IMG/VR virus record: IMGVR_UViG_2579778538_000002
Strand: one strand, 5' to 3'
Length of the DNA stretch: 33,753 bases
From: a virus
Lineage: Duplodnaviria; Heunggongvirae; Uroviricota; Caudoviricetes
How positions within the stretch are numbered: the first letter of the stretch is position 1; the number at the start of each line of letters is the position of its first letter. The translations under genes and the position numbers were made by a program. Below, in pieces: positions 1 through 33,753 of this stretch. The notes beneath the pieces are model-generated. The model searched no databases, was not told the origin of the DNA, and worked only from the letters and a program-made list of their open reading frames with translations.

Positions 1-347
1 CATGTTACCGTGACGGAATTCCACCTTGCAGGAACTGGCACTGACTCTGGTCTGAGTGGAAGTGGATAAAGACGGCGCAATGGCCGCCACAGGTTCTTTC
101 TGCTCATCCGGCGTTATTTCTACAGGTAATAATTCAACGCCAGTGTCAGAAGAGGTCGTTACCGGAAGACGCCGCGAAACACGCCCTTCGTTCTGCCAGA
201 GCCTGAGCCATTTGAAAATAACATTATCATTGACGCCATTTTCACGTGCAATCTGTGCAACACAAGCTCCAGGTTGTGATGCCAGTTCCACCATACGAAG
301 TTTGAATTCATTCGAATAGTTTTTACGAGGTTCTTTTCGCCAGTCCT
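1..347 (-). CDS. IS-element transposase OrfA-like protein (HTH, IS3/IS66-type), 5' part only; continues beyond window start
   Basis: Minus-strand frame open from ATG at 347 to position 1 (not in ORF track because no stop in window). Translation MELQDWRKEPRKNYSNEFKLRMVELASQPGACVAQIARENGVNDNVIFKWLRLWQNEGR has the pattern of insertion-sequence OrfA helix-turn-helix proteins (compare IS911 OrfA ..FSAEFK..). Family assignment from memory, not searched. Confidence 0.5.
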
Positions 348-443
348 GTAATTCCATACTTAGATGTCCGTCTATATCAGATGGGCGTCTAAGTTACCAA
401 TTCTCGTCTGATGGCTACATACGGCGGTCAGTTTACGCTTACC
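348..443 (-). mobile_element. putative IS terminus and leader upstream of the transposase orfA
   Basis: About 95 bp non-coding between the gpI-like stop (449) and orfA start (347); on the transposase strand the segment begins GGTAAGCGTAAACTG, which could be a terminal inverted repeat. Other IS end is outside the window. Confidence 0.3.
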
Positions 444-448
444 CATAA

Positions 449-1027
449 TCAACTGCTCCCGTGGTTATAACTGCCATCATGGATGGCGGTATTGTTATAG
501 CGAATGGCCACAGACTGATACTCCAGGCTGGCCAGATGGCAGCGGGCCGGTGCAAATGCAGCCAGCGTCTGACGCAGCATCGCGGCCTGATCGTTAGTAA
601 TGGGCTGTTTCAGAATAACGCGATAAACTGCCCAGGCGGCTGCATCTCCATGAACAAACAGTCCGTTATAGCTGCGATTGCCGTCGTAACTGAGACGACC
701 TGTGCCTTCAATCAGATCCACTTCACCAAAGCCAAAACGGCGGATAACTTCCCGGATTGACCACGGCGTCCCTTTATACCGGTGCAGTTCGATGGCTGCT
801 TTTATAAGCATGCGGCGAACATCGTCCGATTCCGCCAGCTCCCAGCCATCGCCAGACAGTGAGAACTGCTCGCCCAGCCATGGCAGCGCGGAACTGTCGA
901 CGATATCGACGAGAAAGACCATCAGTACGCTCAGGTCGATGTTATCCAGCCGTCCTGCCAGTCTTCCCAGCGTCCTGAGACTGATATCACCCTCAAGCGG
1001 TGGCGGGAGTTGTAATGGCTCAGTCAT
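449..1027 (-). CDS. baseplate/tail protein, P2 gpI-like (Mu gp48-like)
   Basis: 192 aa ORF immediately after the gpJ-like gene with overlapping stop/start; size and position match P2 gpI / Mu gp48. Confidence 0.65.
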   Translation of the reverse strand: MTEPLQLPPPLEGDISLRTLGRLAGRLDNIDLSVLMVFLVDIVDSSALPWLGEQFSLSGDGWELAESDDVRRMLIKAAIELHRYKGTPWSIREVIRRFGFGEVDLIEGTGRLSYDGNRSYNGLFVHGDAAAWAVYRVILKQPITNDQAAMLRQTLAAFAPARCHLASLEYQSVAIRYNNTAIHDGSYNHGSS

Positions 1028-2123
1028 CAGACACTCCAGTCATGTTAAGAGTGATTGCCGTACAGTTTGCCCATTCGTTTTCTGCCACCACCCGCAGTGC
1101 CGGTGTCACCAGTTCAACCTGGTACACCCCGGAAACGGACAATGCACTGATAATCTGGCTGGGGACAATATCGCGCCCCAGCGTGGCGGCACGTGATGCC
1201 ACCCAGTTCTGTATGGCGCTGTTAGCGGCATCTTTTACAGACCTGGCATCCTGATCACGATAGATCGTAATCCTGGCTTCAATGGTGTAATCCACCTTCA
1301 CTGGTGTTTTAGCCCGCACTGTATCAGTGAGTGGCCTGACTTTCTCATCAGAGCAGAAACTCTCTACCAGCGTGAGAACACCGCCGTCCGGCAGACCGGT
1401 ACTGAGCAGCGGATACAGATCTACGGTCCCGGGAACCGGGGAAAGCACAGCAACATCGACAATGTTGGGATGGGCCTGCATGGCATGAAAGCGGTATGCG
1501 CCACGGCTTCCGGCATTGGTGAATGACTCCGGGGCCAGCCTGATACGCTCCCGGAGCCTGTCATCGTCTTCCTGTTCTGAACCGCCGGAACTGGCCATCA
1601 GATTGCTCACCAGCAGGTTAACGTTATCAATCTCATCGAGTAACTGACTGACCTGCGCAGGTTGCCAGCCGTTACCAGCGGTACCGGGTTCGGTACAGGT
1701 GGCCGTGACATTGACCAGCAGCAATCCGGCCTTCAGTACCACATCTGTATCGGTGGCAAAAATAACGCTGTCGGAAGCGCTGACGCGGGTGCCTGCCGGG
1801 ATCAGCACATCAATGGCCAGTGCCTCATCTACGGAGAACTGGAGCGTGGTGGTGGCAGGCTGCGCGGCAAGACGGTATACACCGACCAGTTCACCGAGGT
1901 AATCAATCATCGGCTCACGGGCAAAGGCGACCAGATTCTGCTTTGCTGCCTCCTGTACCGCAACCCTGACCAGCATTTCGCGATAGGCCCACAGATCAAT
2001 CAGCAGACGTTCTGCCTGTGCCGGGTACAGCGTTTTGCCGGTATCCGCTTCATACTTCGCAATCATTTCTGCCGTGATTTTGTCGGCATCGCGTTCAATA
2101 AAATCGGGTTCTGTCAGCGCCAT
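1020..2123 (-). CDS. baseplate J-like protein (P2 gpJ / Mu gp47-like)
   Basis: 367 aa; position after the gpW-like gene; translationally coupled (overlaps neighbours by 8-10 nt). Confidence 0.75.
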   Translation of the reverse strand: MALTEPDFIERDADKITAEMIAKYEADTGKTLYPAQAERLLIDLWAYREMLVRVAVQEAAKQNLVAFAREPMIDYLGELVGVYRLAAQPATTTLQFSVDEALAIDVLIPAGTRVSASDSVIFATDTDVVLKAGLLLVNVTATCTEPGTAGNGWQPAQVSQLLDEIDNVNLLVSNLMASSGGSEQEDDDRLRERIRLAPESFTNAGSRGAYRFHAMQAHPNIVDVAVLSPVPGTVDLYPLLSTGLPDGGVLTLVESFCSDEKVRPLTDTVRAKTPVKVDYTIEARITIYRDQDARSVKDAANSAIQNWVASRAATLGRDIVPSQIISALSVSGVYQVELVTPALRVVAENEWANCTAITLNMTGVSDD

Positions 2124-2461
2124 AGCAGCTCCTGAGTCCGGGTCTGTCCGTCTGAGCCTTTCCAGCTCACCCGGAGCGTAAGATGTTCGCCGTCGACGGC
2201 GGGTTTAACTGACATAAGCTGGCAGCGGGGCTCCCAGCGCCGGATGGCATCGACGGATTCGCGCACCACATGCGGAATGGCCCGGTCTACAGGCCAGTCG
2301 ATATAAAGATGCAGATTGCTGCCGAACTCCGGGCGATGCGGGTCGCTGCCGCGGGGAGTCCGCAGGATAATTTGAATCGCCTGCCGGATATCATCCAGCC
2401 CCCGGACAATTTCGCCGGGAGCCTGCAGGGCTGGTTGCCAGAATACTGAGGTTGTTTTCAT
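2114..2461 (-). CDS. baseplate protein, GPW/gp25 family (Mu gp46-like)
   Basis: 115 aa, typical size for gpW/gp25, sits between gpV-like and gpJ-like genes. Confidence 0.7.
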   Translation of the reverse strand: MKTTSVFWQPALQAPGEIVRGLDDIRQAIQIILRTPRGSDPHRPEFGSNLHLYIDWPVDRAIPHVVRESVDAIRRWEPRCQLMSVKPAVDGEHLTLRVSWKGSDGQTRTQELLWR

Positions 2462-2515
2462 GGGGGCAGTATTGCCCCCGTGCGGGAACGCTGATATTAA
2501 AGGCGTTTAAAAAGC

Positions 2516-3112
2516 TCAGTGGGAGTGGTGGCTGGAGTTTTCGCCATCAGACAACATACTGCCCGTGGCATGGACATTCCCTTTAATCTCGATATTGCCA
2601 TGGATGGTCGCGGTAACACCTTCACCACCAGAACCCGCCATGCCTCCTTCGTAAATCAGCTTACCCCTGACACGCAGATCTCCGGTAAGTTCGGTTTCCG
2701 GTGCGTCAATCGTGGCTTTCTGTGTTTTCAATACCACATCAGCACCACACTCAATGACAATATGCTCAATGCCGCCCCGGATGATCAGAGTGTGCGTCTT
2801 CCGGTTGTAGCTGTACTCTGCACCATCAGCAAACCGGGTTCCCCGGATATTTTTGTCACTGAACGGTGGTTTATCGACGTCTGAATACACCGCGCCCAGA
2901 ATAACACCATCCTCGCCGTTGGCATCGAGCAGCACCTCAACCTGCTCCCCCACGTCAGGGAGCCAGTAATCTTTGTTATCCTGGGTATTGCGCTGCAGCA
3001 CGTTAAGCCAGTTTGTGCGCAGGTTATCGCATTCAGGCAGACGAACGCGGGCCTGAACCCTGTCGGCATCAACGGCACTGACCGTACCGACCTGACGAGT
3101 GACACCAGTCAT
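2516..3112 (-). CDS. baseplate spike/assembly protein V (P2 gpV / Mu gp45-like)
   Basis: 198 aa; N-terminal OB-fold-like region followed by a Gly-rich C-terminus (GGMAGSGGEG), typical of gpV spikes; follows the gpD-like hub gene. Confidence 0.7.
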   Translation of the reverse strand: MTGVTRQVGTVSAVDADRVQARVRLPECDNLRTNWLNVLQRNTQDNKDYWLPDVGEQVEVLLDANGEDGVILGAVYSDVDKPPFSDKNIRGTRFADGAEYSYNRKTHTLIIRGGIEHIVIECGADVVLKTQKATIDAPETELTGDLRVRGKLIYEGGMAGSGGEGVTATIHGNIEIKGNVHATGSMLSDGENSSHHSH

Positions 3113-4263
3113 TTTTTCTTCTCCTTAATCACCGTCGATGTACTGCCATCCGGGTGATAAACCGTGAGTTTCTGAGTTTTTTGTTTTTTCCCTCTTGTGA
3201 CTGGCCCCCGTGCCACTTCCAGCTCTGTGGTGTAGCCGCTGTTACGGTCAAACGCATGGCGGGCAGTGGTTATGAGCCATGGCCCGGATAACTGCCCAAA
3301 ACTCACCAGTTCAATTTTGTTGCCTGCTGTCAGTTGAGGTGTTCCCGTCAGCGTCAGGGAGCCGTTCTGCTGGTATTCGTTATGTCTGGCCAGTGCTGAA
3401 TCCGCTTTAATCCGGGCACTGTCCGGGTCGCTGACGCGGCTGTTAACTTTAAGTGAGTCAGCGCTGGTAACCTTACCACCTTTGAGCTTTTTGTCGCTTT
3501 CACGGGTACCACCATCAGCTTCGTAGACGATCAGTTTTTTACTGCTGCTTTTCTGGTGTTTTACCTTTGCAGATTTATAGACCCGGTTGATGGTGTCACG
3601 CAGGGAAAAGCGGGCCACATCCTGCGGTTTTAACTGCCTGACCGGCTCCTGACTGCGCAGTGTGGCCAGATGAGAAAAAATCAGCTGGTCACTGACCACT
3701 TTCACTGCATAACCATACTCGCTGGCCAGCCGGCGCAGAAAACCCACGTCGGTTTCAGCATACTGGGTCACCCGGTCGATTCTGATGGACTCAATGCTGC
3801 CCACCAGTTTCAGCCGGTGCTTTCTGGCAATCCGCCCCGCAACAGCTGCCAGCGTGGTGTTCTCAAAACCACGACTGGTTTTAGTCCGCAGGGCACTGTT
3901 AACCGAGGTGGCCACCCCACGGATAGAAACAACGGAAGCGGGCGAACTCACTTCGATCTCGTCTATAGAGAACGTACCGCAGGACAGCAGCTTCTCGCCC
4001 TGATAGCCCATTTTCAGCGTCAGCGTGTCACCCTTGCCCGGATACCATTTATCCAGCCAGCGGCCATCGGTGTCGTCCAGCTCCACCTCAATGGTATCGG
4101 ACTCATTTTTGATGTTATCGCTCCAGGTCACACGGGTGACATAAGGCGCGATATCAGAGGTGATGTTTTTCTGCAGATACCACAGAGTGAACACCGGTGT
4201 CAGCACATCGCTGACGCCGGTTAACGCTGATGTGACTTGCGCAGTGCTGTTTATCTCAGCCAT
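3109..4263 (-). CDS. baseplate hub / late control D-like protein (P2 gpD, Mu gp44-like)
   Basis: 384 aa, size and position as P2 gpD (tape measure - U - X - D order). Confidence 0.7.
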   Translation of the reverse strand: MAEINSTAQVTSALTGVSDVLTPVFTLWYLQKNITSDIAPYVTRVTWSDNIKNESDTIEVELDDTDGRWLDKWYPGKGDTLTLKMGYQGEKLLSCGTFSIDEIEVSSPASVVSIRGVATSVNSALRTKTSRGFENTTLAAVAGRIARKHRLKLVGSIESIRIDRVTQYAETDVGFLRRLASEYGYAVKVVSDQLIFSHLATLRSQEPVRQLKPQDVARFSLRDTINRVYKSAKVKHQKSSSKKLIVYEADGGTRESDKKLKGGKVTSADSLKVNSRVSDPDSARIKADSALARHNEYQQNGSLTLTGTPQLTAGNKIELVSFGQLSGPWLITTARHAFDRNSGYTTELEVARGPVTRGKKQKTQKLTVYHPDGSTSTVIKEKKK

Positions 4264-4466
4264 GGGGCAATATCCTCTTCTGTACGGGCTTCTTCAGCCT
4301 CAATCACCGGGATCAGTAACAACAGCCCGGAGGGCAGCACCGGCGTGATGGCCACGTGCGGATTGGCGGCAATAATCCGGGGATAGCCCAGCGGGTCACC
4401 GTAGTACTGCCATGCCAGCGAATCCCAGCGCTCTCCGTCACGGGTAACATGTTCAAGAAACATCAC
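4251..4466 (-). CDS. tail protein X-like (LysM-like small tail protein)
   Basis: 71 aa, overlaps both neighbours; size and position as P2 gpX-family tail protein. Confidence 0.55.
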   Translation of the reverse strand: MMFLEHVTRDGERWDSLAWQYYGDPLGYPRIIAANPHVAITPVLPSGLLLLIPVIEAEEARTEEDIAPWLR

Positions 4467-5347
4467 ACACTCCTCGTCAGTATTCTGGCGGCCATTGCAC
4501 TTAATCCCGGAGACATGCGGTTGAATGCTGTGCCGACGGCGTTAAGCTGCCCGGAAACGGTATCCAGAGCACCTGCAATATTTCTTTTGTCCACACCACT
4601 CAGCGCAGACTGTGCCTGCTGTACATACGTGGCTGCTTCGCTGGCTGTTCTGGCCAGACTGATGGCATCGGGCATGGATTCAGAGAGTGCGTTAAACGCC
4701 GGAACACTTTTCCCCAGAGCCCCGGAGATATTACCCAGTCCGCTCATCAGCCCCGGCACACGGGTCAGTGCGACAACGGGGTTATCCTTCATTTTCTGTG
4801 TCACCCGAACGGCGCTGATAGTGGTCTGGAGTACAGACTGCGCCTGTTTCGCATAGTTGACGCCGTTGCGGATGAACTGCGCCACCCCTGAAGGTGAAGG
4901 TATGGCACCGGAGACCGCCCCGACACCCGGGAGCTTCGTGCGTATTGCCGGTGGTTGCAGAGGATTTTTCGGGTCACCGGTGTATTCCCGGAGAGACACG
5001 GTGGCACTGACAGCCAGCACGTTGCCGGTACTGTCAGTCTGCTCGCTGGTTGCAGTCACATCGGTGATCACGAACCAGCCGCGATAGTCACCGTTGCCGA
5101 AGACCAGCGCCAGTGCCTGATGGGCTTTCATGGCTGTTCGCAGTCTCGCCAGCTCCACATCGGGTACACAATAATGCTGATGGAAAACCAGAGTTATCTG
5201 GATTTCGTCCAGCCTGTCGCCGACGAACTGCAGACCAGGCTTACCCCCGATGCGGGCATGCTCCGCATAATCGACGCCGAACGTGGCCTCGAAGCCGTCC
5301 CAGTAGGTAATCAGCTCAAACTCAATATCACCCAGTACGGCAAACAT
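4463..5347 (-). CDS. tail formation protein, P2 gpU-like N-terminus (Mu gp43/N region)
   Basis: 294 aa; N-terminus MFAVLGDIEFELITYW...GKPGLQFVGDRLDEIQITL resembles the gpU signature (..LG.F.F......FQFLG...I.L.G); starts 1 nt inside the tape measure stop. Confidence 0.55.
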   Translation of the reverse strand: MFAVLGDIEFELITYWDGFEATFGVDYAEHARIGGKPGLQFVGDRLDEIQITLVFHQHYCVPDVELARLRTAMKAHQALALVFGNGDYRGWFVITDVTATSEQTDSTGNVLAVSATVSLREYTGDPKNPLQPPAIRTKLPGVGAVSGAIPSPSGVAQFIRNGVNYAKQAQSVLQTTISAVRVTQKMKDNPVVALTRVPGLMSGLGNISGALGKSVPAFNALSESMPDAISLARTASEAATYVQQAQSALSGVDKRNIAGALDTVSGQLNAVGTAFNRMSPGLSAMAARILTRSV

Positions 5348-8298
5348 CAGCGGTACTCCTTACGTTGTTTCTGAGCCAGCAGACGCTCCAGCATTTTTTC
5401 CAGCTCATGCAGACTCATATTCAGGGCACCAGTCAGTCCTGCAGGCGCTGTGGTTTCCCTGCCATTGAGGAAAAACTGAGGATTAAAGCTGACCTGGATA
5501 CCACCAGACGTTCCACCGCCGGTTGCAGCTGCACCACGGCCTGAATATCCGGCAGCCAGGATTTCAGGCGAGGGGATACGGGGAACATCCGGTGTCATCT
5601 CATTTGCCAGACGTTGCCCTGGTAAAATCGATGCCCGGGTGGAGAGCGGAATAGCGGGCATGGAAGACAAACTATTGATTACGGCTCCGATCGCATTTTT
5701 AGCAGACGACATAAACCCATTGATATCGGGCAACGGCATACTGAAGCGAACACCTGAAGTGTTATCCCGTATTTCTGGCCCCTGAATGCTCACGGGCATT
5801 CTGGGGAGCAGTTCACTGGCCATTCGCTGCCCGGCCAGAGCTGCAAGCGGAGTGGTCCGCTGCAGGCCAATGGCGGCCCCCTGCGCGATATTGTCACCAA
5901 AGCCCATAAACACGCGGCTCGGCGAATGAATGCCCAGCTTTTCGCTGAACCAGCCACTGATGCTGTCGCCCATTCCGGTTACACTGGATTTGAGCGACTC
6001 CCATTTGTTTTTGATACCGTTAATCAGACCATCGACAAGATGGCCACCGAAGTCGGTAAACTTTGCCGGCAGATCAACACCAAGATATTTCAGCGCAGCT
6101 GCAAAGGCTTTATAGAGCAGACCTGCCGGCGACCAGTTAATCAGCAGCTTACCAGTTCCCGCGATACCGCCGTTAAAGGCTTCCTGAATGTCAGCCCAGC
6201 ATTGTTTAAACCAGCTACTGATGCTGTCACCCATTCCGGTTACACTGGATTTGAGCGACCCCCATTTGTTTTTGATACCGTTAATCAAACCGTCGATAAG
6301 ATGGCCACCGAAGTCGGTGAACTTTGCCGGCAGAGTAACGCCGAAATATTTCAGCGCAGCCGCAAAGGCTTTATAGAGCAGGCCTGCCGGCGACCAGTTA
6401 ATCAGCAGCTTACCAGTTCCCGCGATACCGCCGTTAAAGGCTTCCTGAATGTCAGCCCAGCGCTGTTTAAACCAGCCACTGACTGCCCCCCAGTTGCGGT
6501 AGATAAGGTAAGCTGCTGCCGCGACAGCGGTGATAACGAGACCGATGGGATTCATCATCAGCGCTCGCCCAATCCAGAGAACGGCACGTGCAGCGCTCAT
6601 AAAACCGCGAACGAGGCTGCCCGCCAGAACTTTGCTGAGTTTCAGTCCTCCGCTGGTCAGTCGGCTGAATCCAGTGACAAGCCAGCGTAATTTGCCACCT
6701 TCTCCGAGTGCGGTAGTCAGTCGATGCCAGTTGGTCCGGAGTAAAACAGCAGTTTTCCAGACGTTCACAAAGGGGGAAATAAGGAGATTCAGCCCCAGTT
6801 TGAGACCAACAGTCGCTATCTTAATCGCAAGGAGCGCACTGATGAGCTTAAAAGCCCCACTGACAAATTGCGGGTGAGTCGCCACCCAGTGTTTTGTCCC
6901 CTGAATGAGTGGGAGCAAGTCCTGAGTCAGAGAAATAAAAGATGGAGCTAATTGATCGCCCAGCGTAATTGCCAGATCGCGACTGCTGACCATAAGTGTT
7001 TTAGTGGCTTCAAGGGGAGATTTCAGCCGCTGATCATAAGCACTGGCAAGCAAATCGTTATCCGCAGCCCTGAGAGCACCGGCACGGATCTCTCGATATC
7101 TGTCCATGTTGGCCAGCATCGGGCGGATAAATGCCATGACCTGCATATCCGCGAACATATCGCCCAGACCAAAGTTTTTCGCCAGAGCCTGAAGTGCCTC
7201 ATCTCTTGCCGTATCATTCTTTATTTTCATGGCTGATTTGAAGCCGGCCAGCGCTTCGGGGCTTTTGGCATTGAGGTAACGTTCTATAACACTCAACATC
7301 CCTTCAATCGGAGAGATCCCCGCAGCTTTATAACTCGCAATAGATCCCTGCAAATCAATACCCAGATCAGCAAACTGTTTCTGAGTATCGCGGGCAAAAA
7401 TTTTGGTAAGAAAGTTTTTAAAATTATTGGCTGCTTCGTCGGTGGAACCTGCACCGATTTTTGCTATCTGGAGACTGGCCCCGATTTCAGCAACAGCCTC
7501 TTTTCCACTGGCAATACCCGCCATCATTGGGGCCAGGGACTGCATCCACTTGACCTGATCCGGGATTTCAAATGACCCCTGGTCACCGGCATAAGCCATA
7601 ATATTCTGAACGGCACCAAAATCTCTGGCCGCGCCTTTCAGGGAGTTTTGCCAGACTGCGGCCACTTTTGCCCAGTCCTGAGCAGACGTGCGTGTTGCCG
7701 TTGCCGCGCGGGCAATATCCGGCATCAGAAAACCGATATCTGACACATTATCAATATTGTCGCTGATGAGTGAACCCATCGCCTCCTGCAGCTCATCCTG
7801 ATACTGATTGTATTTAAGCGCCCAGCCTTTTATCTGTCCGGCAAGTGCATCCCGCGTTTTATTGTCATATTTTGCGGTGATCGACATATCAATCATTTTG
7901 TCCTGAAAAGACATGGACTGCTGAACGGCAGGGGAAACCGTATGATAAACAGTCTGTGCCATGCCATACGCTTCAATCCCCTGACCATACAGCGCCATGC
8001 GGTTAGCTTTCAGCGCATCACTGGTAGCGGATGCCGCTGACAGACGGCGCTGCTGGCGCTCAATTTGCTCCATGGTGCGGCTTACCCGCAGCAGCTCGCT
8101 GTTGAGATGCTGCATCCGGGAAGAACCCAGTTGACCATAACGTTCTGTTGCACGGGTTAAAGCGTTCTGACGTTCCTGCAGGCGGCGTGAGGTATCGCTC
8201 AGGGAATCAAGCGCACGGCGGGTACCGCTCATTGCAGAACGGAATGTGCTGCCAATCATCCCGCCGATAACAACGCCGACTGAAAACTGTCCCGACAT
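5347..8298 (-). CDS. tail tape measure protein
   Basis: 983 aa, largest tail gene, directly downstream of the frameshifted chaperone pair; helical N-terminal third, hydrophobic central segment, internal tandem repeat; GGAGG Shine-Dalgarno about 10 nt upstream of ATG. Confidence 0.85.
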   Translation of the reverse strand: MSGQFSVGVVIGGMIGSTFRSAMSGTRRALDSLSDTSRRLQERQNALTRATERYGQLGSSRMQHLNSELLRVSRTMEQIERQQRRLSAASATSDALKANRMALYGQGIEAYGMAQTVYHTVSPAVQQSMSFQDKMIDMSITAKYDNKTRDALAGQIKGWALKYNQYQDELQEAMGSLISDNIDNVSDIGFLMPDIARAATATRTSAQDWAKVAAVWQNSLKGAARDFGAVQNIMAYAGDQGSFEIPDQVKWMQSLAPMMAGIASGKEAVAEIGASLQIAKIGAGSTDEAANNFKNFLTKIFARDTQKQFADLGIDLQGSIASYKAAGISPIEGMLSVIERYLNAKSPEALAGFKSAMKIKNDTARDEALQALAKNFGLGDMFADMQVMAFIRPMLANMDRYREIRAGALRAADNDLLASAYDQRLKSPLEATKTLMVSSRDLAITLGDQLAPSFISLTQDLLPLIQGTKHWVATHPQFVSGAFKLISALLAIKIATVGLKLGLNLLISPFVNVWKTAVLLRTNWHRLTTALGEGGKLRWLVTGFSRLTSGGLKLSKVLAGSLVRGFMSAARAVLWIGRALMMNPIGLVITAVAAAAYLIYRNWGAVSGWFKQRWADIQEAFNGGIAGTGKLLINWSPAGLLYKAFAAALKYFGVTLPAKFTDFGGHLIDGLINGIKNKWGSLKSSVTGMGDSISSWFKQCWADIQEAFNGGIAGTGKLLINWSPAGLLYKAFAAALKYLGVDLPAKFTDFGGHLVDGLINGIKNKWESLKSSVTGMGDSISGWFSEKLGIHSPSRVFMGFGDNIAQGAAIGLQRTTPLAALAGQRMASELLPRMPVSIQGPEIRDNTSGVRFSMPLPDINGFMSSAKNAIGAVINSLSSMPAIPLSTRASILPGQRLANEMTPDVPRIPSPEILAAGYSGRGAAATGGGTSGGIQVSFNPQFFLNGRETTAPAGLTGALNMSLHELEKMLERLLAQKQRKEYR
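5950..6471. repeat. in-frame tandem duplication, 2 x 261 bp, inside the tape measure gene
   Basis: Two adjacent 261-nt units starting near 5950 and 6211, about 94% identical (about 16 mismatches); a third unit begins at 6472 and diverges after about 10 nt. Encodes a duplicated 87-aa block (WFKQRWADIQEAFNGGIAGTGKLLINWSPAGLLYKAFAAALKY...). Confidence 0.9.
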
Positions 8299-8373
8299 AG
8301 TGGTTAACCTCCGGGGAAGGTGAAAAGACGTGAGGGGATAACGCAGAACAGCCGCTACTGGCGGCTGTCTGTA

Positions 8374-8791
8374 CTATGATTTGTCGCCGTACTCGCTTTT
8401 GATTTGCTCTTCAGCCTGCTCCAGCCACATCTCCAGATCGTCAGTATCGAGGGCATCAATCTCCCCCGGCTGAAACCGGAACCATCTCGCCAGCAGCCCC
8501 TGCGCCTGCGTCAGCGCCCTGGTTGCTCTCACCCATCCCCGTGATGAGCTGAAATCGTTTCTGTAACTGCAGGTAATCAGCCAGATCCATATTGTCGAGA
8601 TCCTCCGGGAGAAGACCAGTACTGCGGGCAATCAGCGGTTCGTCCCAGTCTGCCGGGTTTTTGCTGATTTTGCGCACCTGCTTCAGGTCTTTTACCGTCA
8701 GGCGTTTCAGTTCAACCAGCTCAATTCTGGTGCCTGCAGCAGTGGTGAAGGGATAAGACAATTTAAAAGTATCGGATGGGGTCTGTGACAT
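8374..8791 (-). CDS. frameshift-extended tail assembly chaperone (gpE+E' / gpGT analogue), +1/-2 shift near 8461-8469
   Basis: The +1 frame stays open for a further 29 codons past the 8456 stop. The shift must occur in the overlap; the G5 run CCGGGGGAG three codons before the stop is the obvious slippery site. Predicted fusion about 139 aa. Confidence 0.45.
8456..8791 (-). CDS. tail assembly chaperone (P2 gpE / lambda gpG analogue)
   Basis: 111 aa ORF immediately upstream of the tape measure gene, with AGGAG Shine-Dalgarno 8 nt before ATG; a second ORF (8374-8631) overlaps its 3' end in the +1 frame, the conserved chaperone arrangement. Confidence 0.6.
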   Translation of the reverse strand: MSQTPSDTFKLSYPFTTAAGTRIELVELKRLTVKDLKQVRKISKNPADWDEPLIARSTGLLPEDLDNMDLADYLQLQKRFQLITGMGESNQGADAGAGAAGEMVPVSAGGD

Positions 8792-8849
8792 GATTGTGCT
8801 CCTGTGTAAGTTCAGGGCAGTATGTCGGGAGAAGCGCGTGACGGATATT

Positions 8850-8881
8850 AAAGGAGATTAAGAAGAAGGGGCCGGAGCCCC
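8850..8881 (-). terminator. candidate intrinsic terminator/attenuator between the tube module and the chaperone/tape measure genes
   Basis: 6-bp GC stem AGGGGC-CGGA-GCCCCT (about 8866-8881) followed on the minus strand by the pyrimidine-rich run TTCTTCTTAATCTCC. Confidence 0.35.
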
Positions 8882-8888
8882 TGTGATG

Positions 8889-9170
8889 TCAGCAAGTGCG
8901 AAACCCCTTGCAGTTACGCAGGAAAGCGATGAGAAGCGTCTTTCCCTCAGATTTGCCGATGCCGGAGAACCAGTGGTCGGGAGGCTCCCATGCTTCAATC
9001 AAATCCGCCAGTTTGCGGGCCTTTGAACGTGTGCAGTCAATCGGGTCATTGGTTTTACGGGTATTAAAAAGGGTTTCCACCCCCGGAATATCAAGGAGGG
9101 TAAACCACGTACCATTTGACATGCCCAGTGCCGCACATCGTCCTCCTTTATCCGTCAGTTCAACACTCAC
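8889..9170 (-). CDS. hypothetical protein (93 aa), translationally coupled to the tail tube gene
   Basis: ORF begins with GTG 2 nt after the tube stop, with a GGGGG run 9-13 nt upstream; no recognisable motifs; could be spurious. Confidence 0.35.
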   Translation of the reverse strand: MSVELTDKGGRCAALGMSNGTWFTLLDIPGVETLFNTRKTNDPIDCTRSKARKLADLIEAWEPPDHWFSGIGKSEGKTLLIAFLRNCKGFRTC

Positions 9171-9172
9171 CG

Positions 9173-9694
9173 TCAGCCCCCGATATTGATACGGTAGTCA
9201 GTCAGTTGATCAACACCGCCGACCCGGAAGATGTTGGCCAGATAGTCCAGTTGCAGCAGCTCTTCACCATCCAGTACCTGTCTGATATACGTGCAGGTGA
9301 AGCTACTGGAGAACTCGGCGTTCTCGTGCTGTTTGAACGTCCCCAGCGGGTTCTTCTTGAACATAATCGTCAGGAAGGTGACCAGCGGGATTTCGTCAAT
9401 CAGCCCCTGCGAGCTGTAGCGCTGGACGCTGGAACGACACTGCAGTGCCAGCGACCTGTACGGGTTCGCGGCAGACAGCATCGCATCGCGGTAAAAGCTG
9501 TTCCATTTGATTTCGCCTTCCAGTTTGTCAAAACCAGCCGGGAGTTCCACCTTACCCACCATCCCCAGCGCCTTGTGTTCCTGCATAATCATGGAGACAT
9601 CGGGGAGTTTAACTTCCTCAGCCCGTCCCAGCAGGTTAGTACCATCCAGATAGATGTTGGCATTCGTGATGCGGTTTATCTCAATCTTTGACAT
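9173..9694 (-). CDS. tail tube protein (Mu gpM-like)
   Basis: 173 aa gene immediately after the sheath gene (stop/start overlap), the canonical sheath-tube order. Confidence 0.75.
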   Translation of the reverse strand: MSKIEINRITNANIYLDGTNLLGRAEEVKLPDVSMIMQEHKALGMVGKVELPAGFDKLEGEIKWNSFYRDAMLSAANPYRSLALQCRSSVQRYSSQGLIDEIPLVTFLTIMFKKNPLGTFKQHENAEFSSSFTCTYIRQVLDGEELLQLDYLANIFRVGGVDQLTDYRINIGG

Positions 9695-11121
9695 CAGTTG
9701 CCCCCTTTCAGGGTTAACAGGTATTCCGAGGTGATCTCAGTCTCAAACGTCAGTCGCTCCAGCGGCGGTGGTGGCGTATATTTGTAGCTCAGCAACAGGT
9801 GCCCGGCGGCCAGCTCCGTCTCCGGATTGCGGGCCGGATCAAACCAGCAACGGAAGCCCAGTACCGCACCATCACCAGTCATTTTGCGACCGTAGGCGTT
9901 GACCGACTCCGTCAGTGCATCAATCAGCGCCTGAGTAATCGGCATGTCGATGTACTGCTGGCTGAAATAACGAATGGACTCGTTGATCACATCACCGGTG
10001 CGGCGAACGTTCTCAAAGTTACGCATATGGGTGACCGTTGGCCATGCTGCCGTCCGGTTACCCCACAGACGAAGGCCGCTGCCGTAACTGCTGAATACCG
10101 TGGTGATCCCCTGTTCGTTAAGCAGGTTCACCTCACTCTGCGGGTCATCAATCATCGCGGACAGCTGGCGCTCCACGCCGGTGATCCCCAGAATCTCCTG
10201 ATTGGAGGATGACCACCAGTAGCCCTTGTCCAGATCGACTCTGGCACGCAGACCTGCTGCACGCTGGCTGAGCGGCTCCAGACGCTCTGTGTTTGTCACC
10301 GGGTCATATACCTTCACATGCGGATAGCACAGACGGACGCGGTCGGAGCTGGTATTGAAGTTGATGGTGCCTTCCGGGCCACGACCTGCCAGAGCCTGTG
10401 CAAAGGTGGTACCGACAGGCGCATCAATGTAGGTTACCGCGCCCAGCTTCTCTGCCATGGCGATAAGCTCAACTGCGACACTCTTCTGGGTGCAGAACAC
10501 CGGCGCAATCAGAATTTTGGCGAAATAGCCGTACAGGTTGAAGCTGTCGTTAAGCAGCTTCATGCCGGTTCGGTTTCCGGCGCTGTTCACCCCGCCGATG
10601 ATGTCCGCCGCAGTCACCTTCGACGGGTCCGCGTACTCATAGCTCACCTTCACGCTGCCACCGGCCTCAATAGCCTTGCCCAGGTTCGTGAGCACACCCG
10701 CCTGCGCATCAACACGGTAGTCCGTGTTCGCCGTGTGGGTGGTGCTGCCTTCACTGTTTTTCACCACCACATTAGCGACAACCGGATGCGCCAGTCTGGC
10801 CTGCCCTGTCGATTTGTCAAAGGTAACCACCTCATCCTCGATCGCCGTTTTATGTTTCGCCGGGTCGAGGACGTTAATGACCAGAACGGTGCCTGCACCA
10901 TGGTCATAAATCGCATCCAGCGCCTGCGGAATGGTAAAGCCGGTGAACTGGCTGCCAAATGCCGCTGCGTCTTTCTCAGACAGGCACTGTACCAGCGTAT
11001 TGACATCCCCCATCGGGGCGGTACCAATCAGGCCAATAACGGCAGATTTCACCGTTTTAACCGGGCGGGCACCGTTTTCCACCTCAATGGTTTCGGGACC
11101 ATGCAGATAGTTAGCTGCCAT
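9694..11121 (-). CDS. contractile tail sheath protein (Mu gpL-like)
   Basis: 475 aa, size and position of Mu L / P2 FI sheath proteins. Confidence 0.85.
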   Translation of the reverse strand: MAANYLHGPETIEVENGARPVKTVKSAVIGLIGTAPMGDVNTLVQCLSEKDAAAFGSQFTGFTIPQALDAIYDHGAGTVLVINVLDPAKHKTAIEDEVVTFDKSTGQARLAHPVVANVVVKNSEGSTTHTANTDYRVDAQAGVLTNLGKAIEAGGSVKVSYEYADPSKVTAADIIGGVNSAGNRTGMKLLNDSFNLYGYFAKILIAPVFCTQKSVAVELIAMAEKLGAVTYIDAPVGTTFAQALAGRGPEGTINFNTSSDRVRLCYPHVKVYDPVTNTERLEPLSQRAAGLRARVDLDKGYWWSSSNQEILGITGVERQLSAMIDDPQSEVNLLNEQGITTVFSSYGSGLRLWGNRTAAWPTVTHMRNFENVRRTGDVINESIRYFSQQYIDMPITQALIDALTESVNAYGRKMTGDGAVLGFRCWFDPARNPETELAAGHLLLSYKYTPPPPLERLTFETEITSEYLLTLKGGN

Positions 11122-11365
11122 GGGTGTCCTCCGTTTTCACTTCGCTGTCACTGCTGCTTCTGCGCTTTGGTGACTGCACAGCCGGTGTGCCGGCGGGTTT
11201 AGTCTCTTCAGGTACCGGCGTCAGATGTTTCAGCGCCACCAGTACCTTCACGTAGTCATGCTCCTCCGGCAGGGAAACCGTCTTCCCCGGCCAGAGCAGG
11301 ATTTCGGTTCCGTCCGACAGCGTGACGCCGCTGGCCGGGCCGGAATAGCGGTATTCTTTCATCAC
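11111..11365 (-). CDS. hypothetical small protein upstream of sheath gene
   Basis: 84 aa ORF overlapping both neighbours in the late operon; basic Ser-rich C-terminus. Confidence 0.45.
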   Translation of the reverse strand: MMKEYRYSGPASGVTLSDGTEILLWPGKTVSLPEEHDYVKVLVALKHLTPVPEETKPAGTPAVQSPKRRSSSDSEVKTEDTHGS

Positions 11366-11826
11366 TCGCTTTCCTCATAGTTCACTTCGGTTAACAGCGG
11401 GCCGGACGGTAAATCGCTGTCTTCGATAAAGACGCTTTCAGTCGCGAAGTCGAGGGCGTACTGCCACAGCCCCCTGACTTCACCGATAAACACCTCGCGG
11501 GTCAGCCAGATACGGCGGCGGCAGCCGGGCGGGGTGTGGCCACCGAGAATGCGGCGGACAGCATCCAGGACATTAATCGCCCCTTTTTTACCGTTGAGCT
11601 GGCGGAAGACCACCGTGACGCAGAGCTGGATAGTCTGAGACTGGATCACCGCACCGGTATCATCCGGCCTGTCAAAGCGCGAACCGGCATAGCTCAACAG
11701 CAACGCGCCAACCGGATGGTTCAGGCGATATTCAGCCGGTTTCTCCGGGAAGTACTCCACCTGCAGTTGCGGCAGCTTCTCGCGTAACCGGGCCAGTACC
11801 GCATCAAGGACGGGCAGAACGTTCAT
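11362..11826 (-). CDS. head-tail joining / tail completion protein (Mu gp37-like)
   Basis: 154 aa; position between connector-like gene and sheath. Confidence 0.5.
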   Translation of the reverse strand: MNVLPVLDAVLARLREKLPQLQVEYFPEKPAEYRLNHPVGALLLSYAGSRFDRPDDTGAVIQSQTIQLCVTVVFRQLNGKKGAINVLDAVRRILGGHTPPGCRRRIWLTREVFIGEVRGLWQYALDFATESVFIEDSDLPSGPLLTEVNYEESE

Positions 11827-12272
11827 CAGTATTTCTCCAGTAAACCGTCACGACCGCCGAAAGTGGCCGGGCGACTGCGTACACGAAACTCGCCAGGCTC
11901 AGGCACATCTTTCTGAGTGGACGGCAGCCCCAGCGTGAGCCTGTTATCACGTAACTCCCTGAGTTGCCGCAGCGCTTCTTTGTGGTCATCCTTCACCGTA
12001 TCCGGGAGGTCACCTTCCGGGCGGCGGGCGTAGAGCCGGTAACGGACCAGCGTGATGGCAATGTCCCGCAGAACAGTCGGTATCTCTGCCAGTGGCAGGA
12101 TATAGCGTCCGCGCAGATGGGCATCAATCAGCTCGTCGGCATAGCGGATACAGCTGTCCACCACACGGGTATTCACTGTTGCAGGTGAGTCGAAGTCCAT
12201 CTCTTCACTGGTGAGCTCGATAAGCGTCCGCTCCGGCACCTGCGCAAGCAAATCCTCCAGGGTGCAGTACAT
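11826..12272 (-). CDS. head-tail connector-like protein (Mu gp36-like)
   Basis: Track ORF 11826-12434; start moved to internal ATG at 12272 (MYCTLEDLLAQ...), 1 nt after the upstream stop; 149 aa. Confidence 0.5.
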   Translation of the reverse strand: MYCTLEDLLAQVPERTLIELTSEEMDFDSPATVNTRVVDSCIRYADELIDAHLRGRYILPLAEIPTVLRDIAITLVRYRLYARRPEGDLPDTVKDDHKEALRQLRELRDNRLTLGLPSTQKDVPEPGEFRVRSRPATFGGRDGLLEKY

Positions 12273-12273
12273 G

Positions 12274-12612
12274 TCACACCCCGCGCAGGATACGAATGAC
12301 GTCGCCTTCACCCCCGGCTTCATCAAGTGCAATACCACAGGATTTACCGTCGCCGGACTGCGGCACGGCTCTGGCCTGAGCATCTGACTGAACAGCCACA
12401 CCACGGCTGACAGCGGCCCCGGCCTCGACAGCAATAATGCCCAGAACGCTCACCGGCGTGCTGTCGCCGGTAACAGCATCCACTTCGGCAACCCCGAGCG
12501 CTGCGGCACCGGCTTTACAGGGGGTATTATCTGCCCCGACAAAACGCTGCTGTGCCAGTGCTGCCCCTGCCGTTACGGTTGTGATCAGAATGACCTGCTG
12601 AGTGGTTCCCAT
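12274..12612 (-). CDS. putative head decoration/cement protein (Gly/Ala-rich, DUF2190-like)
   Basis: 112 aa Gly/Ala/Val-rich protein immediately downstream of the major capsid gene. Confidence 0.45.
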   Translation of the reverse strand: MGTTQQVILITTVTAGAALAQQRFVGADNTPCKAGAAALGVAEVDAVTGDSTPVSVLGIIAVEAGAAVSRGVAVQSDAQARAVPQSGDGKSCGIALDEAGGEGDVIRILRGV

Positions 12613-12621
12613 AACGCCTCC

Positions 12622-13575
12622 TTATTTACTGATACCGGTAATGAGATACCCGGCATCGCCACCAACCACGGCGACTTTGTAGATATCGGTATAACGGCAG
12701 TACTTCACCTTGCCACCGGCTCCGTCGTATTTGTCGGCAACAGGCATCCCCTTACGACGCAGGGTGTAGCCGAAGGACGGCTCGTTCTCGTCCGCGCTGT
12801 CCGCCCCCGGCTGCGGTTTGCCGACATAGTGCAGCATCAGATTGTCTCCCCAGATATCCGCCGGCACGCTGTTCTTATCCATTGCCGCTTTCATGGACGG
12901 CAGGGAGACTGGGGCACCGATGACGATCTCTTCGATCTGAAAGAGGTCCTGCAGGATTTCTGTGGTGATGCGCTTGCGTTCGTTGGCTCCGATGGCGGCC
13001 TGAATCGCCGGGTGGAACTTCAGCAGCGCCATCACGCCGGCCCCCATGGTCATCAGGTTAGGACGCAGCCCCGTGGCCGTACGGACCGCTTCCATACCGG
13101 CTTCAATCACCCCGATGGGGTCCCCCTTACCACCGGCCCAGCGATCACTGGCTGTCAGTTTTTTGACGTGCCCGGTACGGTAGACCTTTTCATCCTGAGC
13201 CAGACGGGCAGCGATAAGTTCACGGCGCAGGTTCACGCCATTCGTGGCGCGACGGATGGCCTTGCTCTCTTCGTTAAACATGGACTCCGCCTGCTCGCGA
13301 TAGTCCACCGGCGCAGCCAGATCGTGTTCACCCAGCACCAGGTCCAGCGTGCCTGTTTTTTCACGGACCAGAACATTGCTGTCCGCCCCGACGGCACGCT
13401 CGGTGTCATATTCCACAAAGGCGGTTTTCCCGAAGGTCGGTACACGCACGCCTTCCTTGTCCGTCAGCACGACGGGGAAAATACGTTCGCCGATGAATGC
13501 GGCATTTTTATAGCCACGGGCGATACTGGTCAGTACCGGATCAACGACACGTTTACCTTTTAAGTAATCAGACAT
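12622..13575 (-). CDS. major capsid protein (Mu gpT-like)
   Basis: 317 aa, directly after the protease/scaffold gene; size and position of Mu T. Confidence 0.8.
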   Translation of the reverse strand: MSDYLKGKRVVDPVLTSIARGYKNAAFIGERIFPVVLTDKEGVRVPTFGKTAFVEYDTERAVGADSNVLVREKTGTLDLVLGEHDLAAPVDYREQAESMFNEESKAIRRATNGVNLRRELIAARLAQDEKVYRTGHVKKLTASDRWAGGKGDPIGVIEAGMEAVRTATGLRPNLMTMGAGVMALLKFHPAIQAAIGANERKRITTEILQDLFQIEEIVIGAPVSLPSMKAAMDKNSVPADIWGDNLMLHYVGKPQPGADSADENEPSFGYTLRRKGMPVADKYDGAGGKVKYCRYTDIYKVAVVGGDAGYLITGISK

Positions 13576-13589
13576 GCTCTCTCCTTAAA

Positions 13590-14705
13590 TTACAGGCAGC
13601 GTGCGACAGCAGCCTCATAGCTGATGCCTTCTTTTTTGGACAGGGCCACTGCTTTCTGATGCAGGGCCAGACGCTCAGGATCGGCTTCCGCAAACTCTGC
13701 CACATCCACCTTCACCGTGTCGCCGACACGCTCTTTTGTGGCCTGTTCGGCGAAATTCATCACCGGCTCCCCGTCGGAGAGCAATGAACGAAAGGCGGTG
13801 GCCAGCGGTGTGCGGCTTTCCCCCTCAGCAAACTCCACCGGCTTGTCGCCACCGGCGACGGCATCCAGCAGGGCAACCACCACGGAGGAGGCGCGGGGAG
13901 CCAGACGGCCCTCTGCGACCAGTTTTTCTGCAAAGGCCACATTGTCCTTATGCAGTTGCTCCTGTCTGACCTGTGCATCACGCGCATCGCGATCAGCAGC
14001 CTGCTGCTTCAGGCGGCGGTTCTCCTCCTGAAGGGCTTCAATCTCTTCTTTTGTCATCGATGATTCCTCGTTACTTGCGGAAGACGGCCCCGGGCCTGTC
14101 TCACTGAATTGTGCACCTGCTGCATCCTGCGACAGTGTGTCGCGGTACGCCTCTTCGCGCAGACTGTTGAGCTGCCATTCCGGCAGGACTTTTTCTGCCT
14201 CGTCCAGACTGAAGCGGGCGATCAGAAAATCGCGCAGCTTTCCCCACAGGGAGGCATTCGTGATGGCCTGCCAGTCGGCGAACTCCACCACACCTTCTTC
14301 CTGCTCACTGAAGGACACCTGTTTCAGCCCCTTGACGGAAGGTGGCTGTGCCCCGAGAAAGCCCACATGGCGAAGGTAGAGCACGCCGGGCTTCGGATTG
14401 GACGGTGAATCCGGGAGGTAGAAAGAGGCGGACACTTTTTTGAATCGTCCGTCGGTGACCATCTCAGCAAACTGCGGGTCCAGCTGGGCAGGCTCTGCCA
14501 TCAGATCGACGCCGCTGAGCGACAGGGCTTTCACCCAGCCCCACGCCGGGTCTTCCGTTCTGGGATGACCAATCACGAGTGGTGCTTCATGGACGGACGG
14601 GTCATAGGCTTTCACGCAGGCGGCAAGATCGTCTGGCGTGAACGGCAGTTTTTTGCCGTGCATATCGGTATGAGTACCGGCTTTAAAAATGTGAATGGCT
14701 GACAT
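13590..14705 (-). CDS. head maturation protease/scaffold protein (Mu gpI-like)
   Basis: 371 aa; N-terminal protease-like half, acidic coiled-coil region (EEIEALQEENRRLKQQAADRDARDAQ), C-terminal scaffold-like half, as in Mu I/Z. Confidence 0.8.
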   Translation of the reverse strand: MSAIHIFKAGTHTDMHGKKLPFTPDDLAACVKAYDPSVHEAPLVIGHPRTEDPAWGWVKALSLSGVDLMAEPAQLDPQFAEMVTDGRFKKVSASFYLPDSPSNPKPGVLYLRHVGFLGAQPPSVKGLKQVSFSEQEEGVVEFADWQAITNASLWGKLRDFLIARFSLDEAEKVLPEWQLNSLREEAYRDTLSQDAAGAQFSETGPGPSSASNEESSMTKEEIEALQEENRRLKQQAADRDARDAQVRQEQLHKDNVAFAEKLVAEGRLAPRASSVVVALLDAVAGGDKPVEFAEGESRTPLATAFRSLLSDGEPVMNFAEQATKERVGDTVKVDVAEFAEADPERLALHQKAVALSKKEGISYEAAVARCL

Positions 14706-14729
14706 TTTGCTGTCCCGCGTTATGTTGTC

Positions 14730-14768
14730 GGAGACAGTTTGTGAGAAATGCAGGCCCGGCGATTTTAA
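14730..14768 (-). promoter_or_regulatory. candidate activator-dependent late promoter upstream of gene I (tripartite motif shared with the holin upstream region)
   Basis: Minus strand reads TTAAAATC-N7-CTGCATTT-N8-CTGTCTCC; the outer elements have the same 23-nt spacing as upstream of the holin gene. Lies in the 214-bp gap between G and I, where Mu has the C-dependent P_I promoter. Confidence 0.4.
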
Positions 14769-14919
14769 TCTGCTTTAGAAAACATCAGGGGAGAAGGACA
14801 GGGAAAGCAATGCGGTGAACCGGAGGCGGTTATAAAACAGAGGCTGTAAAGCCTTTATAAAGGTAATACAGCCCCTCATTCGCTGGCAATGATAAATCAC
14901 CCGCCTGAAGAGAGAAAAC

Positions 14920-15378
14920 TCAGCGACGGGCCGCTGATTCAAGATGGCGGACAATGGTATCGAGGATGGGGATTACCACTTCAGGCTGTAGTTCTCCATC
15001 CCCCGTCACCGGCAGGAACGGGCGGGCCGGAAGTTCAACAGACTCATTACGCCCCGTTTTACCCCCGAACTGGTGAATGGCACCGTAAACAACGTTGGTC
15101 CCCACAACAGCCTGCCGGTCGTCATGGTCGGTTGATACTGACCCCATCAGACGCCCGGTATCCTGCAGTGTCTGCCCGTCACGTTCTTCCGCTGCCAGCG
15201 AGGGCATCCACCCCGGACGCCCCTCATCAAGAAAGTTAAACTGTGTTTCCGCCAGCAGGGTTCCGGCGATTTTGCGCATCGCGGGCTCCAGGTCTGTGGC
15301 AGCAAGATCCAGCGCACGGAGGCTCCGGCGCAGGGACTTATCGTTAATGGTGATACTGACCAGGTTATCGGAAGCCAT
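14920..15378 (-). CDS. virion morphogenesis protein (Mu gpG-like)
   Basis: 152 aa, downstream of the F-like gene; size and order as Mu G. Confidence 0.7.
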   Translation of the reverse strand: MASDNLVSITINDKSLRRSLRALDLAATDLEPAMRKIAGTLLAETQFNFLDEGRPGWMPSLAAEERDGQTLQDTGRLMGSVSTDHDDRQAVVGTNVVYGAIHQFGGKTGRNESVELPARPFLPVTGDGELQPEVVIPILDTIVRHLESAARR

Positions 15379-15380
15379 TG

Positions 15381-16202
15381 TTATCCTCTCAGTTCCTGTT
15401 GTGCCAGTGGCTGAAGCGTACCCTGATAGCGGGCCAGGTCGGGACGGTATGCTGCCCCCGGAGCATAAGACCAGCCGACGTCGGTGGTCACCTTCGTGGT
15501 GCCGGTATTAAAGGTGGCCACGTTCCGCATTTCGCCGGTTTTCTCTGAGACCAGTTTCAGTTCCTGGCCCATGGCAGAGCCGGAGCTGATAACCTTCAGG
15601 CCACGGGCACGTACATCCGCCGCACTCAGGGCAATAACACTACAGCGGCAGCGCCAGCCGTTCGGCGGGTAAAATGCCTGCCAGAACGGGTCATCCCAGC
15701 GCAGCACCAGACCATGCAGCGCCAGATGGCTCCTGCGGGTATGGCTGTCGTTGATGCCGGTATACATCCAGTACGGCCTGTCGTCGACGTTTTCCATCTG
15801 TTCCGCCCAACGACCGGCGCTGTAGAGTACGGACATATTGGTGCGAAAGATGGTATCGAGCCGCCACGGACTGCCCTGCTGAATGGTGACCGGCTCACCC
15901 GTTACCGGGTCAGTCGTGTCACGTGGTCCCCACCATCCCTTACGCTTCAGCACCGGCTCCAGCTCCTGCCGGAACCAGCGATCGGTTTTTCCTTCATCGA
16001 CAGCCTGCTGCAGTGCCCCGCGAATATCTTCCAGGATATCCAGGCGGGTCACTTTAGCAACGGTAAAGGCGCGGGCATGGGCCTCCTGCCACATTTCTTC
16101 CCAGTCCCAGGTAATCTGATATCCTTTGGACTTCAGGTAGTTGATTGCCCGCTTCGGGGGAAGCGTCATGCAGTACGCCAGTTCAGCCGTTGTCACGCTC
16201 AT
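15381..16202 (-). CDS. head morphogenesis protein, Mu F-like
   Basis: Contains GWRCRC and a conserved aromatic region typical of Mu F / SPP1 gp7-family proteins; start moved to ATG at 16202 (GGGGA Shine-Dalgarno), overlapping the portal 3' end. Confidence 0.7.
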   Translation of the reverse strand: MSVTTAELAYCMTLPPKRAINYLKSKGYQITWDWEEMWQEAHARAFTVAKVTRLDILEDIRGALQQAVDEGKTDRWFRQELEPVLKRKGWWGPRDTTDPVTGEPVTIQQGSPWRLDTIFRTNMSVLYSAGRWAEQMENVDDRPYWMYTGINDSHTRRSHLALHGLVLRWDDPFWQAFYPPNGWRCRCSVIALSAADVRARGLKVISSGSAMGQELKLVSEKTGEMRNVATFNTGTTKVTTDVGWSYAPGAAYRPDLARYQGTLQPLAQQELRG

Positions 16203-17679
16203 GCAGACGTCCCCGGATATTTGCCACAAAGAGAATGCGGGCCAGCCGCTCCTGCAGATCGTCCGTGTTCATCTGAGGGTAGAGCTCCGCCAGTTCGCCC
16301 AGCAGCTCAGACGGGTTAACCCCGTTTTCGACCCGCCTGAACAGAGGTGCCAGGACGGGTTCCAGCGTGCCATTTAACGCGCCTCCGTTCATCAGAATGT
16401 CCAGCGCGTCGTCAAGCTGCTGCTGAGCCTGAATATCAGCATCAATCGCCTCGGCAAATGACAGCGGCAGCATGTTATTCTGGCGTTCCGACGGTGGTGT
16501 CTCGTCAATATCGCCGTCCTGCAGTTGGTACTCACGCTTGAAGTACTGCGGGGTCAGACGCAGACCCGCCCGGGTGAGTTTTTCGTCGCGGGTGGCACGG
16601 GTGTCATCAATGGCCTCCTGTTCCCACATGGCCCAGACCGGACACGGCACATCGCCGAAGTTCAGGGTGACCACCGTTCTGATGACCTGATTCACTGCCG
16701 CCTGAATGATGTCCGCATCCGCATCGCGGATATCAGCCGTTACCTCCAGCCCGGCCTGTGCAGAGGCCTTGTTACTGTTCGCTTCCGTGGTCTGATTCTG
16801 ACCGAGTAATGCAATGGAGATCTCACTGCGTGACAGTGTGATCAGCTCGCGAAATACCTCGCTGCTGTCTGCCTTGCCATCCGCTGCCCTGAGCTCAATA
16901 CTGCTGTCATCGGGGATGGCGGCCACCGCGTCCTCCACCATCTGCTCCATGGAGTCCAGCAGTTTTTCAATCTCTGCATCATTTGCGCCCCTCGGGTGCT
17001 TACCGATCACCCACGGGGAGCCAAACTTTTCGGCAAAGCGGAGCCAGAATTTCATCCCGCCTTTCTTGAAGGCGACCGGCCAGAAGCACATGGACAGGTC
17101 CGGGAAACCGTAAGGATTGTCATACGAGGCATCCTGTGCCGGCACCACGAATTTTGACGGTGACAGCAGCTCACCCTCCACACCCGCATCACGCGCCCGA
17201 AAGCGCAGGCAGTTGTCCGTATCAAACTGAAACCACTCAGGCGGTTTGCCGACAATATCCGTCACCGCCCACGACCTGACCGAACGGCCCCACATGATTT
17301 CACAGGGCTGATACCCGTAGAGCACGGCATCGCTCATTTCACCGATGATGCGGGACAGATCCAGATCGTCGAGCATGTCGCGGATGAAACGGAAGACCCG
17401 GGCAGAGGCGTGACCACGCTCCAGTCCACGCTCCAGCGATTTGAGCGCTGCTTTACGTCTGCGGATACAGCCCCCGACCAGCGGGTCGGTGCGCAGTTCG
17501 CGGTAGATACGGATATCCCGTCCCTGAGCCTTGAGAATGGGATCAGGATTGGGCAGATACATGCCCAGTCCGTAAAAGTCGATCGCGCGGCTGCGGGAGG
17601 CAATCTGCGCGGTCAGTGATTTCTGAGGCTCAGAAAAAGCAACAAATTCATCGGGTGAAACCCAGATACCCCTCGCCAT
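16183..17679 (-). CDS. portal protein (Mu gp29-like)
   Basis: 498 aa; start overlaps terminase stop (ATGA); terminase-portal-F order. Confidence 0.8.
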   Translation of the reverse strand: MARGIWVSPDEFVAFSEPQKSLTAQIASRSRAIDFYGLGMYLPNPDPILKAQGRDIRIYRELRTDPLVGGCIRRRKAALKSLERGLERGHASARVFRFIRDMLDDLDLSRIIGEMSDAVLYGYQPCEIMWGRSVRSWAVTDIVGKPPEWFQFDTDNCLRFRARDAGVEGELLSPSKFVVPAQDASYDNPYGFPDLSMCFWPVAFKKGGMKFWLRFAEKFGSPWVIGKHPRGANDAEIEKLLDSMEQMVEDAVAAIPDDSSIELRAADGKADSSEVFRELITLSRSEISIALLGQNQTTEANSNKASAQAGLEVTADIRDADADIIQAAVNQVIRTVVTLNFGDVPCPVWAMWEQEAIDDTRATRDEKLTRAGLRLTPQYFKREYQLQDGDIDETPPSERQNNMLPLSFAEAIDADIQAQQQLDDALDILMNGGALNGTLEPVLAPLFRRVENGVNPSELLGELAELYPQMNTDDLQERLARILFVANIRGRLHERDNG

Positions 17680-19274
17680 CAGAATCCCTCCAGCATACGG
17701 GCCGCCTGACGACGACGGCGTGAGCTTGCCTTCACCGGCCCTTTGTTAATTTCACGGCTGGCGAAATACGCCAGCGCCAGTGCGATGGCTGAATCCCCGT
17801 GGCGTTTACCACCGTCAGCCTTTGCTTTTGAGCGTTGCTCCGGTACGCGGGGGACACCGTTCACCACCTGAACGGCCCGCAGGTCATCCAGTGTGTCTTC
17901 ATCCTTTGGTAAGTCCACCAGGTTGCCGTCTTCCAGTGCAGCTTTGACCGGAGGCATATGCTCCCGGTACCAGCCTTCGGTTGGCATCACCTGCTGAACC
18001 CGGCCGGAGCCGTAGCGCTGCATGGCGTATTCAGCCAGATAGGCACCATTACCACGGGCATCAAACGCTGCACCCAGCAGACCGGGCAGGCCATCCATCA
18101 GATACCAGGTGATTTGCTCCTGCTGTCTGAACGGCACGTTACGCAGCTCCAGTACGAATGGCACGCGTCGTACCAGGTTCTTCTCCTGCAGCAGGGGATA
18201 GTCCACCGACAAATCACCGCTACGGCCAAAGTCGCGCCCCAGGAAAGAGCGGGCATCAGTGGGGAGTGCCTCCAGCAATGGTTTCAGATACTCATCAAGC
18301 CAGTCCTGCGTCTCGCGGAAGCGAACCTCATCAGACAGCAGTTCATAACCTTCCTTGCAGGTCAGACGCAATACCGGCGTATCAGCGGACATGCGGGACT
18401 CTATCAGGGCACGGGACAGCCAGGCACCGCCACCGTTGGCCGGAATACAGTCAAGCTCTTCGGATGCGCCGGCACCGTAGAATTTGTACACCGATGCCAT
18501 CCAGGCCTGCTCGGATGCCTCCGACCATTCCTTCCCGGTGCGCAGACAGACGCGCCGGAACAGCCCCTCAGATACGGCTTCCCGGAAAGTGATGCGATGT
18601 ATGCTGCCTCCCTGACGTCCGGCACGGATATCCCCGATAAGCGTATTGAACGGATTGTCGTCACCGTCATGGGTGGAGATAACGCGTACCTTTCCCCCCC
18701 AGATAAGCATCGCCAGCGCCGCTTTCAGCAGTTCGTCCAGTTGCTCATGGAACGCCGCTTCGTCGATAACAATAATACCCTGACGGCCACGCAGGTTAGA
18801 CGGGCGGCTGGAGAGCGCAACAATACGAAAGCCGGAGTCAGGAAATTTGATGGTGTAAGTCTTGATGTGTTTGTCGTCGTCGTCCTCTTCCCAGAATCCT
18901 TCTTCAATTTCACTGGCCGCATAGTTGAATGCCCGTGCCCACATCGCACACGCCTGAATGTATTCGACGGTCATGTCCTGGTTATAAGCGATGTAATACA
19001 CATTCATCCCGCCTGCTGGCGCAGAAGAGGCGGCGGTCAGTACGTTATCGGATGCCTCAGCCCATGTAATACCGGTACGACGGCTCTTTTCTATCACCTT
19101 AAGCGGAGAGGTGTCTGCCACCCAGCGCTGCTGGTAAGGCAACAGAACGGGAGGGGCATCCAGCGCCGAGGTATCAGGCAAAACGGGAGCAAGGTTATTC
19201 CTCCCGTCCATGGGACTCATCCCTTCGGGGCCGCCGCCAGCGGCGTTTAAAATCACTCCGGATGATTTTGTCAT
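17679..19274 (-). CDS. terminase large subunit (Mu gp28-like)
   Basis: 531 aa; N-terminal ATPase-like and C-terminal nuclease-like regions; start overlaps small-subunit stop. Confidence 0.8.
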   Translation of the reverse strand: MTKSSGVILNAAGGGPEGMSPMDGRNNLAPVLPDTSALDAPPVLLPYQQRWVADTSPLKVIEKSRRTGITWAEASDNVLTAASSAPAGGMNVYYIAYNQDMTVEYIQACAMWARAFNYAASEIEEGFWEEDDDDKHIKTYTIKFPDSGFRIVALSSRPSNLRGRQGIIVIDEAAFHEQLDELLKAALAMLIWGGKVRVISTHDGDDNPFNTLIGDIRAGRQGGSIHRITFREAVSEGLFRRVCLRTGKEWSEASEQAWMASVYKFYGAGASEELDCIPANGGGAWLSRALIESRMSADTPVLRLTCKEGYELLSDEVRFRETQDWLDEYLKPLLEALPTDARSFLGRDFGRSGDLSVDYPLLQEKNLVRRVPFVLELRNVPFRQQEQITWYLMDGLPGLLGAAFDARGNGAYLAEYAMQRYGSGRVQQVMPTEGWYREHMPPVKAALEDGNLVDLPKDEDTLDDLRAVQVVNGVPRVPEQRSKAKADGGKRHGDSAIALALAYFASREINKGPVKASSRRRRQAARMLEGF

Positions 19275-19816
19275 GTGGCAATCCCCAGAATCTCGCGACG
19301 AAGCGCCTGTACTGCGTCGCTTGACAGTCCCCCCTTACGGGCAATTTTCTCGGCGTTGCTGGCTGCCTGCTGCGCTCTGGCCCGTACTTCAGACTGGAAC
19401 TTTTTGAGGTTGACGGACGCGCGGGACAGCGTAGCCACATTCTTCGCCACCTTCGACAGCAGGGCCACGCGTTCTTTAGGATCGACTTCGCCTTCTTCCG
19501 CCTCCTGCAACTGGACAATACTCTCGAACAGCTCGGTCTGAATAAGGGCTATCACAGCCTCCGAACGCGCATCCTGATCGTCTGCTGCGCCTTCGGTCAG
19601 CATGCGGGCCGCTTCTGTTGCCGCACGGATAGCACCATAGCGGCGCTCAATCTTCTGTCCATAGCGATGGATAGCGGATTTGCTGATGACGTACCCCCGC
19701 TCACGCAACAGTGACTCCAGCTCGTTATACCCGCTGAAGCCGGATTCAGTCAGCGCCCGTTCAAGCCAGCGGCGCACGTCTTCCGGCAGCTTTTCTATTG
19801 TGCTGCGTCTGGCCAT
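19271..19816 (-). CDS. terminase small subunit (Mu gp27-like)
   Basis: 181 aa, immediately upstream of the large terminase gene; N-terminal DNA-binding-like region and helical C-terminus. Confidence 0.6.
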   Translation of the reverse strand: MARRSTIEKLPEDVRRWLERALTESGFSGYNELESLLRERGYVISKSAIHRYGQKIERRYGAIRAATEAARMLTEGAADDQDARSEAVIALIQTELFESIVQLQEAEEGEVDPKERVALLSKVAKNVATLSRASVNLKKFQSEVRARAQQAASNAEKIARKGGLSSDAVQALRREILGIAT

Positions 19817-20127
19817 TATTCACTCCAGTACTTTTCCGGGCGGGCAATACCCGGACCACATTCCACGGTGTATTCCACCAGGTCTACGCCGAGGCGGGTC
19901 AGGTCAGCAAACCAGTCGCCAGAAGGTTTTTTCTCCAGCTCAACCATTTTACGGTCAGCCAGATAATCCAGTTCGCGGCGCAGTTCCAGCGGTGTGGTGT
20001 CCGGGTAGATGGCACGGGACACATCCAGCAGCAGCGTCTCGCTGGCGGTGTAAGGGCGGGTCTTGTTCAGGGCAACCAGCAGACTCCAGCGCAGGGATTC
20101 GCGGCGTACCCGGGTAATATCGACCAT
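19816..20127 (-). CDS. hypothetical protein (Mu gp26-position)
   Basis: 103 aa ORF between lysis cassette and terminase genes; ATGA-type overlap with neighbours. Confidence 0.45.
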   Translation of the reverse strand: MVDITRVRRESLRWSLLVALNKTRPYTASETLLLDVSRAIYPDTTPLELRRELDYLADRKMVELEKKPSGDWFADLTRLGVDLVEYTVECGPGIARPEKYWSE

Positions 20128-20453
20128 TATTGACCTCCGGTATTGCGGTACTGCTGTACCACTTCCAGTTTGTTATAAAGCGCGTCCAGTTTGGCCTCAA
20201 TGACTGTCTGGCCACGGATATAATCCTCTCGACGGACATAATTCAGCGGTAAATCCGCTTTAAATCGCATAAATTCTTTTTCCAGCTCGCCCCAGTTGGA
20301 GGCGGATTGTTGCAGGGCCTGTTCAAGGGAGGCGAATCGTGCCGCCTGGCGTTCTTCTGTTTTACTGAACAACCATTTGGCGAGCCCTCCCACAAACCTC
20401 ATGAAGGTGAGCAGAAAACTCACCACCGTCCAGAATTCAACCTGCAGTGTCAT
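20127..20453 (-). CDS. membrane protein with one N-terminal TMD (Mu gp25 'releasin'-position)
   Basis: 108 aa; hydrophobic stretch FWTVVSFLLTFMRFVGGLAKWLF then helical region; located right after the spanins. Confidence 0.45.
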   Translation of the reverse strand: MTLQVEFWTVVSFLLTFMRFVGGLAKWLFSKTEERQAARFASLEQALQQSASNWGELEKEFMRFKADLPLNYVRREDYIRGQTVIEAKLDALYNKLEVVQQYRNTGGQ

Positions 20454-21100
20454 TTCTGTAATCCTTCCCGTTCATCCAGCAGCGCGTTTATCTGGTTCCG
20501 CCAGCGACGACATTGCCATGCGTTGTCGATGATGTTGGCGAGAACGTCACGCTGGGAGACACCCGAATCGCGTAACCGGGTGTCAGTGGTTTCAGGTTGC
20601 CCGGTCGCTGTGCCAGAGCGGGTGCCAGTGGCGGCAACTGAGTCTGAATGACCGGTGTCGACGGATGCGTTGTCATATCCGAGTGCGGCGTTGTACTGGC
20701 GCACGAAACCGCGAGTAAACACGCACTCAATGGGATGACTCTTACCTTTTTCATCAATCCAGCGCTGTGTGACATCGTTAATTTGCCCCTGTAGTTGTTT
20801 GTTCCGGCTCTCCAGTTGAGCAATCTGCTCAAGATAACCGGCTTCAGCCCGCTGCCCGGCGGCCACCTGCTCCTGATACCGTCTGGCCCAGGCCCGCAGC
20901 GCAGCATTCTCAAGCGTTGCCTGCTCCGTTTTGTACGCGTCAAATGCTGACTGCAACTGACTTAGCGCGGTATCACCGTCACGCTTTGCAGAGTCATGAC
21001 CACTTCTGTATCCCATGGCATACAGGCCGACCAGAAAGGCATTGATAAGAATGGCCAGCAGAATGCCGCGCCACGGCAGCTTTTTAACCAGATGCCACAC
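20450..21100 (-). CDS. i-spanin (Rz-like inner-membrane spanin)
   Basis: Positively charged N-terminus then TMD (LPWRGILLAILINAFLVGLYAMGY), then long helical periplasmic region; an out-of-frame lipoprotein gene is nested inside. Track ORF starts at 21202; GTG near 21100 with GGGGAGG Shine-Dalgarno is the more plausible start. Confidence 0.55.
   Translation of the reverse strand: MWHLVKKLPWRGILLAILINAFLVGLYAMGYRSGHDSAKRDGDTALSQLQSAFDAYKTEQATLENAALRAWARRYQEQVAAGQRAEAGYLEQIAQLESRNKQLQGQINDVTQRWIDEKGKSHPIECVFTRGFVRQYNAALGYDNASVDTGHSDSVAATGTRSGTATGQPETTDTRLRDSGVSQRDVLANIIDNAWQCRRWRNQINALLDEREGLQK
20488..20754 (-). CDS. o-spanin (Rz1-like outer-membrane lipoprotein), nested in the i-spanin gene
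   Basis: Internal Met of track ORF 20488-20943: MKKVRVIPLSACLLAVSCASTTPHSD... has a lipoprotein signal (lipobox AVSC) and a Pro-rich mature part, entirely inside the i-spanin gene in another frame. Confidence 0.6.
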   Translation of the reverse strand: MKKVRVIPLSACLLAVSCASTTPHSDMTTHPSTPVIQTQLPPLAPALAQRPGNLKPLTPGYAIRVSPSVTFSPTSSTTHGNVVAGGTR

Positions 21101-21824
21101 AACTGCTGCCTCCCCATGTGAGATATCGCGGTGCCAGTTCGCGCAGGATGCGCTGCGGATAATGGCGGTTCTCCCGCCAGCTGGCCGCATTGCGTCCGGC
21201 ATTCACCGTGGCGACATGTCCGAACCAGCGGGTGCTGTCCAGACCTTTCTGTGATGCAAGCCGCCTGTCCCGTTGTACCCAGCCCAGACCACCGTTATAG
21301 CCCGACAGTGTCATGGCCATACGCTCGCAGTCACTGGCGGCGCTGACACGCTGCCACAGCCAGCGGTCATAGCTGACCAGCGCCCGGATAGCCCATGCCG
21401 GATTAAACGGCTCACGACTGCTCAGCATCGGTATCAACTGGCTTATCCAGTCGGCAGTGGCAGGCATGAACTGCGCCAGTCCCTGAGCGCCAGCCGGCGA
21501 GATCGCATCAGGTCGCCAGCCGCTTTCCTGATGCAGTTGCGCGGCGAAATCGGCCACCGGCGCAGACAGTCCCCATTCAAGCCGGGCATTACGGATCACA
21601 TCATCGCGATACTGCAGCGCAGCCTGCGGAGGTTGTGCTGCGCATGCCTGGCTGAAAAAGCCGCCACACCAGAGCAACATTGCGACAAAGAATACCCATG
21701 CCATATGAACCAGAAAGGTCCCGGCGCGGACTGACAGGCGTTCGGTTCTGATGAAGACCCGAAAGGCTTCGAAAGCCAGTTTCAGGGACATGCATACAAT
21801 CCAGGTGATCTGCGGCCAGTTCAT
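21084..21824 (-). CDS. endolysin, lytic transglycosylase (SLT domain) with N-terminal hydrophobic signal/SAR-like segment
   Basis: Catalytic-region signature QLHQESGW ... GAQGLAQFMPATA (E-S / GLMQ-type SLT motif); hydrophobic MAWVFFVAMLLWCGGFFSQA before the domain; true start may be an internal Met. Confidence 0.8.
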   Translation of the reverse strand: MNWPQITWIVCMSLKLAFEAFRVFIRTERLSVRAGTFLVHMAWVFFVAMLLWCGGFFSQACAAQPPQAALQYRDDVIRNARLEWGLSAPVADFAAQLHQESGWRPDAISPAGAQGLAQFMPATADWISQLIPMLSSREPFNPAWAIRALVSYDRWLWQRVSAASDCERMAMTLSGYNGGLGWVQRDRRLASQKGLDSTRWFGHVATVNAGRNAASWRENRHYPQRILRELAPRYLTWGGSSCVASG

Positions 21825-21826
21825 GA

Positions 21827-22177
21827 TTAAAGCCCCATCGCAACAGCCAGGCAGACCGCTGCAACAATCAGTGCACGGCGGATTAACGCAGCAGAAAACA
21901 CCAGGTGAAGGCCGGTCTGTACCGGGAAACGCCCTTCAGCCATCAGCCTGTCGTCATGTTTCAGGTACTGACCGGGACGGGCTTTGGGGAAGAGCGAACG
22001 GTCAAGCCAGTAACCCAGCACTGCTGCCAGCGTGATGAGTGCCAGCTTGTAGATCACAACAGGCAGCTGCTGTGGTGAGACCAGAGCGATGGTGCCCAGC
22101 AACAGCACTGAGGTCAGCAGCCAGCCGCTGAGGCGAGGTTTTTTAACAGGGGGAATGAATTTTTTCAGGTTTTTCAT
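21827..22177 (-). CDS. putative holin / small multi-TMD membrane protein
   Basis: Start moved to ATG at 22177 (AAGGAG 7 nt upstream); 116 aa with about three hydrophobic segments; first gene of lysis cassette directly upstream of the endolysin. Confidence 0.5.
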   Translation of the reverse strand: MKNLKKFIPPVKKPRLSGWLLTSVLLLGTIALVSPQQLPVVIYKLALITLAAVLGYWLDRSLFPKARPGQYLKHDDRLMAEGRFPVQTGLHLVFSAALIRRALIVAAVCLAVAMGL

Positions 22178-22196
22178 GTGTGTCTCCTTATCTGGT

Positions 22197-22235
22197 GGAG
22201 ACAGCATCACAAATACAGGGCGCGAAGGATTTTAA
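22197..22235 (-). promoter_or_regulatory. candidate activator-dependent late promoter upstream of the lysis cassette (same tripartite motif as upstream of gene I)
   Basis: Minus strand reads TTAAAATC-N9-CTGTATTT-N6-CTGTCTCC, ending about 20 nt before the holin ATG; in the divergent intergenic region 22178-22307. Confidence 0.4.
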
Positions 22236-22307
22236 AGCGCGTTAAGAGAGCCGGGGATACGGGATGTGCAGGATAAACGATGAATTATTCACAGAGGAGA
22301 ATACGAT

Positions 22308-23036
22308 ATGACGCAGACACTGAATCCGGTCATCACTGTCACCGTGTCCGGTCCTGTGGGCAGCGGTAAAAGTTACGTACTGGCGCGAATAGAGGAAGTG
22401 GTGAAACAGGAATTCGGAAACAGCGTCATTGTCGACGCCGCAGACGTGGACGGTGAGCGCCGTATGAGTGGGGATGATCTGAGCACATGGCAGAAACCAC
22501 GGGCTGGCACAGTGATCAGGCTGGAGGAATACACGGGACAGGGCCTGTTGTCATACGGCGAGGAGCGTATCTGTCGGACGAATGAGCTGCTGGATGTTAT
22601 ATGCCCCACGGGCCGGCAACCCTGGATACTGCCCGATGCACTGCATGCCACCATTGCGGCACTGATGACAGTTTACGATCAGGAGCTGCTCATGAAGGAG
22701 TTACGTAAACTCACTGGTCAGTCAACAGAATGTTGTTCGTCCCCGAAGTACGGCAAACAGGAACACATCCCGATTAACCAGCCTCCCCGGTTCTTCGACG
22801 AATACCTTCTGACACCGGAAAATAAAGCTGAGCATGAAGAGATCAAAGCGGCGTTGTTCCGGGAAATCAGGAAGATTGCTGAAATGCAACTGGAGGGCGG
22901 GCTGGACAGAGTGATGGCGAGAGGAGAATGGGCATCGCTGTTTGAAAGAGTTTCCCCGGAATTACTTCCCCTCGCACTGGCTATCGGGATTATGCAGACA
23001 GCGGATAAACCTCACTTACGTTCATTAAACACGTAA
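22308..23036 (+). CDS. P-loop NTPase, kinase-like (Walker A GPVGSGKS at residues 15-22), unknown function
   Basis: 242 aa with strong Shine-Dalgarno (GAGGAG) before ATG; N-terminal strand-P-loop-helix arrangement VITVTVSGPVGSGKSYVLARIEE and candidate Walker B SVIVDAAD; transcribed divergently from the late operon. Confidence 0.6.
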   Translation: MTQTLNPVITVTVSGPVGSGKSYVLARIEEVVKQEFGNSVIVDAADVDGERRMSGDDLSTWQKPRAGTVIRLEEYTGQGLLSYGEERICRTNELLDVICPTGRQPWILPDALHATIAALMTVYDQELLMKELRKLTGQSTECCSSPKYGKQEHIPINQPPRFFDEYLLTPENKAEHEEIKAALFREIRKIAEMQLEGGLDRVMARGEWASLFERVSPELLPLALAIGIMQTADKPHLRSLNT

Positions 23037-23416
23037 CGCATAATCCGGGATACGCATTCAGCGATGACTGCATTTTCACCGGTTTTTACTGCATCCAGAA
23101 GTGACTCTTTAAATGGTACGGGCCGGGGCTGCAGAAAGGTCGGCATGGCATTGAGCAGACAGAGCGTTTTTTCCGTGAGGACGACATCAGCCGCTCCCAC
23201 AGCCAGCAACTGAGAGTAACGAATATAGCTGTTATCCCGAAGCCATATCAGCGTATCAATAAAACACCGGCACTTTTTCTGGTCGTGATCAACCTGGTCC
23301 GGGATATCGAAAAAACCAGAATAAATCAAAACCTGAGGTGCCGGATGCGTGTTCAGTAATCGGCAGAATATTTTGCCGGTGAGTACATAAAAATCATCAT
23401 TTAAGGAGTGCATCAT
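23012..23416 (-). CDS. hypothetical protein (134 aa)
   Basis: ORF convergent with the P-loop gene (25-bp 3' overlap) and head-to-head with the 71-aa gene; AT-richer than the phage core; coding status uncertain. Confidence 0.4.
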   Translation of the reverse strand: MMHSLNDDFYVLTGKIFCRLLNTHPAPQVLIYSGFFDIPDQVDHDQKKCRCFIDTLIWLRDNSYIRYSQLLAVGAADVVLTEKTLCLLNAMPTFLQPRPVPFKESLLDAVKTGENAVIAECVSRIMRYVFNERK

Positions 23417-23630
23417 GAATCCCCGATTAACGTTAACAGAACATCAGCGCCGTGCTGAAGCAGTGAACAATGTTCTGGAAGATATTATCCGGTTATACCG
23501 CGGAGAACTGAGTGTCTGTCGTGCCGCTTTTCATTTTCAGGGAATACAAAAGCAGTTTGATACTTCTGTTTTTGCAGAAGGTATTACTTATGCCCTGGAC
23601 CGGATAAGGTCAGAAAATCGCCCCGGATAA
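23415..23630 (+). CDS. hypothetical protein (71 aa)
   Basis: ATG preceded by AAGGAG with 6-nt spacing; no recognisable motifs. Confidence 0.45.
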   Translation: MNPRLTLTEHQRRAEAVNNVLEDIIRLYRGELSVCRAAFHFQGIQKQFDTSVFAEGITYALDRIRSENRPG

Positions 23631-23820
23631 TCCCTAAACCACATTAACAGAAATCCCGCCATCCCTGCCGCATCATGAAAGAACGACCAGCCCGGCACCC
23701 GAAAGCCGGGCTGGTCATCGCCCCACAGGAATGCGCTGTGAGCCGACCAAGGTTCAGTCAGTCTCGCGAGACCTGACCAGACTGCCATATTTTTTAATAA
23801 TTGTAAAAGGCTTGCAGATT

Positions 23821-24585
23821 ATGAAAATGCAGACATTACCCATCGTGCCGTGGATTGGTGGCAAACGCCGCCTTGCAAAACACATTCTGCCGCTGTTTCC
23901 GGCGCATGAATGTTATGTGGAGCCGTTTTGTGGGGCAGCAGCGCTCTATTTTCTTAAGACACCCGGCAAGATCGAAGTCATCAATGATATCAACGGTGAA
24001 CTGGTGAATCTGTACCGGGTGGTAAAGCATCACCTGGAAGAATTTGTCCGCCAGTTCAAATGGGCGCTGGTCAGCCGTCAGATCTACAAATGGCTGCAGA
24101 TCACCCCGGAAGAAACACTGACGGATATCCAGCGTGCGGCACGGTTCTACTACCTTCAGAAGCAGGCGTTTGGCGGCAAGGTGGCAGAGCACAGCTTCGG
24201 TACCTCCACCACATCCCCGCCACGCTTCAACCTGCTACGTATTGAAGAAGAACTGTCAGCGGCACACCTGCGGCTTTCCAGAACAGTCATAGAACACATG
24301 GACTGGCAACAGTGCATTGAGCGTTATGATCGTCCGCACACGCTGTTCTACTGCGACCCACCGTACCTGGGTACGGAAGGCTATGGTGTGGATTTTCCTG
24401 AAGGGAACTACTCGCGGCTGGCAGAGCTGGCCCGGTGCATCAGAGGAAAAATGATAATTTCGGTGAACGACATCCCGCAGATGCGCGAGGTGTTCACTGG
24501 ACTGAACATACAGACAGTGAATATCAACTACAGTCTGGCGGGTAAACCCACGCCGCGCCGTGAACTGCTAATCTGCAACTTCTGA
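23821..24585 (+). CDS. DNA N6-adenine methyltransferase, Dam-like (D12 class), orphan
   Basis: N-terminal AdoMet-binding region WIGGKRR...YVEPFCGAAALYF and catalytic motif DPPY (FYCDPPYLGTEGYG) as in E. coli Dam; start set at internal ATG 23821 (MKMQTLPIV...). No restriction endonuclease candidate adjacent. Confidence 0.85.
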   Translation: MKMQTLPIVPWIGGKRRLAKHILPLFPAHECYVEPFCGAAALYFLKTPGKIEVINDINGELVNLYRVVKHHLEEFVRQFKWALVSRQIYKWLQITPEETLTDIQRAARFYYLQKQAFGGKVAEHSFGTSTTSPPRFNLLRIEEELSAAHLRLSRTVIEHMDWQQCIERYDRPHTLFYCDPPYLGTEGYGVDFPEGNYSRLAELARCIRGKMIISVNDIPQMREVFTGLNIQTVNINYSLAGKPTPRRELLICNF

Positions 24586-24616
24586 AACAAAACCGGAAAG
24601 CACAATGCTTTCCGGT
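24581..24616 (-). terminator. candidate intrinsic terminator downstream of the repressor gene (hairpin also abuts the Dam stop)
   Basis: 10-11 bp perfect stem ACCGGAAAGC-ACAAT-GCTTTCCGGT (about 24592-24616), followed on the minus strand by TTTGTTTC; no U-tract on the plus side. Confidence 0.45.
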
Positions 24617-24701
24617 AAACCAAACAACTTCCACTATGTCACTGGCGATGTTTTCTGAAAGCATCCAGATCAACCACCTGTCCTTTGTGTCCGGGTCAGT
24701 A

Positions 24702-25058
24702 TCAGCCTGCGATTTTTCCTGGTTTTGGCTGAGTATAGAATCGCCCAATCTCAAGAAATGAGCGTTGTTGGTCTGGTGTCATGTCGTCAAAAGTATCTAT
24801 TAGTTTTTGTTTTTCTGGGGAAATTTGATTCTGGTTTCTAGTCATACCATCTGTGCTCATTCCAGTGAGCAACCAATTTACATCAACATTAAACTCTTGA
24901 TGCATCTTTAACAGAAACTCCCCTCCAGGCATCGCCTTTCCATTTTCAATCTGACTGATACCACCATTAGAAATACCTAAACGAGCTGCAAATTCTCTCT
25001 GGTTCAACCCTGCTTTCTTCCTCACAGAAATAACGCGCTCTCCTATATCTTTGCTCAT
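24702..25058 (-). CDS. prophage repressor, XRE-family HTH (functional analogue of Mu c)
   Basis: N-terminal helix-turn-helix LNQREFAARLGISNGGISQIENGK; transcribed divergently from the early operon; start codon lies inside an operator half-site. Confidence 0.8.
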   Translation of the reverse strand: MSKDIGERVISVRKKAGLNQREFAARLGISNGGISQIENGKAMPGGEFLLKMHQEFNVDVNWLLTGMSTDGMTRNQNQISPEKQKLIDTFDDMTPDQQRSFLEIGRFYTQPKPGKIAG

Positions 25059-25104
25059 AAAAGTGAATCTCTATCTTGATATGCTCATAATTATGAGCAA
25101 TAAT
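25052..25104. promoter_or_regulatory. operator/early promoter region: perfect 18-bp palindrome TGCTCATAATTATGAGCA (25082-25099) plus a third half-site TGCTCATAA (25052-25060)
   Basis: The palindrome exactly fills the 17-bp spacer between a candidate -35 TTGATA (25076-25081) and -10 AATAAT (25099-25104) pointing into the early operon; the extra half-site overlaps the repressor start codon. Confidence 0.6.
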
Positions 25105-25151
25105 CTAACACATATAAGGCAAACATCATTGCATCAACAAAGGAGACAACG

Positions 25152-25340
25152 ATGACTGCAGAACAAGTCAAAGCTCTCTTCCGCCAGCGCGGGATCACTT
25201 TCACCCGCTGGGCAGAAGAAAACGGCTACAACCGCAATGAGGTATACCGCGTTCTCAACGGGCAGACCAAAGCCCGTTACGGTAAATCCCATGAAATCGC
25301 CGTGAAGTTGGGACTGAAATCAACAGCTCAGGCGGCCTAA
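25152..25340 (+). CDS. small DNA-binding early regulator (Cro/Ner functional analogue)
   Basis: 62 aa, first gene of the early operon, AAGGAG Shine-Dalgarno; HTH-like segment FTRWAEENGYNRNEVYRVLNGQ. Confidence 0.6.
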   Translation: MTAEQVKALFRQRGITFTRWAEENGYNRNEVYRVLNGQTKARYGKSHEIAVKLGLKSTAQAA

Positions 25341-25392
25341 ATATTTTGAGTCTTTGTAAAAGGTTATCACATATCGCAAAAGAGGTATGCAG

Positions 25393-25701
25393 ATGAGTAA
25401 GACGAATGTTTCAAGCTCCGGCAGTCGCATCCTCCGGGTACTCAAAGCGCTGCGCGGTCATGCCCTGAACGGTATTTCTAACGGTGAACTGGCGACAGCA
25501 CTGCACGAGTCACCGGCAAACATCAACCGGGCACTCAACACCCTCATTGAAGAAGGGCTGGCTCTGAAACTGGAGAACGGACGTTTTGCACCGGGCATCC
25601 AGTTACTGCAGATCGCCATGGCCCACAGTAACGAGATGGCACGTGCACAGGATCGTATTAACGAAATTAACCAACGTGTCATTTCAGGTAGTCGTTTGTA
25701 A
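25393..25701 (+). CDS. winged-helix DNA-binding protein (IclR/MarR-like N-terminal HTH)
   Basis: ILRVLKALRGHALNGISNGELATALHESPANINRALNTLIEEGL resembles a winged-helix HTH; start set at ATG 25393 (Shine-Dalgarno AGAGG). Confidence 0.5.
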   Translation: MSKTNVSSSGSRILRVLKALRGHALNGISNGELATALHESPANINRALNTLIEEGLALKLENGRFAPGIQLLQIAMAHSNEMARAQDRINEINQRVISGSRL

Positions 25702-25711
25702 GGAGTAATCA

Positions 25712-26632
25712 ATGGGACGTACCAAATCACCGATTAACACTGAACTGAACGCCGATGTACCGCTGTCGGATGATCTCAACGTCAGCCTGAATGCCATGAC
25801 ACAGCATCGCATGGAGATCATGCAGCAGTTTGGTGATGGACTGCCTTATGAACGTGAACGCATCGTTCACGAAGCACGTTTTTATATGGCGCAGAGTGCT
25901 GAATCTATGTTGGAAGCGGGTAAGCGGCTGATCATCTTAAAAGAAAATGAACCGCATGGTGATTTCACAAATATTCTGGAAAACGACCTCGGATTAGCAC
26001 CACAGGTAGCTCGTCGCATGATGCAGGCCAGCGTGAAATTTCTCGGCAATGGAGATGAACAGCCAAAACGCTCAGCGCTGAGCGTTTTGGGAAAAACCAA
26101 GTTATATGAACTGATGGTTCTGGATGACGAAGAACTCGACGCATTAGCTGATGGTGGAACCGTCGCCGGTGCAACGCTTGATGATATTGATCGCATGACC
26201 AGCCGCGAACTGAAGGCCGCCCTGCGTGAAGCGCGCGAAACCAACGCAGCTCAGCAACAGGTGCTTGCCGGAAAGGACGAAAAAATCAACGAACTGGCCA
26301 CAAAACTGGAGAAGAAATCGCGCCTGCAACCTCCGCCGCCAGACGAAGAACTGAAAAAATTGCGGGCGGAAGTGACGGCATTAGCGGTTGAGGCCGAATC
26401 GGCTATCGCCGTCCGGCTGTCCAGTGTTTTTGAGACCCTGTGTGAATACTGCACCAAAAACATGATCGATACCCCCAGAGATTTCATGGCCGGTCTGGTC
26501 TGCCAGATTGAACGCAGTGTTCATGCATTACGTGAGACGTTTGACCTTGAGGCCGCTCCATCGGGTAACGATGCCCCCGCCTGGCTGACCGAACCGGAAC
26601 CTGAAATCAACCGACCGGAGGATATGCAGTAA
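25712..26632 (+). CDS. hypothetical early protein, coiled-coil with Pro-rich linker
   Basis: 306 aa, between the regulators and the transposase; central heptad-like region and QPPPPDEE linker. Confidence 0.5.
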   Translation: MGRTKSPINTELNADVPLSDDLNVSLNAMTQHRMEIMQQFGDGLPYERERIVHEARFYMAQSAESMLEAGKRLIILKENEPHGDFTNILENDLGLAPQVARRMMQASVKFLGNGDEQPKRSALSVLGKTKLYELMVLDDEELDALADGGTVAGATLDDIDRMTSRELKAALREARETNAAQQQVLAGKDEKINELATKLEKKSRLQPPPPDEELKKLRAEVTALAVEAESAIAVRLSSVFETLCEYCTKNMIDTPRDFMAGLVCQIERSVHALRETFDLEAAPSGNDAPAWLTEPEPEINRPEDMQ

Positions 26633-26949
26633 TGAATACGAATAACACACAAAATACCCTGATGGACAGCCCGGAGGCACTGGGGCACGCACTGTGTAAT
26701 CTGCTGCCGGAGATGGTGCAGGGTTTCCGCGTGGTGACCCCTTCCGGTGAAATCTGCGTACCCGCACAGGAGACGCACCCGTTTGTACTGACGATGGAGG
26801 TGATGCTGATGCAGCAGATAAGACGTCTGCAGAATCAGTCAGCATTACGCCCGGTAGTTGCACCGCAACCGGTAAATACCGTGGTGAAAACCTGCGATGG
26901 CGAAACACTGTGCGACCTCGCCAGAAAAATTGCCGCCAGAATCGGATAA
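26632..26949 (+). CDS. hypothetical early protein (105 aa)
   Basis: ATGA overlap with upstream gene; no recognisable motifs. Confidence 0.45.
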   Translation: MNTNNTQNTLMDSPEALGHALCNLLPEMVQGFRVVTPSGEICVPAQETHPFVLTMEVMLMQQIRRLQNQSALRPVVAPQPVNTVVKTCDGETLCDLARKIAARIG

Positions 26950-26964
26950 CAGGGAAGACAAGCT

Positions 26965-28734
26965 ATGACCCCGGCACTGACTGAAAAACTGGTTGAAACA
27001 GCCCGCGCGGCACGTGACGCGGGGCATGGTAAACGCGGTGCAATATACGACGCTGCCTGTGCTGAACTTGGCATGTCCCGCGCCACTCTGCTGCGCAGGC
27101 TGAAGGAGGTATCTGTGACTGATAAACGCAAAAAACGCGCCGATGCCGGGCGCAGCGCCCTGACCCGCGACGAAGCCGCGCTGATATCTGCCACACTGCG
27201 TGAGGCCACCCGCAAGAACGGTAAGCGTCTCTATTCCATCGCAGATGCAGTGGAAACCCTGCGGGCTAACGGCTTTATCACCGCAGGCAGAACAGATGAA
27301 ACCACCAGTGAGTTTTTCCCGTTGTCTGAAGATGCCATCAGCCGTGCTCTGCGTAACTATGGCCTGCACCCGGAACAACTGGATGCCCCTGCACCACATA
27401 CCGAAGTGGCCAGTCTGCATCCCAATCATGTCTGGCAGATTGACGCCTCACTCTGCACGCTTTACTACCTGAGCAATGGACATAAAGGGCTGCAGGTGAT
27501 GGACAGCGCGAAGTTCTACAAGAACAAGCCCGCTAACCTTGCCCGTATCGCCAGTGACCGCGTGTGGAGTTACGAGATTACCGACCATGCCAGCGGCTGG
27601 ATTTACGTTGAGTATGTGACGGGCGCGGAATCAGGTGAGAACCTGTGTTCTGTGCTTATCAACGCCATGCAGGAGCGTGGCGGCGCAGACGTGCTGCACG
27701 GCGTGCCGAAAATACTCTATCTCGACCCCGGCTCGGCAAACACCGCGGGTATGACGAAAAACATGTGCCGCTCACTGGGCATCGACCTGATAGCGCACAA
27801 GCCGCATAACGCCCGCGCCACCGGACAGGTGGAAAAGGCGCGTGACATTATCGAACGCAAGCTGGAGCCGGGTCTGAAGTTCCGGCCGGTTCACAGTCTG
27901 GAAGAACTCAACGCGCTGGCCGCGAAATGGCGCAGCCACTTTAACGCCACGGCTGTTCACAGCCGCCACGGTAAAACCCGCACGGATATCTGGCTGAAGA
28001 TTACTGCTGAGCAGCTGAAAAAAGCGCCTTCCGTTGAGGTATGTCGTGAACTGGCTGTGGCGGCACCAGAACTCCGCAAAGTCACGCCAAAACTTCGTGT
28101 CTCGTTCCGGGGCACTGAATTTGACGTATCAACGGTACCGGGCGTACTGGTTGGTGAAAAACTGATGATTACCCGTAACCCATGGCGCAGCGATGTGGCA
28201 CAGGTGGTTCTGACCGGTGAGGACGGCCACGAGACGTTCTTCCTGGTCGAAGAGGTCAGAAAGAACGAGTTTGGCTTTGCTGAAGGCGCGGCGGTATTTG
28301 GCGAAAGTTACAAAGCCCTGCCGGAAACCCCGGCACAGATGGCGGCAAAAGAAACCGAAGCGCTGGTTACCGGTACAGACAACGCCGCAGATGCAGCCGC
28401 CGCACGCAAGGCGAAGGCGCTGCCGTTCGGCGGGCGGCTTGACCCGTATAAACATATCGACGACACCACACTTCCGGCCTATATGCCGAAGCGTGGTCAG
28501 GCCTCTGACGTACGCGGGCCGCGCACTGAACAACGTCCCATGACTCATGTGGAGGCCGCGAAAGCCCTGCGCGATAAGTTCAGCGCCGACGGCCTTACCT
28601 GGACGCCGGAACATTACCGCCAGTTAACGGCACAGTACCCGGACGGCGTACCGGAAGCCGCACTGGATGAAGTCATGGCCACGCTGACCACACCGGCCCG
28701 CAGCAGTGTTATCAGCATTGTTAACGGCAACTGA
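26965..28734 (+). CDS. DDE transposase (Mu A-type, short B3/D3112-like form)
   Basis: 589 aa; N-terminal HTH region, then DDE core with candidate catalytic residues in HVWQIDAS, YLDPGSAN and TGQVEKAR; followed by the AAA+ B-type gene as in transposable phages. Confidence 0.85.
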   Translation: MTPALTEKLVETARAARDAGHGKRGAIYDAACAELGMSRATLLRRLKEVSVTDKRKKRADAGRSALTRDEAALISATLREATRKNGKRLYSIADAVETLRANGFITAGRTDETTSEFFPLSEDAISRALRNYGLHPEQLDAPAPHTEVASLHPNHVWQIDASLCTLYYLSNGHKGLQVMDSAKFYKNKPANLARIASDRVWSYEITDHASGWIYVEYVTGAESGENLCSVLINAMQERGGADVLHGVPKILYLDPGSANTAGMTKNMCRSLGIDLIAHKPHNARATGQVEKARDIIERKLEPGLKFRPVHSLEELNALAAKWRSHFNATAVHSRHGKTRTDIWLKITAEQLKKAPSVEVCRELAVAAPELRKVTPKLRVSFRGTEFDVSTVPGVLVGEKLMITRNPWRSDVAQVVLTGEDGHETFFLVEEVRKNEFGFAEGAAVFGESYKALPETPAQMAAKETEALVTGTDNAADAAAARKAKALPFGGRLDPYKHIDDTTLPAYMPKRGQASDVRGPRTEQRPMTHVEAAKALRDKFSADGLTWTPEHYRQLTAQYPDGVPEAALDEVMATLTTPARSSVISIVNGN

Positions 28735-28744
28735 GGAGGGAAAC

Positions 28745-29911
28745 ATGCTGGTACTGAAGCAGCAACTGAAAGAGGCCCGTATTCCACAGGCGGTGGTGGC
28801 GAGAGCTGTCGATGTTTCTGAGGCCACGCTGGCCCAGATTGTGAATCATAACGCGTGGCCCCGCACCAGCCCCGGAGAAGTGCGCCGGCGTCTTGCGTCC
28901 TGGCTGGAAAGTCAGGGGATTGATACAACGAAGAGTTTTGATGCTGTACAGGGCGCGGCCACGCCCCGTACAGCGGGTACCACAGATAAAACGAGCCTCA
29001 GTGAGGAAGAGAATATGTTACTCAAAAAACAGGTGTTATTTCCAGCAACCAAAAAAGCGTTTGGTCTTTTCCGTGACCCGTTCGCCGACGAAGCCATGCA
29101 GGGTTCTGATGATGTGTTCACCACCCCGGACATTCGCTACGTGCGTGAGGCGCTGTACCAGACAGCCCGTCATGGTGGGTTTATGGCCGTCATCGGTGAG
29201 TCCGGTGCGGGTAAATCCACGCTGCGCCGCGACCTGACTGAACGTATCAACCGCGAGAATGCGCCGGTAATTGTTATCGAGCCATACATCATCGCTATGG
29301 AAGACAACGATGTGAAAGGGAAAACCCTGAAGGCAGCAGCTATTGCCGAAGCCATTATCAGTACCATCGCACCACTGGAAAGCATCAGACGCAGTCAGGA
29401 CGCCCGTTTTCGCCAGTTGCATCGCGTCCTGAAAGACAGCAGCCAGGCGGGGTTCAGCCACGTTCTGGTGATTGAGGAGGCCCACAGTCTGCCCATTCCG
29501 ACACTGAAACACCTCAAACGCTTTTTTGAGCTGGAGTCCGGTTTCAAAAAACTGCTGTCCATCGTGCTGATTGGCCAGCCGGAACTGGCGACAAAACTGT
29601 CTGAACGCAATATGGAAGTCCGTGAAGTCGTTCAGCGCTGTGAGGTGGTCGAACTTCTGCCTCTGGACAATAACCTTGAAGAATTTCTGACGTTCAAACT
29701 GCAACGGGCCGGTAAACAGCTGACGGACATTATGGACGCCGGTGCAGTGGATGCCATACGTGCCCGCCTGAGCAATCCGGGAAGTCACCGTAAAAATATG
29801 GTCAGCCTGCTGTATCCGCTGGCCGTCAGTAACCTGGTAATAGCCGCCATGAATCTGGCCGCTGAAATCGGGGTTCCACAGGTCAACGCTGACGTTGTCA
29901 AAGGGGTTTAA
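28745..29911 (+). CDS. DNA transposition ATPase (Mu B-like AAA+ protein)
   Basis: Walker A GESGAGKST, Walker B-like HVLVIEEAH; start set at ATG 28745 after GAGGAGGG; immediately downstream of the transposase. Confidence 0.8.
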   Translation: MLVLKQQLKEARIPQAVVARAVDVSEATLAQIVNHNAWPRTSPGEVRRRLASWLESQGIDTTKSFDAVQGAATPRTAGTTDKTSLSEEENMLLKKQVLFPATKKAFGLFRDPFADEAMQGSDDVFTTPDIRYVREALYQTARHGGFMAVIGESGAGKSTLRRDLTERINRENAPVIVIEPYIIAMEDNDVKGKTLKAAAIAEAIISTIAPLESIRRSQDARFRQLHRVLKDSSQAGFSHVLVIEEAHSLPIPTLKHLKRFFELESGFKKLLSIVLIGQPELATKLSERNMEVREVVQRCEVVELLPLDNNLEEFLTFKLQRAGKQLTDIMDAGAVDAIRARLSNPGSHRKNMVSLLYPLAVSNLVIAAMNLAAEIGVPQVNADVVKGV

Positions 29912-29913
29912 TA

Positions 29914-30183
29914 ATGAAATCCACCACAGGTATCAACCAGCAAATCAGCAAAGTGCAGTCAGCCATTATGGCGCTTAAGGCGACGAACACGGATGTACAA
30001 AGCATCACCATCAGGGGTAACAAACCTGTCATCCGCGTTTCCCGGAGTGCGCATTGCATGCGCATGCTTGAGCAGGGAAAGGCCTGTTATCTGTATACCG
30101 GACATGACCACAGGGGATATTTCCGTCAGGGCGTTTTCGAACTGCACGGCTGTCGCGTCGTGTGGCCGGAATCTTTGTGGTAA
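29914..30183 (+). CDS. hypothetical early protein (89 aa)
   Basis: Tightly packed after B; no recognisable motifs. Confidence 0.45.
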   Translation: MKSTTGINQQISKVQSAIMALKATNTDVQSITIRGNKPVIRVSRSAHCMRMLEQGKACYLYTGHDHRGYFRQGVFELHGCRVVWPESLW

Positions 30184-30210
30184 TCAGCACAACTGGAGAA
30201 ATCATAAAAA

Positions 30211-30741
30211 ATGGCAAAAAGTACAAAAGGTGCAAAACGTATCAAGGCCGCAGCAGCACTCTGGGTGCCGGGGACACGTGAAGAGGTCATTGAGGGAATC
30301 AGACTACTCGGTGACGCACAACGTGAACTGGTCAGGGCTGAAACAGAAATGAATGACGCCATTGGCGATATCACCGCACGTTATGCCCCGCTCACCGAGA
30401 GCCTGAAAAAACGCATGGCCGAACTGCAGTCCGGTATTCAGACATGGTGTGAGGCACACCGTGATGAACTGACCGGCAACGGGAAGGTGAAGTTCGCTAA
30501 CCTCACCACCGGCGAGGTGCAGTGGCGAAACCGTCCGCCATCAGTCAGTATCCGTGGGGCGGATAATGTTATTGAATTACTGAGACGTCTGGGGCTTGAG
30601 CGCTTTATTCGTGTAAAAGAGGAAATAAATAAAGACGCTATCCTGAATGAAAAAGAGGCCGTGAAAAATATTCCCGGTATTTCCATTAAAAGCGACATTG
30701 AGGATTTTTCAATAATTCCTTTTGAGCAGGATGTGCAGTAA
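30211..30741 (+). CDS. gam: host-nuclease inhibitor protein Gam (Mu Gam-like, Ku-like DNA end binding)
   Basis: 176 aa; near-colinear with phage Mu Gam as I recall it (MAK..KRIK.AAA...RLETEMNDAI...WCEA.RDELT..GKVK.ANL.TG.V.WR.RPPSVSIRG...ERLGL.RFIR.K.EINK.AIL...IEDFSIIPFEQ). Confidence 0.9.
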   Translation: MAKSTKGAKRIKAAAALWVPGTREEVIEGIRLLGDAQRELVRAETEMNDAIGDITARYAPLTESLKKRMAELQSGIQTWCEAHRDELTGNGKVKFANLTTGEVQWRNRPPSVSIRGADNVIELLRRLGLERFIRVKEEINKDAILNEKEAVKNIPGISIKSDIEDFSIIPFEQDVQ

Positions 30742-30838
30742 ACACACCACGTTAATTATTTAATAAAAACATTTTCTTTTTTATTCCGACGTCAGCGCCG
30801 CGGGCTTCTGCACGCCGGAAACAGAGGAGAATTAAATC

Positions 30839-31033
30839 ATGATATTTAAATGTATTCAGTGCGAGAGGGATATAACAGCCCTGCGTTTTCACAGCGCCAT
30901 CGCCGTGATGTCCGGTAAATACCACATCCCTGCGGTACGCGTCACCCTGGTCTGCCCGTACTGCAGCCAGCATTTTTCGGCAGACGTGCCCGTCATGGAA
31001 TTCTCCCGCCCTGACAGGGAGGACTCGCAATGA
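30839..31033 (+). CDS. small zinc-ribbon protein (CxxC...CxxC)
   Basis: 64 aa with CIQC and CPYC pairs about 30 residues apart; Shine-Dalgarno GAGGAG upstream. Confidence 0.45.
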   Translation: MIFKCIQCERDITALRFHSAIAVMSGKYHIPAVRVTLVCPYCSQHFSADVPVMEFSRPDREDSQ

Positions 31034-31302
31034 TTACCCCACAGGAAGCACGACAGCGCACCCGAACCCTTGTTGAACACTATGTCAACGAGTGTGAATG
31101 CCGCGACCTCACCGATGTGAAGCACGTCCTGACGGCGCTAATCAGCATGGCCACACAGGCCATTGTGGCGACCAACGGAAAGGAGGCTGCCCTGCAGGTA
31201 CTGATGAACACACTCACCCACACGGCAGAGCATGAGGTGCCGTACCGGATGGAAACCACTGCAGAAGGCGGCCTGCACATCACCGTCAGCCGGAAGCACT
31301 GA
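31030..31302 (+). CDS. hypothetical early protein (90 aa)
   Basis: ATGA overlap with upstream gene; contains CEC motif; no family assigned. Confidence 0.4.
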   Translation: MITPQEARQRTRTLVEHYVNECECRDLTDVKHVLTALISMATQAIVATNGKEAALQVLMNTLTHTAEHEVPYRMETTAEGGLHITVSRKH

Positions 31303-31311
31303 GGGCGCGGC

Positions 31312-31608
31312 ATGACACGAAACACCGAACTCACCCGCACCGCCCTCTACCGTCTGGCCCTGCAGCGTTTCGGGCCGGACGCACAGGCCCTGAAACTGGC
31401 AGAAGAGGCCGCTGAACTGGCGGCCAGTGCCGCCCGCAACCTGAACGGACAGGGCAGCGAAAGTGACCTCGCGGCAGAGCTGGCAGACGTGGAAATCATG
31501 ACAGAGCAACTGCGCCTTCAGGGGATGGACCGGCTGATTGACTTCCACAAACAGAAAAAACTGGAACGTCTGGCTGCACGACTGGGCGTGATTTACACGA
31601 ACGAGTAA
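31312..31608 (+). CDS. MazG-like nucleotide pyrophosphohydrolase (small all-alpha NTP-PPase)
   Basis: 98 aa with paired acidic motifs LAEEAAELAASA and AAELADVEIM, resembling the EExxE...ExxD metal-binding motifs of MazG-type proteins; assignment from motif only. Confidence 0.5.
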   Translation: MTRNTELTRTALYRLALQRFGPDAQALKLAEEAAELAASAARNLNGQGSESDLAAELADVEIMTEQLRLQGMDRLIDFHKQKKLERLAARLGVIYTNE

Positions 31609-31622
31609 CCGGGAGGCATTCA

Positions 31623-31838
31623 ATGGCTGACATACTCAGGGAAATCACCGCATGGACACTGATTCTTACTGGCCTGGCGACATGCCTCAGTGCGGGGGCA
31701 GCCCTGGCTGCCCTGCTGATGCACATAACAACACAGTGGTTATGGGAAAAGCTTAAAGCAGCATACAGCCTGAAAGAGCTGTCCGACGCTGTCCGGGCAT
31801 GGAAACGGCAGAAAAATACCGGAGATACAGAACAATGA
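31623..31838 (+). CDS. small membrane protein (one TMD)
   Basis: 71 aa; hydrophobic segment WTLILTGLATCLSAGAALAALLM. Confidence 0.4.
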   Translation: MADILREITAWTLILTGLATCLSAGAALAALLMHITTQWLWEKLKAAYSLKELSDAVRAWKRQKNTGDTEQ

Positions 31839-32518
31839 CAGACCAGAATAAACACATTGAGAAACTGAAAAAGTTGCTGGCGCTGGCCGCATCCGGCAAC
31901 CCGCACGAGGCCGCTCTGGCACTGCGCCGAGCCCGTAAACTGATGGATGTTCACGGCATCACACATTCCGACATTGCTATGAGTGATATTGATGAAACCA
32001 TCAGTCACTACTGGCCGACAGGCAGTCTCCGTCCACCGCGCTACATGCTGGGCCTGATGAACATCATCCGCGAGGTATTTGGTGTTAACTCCATCATTCA
32101 CCCCGGCACGCATCCGTCTGTGGGGTTCTACGGCAACCGGGAACGTGCGGCACTGGCTGCATACACCTGGGAAGTGCTGGCCCGTCAGCTGAAAAAGGCG
32201 CGTCAGCAGTATATCAGTGCACAGAACAAAAGAATAAAAACCGCCACCCGCACCAGCCGTGGAGACCAGTTTGCCGAAGGCTGGGTGCTGGCCGTTATCA
32301 GTGAAATACAGTCCTTTGCCCTGACCGATGATGAGCGTGAACTGATGCAGCAGTGGCTGGAACATAAATACCCGCAGACGCAAACCACCAGGGCGCGTAA
32401 ACCGGGAAGAAGCCGCAATGGCGACGCCTCGCGCTATGCGGGGTTTCGTGAAGGGCAGAACGTCAGACTGCACCGCCCGGTCAGTGGGCAGGAACAACAG
32501 AAACTGGAGGCCAGATGA
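31835..32518 (+). CDS. DUF2786-like early protein
   Basis: Start set at ATG 31835 (GGAGA upstream); N-terminus HIEKLKKLLALAASGNPHEAALALRRARKLMDVHGI matches the DUF2786 pattern common in prophage early regions (from memory). Confidence 0.5.
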   Translation: MTDQNKHIEKLKKLLALAASGNPHEAALALRRARKLMDVHGITHSDIAMSDIDETISHYWPTGSLRPPRYMLGLMNIIREVFGVNSIIHPGTHPSVGFYGNRERAALAAYTWEVLARQLKKARQQYISAQNKRIKTATRTSRGDQFAEGWVLAVISEIQSFALTDDERELMQQWLEHKYPQTQTTRARKPGRSRNGDASRYAGFREGQNVRLHRPVSGQEQQKLEAR

Positions 32519-32745
32519 TTACGCTATCAGGTAAAAGCCGGAAATTAAAAGCCTGCCGAATATCTGCCAGATACCTTTTTGCCCGCGCCTTTTTTAAGAA
32601 CGTCAGGCCGGGGATCACAATTGGTGTTATTGCCGGACGCGAACAGGTTGAAAAATACATGTCAGGTGCATGGTGGAATAACGACCCTGTCATTGCTGCC
32701 CGTAATATTCATATCGAATGGGGAGGTATTCAGAATGACTACTGA
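32515..32745 (+). CDS. hypothetical early protein (76 aa)
   Basis: ATGA overlap with upstream gene; basic; no family assigned. Confidence 0.35.
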   Translation: MITLSGKSRKLKACRISARYLFARAFFKNVRPGITIGVIAGREQVEKYMSGAWWNNDPVIAARNIHIEWGGIQNDY

Positions 32746-32941
32746 AACCATTGTCTGTTTTCTTTTCTGGTATATGTACGCAGGATCATGCAGCGCAAGA
32801 CTTCATCGTTCCCTGGGCTATGGCAGGCACTACGACACCGCGCATTACATCCTGTACATGACCGCCGTCATGTTGTTCTGGCCAGTCACCCTGCCAGCTG
32901 CAACCGACATTGTTGCCGACAGACTGAAAAAAAGGAGATGA
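32735..32941 (+). CDS. small hydrophobic protein (two predicted TMDs)
   Basis: Internal ATG of track ORF 32579-32941 preceded by GGGAGG; hydrophobic segments VCFLFWYMYAG and YILYMTAVMLFWPVTL. Confidence 0.35.
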   Translation: MTTETIVCFLFWYMYAGSCSARLHRSLGYGRHYDTAHYILYMTAVMLFWPVTLPAATDIVADRLKKRR

Positions 32942-32942
32942 T

Positions 32943-33392
32943 ATGCAGAAAAAACGCCTGATACAGCTTATCCATATTGCCCGTAATGAACTGGGTATGG
33001 ATGAAGACACCTACCGCCAGATGTTACAGGGGCTGACCGGTAAAGCCTCAACCAAAGGAATGGATACCACACAACTAAACTGCGTGCTGGAATCCATGAA
33101 AAAGAAAGGCTTTCGCGTTAAACCAGCCAGAAAAGCCAGCTCCGGTTTACCGCTTGATAACCATCCGCAGTCCAGGAAAATTCGTGCGCTATGGCTTGAA
33201 ATGGCTGCTGCCGGCATTGTTCGTGACCGTTCAGAAAATGCATTAGCGAGGTGGATCAAGCGGGAAACGGGCATCAGCGCCCTGCGCTGGCTCAGTACTG
33301 AACAGGCAAGCAGTGTTATTGAGAAACTGAAGAAGTGGCAGCGCAGAGCTGCGGGAGTCAAACATGAGCGACCTGAATCAGTTTCGAAGTAA
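32943..33392 (+). CDS. gemA: GemA/gp16-like early regulatory protein
   Basis: 149 aa directly upstream of mor as in Mu; N-terminus RLIQLIHIARNELGMDEDTYRQMLQGLTGKAS fits the Mu gp16/GemA family pattern (from memory). Confidence 0.55.
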   Translation: MQKKRLIQLIHIARNELGMDEDTYRQMLQGLTGKASTKGMDTTQLNCVLESMKKKGFRVKPARKASSGLPLDNHPQSRKIRALWLEMAAAGIVRDRSENALARWIKRETGISALRWLSTEQASSVIEKLKKWQRRAAGVKHERPESVSK

Positions 33393-33753
33393 GGGGCCGG
33401 AACTCCTGGTGGAACTGGCACAGCATACCTCTGAGACCGTTCGCGAGATTATTGATATTGAGCCCGAAGTTGCCGACCAGATTGGTCAGGCCGTCGCGAA
33501 CCGAATGATGCAGGTCTGGGGCGGGCAAAACGTTTATTTCCCGATGGGCATGGTATGGAAGGTCAGTCAGCGCGACCGGGAAATCTTCAGGGAGTTTAAC
33601 GGACGCAACCACCACGAACTGGCCCGCAAATTTGGTGTTTCGCTTCAGTGGGTCTACAGCGTGGTTAAGCGGGTAAGAAAAGAAGAACTGGATCGGATGC
33701 AGGGCAAGCTATTTGCTGATGAACCCGATGCAGATACGGAGAAAAAAGAGTAA
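33364..33753 (+). CDS. mor: middle operon regulator Mor (Mor/C-family transcription activator)
   Basis: 129 aa (same length as Mu Mor); C-terminal HTH region FNGRNHHELARKFGVSLQWVYSVVKRVR parallels Mu Mor FNGRN..EL....GV....VY...RR.R; overlaps gemA-like gene by 29 nt. Confidence 0.85.
   Translation: MSDLNQFRSKGPELLVELAQHTSETVREIIDIEPEVADQIGQAVANRMMQVWGGQNVYFPMGMVWKVSQRDREIFREFNGRNHHELARKFGVSLQWVYSVVKRVRKEELDRMQGKLFADEPDADTEKKE

Follow-up and report, generated by a model that had tools for sequence, protein, structure and literature searches.

An orphan methyltransferase gene in a BcepMu-like prophage of Escherichia coli ST131 follows a conserved leader predicted to adopt two alternative RNA folds

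What does a DNA methyltransferase (MTase) gene that stands alone in a prophage do, and how is it controlled? The question is raised by a gene at positions 23821..24585 (+ strand, 254 amino acids plus stop) of a 33,753-nucleotide stretch of viral DNA (the window), which is 100% identical to Escherichia phage PhiKM (Bcepmuvirus) and is a BcepMu-like (Mu-like) prophage of E. coli ST131. The encoded protein is 100% identical to EC958_RS05075 (WP_000783854.1) from the EC958 prophage at 1.02-1.04 Mb, and this is almost certainly M.EcoMIV (EC958_1101), the two tags being linked by position and description. The MTase gene itself is thus almost certainly not new but already catalogued, as the same gene with an identical protein and no difference. 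M.EcoMIV has been described as a PF02086/D12 orphan type II MTase of prophage Phi2 in the ST131 strain EC958; SMRT sequencing assigned it no motif, its transcription in the lysogen was significantly lower than that of dam, the REBASE entry cited for it is that of a putative type IIA enzyme lacking any characterised homologue more than 65% identical, and the paper reports no target, context analysis or leader (Forde 2015, PMC4659465). Our literature search on the activity, target or timing of the enzyme or its close homologues, which also covered VP882, MuM16-1 p50 and B3 ORF48, returned no measurement, and methylome papers on Y. enterocolitica and Salmonella yielded nothing decisive on the specificity of homologues.

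The protein is an alpha-class (D12) DNA methyltransferase, as an earlier note on this DNA had proposed from its DPPY motif. It matches Pfam PF02086 (MethyltransfD12) over residues 11-234 of 254, with 102 bits where the cutoff is 22 (E 6e-29), as well as PHROG 56 (E 1.5e-100) and the PADLOC model MTase_II PDLC03253 (E 6.4e-112), and alignment to DpnM and EcoDam places motif I (EPFCGAAA, residues 34-41) and motif IV (DPPY, within “FYCDPPYLG”, residues 179-182) in alpha-class order, the recognition region lying in between. The second glycine of motif I is an alanine here, at a position that is Gly or Ala across the family. The enzyme is presumably specific for N6-adenine, with m6A as its product; we word this cautiously because M.CbeI, an alpha-class enzyme with a D12-type fold and a DPPY motif, is an N4-cytosine MTase producing m4C according to its depositors (PDB 7M6B). 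The earlier note had also placed the start correctly at 23821, since the ATGAAA and the AAAGG before it are kept in all relatives. The GenBank record of PhiKM starts the gene at 23731, a 30-codon in-frame N-terminal extension that we rejected because it crosses a covarying non-coding RNA structure (see below) and a stop codon closes the frame in relatives.

The gene is surrounded by small ORFs and a repressor gene, much as first described. Upstream, a lineage-specific insertion (22308..23630) parts the MTase control region from the lysis-operon promoter and carries three accessory ORFs: orf242 (22308-23036, + strand), with a weak P-loop match, and orf134 (23012-23416, - strand) and orf71 (23415-23630, + strand), which match at most a PHROG of unknown function. 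Downstream, and convergent with the MTase gene, lies a gene for an HTH (Cro/CI-type) repressor (24702..25058, - strand), and far beyond it, at 33364-end, is a Mor-family activator. Searched for a nuclease or defence partner with Pfam, PHROGs, PADLOC and NCBIfam, the flanking genes gave no match to such a model and only the weak P-loop of orf242. Across 19 related enterobacterial loci the MTase is constant while its surroundings vary, with lipoprotein genes, repressors of different kinds, P-loop ORFs or no gene at all beside it; hence no gene co-occurs with it. An adjacent, co-occurring endonuclease, by which membership of a type II restriction-modification (R-M) system would be recognised, was thus found neither in these syntenic loci nor by profile searches of the neighbours, and the orphan status claimed in the earlier note stands.

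Klebsiella phage KP12 and loci of 10 more enterobacterial genera carry the MTase at the same place, with the holin gene of the lysis cassette on one side and the early operon on the other. The protein is 80-87% identical in loci where the identity of the transposase drops to 49-59%, the dN/dS of the gene is 0.05-0.11 against relatives with dS >1, and the ORF is intact (254-256 aa), with invariant catalytic motifs, in every locus examined. Enterobacterial BcepMu-like phages carry the gene as a fixed part under strong purifying selection. A silent, decaying remnant, which the earlier note had kept in view, would agree with the low transcript in the EC958 lysogen and with the missing motif assignment (PMC4659465), but is extremely improbable given this dN/dS at such divergence, the intact reading frame and the invariant motifs.

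If no neighbouring gene accompanies the MTase, what does? The conserved partner is its own 5' leader, a structured region of ~160 nt (MFE z-score -3.7) on the + strand that is conserved with compensatory changes in relatives; the whole covariance-model match, at 158.7 bits, spans 23660..23838. This model was built without helices P2 and P4 (described below), and in the 909 kb searched it matched only directly 5' of members of this MTase family, or 5' of com in com-dam loci, including that of phage B3. The Rfam 15 covariance models gave only chance-level matches to 23400-24000 (E >= 0.66, far below gathering scores), and the leader is apparently undescribed.

Five helices are proposed, all on the + strand. 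In P1 (23685..23716; GACCAGCCCGG ... CCGGGCTGGTC), 12 of 12 modelled pairs covary over 76 sequences, and the loop carries a conserved 3' A-R-C in relatives. P2 (23724..23740) is a local hairpin of CACAG, 7 nt and CTGTG, with 95.3% of cells paired and exchanges such as AU:52/GC:15 at columns 131-158 and AU:61/UA:5/GC:2 at columns 133-156. P3 (23749..23787) combines an outer AAGGYT/AGCCT-type pairing with a variable inner hairpin (GTCAGTCTCG/CGAGAC-C-TGAC); the outer pairing is weakened in the window lineage (AGCCT to AGACT), and the inner stems are wholly different between lineages with pairing kept. P5 (23790..23808), a small U-rich/A-rich hairpin just 5' of the Shine-Dalgarno (SD) sequence, covaries at 6 of 6 modelled pairs across relatives. 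P4 joins distant segments: its 5' arm (CTGTGAGCC, 23736..23744) consists of the 3' arm of P2 plus 4 nt, and its 3' arm (GGCTTGCAG, 23809..23817) is the SD-proximal segment, which ends 4 nt before the ATG.

P2 and P4 therefore share one arm, and the alignment bears the marks of both. P4 has 91.2% of cells paired (UA:44/CG:12/UG:5 at columns 158-323), and column 158 covaries with both its P2 partner (131) and its P4 partner (323), as the triples AUA (43), AUG (5) and GCG (12); an independent G-C-G triple at columns 133/156/325 occurs in one locus (L142). P4 is also rich in G-U pairs (e.g., GU:44 at columns 159-322), which pair only in RNA, so that the pairing is specific to the + strand transcript. 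In the window, the fold with P2 forced (-60.8 kcal/mol) and that with P4 forced (-61.0 kcal/mol) are nearly equal in energy, with a median difference of 0.95 over 64 leaders, and the SD-proximal segment has an unpaired probability of 0.27 (median over leaders, 0.26). These computational data suggest that P2 and P4 are mutually exclusive and that P4 pairing would occlude the ribosome-binding region. The covariation of the leader may rest on few independent evolutionary events. An RNAalifold consensus on a MAFFT alignment proposed other pairings (X:b and c:d), which we kept as alternatives and which are uninformative because their columns are nearly invariant.

Could this conservation reflect DNA rather than RNA? 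What is conserved upstream might be elements of the DNA itself, such as palindromes of a promoter or an operator, or else the remains of a com gene, with no functional RNA switch at all. P2 and the core of P3 are indeed DNA palindromes, in com-dam loci the DNA at the 3' end of com is similar to part of the leader, and a conserved 16-nt motif (TAAACCACATTAACAG, 23635..23650, + strand), possibly a promoter or activator site, lies at the 5' boundary of the conserved control region. A second copy of this motif (TAAAGCGCGTTAAGAG, 22233..22248, + strand) lies between the holin gene and orf242 and, read on the - strand, offers the lysis operon a -10-like hexamer (TAAAAT). The motif is weak statistically (4 matches against 0.93 expected at <=2 mismatches), and a promoter assignment from it was dropped, as the motif alone is not significant. 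We consider a purely DNA-level explanation quite unlikely, as pairing outlasts sequence change (not one pair of P1 or P5 fails to covary, and the inner stems of P3 differ entirely by lineage), P4 spans ~70 nt and covaries with a column also used by P2, and the frequent G-U pairs are valid only on the + strand transcript. There is also no conserved ORF in the region: a 33-codon ORF from 23675 was rejected as a coding explanation, its ATG being absent in most relatives.

The arrangement recalls the com-mom and com-dam modules of other transposable phages; in Mu com-mom the zinc-finger activator Com binds the motif CC(N)2-3GAG, to be sought in a hairpin loop beside the inhibitory helix. A Com gene (PF10122, E 2.5e-13) overlaps the MTase start in 32 of the 162 family loci, and these com-containing relatives carry GGCC-N2-3-GAGCC, consistent with the published motif. 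The window has neither component: an HMM of 16 Com sequences run against all stop-to-stop ORFs of >=25 aa gave a best E of 0.49, and by inspection the Com motif is absent from 23660-23823. A Zn-ribbon ORF at 30839-31033 is not Com by Pfam, and the phage records show it in the three BcepMu-like phages of enterobacteria alone, which makes it no general companion of the leader. What the window does share with com-mom and com-dam, on computational grounds, is a modification gene whose start region is placed in a helix (P4) that competes with an upstream hairpin (P2).

One such module is the com-dam operon of Pseudomonas phage B3, like the window phage a transposable phage, whose Dam (ORF48, with an activity still putative as of 2011) is 64% identical to the window MTase and whose operon is preceded by the same structured leader. 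B3 differs in having Com (ORF47) between leader and MTase, and its operon sits among tail genes. With Mu com-mom the window module shares the coupling of a DNA-modification gene of a transposable phage to a ribosome-binding site held in a helix that competes with an upstream hairpin, and, as we read it, silence in the lysogen. However, Mu gave no match to the leader model, Mom is an acyltransferase-fold enzyme forming acetamido-adenine whereas the window enzyme is a methyltransferase, and the Mu leader is opened by Com on CC(N)2-3GAG, both of which the window lacks.

On balance, we lean towards reading the gene as a functional orphan alpha-class MTase that is gated after transcription, much as mom is, and that marks or protects progeny DNA. 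The leader would adopt two mutually exclusive folds: in the open one the P2 hairpin forms and leaves the ribosome-binding region free, and in the closed one the 3' arm of P2 plus 4 bases pairs with the SD-AUG segment as P4 and blocks translation. The module would then be a com-less relative of B3 com-dam and Mu com-mom. By analogy with these, the enzyme would be made mainly in lytic growth and may methylate phage DNA and adjoining host DNA before packaging; progeny would then enter the next host with DNA that is marked or shielded from restriction, and the lysogen chromosome would stay largely unmodified. The data show directly the enzyme family with its motifs, the match to the EC958 protein, the synteny, the purifying selection and the covarying leader with its two folds, whereas adenine methylation, late expression, any trigger for the switch and a part in protection are inferred. 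Set against this reading, the window has no Com and no Com motif in its leader, carries the AGCCT to AGACT change in P3, and has an internal sigma-70-like site. The EC958 lysogen contains little mRNA of the gene (Forde 2015, PMC4659465), which shows that gating is not purely post-transcriptional and that part of the control, at least, is transcriptional, and the 65% identical homologue in Burkholderia phi1026b is clearly transcribed in the lysogen (21,563 RPKM), so that “lytic only” is not general for the family.

That the leader represents an undescribed class of cis-regulatory RNA switch, independent of Com and controlling translation in this widespread MTase family and in some com-dam operons in Beta- and Gammaproteobacteria, is a proposal to which we give somewhat less than an even chance. 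Such a switch might work as a kinetic window, with nascent RNA open and refolded RNA closed by P4, or else the conserved loop of P1 might be recognised by some ligand or protein.

The sigma-70-like site just mentioned (CTGACC-17-AATAAT, 23773-23801) lies inside the leader in the window lineage only and could, judging from its sequence, bypass it. It would speak for another role for the gene, that of a lysogenic-conversion gene expressed from the prophage and modifying the host chromosome, whether as a “molecular vaccine” against incoming R-M systems, in phage exclusion or by changing host expression. That the gene lies in accessory DNA that varies, apart from the early and late operons, would suit such a role, as would the wide occurrence of the gene in ST131 clades B and C and the phi1026b homologue, which was counted among differentially expressed morons. 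We nevertheless judge it unlikely: EC958 transcription was significantly below that of dam and no motif could be assigned (PMC4659465), a conserved leader that sequesters the ribosome-binding site argues for restricted rather than constitutive expression, and the MTase is fixed in the phage lineage, unlike its neighbours.

A third possibility concerns the convergent repressor gene, ~116 bp away, and echoes the earlier note, which had linked the MTase to the lysis-lysogeny switch. The MTase could act on the switch by methylating an operator or promoter, or through antisense read-through into the repressor gene. The hairpin between the two genes (24592..24616, - strand) is followed by a T-run on the - strand, where it acts as terminator of the repressor gene, and by none on the + strand, so that read-through from the MTase side, antisense to the repressor mRNA, is conceivable. 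In other lineages, however, one to four unrelated genes separate the MTase from repressors that are themselves non-homologous, so the adjacency is lineage-specific; the conserved control element that accompanies the MTase is an mRNA leader and not the operator; and BcepMu has the switch but no MTase. Counting target sites in the operator, as the earlier note proposed, gives zero GATC in the repressor-ner intergenic region (25059-25151), a result that matters if the target is GATC. A part in the lysis-lysogeny switch is thus very unlikely.

Which sequence, then, would the enzyme methylate? The label “Dam-like”, taken as GATC specificity, is not supported by closer comparison. EcoDam, T4 Dam and DpnM, GATC m6A MTases of solved structure, belong to the same alpha-class D12 fold family as the window MTase and have motifs X, I and IV in common with it (E 1e-14 to 1e-17), but the residues and the hairpin with which such enzymes read GATC are not kept: the EcoDam contact positions are replaced (K9 to P, L122 to K, R124 to A, P134 to S), the hairpin reads FGGKVAE where Dam has [FY]NG[LM]xR (in a loop alignment that is ungapped but uncertain), and the score against the E. 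coli Dam equivalog NF008152 is 67 bits for a cutoff of 441. The loss of the contact residues indicates that the MTase is not a Dam orthologue. The best PDB match to the recognition segment is M.CbeI (F-S/G-G-x-V ... RF, E 0.03), whose overall similarity to the window MTase is lower than that of DpnM (5.9e-12 vs. 6.5e-17).

GATC is still a possible target. An isospecific Dam (GATC, m6A) might supplement the host enzyme during burst replication, leaving progeny fully methylated and sparing it MutH/SeqA effects or MboI-type restriction, and this role is compatible with the gated, progeny-marking enzyme that we favour. The score for the TIGR00571 “dam subfamily” model is just over the cutoff (116.6 vs. 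114.85 bits), over its full length the protein is matched best in the PDB by two GATC enzymes, DpnM and EcoDam, family members differ very little in the putative recognition segment, and the lack of an extra motif in lysogens, that of EC958 among them, would follow equally from a GATC target hidden by host Dam and from silence. Furthermore, the family members L043, L064, L123, L124 and L125 (64-70% identical to the window protein) and L134 (67%) carry 2-4 GATC within <=130 nt upstream of the start, clusters that resemble self-target sites in an autoregulated promoter and that 135 of the 162 loci lack. The lost GATC-reading residues and altered hairpin, the equivalog score, the REBASE entry without a close characterised homologue (Forde 2015, PMC4659465) and the match of the recognition segment to M.CbeI, not a GATC enzyme, all point the other way, as does the under-representation of GATC in the phage (85 observed vs. 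163 expected). E. coli also methylates GATC already, and a further enzyme for that site would give this host's phage little extra protection. We thus hold an isospecific Dam to be possible but rather doubtful. Depletion of GATC in the early region was discarded as evidence on the target, as it does not track with the presence of the MTase.

Relaxed specificity has a precedent among Mu-like prophages, in the non-specific adenine MTases Hia5, Hin1523 and Nma1821 (Drozdz et al., 2012, PMC3299994). Like the window enzyme these are orphan, Dam-related proteins with a DPPY motif; they replace mom, are silent in the lysogen and were proposed to give broad protection from restriction (PMC3299994). They form another sequence family, however, as B3 ORF48, a member of the window MTase family, falls outside the 1000 sequences closest to Hia5 (PMC3299994), and relaxed specificity is a feature of the Hia5 group that nothing indicates for the window enzyme.

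The region is present in 633 of 5426 complete E. coli genomes, so that about one in nine carries a prophage with this MTase, the pandemic ST131 among them. One of the MTases of ST131 without an assigned motif is thereby placed as a conserved, selected phage function and not a copy of Dam. Its leader offers a compact case of two mutually exclusive helices backed by three-way covariation, ties com-less methylase genes to the classical com-mom paradigm, and may explain why methylomes of lysogens fail to reveal prophage methylases of this kind. If the proposed switch is real, the leader would be, in com-less phages, the only gate that silences a potentially genome-wide methylase in the lysogen; and should the target prove short or relaxed, the enzyme would matter for the host range of phages and for phage therapy against ST131, and would be of interest as a methylation tool.

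The gene at 23821-24585(+) encodes a 254-aa product (MTase) that matches the D12-class N6-adenine methyltransferase family over almost its full length (PF02086, E 6e-29), as well as PHROG 56 and the PADLOC type II methyltransferase model (6.4e-112), and alignments to DpnM (E 6.5e-17) and EcoDam (E 5.5e-14) place its motifs in the alpha-class order X (PWIGGKRRL), I (EPFCGAAA) and IV (DPPY). An earlier note, which had reported an orphan Dam-like MTase here, gave the coordinates, class and DPPY motif correctly. The surrounding 3.2 kb are 100% identical to Escherichia phage PhiKM (Bcepmuvirus, uropathogenic E. coli), and prophages in many E. coli genomes are likewise 100% identical over the MTase region, which is matched in 633 of 5426 complete E. 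coli genomes (at least 80% of the query covered in 462). Strain EC958 (ST131) carries the same prophage at 1.02-1.042 Mb, adjoining ycaL, and its EC958_RS05075 (WP_000783854.1, “DNA adenine methylase”) is identical to MTase at 254/254 residues. From position and description, we infer that this locus is EC958_1101, the gene of M.EcoMIV, a type II orphan MTase of prophage Phi2 with a D12 PF02086 domain (Forde et al., 2015, PMC4659465), and thus that the MTase gene is already known. M.EcoMIV was reported as identical in >80 E. coli genomes but missing from ST131 clade A, as transcribed significantly below dam (mid-log LB), and as an enzyme to which no methylation motif could be assigned, with no homologue of >65% identity having a known recognition site (PMC4659465). 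Taken alone, the finding is ordinary: a known, functionally uncharacterised orphan, correctly annotated.

The window is organised like BcepMu, with tail, head and lysis genes (holin PF13272, SLT transglycosylase) at 449-22210(-), a variable region at 22308-24585, an HTH repressor at 24702-25058(-), and from 25152(+) an early operon (ner-like, IclR-type HTH, DUF3102, transposase at 26965-28734(+), B-like ATPase, gam, and a Mor-family activator last). The strongest sigma-70-like site of the region (TTGATA-17-AATAAT, 25076-25104(+), 10/12 matches) lies between the repressor and ner-like genes and is the likely early promoter. A 64-aa zinc-ribbon ORF (CxxC ... CxxC) at 30839-31033(+), in the early/middle operon, is annotated in RefSeq, but the PhiKM record has an ORF on the other strand in its place; among phage records, homologues (about 55% identical) are confined to Klebsiella phage KP12 and Phi06_2974 B. 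Pfam and the Com HMM both reject it as Com, the zinc-finger translational activator of the com-mom (Mu) and com-dam (phage B3) operons, and its product might be an RNA- or DNA-binding regulator. Between holin and MTase lies a three-gene accessory insertion (22308-23630), comprising orf242, with an N-terminal Walker A motif (GPVGSGKS), orf134 on the opposite strand, and orf71, whose start overlaps that of orf134 by 2 nt; family-profile searches found no nuclease or defence signature in these three ORFs.

We compared 162 loci encoding MTase relatives (62-100% identical). The same slot, from holin to early operon, holds an 80-87%-identical MTase in phage KP12 and in 18 genome loci from Trabulsiella, Buttiauxella, Pantoea, Brenneria, Symbiopectobacterium, Photorhabdus, Xenorhabdus, Citrobacter, Serratia and Erwinia. 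None of orf242, orf134 and orf71 was detected by tblastn in KP12 or these 18 loci; ORF translations revealed orf242-like P-loop proteins upstream of MTase in Citrobacter (L013) and Serratia (L017). Syntenic loci often have a non-homologous repressor, and the MTase flanks vary by lineage (lipoproteins, other HTH proteins and, in Brenneria, two large ORFs), so that MTase has no conserved partner and is a true orphan; with no nuclease or defence neighbour, the lack of an endonuclease partner noted earlier holds. The Brenneria ORFs (393 and 335 aa, opposite strand, L007:6785-8976), which separate MTase from the immunity genes, are a possible defence or accessory cassette at the same insertion hot spot. 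In the Photorhabdus/Xenorhabdus lineage, transposase identity drops to 49-59% while MTase is still 81-83% identical. BcepMu has no MTase at the corresponding position, and relatives 58-66% identical occur in temperate phages quite unlike that of the window (B3, phiE125/phi1026b/KS9, VP882, phiHAP-1, Shewanella MuM16-1 and Acinetobacter phages); many viral contigs have the gene at the extreme end of a 35-40 kb genome. Against nine relatives, dN/dS is 0.05-0.11 (dS often saturated), which excludes a decaying remnant, the silent copy that the earlier note had allowed for. Enterobacterial BcepMu-like phages thus carry MTase as a core function under selection.

The description as “Dam-like” stands only in part. 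MTase scores barely over the cutoff of the TIGR00571 “dam subfamily” (116.6 vs. 114.85) but reaches 67 bits against the 441-bit cutoff of the E. coli Dam equivalog, and the residues with which EcoDam reads GATC are replaced (K9->P, L122->K, R124->A, P134->S; hairpin FGGKVAE). As far as its sequence indicates, MTase is probably not a Dam orthologue, and it is unlikely to be a simple Dam. GATC is nonetheless a possible target, if not our first expectation: GATC enzymes are overall the best structural relatives, the recognition segment is almost invariant across the MTase family, lysogen methylomes lack any extra motif, and one subgroup of relatives carries 2-4 GATC sites in the 130 nt preceding the gene (zero in 135 of the 162 loci), whereas REBASE holds no prediction for M.EcoMIV (PMC4659465) and the recognition segment alone has M.CbeI (7M6B, E 0.03) as its best PDB match. 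M.CbeI is, per its depositors, an alpha-class N4-cytosine enzyme with DPPY, so that adenine specificity of MTase can only be presumed. The non-specific Hia5/Hin1523 MTases of Mu-like prophages belong to another family. GATC is absent from 26468-32612 (6.1 kb of the early region; transposase A, B-like ATPase, gam, small ORFs; 0 vs. 18.2 expected, P about 1e-8), where all other 4-mer palindromes occur at expected frequency, and reaches 0.52 of expectation across the window. This depletion is common to KP12-type relatives (0-3 observed vs. 10-14 expected) and absent from Photorhabdus/Xenorhabdus relatives and BcepMu (61 vs. 64.6).

When the 260 nt preceding the MTase start were aligned across syntenic loci, ~150 nt proved conserved, with evident compensatory changes; Rfam has no family at this place. 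The window's leader folds better than 200/200 shuffles (z = -3.7). A covariance model of 26 enterobacterial leaders, containing helices P1, P3-outer and P5 only, was searched against 100 sources (909 kb); in the window, the whole model matched at 23660-23838(+) with 158.7 bits. All but one of the full-length + strand matches lie directly upstream of the MTase start, or of com where present, the sole exception (L094) being a truncated second copy before an inserted gene some 1 kb ahead of MTase. The model found the leader upstream of com-dam in phage B3 and had zero matches in Mu and BcepMu; distant Betaproteobacterial relatives show similar leader sequence patterns. A 284-aa version of MTase starting at 23731 (PhiKM GenBank record) is unsupported, because its 30 added codons cover sequence that is evolving as paired RNA and contains stop codons in relatives. 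The leader is absent from six loci (L043, L064, L123, L124, L125, L134; Yersinia pekkanenii, a Pantoea symbiont and viral contigs), the GATC subgroup mentioned above; there, the 2-4 GATC sites in the roughly 130 nt before the MTase start are arranged in inverted repeats (e.g., TTGATCGGTTAAATCGATCAA) and look like methylation-sensitive or operator control.

In a 76-row model-derived alignment, covariation was counted at 12/12 pairs of P1 (23685-23716(+)) and 6/6 pairs of P5. Helices P2 and P4, which share one arm, had been left out of the model, and the alignment is therefore not fitted to either. P2 (CACAG-N7-CTGTG, 23724-23740(+)) is 95.3% paired (AU:52/GC:15 at one position, AU:61/UA:5/GC:2 at another). 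P4, 91.2% paired, is a 9-bp long-range helix joining 23736-23744(+) (the P2 3' arm plus AGCC) to 23809-23817(+) (GGCTTGCAG), the latter 4 nt before the ATG; its key position is UA:44/CG:12/UG:5, and it has many G-U pairs, which form only in + strand RNA. One shared column covaries with both its P2 and P4 partners, as A-U-A (n=43), G-C-G (n=12) and the wobble intermediate A-U-G (n=5, including the window), counts that come from related sequences with few independent substitutions; L142 has a separate G-C-G triple at a neighbouring position. Such triple covariation is, at the level of sequence, characteristic of two helices that exclude each other. Folds forced into P2 or P4 are near isoenergetic in the window (-60.8 vs. 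-61.0 kcal/mol; median gap 0.95 across 64 leaders), and the segment near the Shine-Dalgarno sequence is mostly paired in the ensemble (median unpaired probability 0.26). A predicted conserved bistable mRNA leader, not in Rfam, thus precedes MTase; its mechanism and role we infer.

The 5' edge of leader conservation carries a 16-nt motif (TAAA-N3-CRTTAAYAG, 23635-23650), a second copy of which (22233-22248), between holin and orf242, marks the control region ahead of orf242 and provides on the - strand a TAAAAT -10-like hexamer for the lysis operon. In Photorhabdus, the leader directly abuts the lysis-promoter region, with about 240 bp between the two start codons, and co-regulation of MTase with late genes is compatible with these arrangements. 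A truncated motif plus P1 also precedes the inserted gene in L094 (1790-1950), which suggests that accessory genes inserting at the hot spot leave the 5' portion of this control region duplicated. Inside the leader, a sigma-70-like site (CTGACC-17-AATAAT, 23773-23801(+)) arose by PhiKM/ST131-lineage substitutions that also weaken the AGCCT element, and might give low, switch-independent expression in lysogens.

Linkage of MTase to the lysis-lysogeny switch, as proposed in the earlier note, we rate as low. The MTase and repressor genes are convergent, and the hairpin between them (24592-24616) has a T-run solely on the repressor's strand, which makes antisense read-through into the repressor conceivable. 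This neighbourhood is not conserved, however; BcepMu possesses the switch but lacks MTase, and the operator region contains zero GATC, which is relevant if GATC is the target.

Of the 162 loci, 32 have a Com zinc-finger gene (PF10122, E 2.5e-13) that overlaps the start of MTase, the same arrangement as in B3. In these loci, GGCC-N2-3-GAGCC stands ahead of a short helix that covers the Shine-Dalgarno sequence of MTase, in agreement with the published target of Com, CC(N)2-3GAG within a hairpin loop adjoining a translation-inhibition structure (PMC6483171). The window has neither a Com homologue nor a motif of this type, which makes its MTase a com-less member of the same regulatory tradition. 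On this reading, MTase is a DNA-modification gene held translationally closed, and candidates for what opens its leader are a kinetic window on the nascent RNA or a factor reading the conserved P1 loop. Beyond the known gene, what this analysis adds is a core selected phage function, unlikely to be a simple Dam, behind a predicted bistable leader that would tie it to translational control of the com-mom/com-dam type without a Com protein.

Follow-up and report, generated by a model that had tools for sequence, protein, structure and literature searches.

The immunity region of a BcepMu-like prophage

The window (the whole stretch of DNA that was analysed, 33,753 nucleotides) matches Escherichia phage PhiKM with 100% identity. 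PhiKM is a transposable, BcepMu-like prophage, and its record is classed in the genus Bcepmuvirus. Of 5426 complete E. coli genomes, 595 (~11%) contained a prophage of the PhiKM type, and in 390 of these 595 the region was found at ≥99% identity, including one genome annotated as O25b:H4-ST131 and one uropathogenic isolate. Our literature searches found no paper on PhiKM, and Rfam gave no matches anywhere in the window.

The minus strand carries a gene at 24702–25058 that is unannotated in the PhiKM GenBank record. It encodes a protein of 118 aa with an N-terminal XRE/HTH_3 domain, a linker and two C-terminal helices, the probable immunity repressor. The HTH domain matched Pfam HTH_3 (E = 4.6e-15); searches against PDB matched the 434 repressor (E = 3e-8) and P22 C2 (E = 1e-5), and the fold aligned to the 434 and P22 C2 domains with Foldseek TM-scores of 0.87–0.91 (target-normalised). 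We found no peptidase domain and no S24/LexA-type autocleavage domain in Pfam or NCBIfam searches of the repressor. Its C-terminal tail, which is common to at least seven of the operator types described below, is predicted to form two helices. Downstream of the gene, 86 nt beyond its stop codon, an intrinsic-terminator-like hairpin of 11 pairs (24592–24616) has a T-run on the minus strand only, and is the probable end of the repressor transcript.

The best full-length match of the repressor was SinR of Bacillus subtilis, with weak similarity both in sequence (phmmer, residues 5–106 to SinR 2–103, E = 2.7e-4) and in fold (the top Foldseek match of the monomer model was 1b0n_A, E = 3e-3). In a BLASTP comparison with an approximate SinR sequence, 108 columns aligned at 31% identity. 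SinR is a tetramer-forming HTH repressor with a helical hook and, like the protein described here, has an HTH domain followed by two C-terminal helices; in contrast to it, SinR is a chromosomal regulator and not a phage repressor. There was no Pfam SinI match. No SinI-like partner is encoded in the window: a search for a SinI-like antirepressor sharing this tail (tblastn of residues 71–118 against the window) returned only the repressor itself.

On the plus strand, the first early gene (25152–25340) encodes a Ner-like DNA-binding protein of 62 aa from the BcepMu gp16 family (TIGR04111, BcepMu_gp16, E = 3e-28; it also matched phrog_925). Homologues are labelled “Ner-like antirepressor” in Pseudomonas phage records, and the match to Pfam HTH_35 (Ner/Nlp) had E = 0.003 and 17.9 bits, under the cut-off of 25. 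The gene is preceded by an early leader (25105–25151, plus strand) with a Shine-Dalgarno AAGGAG; the leader is conserved and common to most heteroimmune types, and the folding of its RNA is unremarkable (z = -1.8). After the Ner-like gene, the early operon continues with an IclR-like HTH gene, a DUF3102 gene and the transposase gene, encoding a protein of 589 aa with Pfam rve, and then with later genes. A gp16-family first early gene is divergent from a cro/cI-type repressor gene, the counterpart of BcepMu gp17.

Candidate operators at the early promoter

A promoter scan found a single promoter-like site in 24500–25500, which is also the best sigma-70 match in the 5.5 kb from 22000 to 27500. 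This early promoter, Pe, lies on the plus strand, with a -35 hexamer TTGATA (25076–25081) and a -10 hexamer AATAAT (25099–25104) that together match the consensus at 10 of 12 positions across a spacer of 17 nt. The original prediction had placed a perfect 18-bp palindrome between these two elements, as an operator of the repressor, and every coordinate that it gave proved correct when checked on the sequence. The palindrome, TGCTCATAATTATGAGCA (25082–25099), is a perfect 9+9 inverted repeat made of the halves TGCTCATAA and TTATGAGCA, with an AT-rich centre. We refer to it as O1, the proposed primary operator. It fills the Pe spacer, and its last base is the first base of the -10 hexamer (25099), an arrangement that would put a palindromic operator over the lytic promoter.

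The 9-mer TGCTCATAA has three exact copies in the window, all inside 48 bp. One of them had been described as an additional half-site over the repressor start codon. The copy is indeed exact (25052–25060) and overlaps the start codon (CAT, 25056–25058); however, it is better read as one arm of a degenerate full operator than as a half-site. This operator, O2 (TGCTCATAAAAGTGAATC, 25052–25069), reads TGCTCA-TAAAAG-TGAatc: its left arm is identical to that of O1 in 9/9 positions, and its right arm retains TGA only. The dyads of O1 and O2 are 30 bp apart. With a single good arm, O2 could be very weak on its own.

We compared this arrangement across 87 loci, which comprised 58 distinct upstream sequences and at least 16 operator types. 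Most of these heteroimmune types share the -10 hexamer, in the form nATAAT(C), the leader and the Ner-like gene, and the palindrome in the spacer is specific to each type. A TTG-type -35 hexamer is found at equal distance in nearly all types despite non-homologous surroundings. BcepMu and B3 also carry a palindrome in the pE spacer, at the same position. The recognition helix of the repressor and the palindrome change together across types: the members of the window's own type (A) all have the helix SNGGISQIE(N/S/R)GK, with an identical SNGGISQIE core, and all have TGCTCA...TGAGCA arms. Of the 16 loci measured, 14 have a related second site 29–33 bp to the left of O1, located at the repressor start or across it. 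When cognate and non-cognate operators were scored at the O2 and intragenic positions, the cognate ones fitted far better; in the O2 region, the cognate operator outscored every non-cognate one in 16 of 28 loci. As far as comparative sequence data can tell, this supports placing an operator for the repressor between the two early-promoter elements, as well as the proposal of a compact and probably autoregulated switch formed by O1 and a second site over the repressor start; the immunity repressor very probably binds chiefly at O1.

Some of the counts would also be compatible with a palindrome that is a chance feature of an AT-rich spacer, and with a coincidental repeat at the start codon, where ATGAGCA simply encodes Met-Ser. 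The expectation for perfect palindromes of 18 bp is ~0.13 in a window of this length (33753/4^9, assuming uniform composition), which is not negligible. TGCTCATAA with at most one mismatch occurs 12 times in the window, only ~2x the 5.7 occurrences in shuffles. On the other side, the 33.7 kb contain just two perfect palindromes of at least 18 bp, set against that expectation of ~0.13. Chance is nevertheless an exceedingly improbable explanation, given that at least 16 non-homologous spacers are each palindromic at the same place, that the cognate second site recurs at a fixed distance, and that exact matches to TGCTCA-N6-TGAGCA in the whole window are limited to O1 and to a site inside the repressor gene, O3, described below.

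The original prediction had also named the Ner-like protein, a small HTH protein encoded adjoining the palindrome, for binding tests. CI and Cro of lambdoid phages recognise common operators, and by analogy O1 might be the site of the first early protein, instead of or besides the repressor. However, at three loci (L012, L017 and L021) the Ner-like protein is 100% identical to that of the window, yet the palindrome is the B-type GGTGAGGTAATCTGCACC. Since identical copies of the protein adjoin different palindromes, it is unlikely to read them, and we regard this assignment as very improbable. The palindrome tracks the recognition helix of the repressor and not the Ner-like protein; what is conserved together with the latter is the -10 hexamer and the leader (25099–25151), and the leader would most likely hold the site of the Ner-like protein.

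In the mechanism that we propose, the repressor would bind O1 as a dimer through its 434/P22-C2-like HTH and exclude RNA polymerase from Pe, keeping silent the leftmost early operon, from the Ner-like gene through the transposase and beyond. A second dimer would occupy the weaker O2, so that O1 and O2 flank the -35 hexamer and the repressor start codon is covered. Any promoter of the repressor would have to sit to the right of the start codon, and filled O1 and O2 would therefore limit repressor synthesis. Between 25059 and 27500, ahead of the repressor start, a standard scan gave no promoter on the minus strand. A permissive scan gave two weak candidates on this strand: an extended -10, TGT-TAGATT (25102–25110), back-to-back with the Pe -10, and CATAAT (25095–25090). 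A leaderless repressor transcript was also considered; judged by eye, it was unconvincing. Since the repressor's own promoter was not located, we infer negative autoregulation, in sign and mechanism, from the geometry of the sites.

A third candidate site inside the repressor gene

The second exact TGCTCA-N6-TGAGCA of the window, overlooked in the original prediction, lies within the repressor ORF, 228 bp from O1. This site, O3 (TGCTCATTCCAGTGAGCA, 24854–24871), has both 6-bp arms perfect and overlaps the codons for LLTGMS; ~0.002 exact matches to the motif are expected per window (33753/4^12). Its arms are invariant at 12/12 positions in five A-type genes (from E. coli, Serratia, Symbiopectobacterium and viral contigs) that have diverged to ~64% amino-acid identity (best tblastn segment, L002/L003), and they are the sole 12/12 invariant window of the A-type gene. 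The variation of O3 among the five genes falls in the central 6 bp and in the base just beyond the arm. From this pattern, O3 is apparently kept at the DNA level beyond coding needs.

Cognate intragenic sites were found in 9 of the 16 types: in the intragenic region, the cognate operator outscored every non-cognate one in 12 of 28 loci, spanning these nine types. The spacing between O1 and O3 ranges across types from 175 to 277 bp, and we detected no helical phasing for either O1-O3 or O2-O3 (Rayleigh p = 0.4–0.8; ~0.6 for O1-O3, n = 10 types), so that the spacings give no support for a rigid loop.

Three further features of the window were examined and discarded. An internal translation start at the in-frame ATG within O3 lacks a Shine-Dalgarno, and three of the other four A-type genes have GTG (Val) at this codon. 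The sequence at 24491–24508 (TGTTCA-N6-TGAACA) is identical in two heteroimmune loci (L007 and L008), and is thus not specific to the repressor of the window. The sequence at 10677–10694 has one mismatch, lies in the tail-sheath gene and is within chance expectation.

It could be argued that O1 and O2 alone run the switch, and that coding constraints account for O3, or that it is a relic transferred together with the exchanged segment. O3 does overlap a conserved protein motif, WLLTG(M/V)S; a conserved coding block contains half of the intragenic site in types G and E; in 7 of the 16 types a cognate intragenic site went undetected; and the lack of O1-O3 phasing points the same way. Several observations, however, speak against this view. 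The four third-codon positions within the O3 arms are invariant across the five diverged genes, against a background of 22% for the gene overall, and the variation is limited to the putatively uncontacted centre and the base just outside the arm. In other types the intragenic site lies at other codons (~44–49 in B, 73–79 in E and G; coordinates converted), so that a single protein motif cannot explain it. Finally, taking the first representative of each type, the cognate site ranked strictly first among ~25 operators in 6 of 16 types (binomial estimate, p ~3e-5). On balance, we consider a passive O3 rather unlikely.

If O3 does have a function, it would most likely raise occupancy by a loop to O1 and O2 that relies on the shared two-helix C-terminal tail of the repressor, or else act as a roadblock. 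A version in which the roadblock is the main role has O3, with O2 and O1, stopping plus-strand read-through from an upstream methylase cluster into the early operon of the lysogen, with no looping. The methylase gene (23731–24585) and the early operon are on the same strand, and as the T-run of the hairpin at 24592–24616 is on the minus strand only, nothing obvious halts plus-strand transcripts before the repressor gene. However, such a role for O3 is purely inferential, and three loci (L009, L010 and L011) have other genes, on the opposite strand, to the left of the repressor; one of them, L011, still has an intragenic site. We thus judge the roadblock improbable as the main role of O3. Taken together, O1, O2 and O3 probably constitute the operator set of the immunity repressor of this BcepMu-like transposable prophage, the PhiKM type, as judged from their sequences.

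Known switches and a proposed exchangeable specificity cassette

The arrangement resembles several known switches, each in part. With the lambdoid phages of the 434 cI and P22 c2 kind it shares a homologous N-terminal HTH domain, palindromic operators that would overlap the lytic promoter beside a divergent repressor gene (18 bp is also the P22 length), and a specificity that is exchanged as an immunity module. Unlike the lambdoid repressors, the protein of 118 aa has no S24 peptidase or RecA-cleavable domain, and the Cro analogue does not appear to share the operators. Here there are two promoter-proximal sites 30 bp apart, whereas lambdoid phages have three at 23–24 bp, and a third one falls within the coding sequence of the repressor. 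The exchanged module, only ~275 bp long, includes neither the C-terminal domain of the repressor nor the cro-like gene.

The c/Ner switch of Mu (O1-O3, Pe/Pc) is likewise that of a transposable phage in which the repressor and ner-like genes diverge upstream of the transposase and the early promoter is under repressor control, as appears to be the case in the window. In Mu, the operators O1-O2 also serve as the enhancer of transposition, and the repressor shares homology with the N-terminus of MuA. The phage described here is also transposable, and the same double use could be imagined for its operators. Two observations make this a most improbable reading: the first 83 residues of the transposase are 90–94% identical among A-, B- and C-type phages despite their unrelated operators, and the repressor is an XRE HTH protein, unrelated to MuA and its winged helix. 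In contrast to those of Mu, the operators of the window thus seem unable to act as an enhancer read by the transposase. The Ner-like protein also differs from that of Mu in belonging to the BcepMu gp16 family (TIGR04111), with a match to HTH_35 that is below threshold.

BcepMu (gp17/gp16) and B3 (ORF18/ORF17) have repressor, Ner-like gene and transposase laid out as here; B3/Fc02 and BcepMu have the same gene order and a Ner-like protein homologous to that of the window. In Fc02, overlapping divergent promoters (pC2 and pE) have been described in a short intergenic region, and in lysogens the repressor is transcribed from a distal promoter, pC1 (PMC9936078). Our promoter scan of 22000–27500 did not find an equivalent of pC1 in the window. 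Literature searches found no operator study for BcepMu- or B3-like phages.

In the number and placing of its sites, the window is reminiscent of the CI system of TP901-1 (OR, OL, OD) and of lac-type O1/O2 systems: of three cognate palindromes, one lies in coding sequence a few hundred bp away, and O3, 228 bp from O1, falls in the range of 150–400 bp taken for such a third site. The repressor also resembles TP901-1 CI in lacking a peptidase domain and in having C-terminal oligomerisation elements, here predicted, that are helical. As in the types compared here, the topology of TP901-1 is kept although the operator sequences differ between phages (PMC7250872). Unlike in TP901-1 and lac, however, where the distal site is in the lytic-side mor or in lacZ, here it falls within the gene of the repressor itself.

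The segment of the window without homology to heteroimmune relatives spans ~275 bp. In blastn alignments, homology on the left stops at 24816–24826 against L006, L007 and L008, and at 24869 against L080; on the right, homology between types resumes at 25089–25100, at or close to 25099/25100. The immunity-specificity cassette delimited by these breakpoints (24827–25099) contains repressor codons 1 to ~78, i.e. the DNA-binding domain, together with O3, O2, the -35 hexamer and O1. According to the proposed mechanism, the DNA-binding domain and its three operators would be swapped as one unit between phages with a common repressor tail to one side and a common module of -10, leader and Ner-like gene to the other. 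The immunity determinant of BcepMu/B3-like transposable phages may be a self-contained ~275-bp specificity cassette, in which O1 (in the Pe spacer) and O3 (inside the gene, near the domain boundary) flank the coding segment of the DNA-binding domain to which they belong. Recombination would insert this cassette between an oligomerisation tail and a -10/Ner module that are both universal, with O3 working as an operator in a loop of ~200–230 bp or as a roadblock. We hold this wider proposal to be evenly balanced between right and wrong.

An operator that occludes a promoter, combined with autoregulation, is textbook biology, and the switch is of an ordinary phage kind; it has not been described earlier for this phage group. 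Neither has an auxiliary operator inside the repressor's own gene, recurring across many unrelated operator sequences. With O1, O2 and O3 defined, studies of induction, of superinfection immunity and of prophage engineering gain testable targets. Through the comparison, at least 16 candidate pairs of repressor and operator are also catalogued on one scaffold, with the same -10 and leader and, for at least seven of them, the same tail. Such a catalogue would be useful as a source of orthogonal repressor/promoter parts, and is a natural experiment in the joint evolution of HTH specificity and operators.

The early promoter and its palindrome

The segment at 25082-25099, TGCTCATAATTATGAGCA, is a perfect 9+9 inverted repeat. 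As the original prediction had it, this palindrome (O1, a proposed repressor operator) lies between a -35 and a -10 element, TTGATA at 25076-25081 and AATAAT at 25099-25104, which are separated by a 17-nt spacer; AATAAT overlaps the palindrome by one base. In a consensus scan this pair (the plus-strand early promoter, Pe) was the only promoter-like site in 24500-25500, with 10/12 matches; it also ranked first of five in 22000-27500. The whole window has only two perfect palindromes of at least 18 bp, against about 0.13 expected by our own calculation assuming uniform base composition. The 33.7-kb window contains the exact 9-mer TGCTCATAA only three times, in a span of at most 48 bp: the two palindrome arms, and 25052-25060. 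The latter overlaps CAT at 25056-25058, the start codon of a minus-strand ORF of 118 aa (24702-25058), so the predicted half-site copy over the repressor ATG is also present.

The region matches Escherichia phage PhiKM (PQ738613.1) at 100% identity; that record is classified in Bcepmuvirus, and the same 1 kb is present in 593-595 of 5426 complete E. coli genomes (390 of these at ≥99% identity). The 24702-25058 ORF encodes an XRE/HTH_3 protein (Pfam E = 4.6e-15), with an N-terminal domain that matches the 434 and P22 C2 repressors. On the plus strand, the first gene (25152-25340) is a member of the BcepMu gp16 family (TIGR04111, E = 3e-28), labelled “Ner-like” in Pseudomonas phage records, and is followed by genes for an IclR-like HTH protein, a DUF3102 protein and a DDE transposase. 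BcepMu (gp17/gp16) and B3 (ORF18/ORF17) have the same layout. The gene content thus marks the locus as the part of a Mu-like transposable prophage that governs immunity and early control. In the PhiKM GenBank record the repressor ORF is unannotated (at about 29435-29791); the only annotation at this place is a partly overlapping 41-aa hypothetical ORF on the opposite strand (29732-29857). RefSeq E. coli genomes name the repressor “helix-turn-helix domain-containing protein”.

Proposed operators across immunity types

Comparison loci were drawn from six heteroimmune E. coli prophages (relatives with a different repressor DNA-binding domain and palindrome), and 80 viral contigs retrieved with the conserved Ner-like protein; a search with the repressor gave four loci. 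The 87 loci gave 58 distinct upstream sequences, from which operator types were delimited by eye; since viral contigs within a type are not phylogenetically independent, we counted types rather than loci. In most of the 58 sequences, the stretch between the -10 (nATAATC) and the start codon of the Ner-like gene is conserved, -10 and leader included; spacer, -35 and repressor gene lack such conservation. Every immunity type, of at least 16 counted, has its own palindrome in the 17-18-nt spacer, for example GGTGAGGTAATCTGCACC, GAGAACAATAGTTCTC, ATACACGTTTGTGTAT, GGTTGAAAATTTTCTACC, TGTCTAATTTTTTAGACA, TCCCATTTTTGGGA, TTCCCGTTTGGGAA and AGTGTAATAATTACACT; BcepMu (GGTAATCAAACGCATACC) and B3 (GGTGCAATATTTGGCACC) follow the same pattern. 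A TTG-type -35 hexamer is found at the right distance in nearly all types, despite unrelated flanking sequence. The recognition helix of the repressor varies together with the palindrome: the five repressors of the window's own type (A) have in common both a SNGGISQIE helix core and TGCTCA...TGAGCA arms. Such a pattern is that expected of a repressor and its operator, is hard to explain otherwise, and supports the operator reading of the palindrome originally proposed.

In the C-type relatives the repressor is annotated as a 153-aa ORF that runs over the early promoter (in L010, the E. coli O6:H16 M9682-C1 prophage, at 1473-1502). The coding sequence, as annotated, includes the -35 (TTGACA) and the palindrome GAGAACAATAGTTCTC, with the start codon abutting the -10; this start codon may be wrong. 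A second palindrome, CTCATTGACAATGAG, overlaps the -35.

Three loci (L012, L017 and L021) encode a Ner-like protein identical to that of the window, yet have a B-type palindrome; it is therefore unlikely that the Ner-like protein reads O1. Its target should instead lie in the conserved -10 and leader (25099-25151). The leader (25105-25151) holds GCAA-N6-TTGC at 25119-25132, which in relatives of the L051/L022 type is changed on both sides to ACAA-N6-TTGT, and this motif is a candidate Ner-like site or small hairpin; folding of the leader RNA is unremarkable (z = -1.8). Between A-, B- and C-type phages the transposase is 90-94% identical over its first 83 residues, so the type-specific operators are not an enhancer of the Mu kind that the transposase would read.

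The other of the window's two perfect palindromes of at least 18 bp is 28 bp long (CCAAAACGCTCAGCGCTGAGCGTTTTGG) and lies at 26063-26090, inside the third early gene (the DUF3102 ORF), some 900 bp ahead of the transposase gene. This palindrome is not immunity-specific. Several heteroimmune relatives, L010 and L030 among them, carry a symmetric change at its centre (CAGCGCTG to CAACGTTG) that keeps the palindrome, which suggests selection on DNA or RNA structure.

Second and intragenic sites

The copy over the repressor start had been described as an extra half-site. Its position stands, but the sequence points to a full second operator (O2, 25052-25069, TGCTCATAAAAGTGAATC), which agrees with O1 at 12/18 positions, namely the whole 9-nt left arm and TGA of the right arm. 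The dyads of O1 and O2 are 30 bp apart, and the two sites flank the -35 hexamer. Relatives have cognate copies too: the best match to the locus' own operator left of O1 lies at 29-33 bp, at or over the repressor start, in 14 of 16 loci measured (repressor start codons are uncertain in some distant types). As a control, every operator was scored against every locus. In the O2 region the cognate operator beat all non-cognate ones in 16/28 loci, and in most others no more than two did as well as it or better.

Outside O1, the window has one other exact match to TGCTCA-N6-TGAGCA: O3 (24854-24871), which falls on the LLTGMS codons of the repressor ORF. There are three arguments that O3 is more than a coding by-product. 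The five A-type genes (from E. coli, Serratia, Symbiopectobacterium and two viral contigs) are divergent, the L002 and L003 repressors being only ~64% identical to that of the window (best tblastn segment), and just 22% of their third codon positions are invariant. All 6+6 arm positions of O3 are nevertheless invariant, the only such window in the gene, and substitutions are confined to the central 6 bp or fall just outside an arm; we estimate the chance of four in-arm third positions all being invariant at ~0.002 (0.22^4). Intragenic sites matching their own operators are also found in other types, at differing codon positions and 175-277 bp from O1: in B (GTGCAGATAACTGCAC), E (GGTGAAAAATTTTCTACC, 16/18 matches to O1), G (GTGACATTTTTGGGAC), C (L084 only), D, I, K and O. 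By the same control, the cognate operator was strictly best in the intragenic region of 12/28 loci, that is, 9/16 types. Taking the first representative per type, it ranked first among ~25 operators in 6/16 (p ~3e-5, our own binomial estimate). No cognate intragenic site was seen in the remaining 7/16 types, and no helical phasing was found among the site distances; both count against a simple loop.

Two further operator-like sequences were considered. A perfect palindrome, TGTTCA-N6-TGAACA, at 24491-24508 in the 3' end of the methylase gene is one symmetric change away from the operator arms; it is probably not a site of this repressor, being identical in the heteroimmune L007 and L008. A one-mismatch pattern in the tail-sheath gene region (10677-10694, TGCCCAGGTTCGTGAGCA) is within chance expectation.

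The immunity cassette and the proposed switch

Against heteroimmune relatives, the window shows consistent blastn breakpoints. On the left, homology (~94% with L006 and L008) covers the methylase gene and the last ~40 repressor codons and stops at 24816-24826, or at 24869, inside O3, in L080; on the right it restarts at 25089-25100, either where the -10 begins or a few bases ahead of it. What varies, ~24827-25099, is therefore just the DNA-binding domain together with O3, O2, the -35 and O1. In L080 (2150-2240), which has an F-type DNA-binding domain, the junction with window-type sequence inside O3 leaves one A-type arm (TGCTCAT) as a remnant.

The C-terminal tail of the repressor, SPEKQ.L.DAFD.MTPEQRRAILEVGK...PKPSKFAG (about 40 residues; 24702-24826), is common to at least seven immunity types (in L006, L008, L011, L031, L045, L065 and L080) with unrelated DNA-binding domains. 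A single-sequence AlphaFold2 model (mean pLDDT 73.7) gives the tail two helices, preceded by a flexible linker. SinR, an HTH regulator that forms tetramers and has a helical-hook tail, is the best full-length match of the repressor by sequence and by fold, although a weak one. Such sharing of the tail among types could point to a common oligomerisation module or to one target for an inducer.

All the evidence comes from sequence; it establishes the positions of the sites, their conservation and their covariation with the recognition helix. A repressor dimer on O1 would occlude Pe, and a second dimer would fill O2 cooperatively, covering the repressor's own translation start. Occupied O1 and O2 would also limit repressor synthesis, because any repressor promoter must lie to the right of 25058. 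O3 might add avidity through looping via the shared tail, or act as a roadblock. Standard scans found no repressor promoter on the minus strand upstream of the repressor start; a permissive scan gave only weak candidates, an extended -10 (TGT-TAGATT, 25110-25102) back-to-back with the -10 of Pe, and CATAAT (25095-25090) inside O1. Either would place the transcription start in or beside O1, which is consistent with, but does not prove, negative autoregulation. A hairpin at 24592-24616, between the methylase (23731-24585, plus strand) and repressor (minus strand) genes, has a T-run on the minus strand only; plus-strand transcripts of the methylase cluster therefore have no obvious terminator before entering the repressor gene antisense, towards the early operon.

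The 434, P22 and lambda switches follow the same logic. Unlike in them, the repressor here lacks an autocleavage domain, the Cro analogue does not use the repressor's operators, the two proximal sites are spaced by 30 bp, and a distal site falls within the repressor's own gene. In TP901-1-like phages a three-operator topology is conserved while operator sequences differ, but there OD, the distal site, is found in mor, a gene of the lytic side (PMC7250872). For the related Pseudomonas phage Fc02, pC2 and pE were described from RNA-seq as overlapping promoters, along with a distal pC1, and with no operators (PMC9936078); no published operator study of BcepMu- or B3-like phages turned up in the literature searched. 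Of this switch, only the intragenic O3 and the minimal cassette go somewhat beyond the textbook.

Follow-up and report, generated by a model that had tools for sequence, protein, structure and literature searches.

[quoted passage not shown] The early region of Burkholderia phage BcepMu contains gp07, gp06 (pyrophosphatase), gp05 (DUF3164), gp04 (HU), gp03, gp02 (GemA) and gp01 (Mor). Known all-alpha NTP pyrophosphohydrolases include MazG, integron iMazG (2q5z/2q73), HisE (3c90 and 1yvw), SSO3215 (1vmg), YpjD (2gta) and 5ie9 and, from phages, MazZ, cyanophage MazG and Atd1. [quoted passage not shown]

Here, a 33,753-nt stretch of phage DNA (the window) was analyzed, and we describe the block of genes between its transposition ATPase gene B and GemA. 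What we find is the usual semi-essential early block of a Mu-type transposable prophage that is common in E. coli. Most probably, the block is the accessory part of a single early operon in a BcepMu-like (Bcepmuvirus) transposable E. coli prophage, is the counterpart of the semi-essential early region of Mu and is built from conserved slots.

Layout and spread of the early block

The block and its surroundings contain the following features:

24702-25058, minus strand: HTH repressor
25076-25104: promoter-like site
28745..29911, plus strand: B-equivalent transposition ATPase (ExeA family), the upstream boundary; 'ExeA family protein' in RefSeq
29914..30183, plus strand: g1, 89 aa, basic (pI 9.9); phrog_2041, E 3e-36
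30211..30741, plus strand: g2, Gam, 176 aa, DNA-end-binding host-nuclease inhibitor; PF07352; phrog_491, E 5.5e-73
30742..30838, no strand: AT-rich intergenic gap of 97 nt, the sole sizeable gap of the block
30839..31033, plus strand: g3, 64 aa, Cys4 protein (CxxC...CP[HY]C), putative zinc-ribbon; phrog_3401, E 1.6e-40
31030..31302, plus strand: g4, 90 aa, variably present; phrog_3691, E 4e-56
31312..31608, plus strand: g5, 98 aa, predicted all-alpha NTP pyrophosphohydrolase of the MazG/HisE superfamily; phrog_2245, E 5.5e-34
31623..31838, plus strand: g6, 71 aa, single-span small membrane protein; phrog_3958, E 1e-41
31835..32518, plus strand: g7, 227 aa, DUF2786 and DUF7168, very basic (pI 10.1), KH-like alpha/beta core
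32515..32745, plus strand: g8, 76 aa, basic, variably present; phrog_3681, E 6.5e-55
32735..32941, plus strand: g9, 68 aa, probable two-span small membrane protein; phrog_6436, E 1.2e-44
32943..33392, plus strand: GemA, the downstream boundary; PF06252, 140.1 bits

The initial annotation had proposed a semi-essential early region with nine tightly coupled genes between B and GemA. Both the region and the gene count were borne out: A, B, g1 (Kil-like), Gam, ..., GemA and Mor follow in order on one strand, and RefSeq/PGAP places exactly nine genes between the ExeA-type B gene and GemA, the same as the ORF calls. The spacings from B through GemA are +2, +27, +97, −4, +9, +14, −4, −4, −11 and +1 nt, with an 11-nt overlap and a 97-nt gap as extremes, and a GGAG-like ribosome-binding site lies 5′ of most starts. 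Promoter-like and terminator-like sites within the block were no more frequent than in shuffled sequence. The 97-nt gap, searched against Rfam and for terminator and promoter consensus, gave no match; its position coincides with a mosaic junction, with the Gam/DUF3164 swap upstream of it. All nine genes matched PHROG families (E 1e-34 to 1e-77). In a codon-position count that covered the seven small genes other than Gam and the DUF2786 gene, position 3 of the plus frame was the richest in variable alignment columns in all seven. All nine genes of the block are real.

Escherichia phage PhiKM (classified in Bcepmuvirus) matches the block DNA at 100% identity, and the block was detected in 629 of the 5426 complete E. 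coli genomes. Coverage of the block is 80% or more in 619 genomes, and identity reaches 99% or higher in 414 of the 629 matching records. About one complete E. coli genome in nine carries the prophage, many of these genomes being from human isolates, and eight of the nine block genes are deposited as 'hypothetical' or 'DUF'. In RefSeq, the prophage ends directly after Mor and adjoins the host genes ycaL and cmk. An IS1 element interrupts the block in two complete genomes; in one of these, two listings of Gam under the match suggest that the insertion split the gene.

In the prophage, the repressor was confirmed, as were the promoter-like site and Mor. Upon relief of repression, transcription would most likely start near the promoter-like site, and the early transcript, which we infer to be a single unit, would cover the regulators, A, B, the nine translationally coupled genes, GemA and Mor.

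Conserved slots after B

The order B, g1 or Kil, Gam or DUF3164, MazG-like gene and GemA was found in 62 of 107 loci, including 17 Muvirus-type contigs with a different B protein and a bona fide Kil. This fixed slot order in 62 Mu-type loci is new here. The MazG-like enzyme is thereby a recurring early function of transposable phages from two lineages, and the order, being common to Mu-like and BcepMu-like phages, offers a simple frame for the early needs of transposable phages. Gam had been regarded as the only recognizable protein of the block; this was too pessimistic, as a probable Kil relative follows B and the MazG-like gene belongs to a very large family.

The first slot is filled by g1, which starts 2 nt past the B stop codon and is probably a distant homologue and positional equivalent of Mu Kil, a relationship that is also new here. 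Mu Kil (PF26843 and phrog_2743), like g1, lies directly after B, is of similar length and is basic. The two profiles align over their full length; conserved in both are RP-x-[IL] and, at the C terminus, GC-x-[IV]-x-W within the common motif L-x-G-C-[RQ]-[VI]-x-W, at an identity of about 15–19%. In hhalign, the g1 family matched an enriched Kil family with Prob 84–88% and P 3.4e-6 to 7e-6 over 70–73 columns, and a shallow Kil alignment with P 0.004; the controls gave P 0.43 for the reversed alignment, 0.02 for the best of 30 column shuffles and at least 0.05 for unrelated families. Neither g1 nor its relatives matched the Pfam Kil model (PF26843), and the only PHROG match of g1 is phrog_2041, whereas Mu Kil matches phrog_2743, phrog_6381 and phrog_2679. 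The Kil link draws on one profile–profile comparison together with gene position. In the slot after B, g1 was present in 39 of 40 loci with an ExeA-type B and a Kil homologue in 17 of 18 with a MuB-type B; the two are mutually exclusive, with no locus containing both. By analogy to Mu Kil, the basic protein in this slot would disturb host cell division or shape.

For the second slot, the Gam assignment was upheld by PF07352 (139.6 bits against a cut-off of 28.3, profile positions 1–148 of 149), and the protein is 61.5% identical to Mu Gam over 169 aa. In sister prophages, a DUF3164 protein stands in the place of Gam. Either protein would shield linear infecting or transposing DNA from RecBCD-type nucleases.

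The third slot belongs to g5, which is retained more widely than the other accessory genes of the block. The earlier MazG-like call was confirmed at the superfamily level by fold and acidic motifs. The protein has the helical-bundle MazG–HisE fold and is predicted to be catalytically active. The acidic motifs E31-E32-x-x-E35 and E56-x-x-D59 (EExxE...ExxD, on two helices) both align with those of the 5ie9 nucleotide pyrophosphohydrolase. Among 71 relatives, E31 and D59 never vary, and conservation of E32, E35 and E56 is at least 90%; in the close family E31, E32, E56 and D59 are all invariant. K83 and R86 near the C terminus are each at least 90% conserved, and this basic position recalls the catalytic R83 of MazZ (PMC8342488). 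Like other all-alpha NTP pyrophosphohydrolases, g5 falls in the range of about 90–110 aa and combines a helical bundle with EExxE...ExxD in register. Unlike other members of the superfamily, it scored below the Pfam and NCBIfam MazG and PRA-PH thresholds. With Pfam MazG (PF03819), MazG-like (PF12643), PRA-PH (PF01503) and NCBIfam tried, the best scores were 15.5 against 21.3 bits for PRA-PH and 14.6 against 42.7 for TIGR03188. A transitive link to PF03819 is given by 7 of the 71 relatives, which match it at E ≤ 1e-3. The MazG-like family of g5 comprises 10,527 representatives at E ≤ 1e-3, and its own separate, phage-borne subfamily (phrog_2245) is also large, with 2,046 at E ≤ 1e-10; in Mu-type phages g5 is bound to a fixed slot of the early operon. 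The enzyme would be small, homo-oligomeric and Mg2+-dependent and would turn (d)NTPs into (d)NMP and PPi. Most likely, it would serve to condition or clean the pool of nucleotides while replicative transposition proceeds, and we take this house-cleaning role as the default reading.

The fourth slot is occupied by g7, which starts at the RefSeq ATG at 31835 rather than at 31799. The DUF2786 assignment held up (PF10979, 42.9 bits against 23.9) and was extended by PF23771 (DUF7168, 90.4 bits against 25.5), both domains being present in all full-length homologues. A high-confidence structure model of g7 gave KH-like matches, and on this model the DUF7168 core weakly resembles KH domains, which is new here. 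The likeness was not statistically significant in Foldseek, the GxxG loop is not conserved, and the core does not qualify as a type I KH domain (beta-alpha-alpha-beta-beta-alpha fold with a GxxG loop). The basic DUF2786/DUF7168 protein is probably nucleic-acid-binding.

Exchangeable genes and alternative readings of the block

Between these slots, the Cys4 mini-protein, two small membrane proteins and two further proteins would represent interspersed exchangeable cargo. g4 and g8, joined by ATGA overlaps to g3 and g7, respectively, were each found in 22 of 108 loci. g4 had no match in PDB or Pfam and g8 none in PDB; the variable columns of g8 fall 18/13/43 at codon positions 1/2/3. Of the two small membrane proteins that had been suggested, g6 is clear, with a hydrophobic segment at residues ~12–36 (Kyte–Doolittle 19-residue mean 1.98). 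It occurs in 12 loci only, all close E. coli relatives, and is a lineage-specific insert. g9 has two conserved hydrophobic stretches and a W-P-x-x-L-P motif, and is a probable membrane protein only, as its Kyte–Doolittle maximum of 1.52 lies just under the 1.6 cut-off. The match to phrog_6436 corresponds to residues 53–120 of a longer TTG ORF, which places the g9 start at the ATG at 32735, identical to the RefSeq start. For g3, the matches to curated Pfam and NCBIfam models, zinc fingers of Pfam among them, all stayed below threshold (Sgf11, 19.2 against 26.4; YnfU, 14 against 27).

In one alternative reading, some of the small ORFs are no genes at all, with g3 spurious and a minus-strand ORF (window positions 30752-30973) real in its place. 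The PhiKM GenBank record does annotate that minus-strand ORF where g3 lies, and the frame antisense to g3 is open for 48–106 codons in many homologues. However, the product of g3 on the plus strand is covered end to end by phrog_3401 (E 1.6e-40), and the reported CxxC...CxxC pattern was sustained by its knuckles C5-x2-C8 and C39-P-[HY]-C42, none of the four cysteines varying among 26 distinct homologues that reach down to 30% identity. Its variable columns are distributed 36/27/46 over plus-frame codon positions 1/2/3, so that position 3 exceeds position 1, which is position 3 of the antisense frame. PGAP also calls g3 on the plus strand, where the gene overlaps g4 by ATGA and is equipped with a GGAG ribosome-binding site. 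The evidence favours the plus-strand g3 over the PhiKM minus-strand ORF, and we regard the artefact reading as very improbable. We give even less credence to the block being dispensable, drifting DNA of a cryptic prophage without current function. The IS1 interruptions in two complete genomes, with Gam apparently split in one, would fit such decay, as would the merely 'semi-essential' nature of the Mu counterpart (PMC4553209). Against it, the block sequence is identical to a record deposited as a phage, PhiKM, and its retention in 619 genomes and near-identity in 414 records argue in the same direction, while g1, g3, g9 and g4–g8 (full-length tblastn) remain recognizable across genera at 30–75% identity with a coding-type codon-position pattern.

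An alternative with more in its favour, which we nevertheless consider unlikely, is that g5 hydrolyses (p)ppGpp or pyrophosphate-containing immune signals and so blunts abortive infection, the whole block being an anti-defence island. By analogy, Atd1 provides a phage MazG-like enzyme that reportedly depletes (p)ppGpp (bioRxiv 10.1101/2022.06.09.495361); predicted expression from the early operon would be the right time for counter-defence; g5 is retained more widely than any other accessory gene here; and the slots beside it show the mosaicism and exchange that are seen in accessory or anti-defence regions. On the other side stand the inactivity of cyanophage MazG on (p)ppGpp (PMC6850273) and the (d)GTP specificity of MazZ (PMC8342488). 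None of the nine proteins matched a known defence-related model: PADLOC, which catalogues defence components, returned no credible match (one chance-level JetC, E 0.026, 10 bits), NCBIfam gave nothing near cut-off, and no known anti-defence gene was seen linked to the block. By the established enzymology of the family, MazG chemistry is also unable to open cyclic oligonucleotides, as these contain no pyrophosphate bond. Of the initial annotation, the anatomy stands (a block between B and GemA/Mor in which Gam, Cys4, MazG-like and DUF2786 proteins were recognized), whereas its host take-over, anti-defence and alarmone part found no computational support. A bolder version, to which we assign a low probability, makes the MazG/HisE-type pyrophosphohydrolase a core early function of transposable phages, fixed after Gam/DUF3164 in two lineages with unrelated B; its substrate could be (p)ppGpp or a linear pyrophosphate-containing signal (Atd1-like counter-defence rather than house-cleaning), and DUF3164 could be an unrecognized functional substitute for Gam. 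Should alarmones or immune nucleotides prove to be the substrates of the MazG-like enzyme, its gene would be a counter-defence gene of very wide distribution; should the enzyme instead sanitize the nucleotide pool, the region is ordinary. The accessory early-operon reading that we prefer provides testable roles for three genes, which would encode a Kil-like protein (g1), a MazG-type NTP pyrophosphohydrolase (g5) and a Cys4 protein (g3).

Comparison with BcepMu and Mu

BcepMu and the phage described here share the same genus-level classification, with 68% identity in A and 59% in B (gp08 of BcepMu). The B protein here has a TIGR03015-like P-loop. In BcepMu, gp07 follows B and weakly matches the PHROG of g1, a 'pyrophosphatase' gene lies within the same operon, and DUF3164 occupies the slot that Gam fills here. 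The pyrophosphatase gp06 is of a different subfamily from g5; their profile comparison was not significant, with only the ExxD turn aligning. BcepMu is without Gam, DUF2786, the Cys4 protein and the small membrane proteins.

Relative to Mu, A and B here are of the BcepMu type (rve transposase and ExeA-type ATPase) instead of MuA/MuB, and Mu has neither a MazG-like nor a DUF2786 gene. Apart from the flanking GemA/Mor, Gam is the only block protein with a BLAST-detectable Mu counterpart. Nevertheless, the SEE region of Mu and the block hold the same early-operon place, between the transposition ATPase B and GemA/Mor. Besides Gam, GemA and Mor are homologous, the small basic protein after B aligns with Kil, and Cys-rich mini-proteins occur in both (gp6 and gp13 in Mu).

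Layout of the early block and its prophage setting

Escherichia phage PhiKM (PQ738613.1, classified in Bcepmuvirus) matches the 3,028-bp region with 100% identity. Of 5426 complete E. coli genomes, 629 have a match; it spans at least 80% of the region in 619 of these, and identity is at least 99% in 414. The prophage of E. coli 4/1-1 stops shortly after Mor, the regulator gene that follows GemA, and the host genes beyond it are ycaL, cmk and rpsA. Both transposition proteins are of the BcepMu type: the transposase A is 68% identical to gp09 of that phage, and the ExeA-type ATPase B 59% identical to gp08. Upstream of the block lies a repressor gene; the promoter-like site found between it and the first ORF of the early operon, at 25152, is probably the early promoter/operator region.

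24702-25058, minus strand: HTH_3 repressor gene, upstream of the block
25076-25104, plus strand: promoter-like TTGATA-17-AATAAT (10 of 12), top-scoring sigma-70-like site of the window's right third
30742-30838: 97-nt intergenic gap, very AT-rich then GC-rich (ttaattatttaataaaaacattttcttttttt...gcgccgcgggc), the only sizeable gap in the block

The promoter-like site is followed by small regulators, DUF3102, A and B. Given this upstream arrangement, the block can be placed towards the far end of a single long early operon, as its accessory portion ahead of GemA and Mor, which close the operon.

Nine plus-strand ORFs (g1 to g9, with Gam as g2) lie between the B stop (29911) and the GemA start (32943). 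Neighbouring genes overlap by up to 11 nt or lie up to 27 nt apart, except for the single 97-nt gap behind Gam; ATGA overlaps occur at three junctions, and a GGAG-type ribosome-binding site precedes most starts. The nine ORFs are real genes, and the count of the initial annotation is borne out by PGAP, which called the identical nine, by end-to-end PHROG family matches for 9/9 products (E 1e-34 to 1e-77) and by codon-position counts over homologues taken from other genomes. These counts were obtained for seven small genes (g1, g3, g4, g5, g6, g8 and g9), in which variable columns peaked at plus-frame codon position 3. Promoter and terminator scans inside the block gave no excess of matches over shuffled sequence, and an Rfam scan of the entire window detected no RNA family. 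In the 97-nt gap, located at the junction after a slot in which Gam and a DUF3164 gene are exchanged, no terminator or promoter consensus was present and Rfam gave no match.

An IS1 element interrupts the block in two complete E. coli genomes, NZ_CP076697.1 and NZ_CP196276.1, suggesting that the lysogen can do without the interrupted gene. In NZ_CP196276.1, Gam occurs twice under the match, which suggests that the insertion split it. Outside the early operon, between the lysis genes and the repressor, the prophage carries a methyltransferase and two further genes, and a strong minus-strand hairpin resembling a terminator follows them at 24592-24616. This group looks like a moron or an anti-restriction type of cargo.

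23731-24585, plus strand: D12-class N6-adenine DNA methyltransferase (PF02086, E 8.7e-29)
22308-23036, plus strand: unknown gene near the methyltransferase
23415-23630, plus strand: unknown gene near the methyltransferase

Assignment of the gene products

The gene called MazG-like in the initial annotation, g5 (31312-31608), scored below Pfam and NCBIfam thresholds when searched alone (PRA-PH, 15.5 bits versus a 21.3 cut-off). The call is nevertheless supported by a match to phrog_2245 'nucleoside triphosphate pyrophosphohydrolase' (E 5.5e-34), by the diagnostic acidic motifs E31-E32-x-x-E35 and E56-x-x-D59, and by a transitive link through 7 of 71 relatives that matched Pfam MazG directly. 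All 71 relatives have E31 and D59, conservation of E32, E35 and E56 among them is at least 90%, and the motifs align in register with those of the nucleotide pyrophosphohydrolase 5ie9. Against the PDB, the family profile reached MazG-type structures at E 0.01-0.4 only. Because the catalytic motif is conserved, we commit to a predicted chemistry for g5, the Mg2+-dependent conversion of (d)NTP to (d)NMP and PPi. An exhaustive profile search reached 10,527 cluster representatives with a cut-off of E ≤ 1e-3, of which 2,046 also passed E ≤ 1e-10, so the g5 subfamily is large and mostly unannotated. BcepMu gp06 ('pyrophosphatase') was rejected as a g5 orthologue, as the hhalign comparison was not significant.

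Gam (30211-30741), the one product already recognized by name, is unambiguous from its sequence, with 139.6 bits to PF07352 and 61.5% identity to Mu Gam. The product of g3 (30839-31033) is a Cys4 mini-protein and very probably a zinc ribbon: C5, C8, C39 and C42 are kept in 26/26 distinct homologues, down to 30% identity. The cysteine part of the zinc-ribbon claim thus stood, while matches to zinc-finger models stayed sub-threshold. Where PGAP places g3, the PhiKM GenBank record has a minus-strand hypothetical ORF (window 30752-30973). The plus-strand gene is favoured because of its PHROG match, the four invariant cysteines, the codon-position pattern and the PGAP call; antisense ORF length was uninformative on the strand, and codon-position counts were used in its place. 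Mu gp6 was rejected as a g3 counterpart, since the match consists of a 12-residue CP-x-C stretch only and the PHROGs differ. One database protein (P0036) reads as a g3-like Cys4 protein fused to a g5-like MazG domain; the fusion may be genuine or an artefact of a frameshift or read-through. Many sister prophages lack g4 between g3 and g5, which are then immediate neighbours.

The DUF2786-like call for g7 (31835-32518) held, as its product passes both the DUF2786 and the DUF7168 Pfam models. All full-length homologues, from Enterobacterales, Aeromonas, Shewanella and acetic-acid bacteria, have both domains. A putative nucleic-acid-binding role is a reasonable guess because of the pI of 10.1 and a conserved helix, K-R-x-K-x-x-T-K-x-x-R-x-D-x-F-x-E-G-W. 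KH-domain membership was rejected as a family call, and a full-text literature search for DUF2786 gave passing mentions only, in papers whose titles and abstracts are not about the domain. Of the two small membrane proteins proposed initially, g6 (31623-31838) has a single clear hydrophobic span, and g9 (32735-32941) qualifies in part, with two conserved hydrophobic stretches slightly below the usual cut-off. No relatives of known function were detectable for g4 and g8 by Pfam, PHROG and PDB sequence searches, and nothing significant came from PDB sequence searches with g5, g7, g4, g8 and the g1 family. Scanning all nine proteins against PADLOC and NCBIfam was unproductive, and when every protein of the window was compared by BLASTP with the early proteins of Mu and BcepMu, only Gam, GemA and Mor had matches.

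A Kil-like first gene and a fixed slot order

In the Mu record, kil follows directly after B. The g1 gene starts 2 nt past B, and its product is basic, similar in size to Kil and shares with it the C-terminal motif L-x-G-C-[RQ]-[VI]-x-W. The Kil Pfam and PHROG models do not recognize g1, and comparison with Mu Kil alone or close Kil relatives was weak (P 0.004), the alignment being too shallow. The comparison became convincing only once 17 more diverged Kil homologues from Muvirus-type viral contigs (39-55% identity to Mu Kil) were in the alignment, when hhalign gave a Prob of 84-88% and P of 3.4e-6 to 7e-6 over 70-73 columns. In the controls, the reversed alignment gave P 0.43, the best of 30 column shuffles 0.02 and unrelated families at least 0.05. 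By profile similarity and location, g1 is probably a distant homologue and positional equivalent of Kil.

Gene order was scored by tblastn across 108 loci encoding g5 relatives, of which 62 also encode a GemA homologue and were taken as Mu-type early operons. BcepMu-like enterobacterial prophages retain a core of A, B, g1, g3, g5, g7, g9, GemA and Mor, with Gam, g4, g6 and g8 variably present. Gam does not co-occur with an approximately 203-aa DUF3164 protein (BcepMu gp05-like), and, in otherwise syntenic early operons, the two share the slot between g1/Kil and the MazG-like gene; DUF3164 may take over the function of Gam. Loci with an ExeA-type B have Gam in 20 cases and DUF3164 in 19, against 3 and 15 for those with a MuB-type B. 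Examples from the numbered loci are as follows.

L006:5104-5715: DUF3164 gene in the Gam counterpart slot of a syntenic early operon
L064:4288-4905: DUF3164 gene in the same slot
L063-L081 and L093 (IMG/VR contigs): extended g5 homologues, e.g. L064:4986-5483 and L069:4318-4794

A MuB-type B was found in 18 contigs, 17 of which also encode a Kil homologue, and the order there is MuB, Kil, DUF3164 or Gam, the MazG-like gene, GemA and Mor. Their MazG-like gene has 42-51% identity to g5, often with a C-terminal extension. In Muvirus-type contigs with bona fide Kil, this extension is an extra helical domain of ~65 aa. g1 and Kil are mutually exclusive, and each tracks the type of B protein. Such synteny across lineages indicates that the MazG-type enzyme is a recurrent early function of transposable phages and is not peculiar to the PhiKM-type prophage.

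Predicted role of the module and relation to Mu and BcepMu

The best-supported reading of the block is an early-operon accessory module in which the Cys4 protein of the BcepMu-like core and exchangeable small cargo would accompany four conserved slots, for a Kil-like host-perturbing protein, a DNA-end protector, an NTP pyrophosphohydrolase and a basic DUF2786/DUF7168 protein. For g5, we infer that the role is most likely to condition or sanitize the nucleotide pool in replicative transposition. The initial annotation had leaned towards anti-defence functions and alarmone hydrolysis, for which there is one precedent, the (p)ppGpp-depleting Atd1 (bioRxiv 10.1101/2022.06.09.495361). We regard that reading as improbable: cyanophage MazG leaves (p)ppGpp unhydrolysed, its preferred substrates being dGTP and dCTP (PMC6850273), and MazZ of S-2L is a (d)GTP-specific biosynthetic enzyme (PMC8342488). 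The computed evidence does not discriminate between the two readings of g5. The observation of the block is confirmed and its first interpretation partly supported.

The sequence was already public and annotated, largely as hypothetical. Added here are the superfamily assignment for g5, the probable Kil link for g1, the fixed slot order common to two lineages, the Gam/DUF3164 alternation and a corrected strand for one gene of the PhiKM annotation. The block belongs with the semi-essential early regions of Mu-type phages, a known kind (PMC4553209), and most closely resembles that of the BcepMu group. BcepMu encodes its 'pyrophosphatase' gp06 in the same operon, but of a subfamily with no detectable relation to g5, and phage Mu has no g5-type MazG-like gene, unlike the Muvirus-type contigs that combine one with a MuB-type B and Kil.
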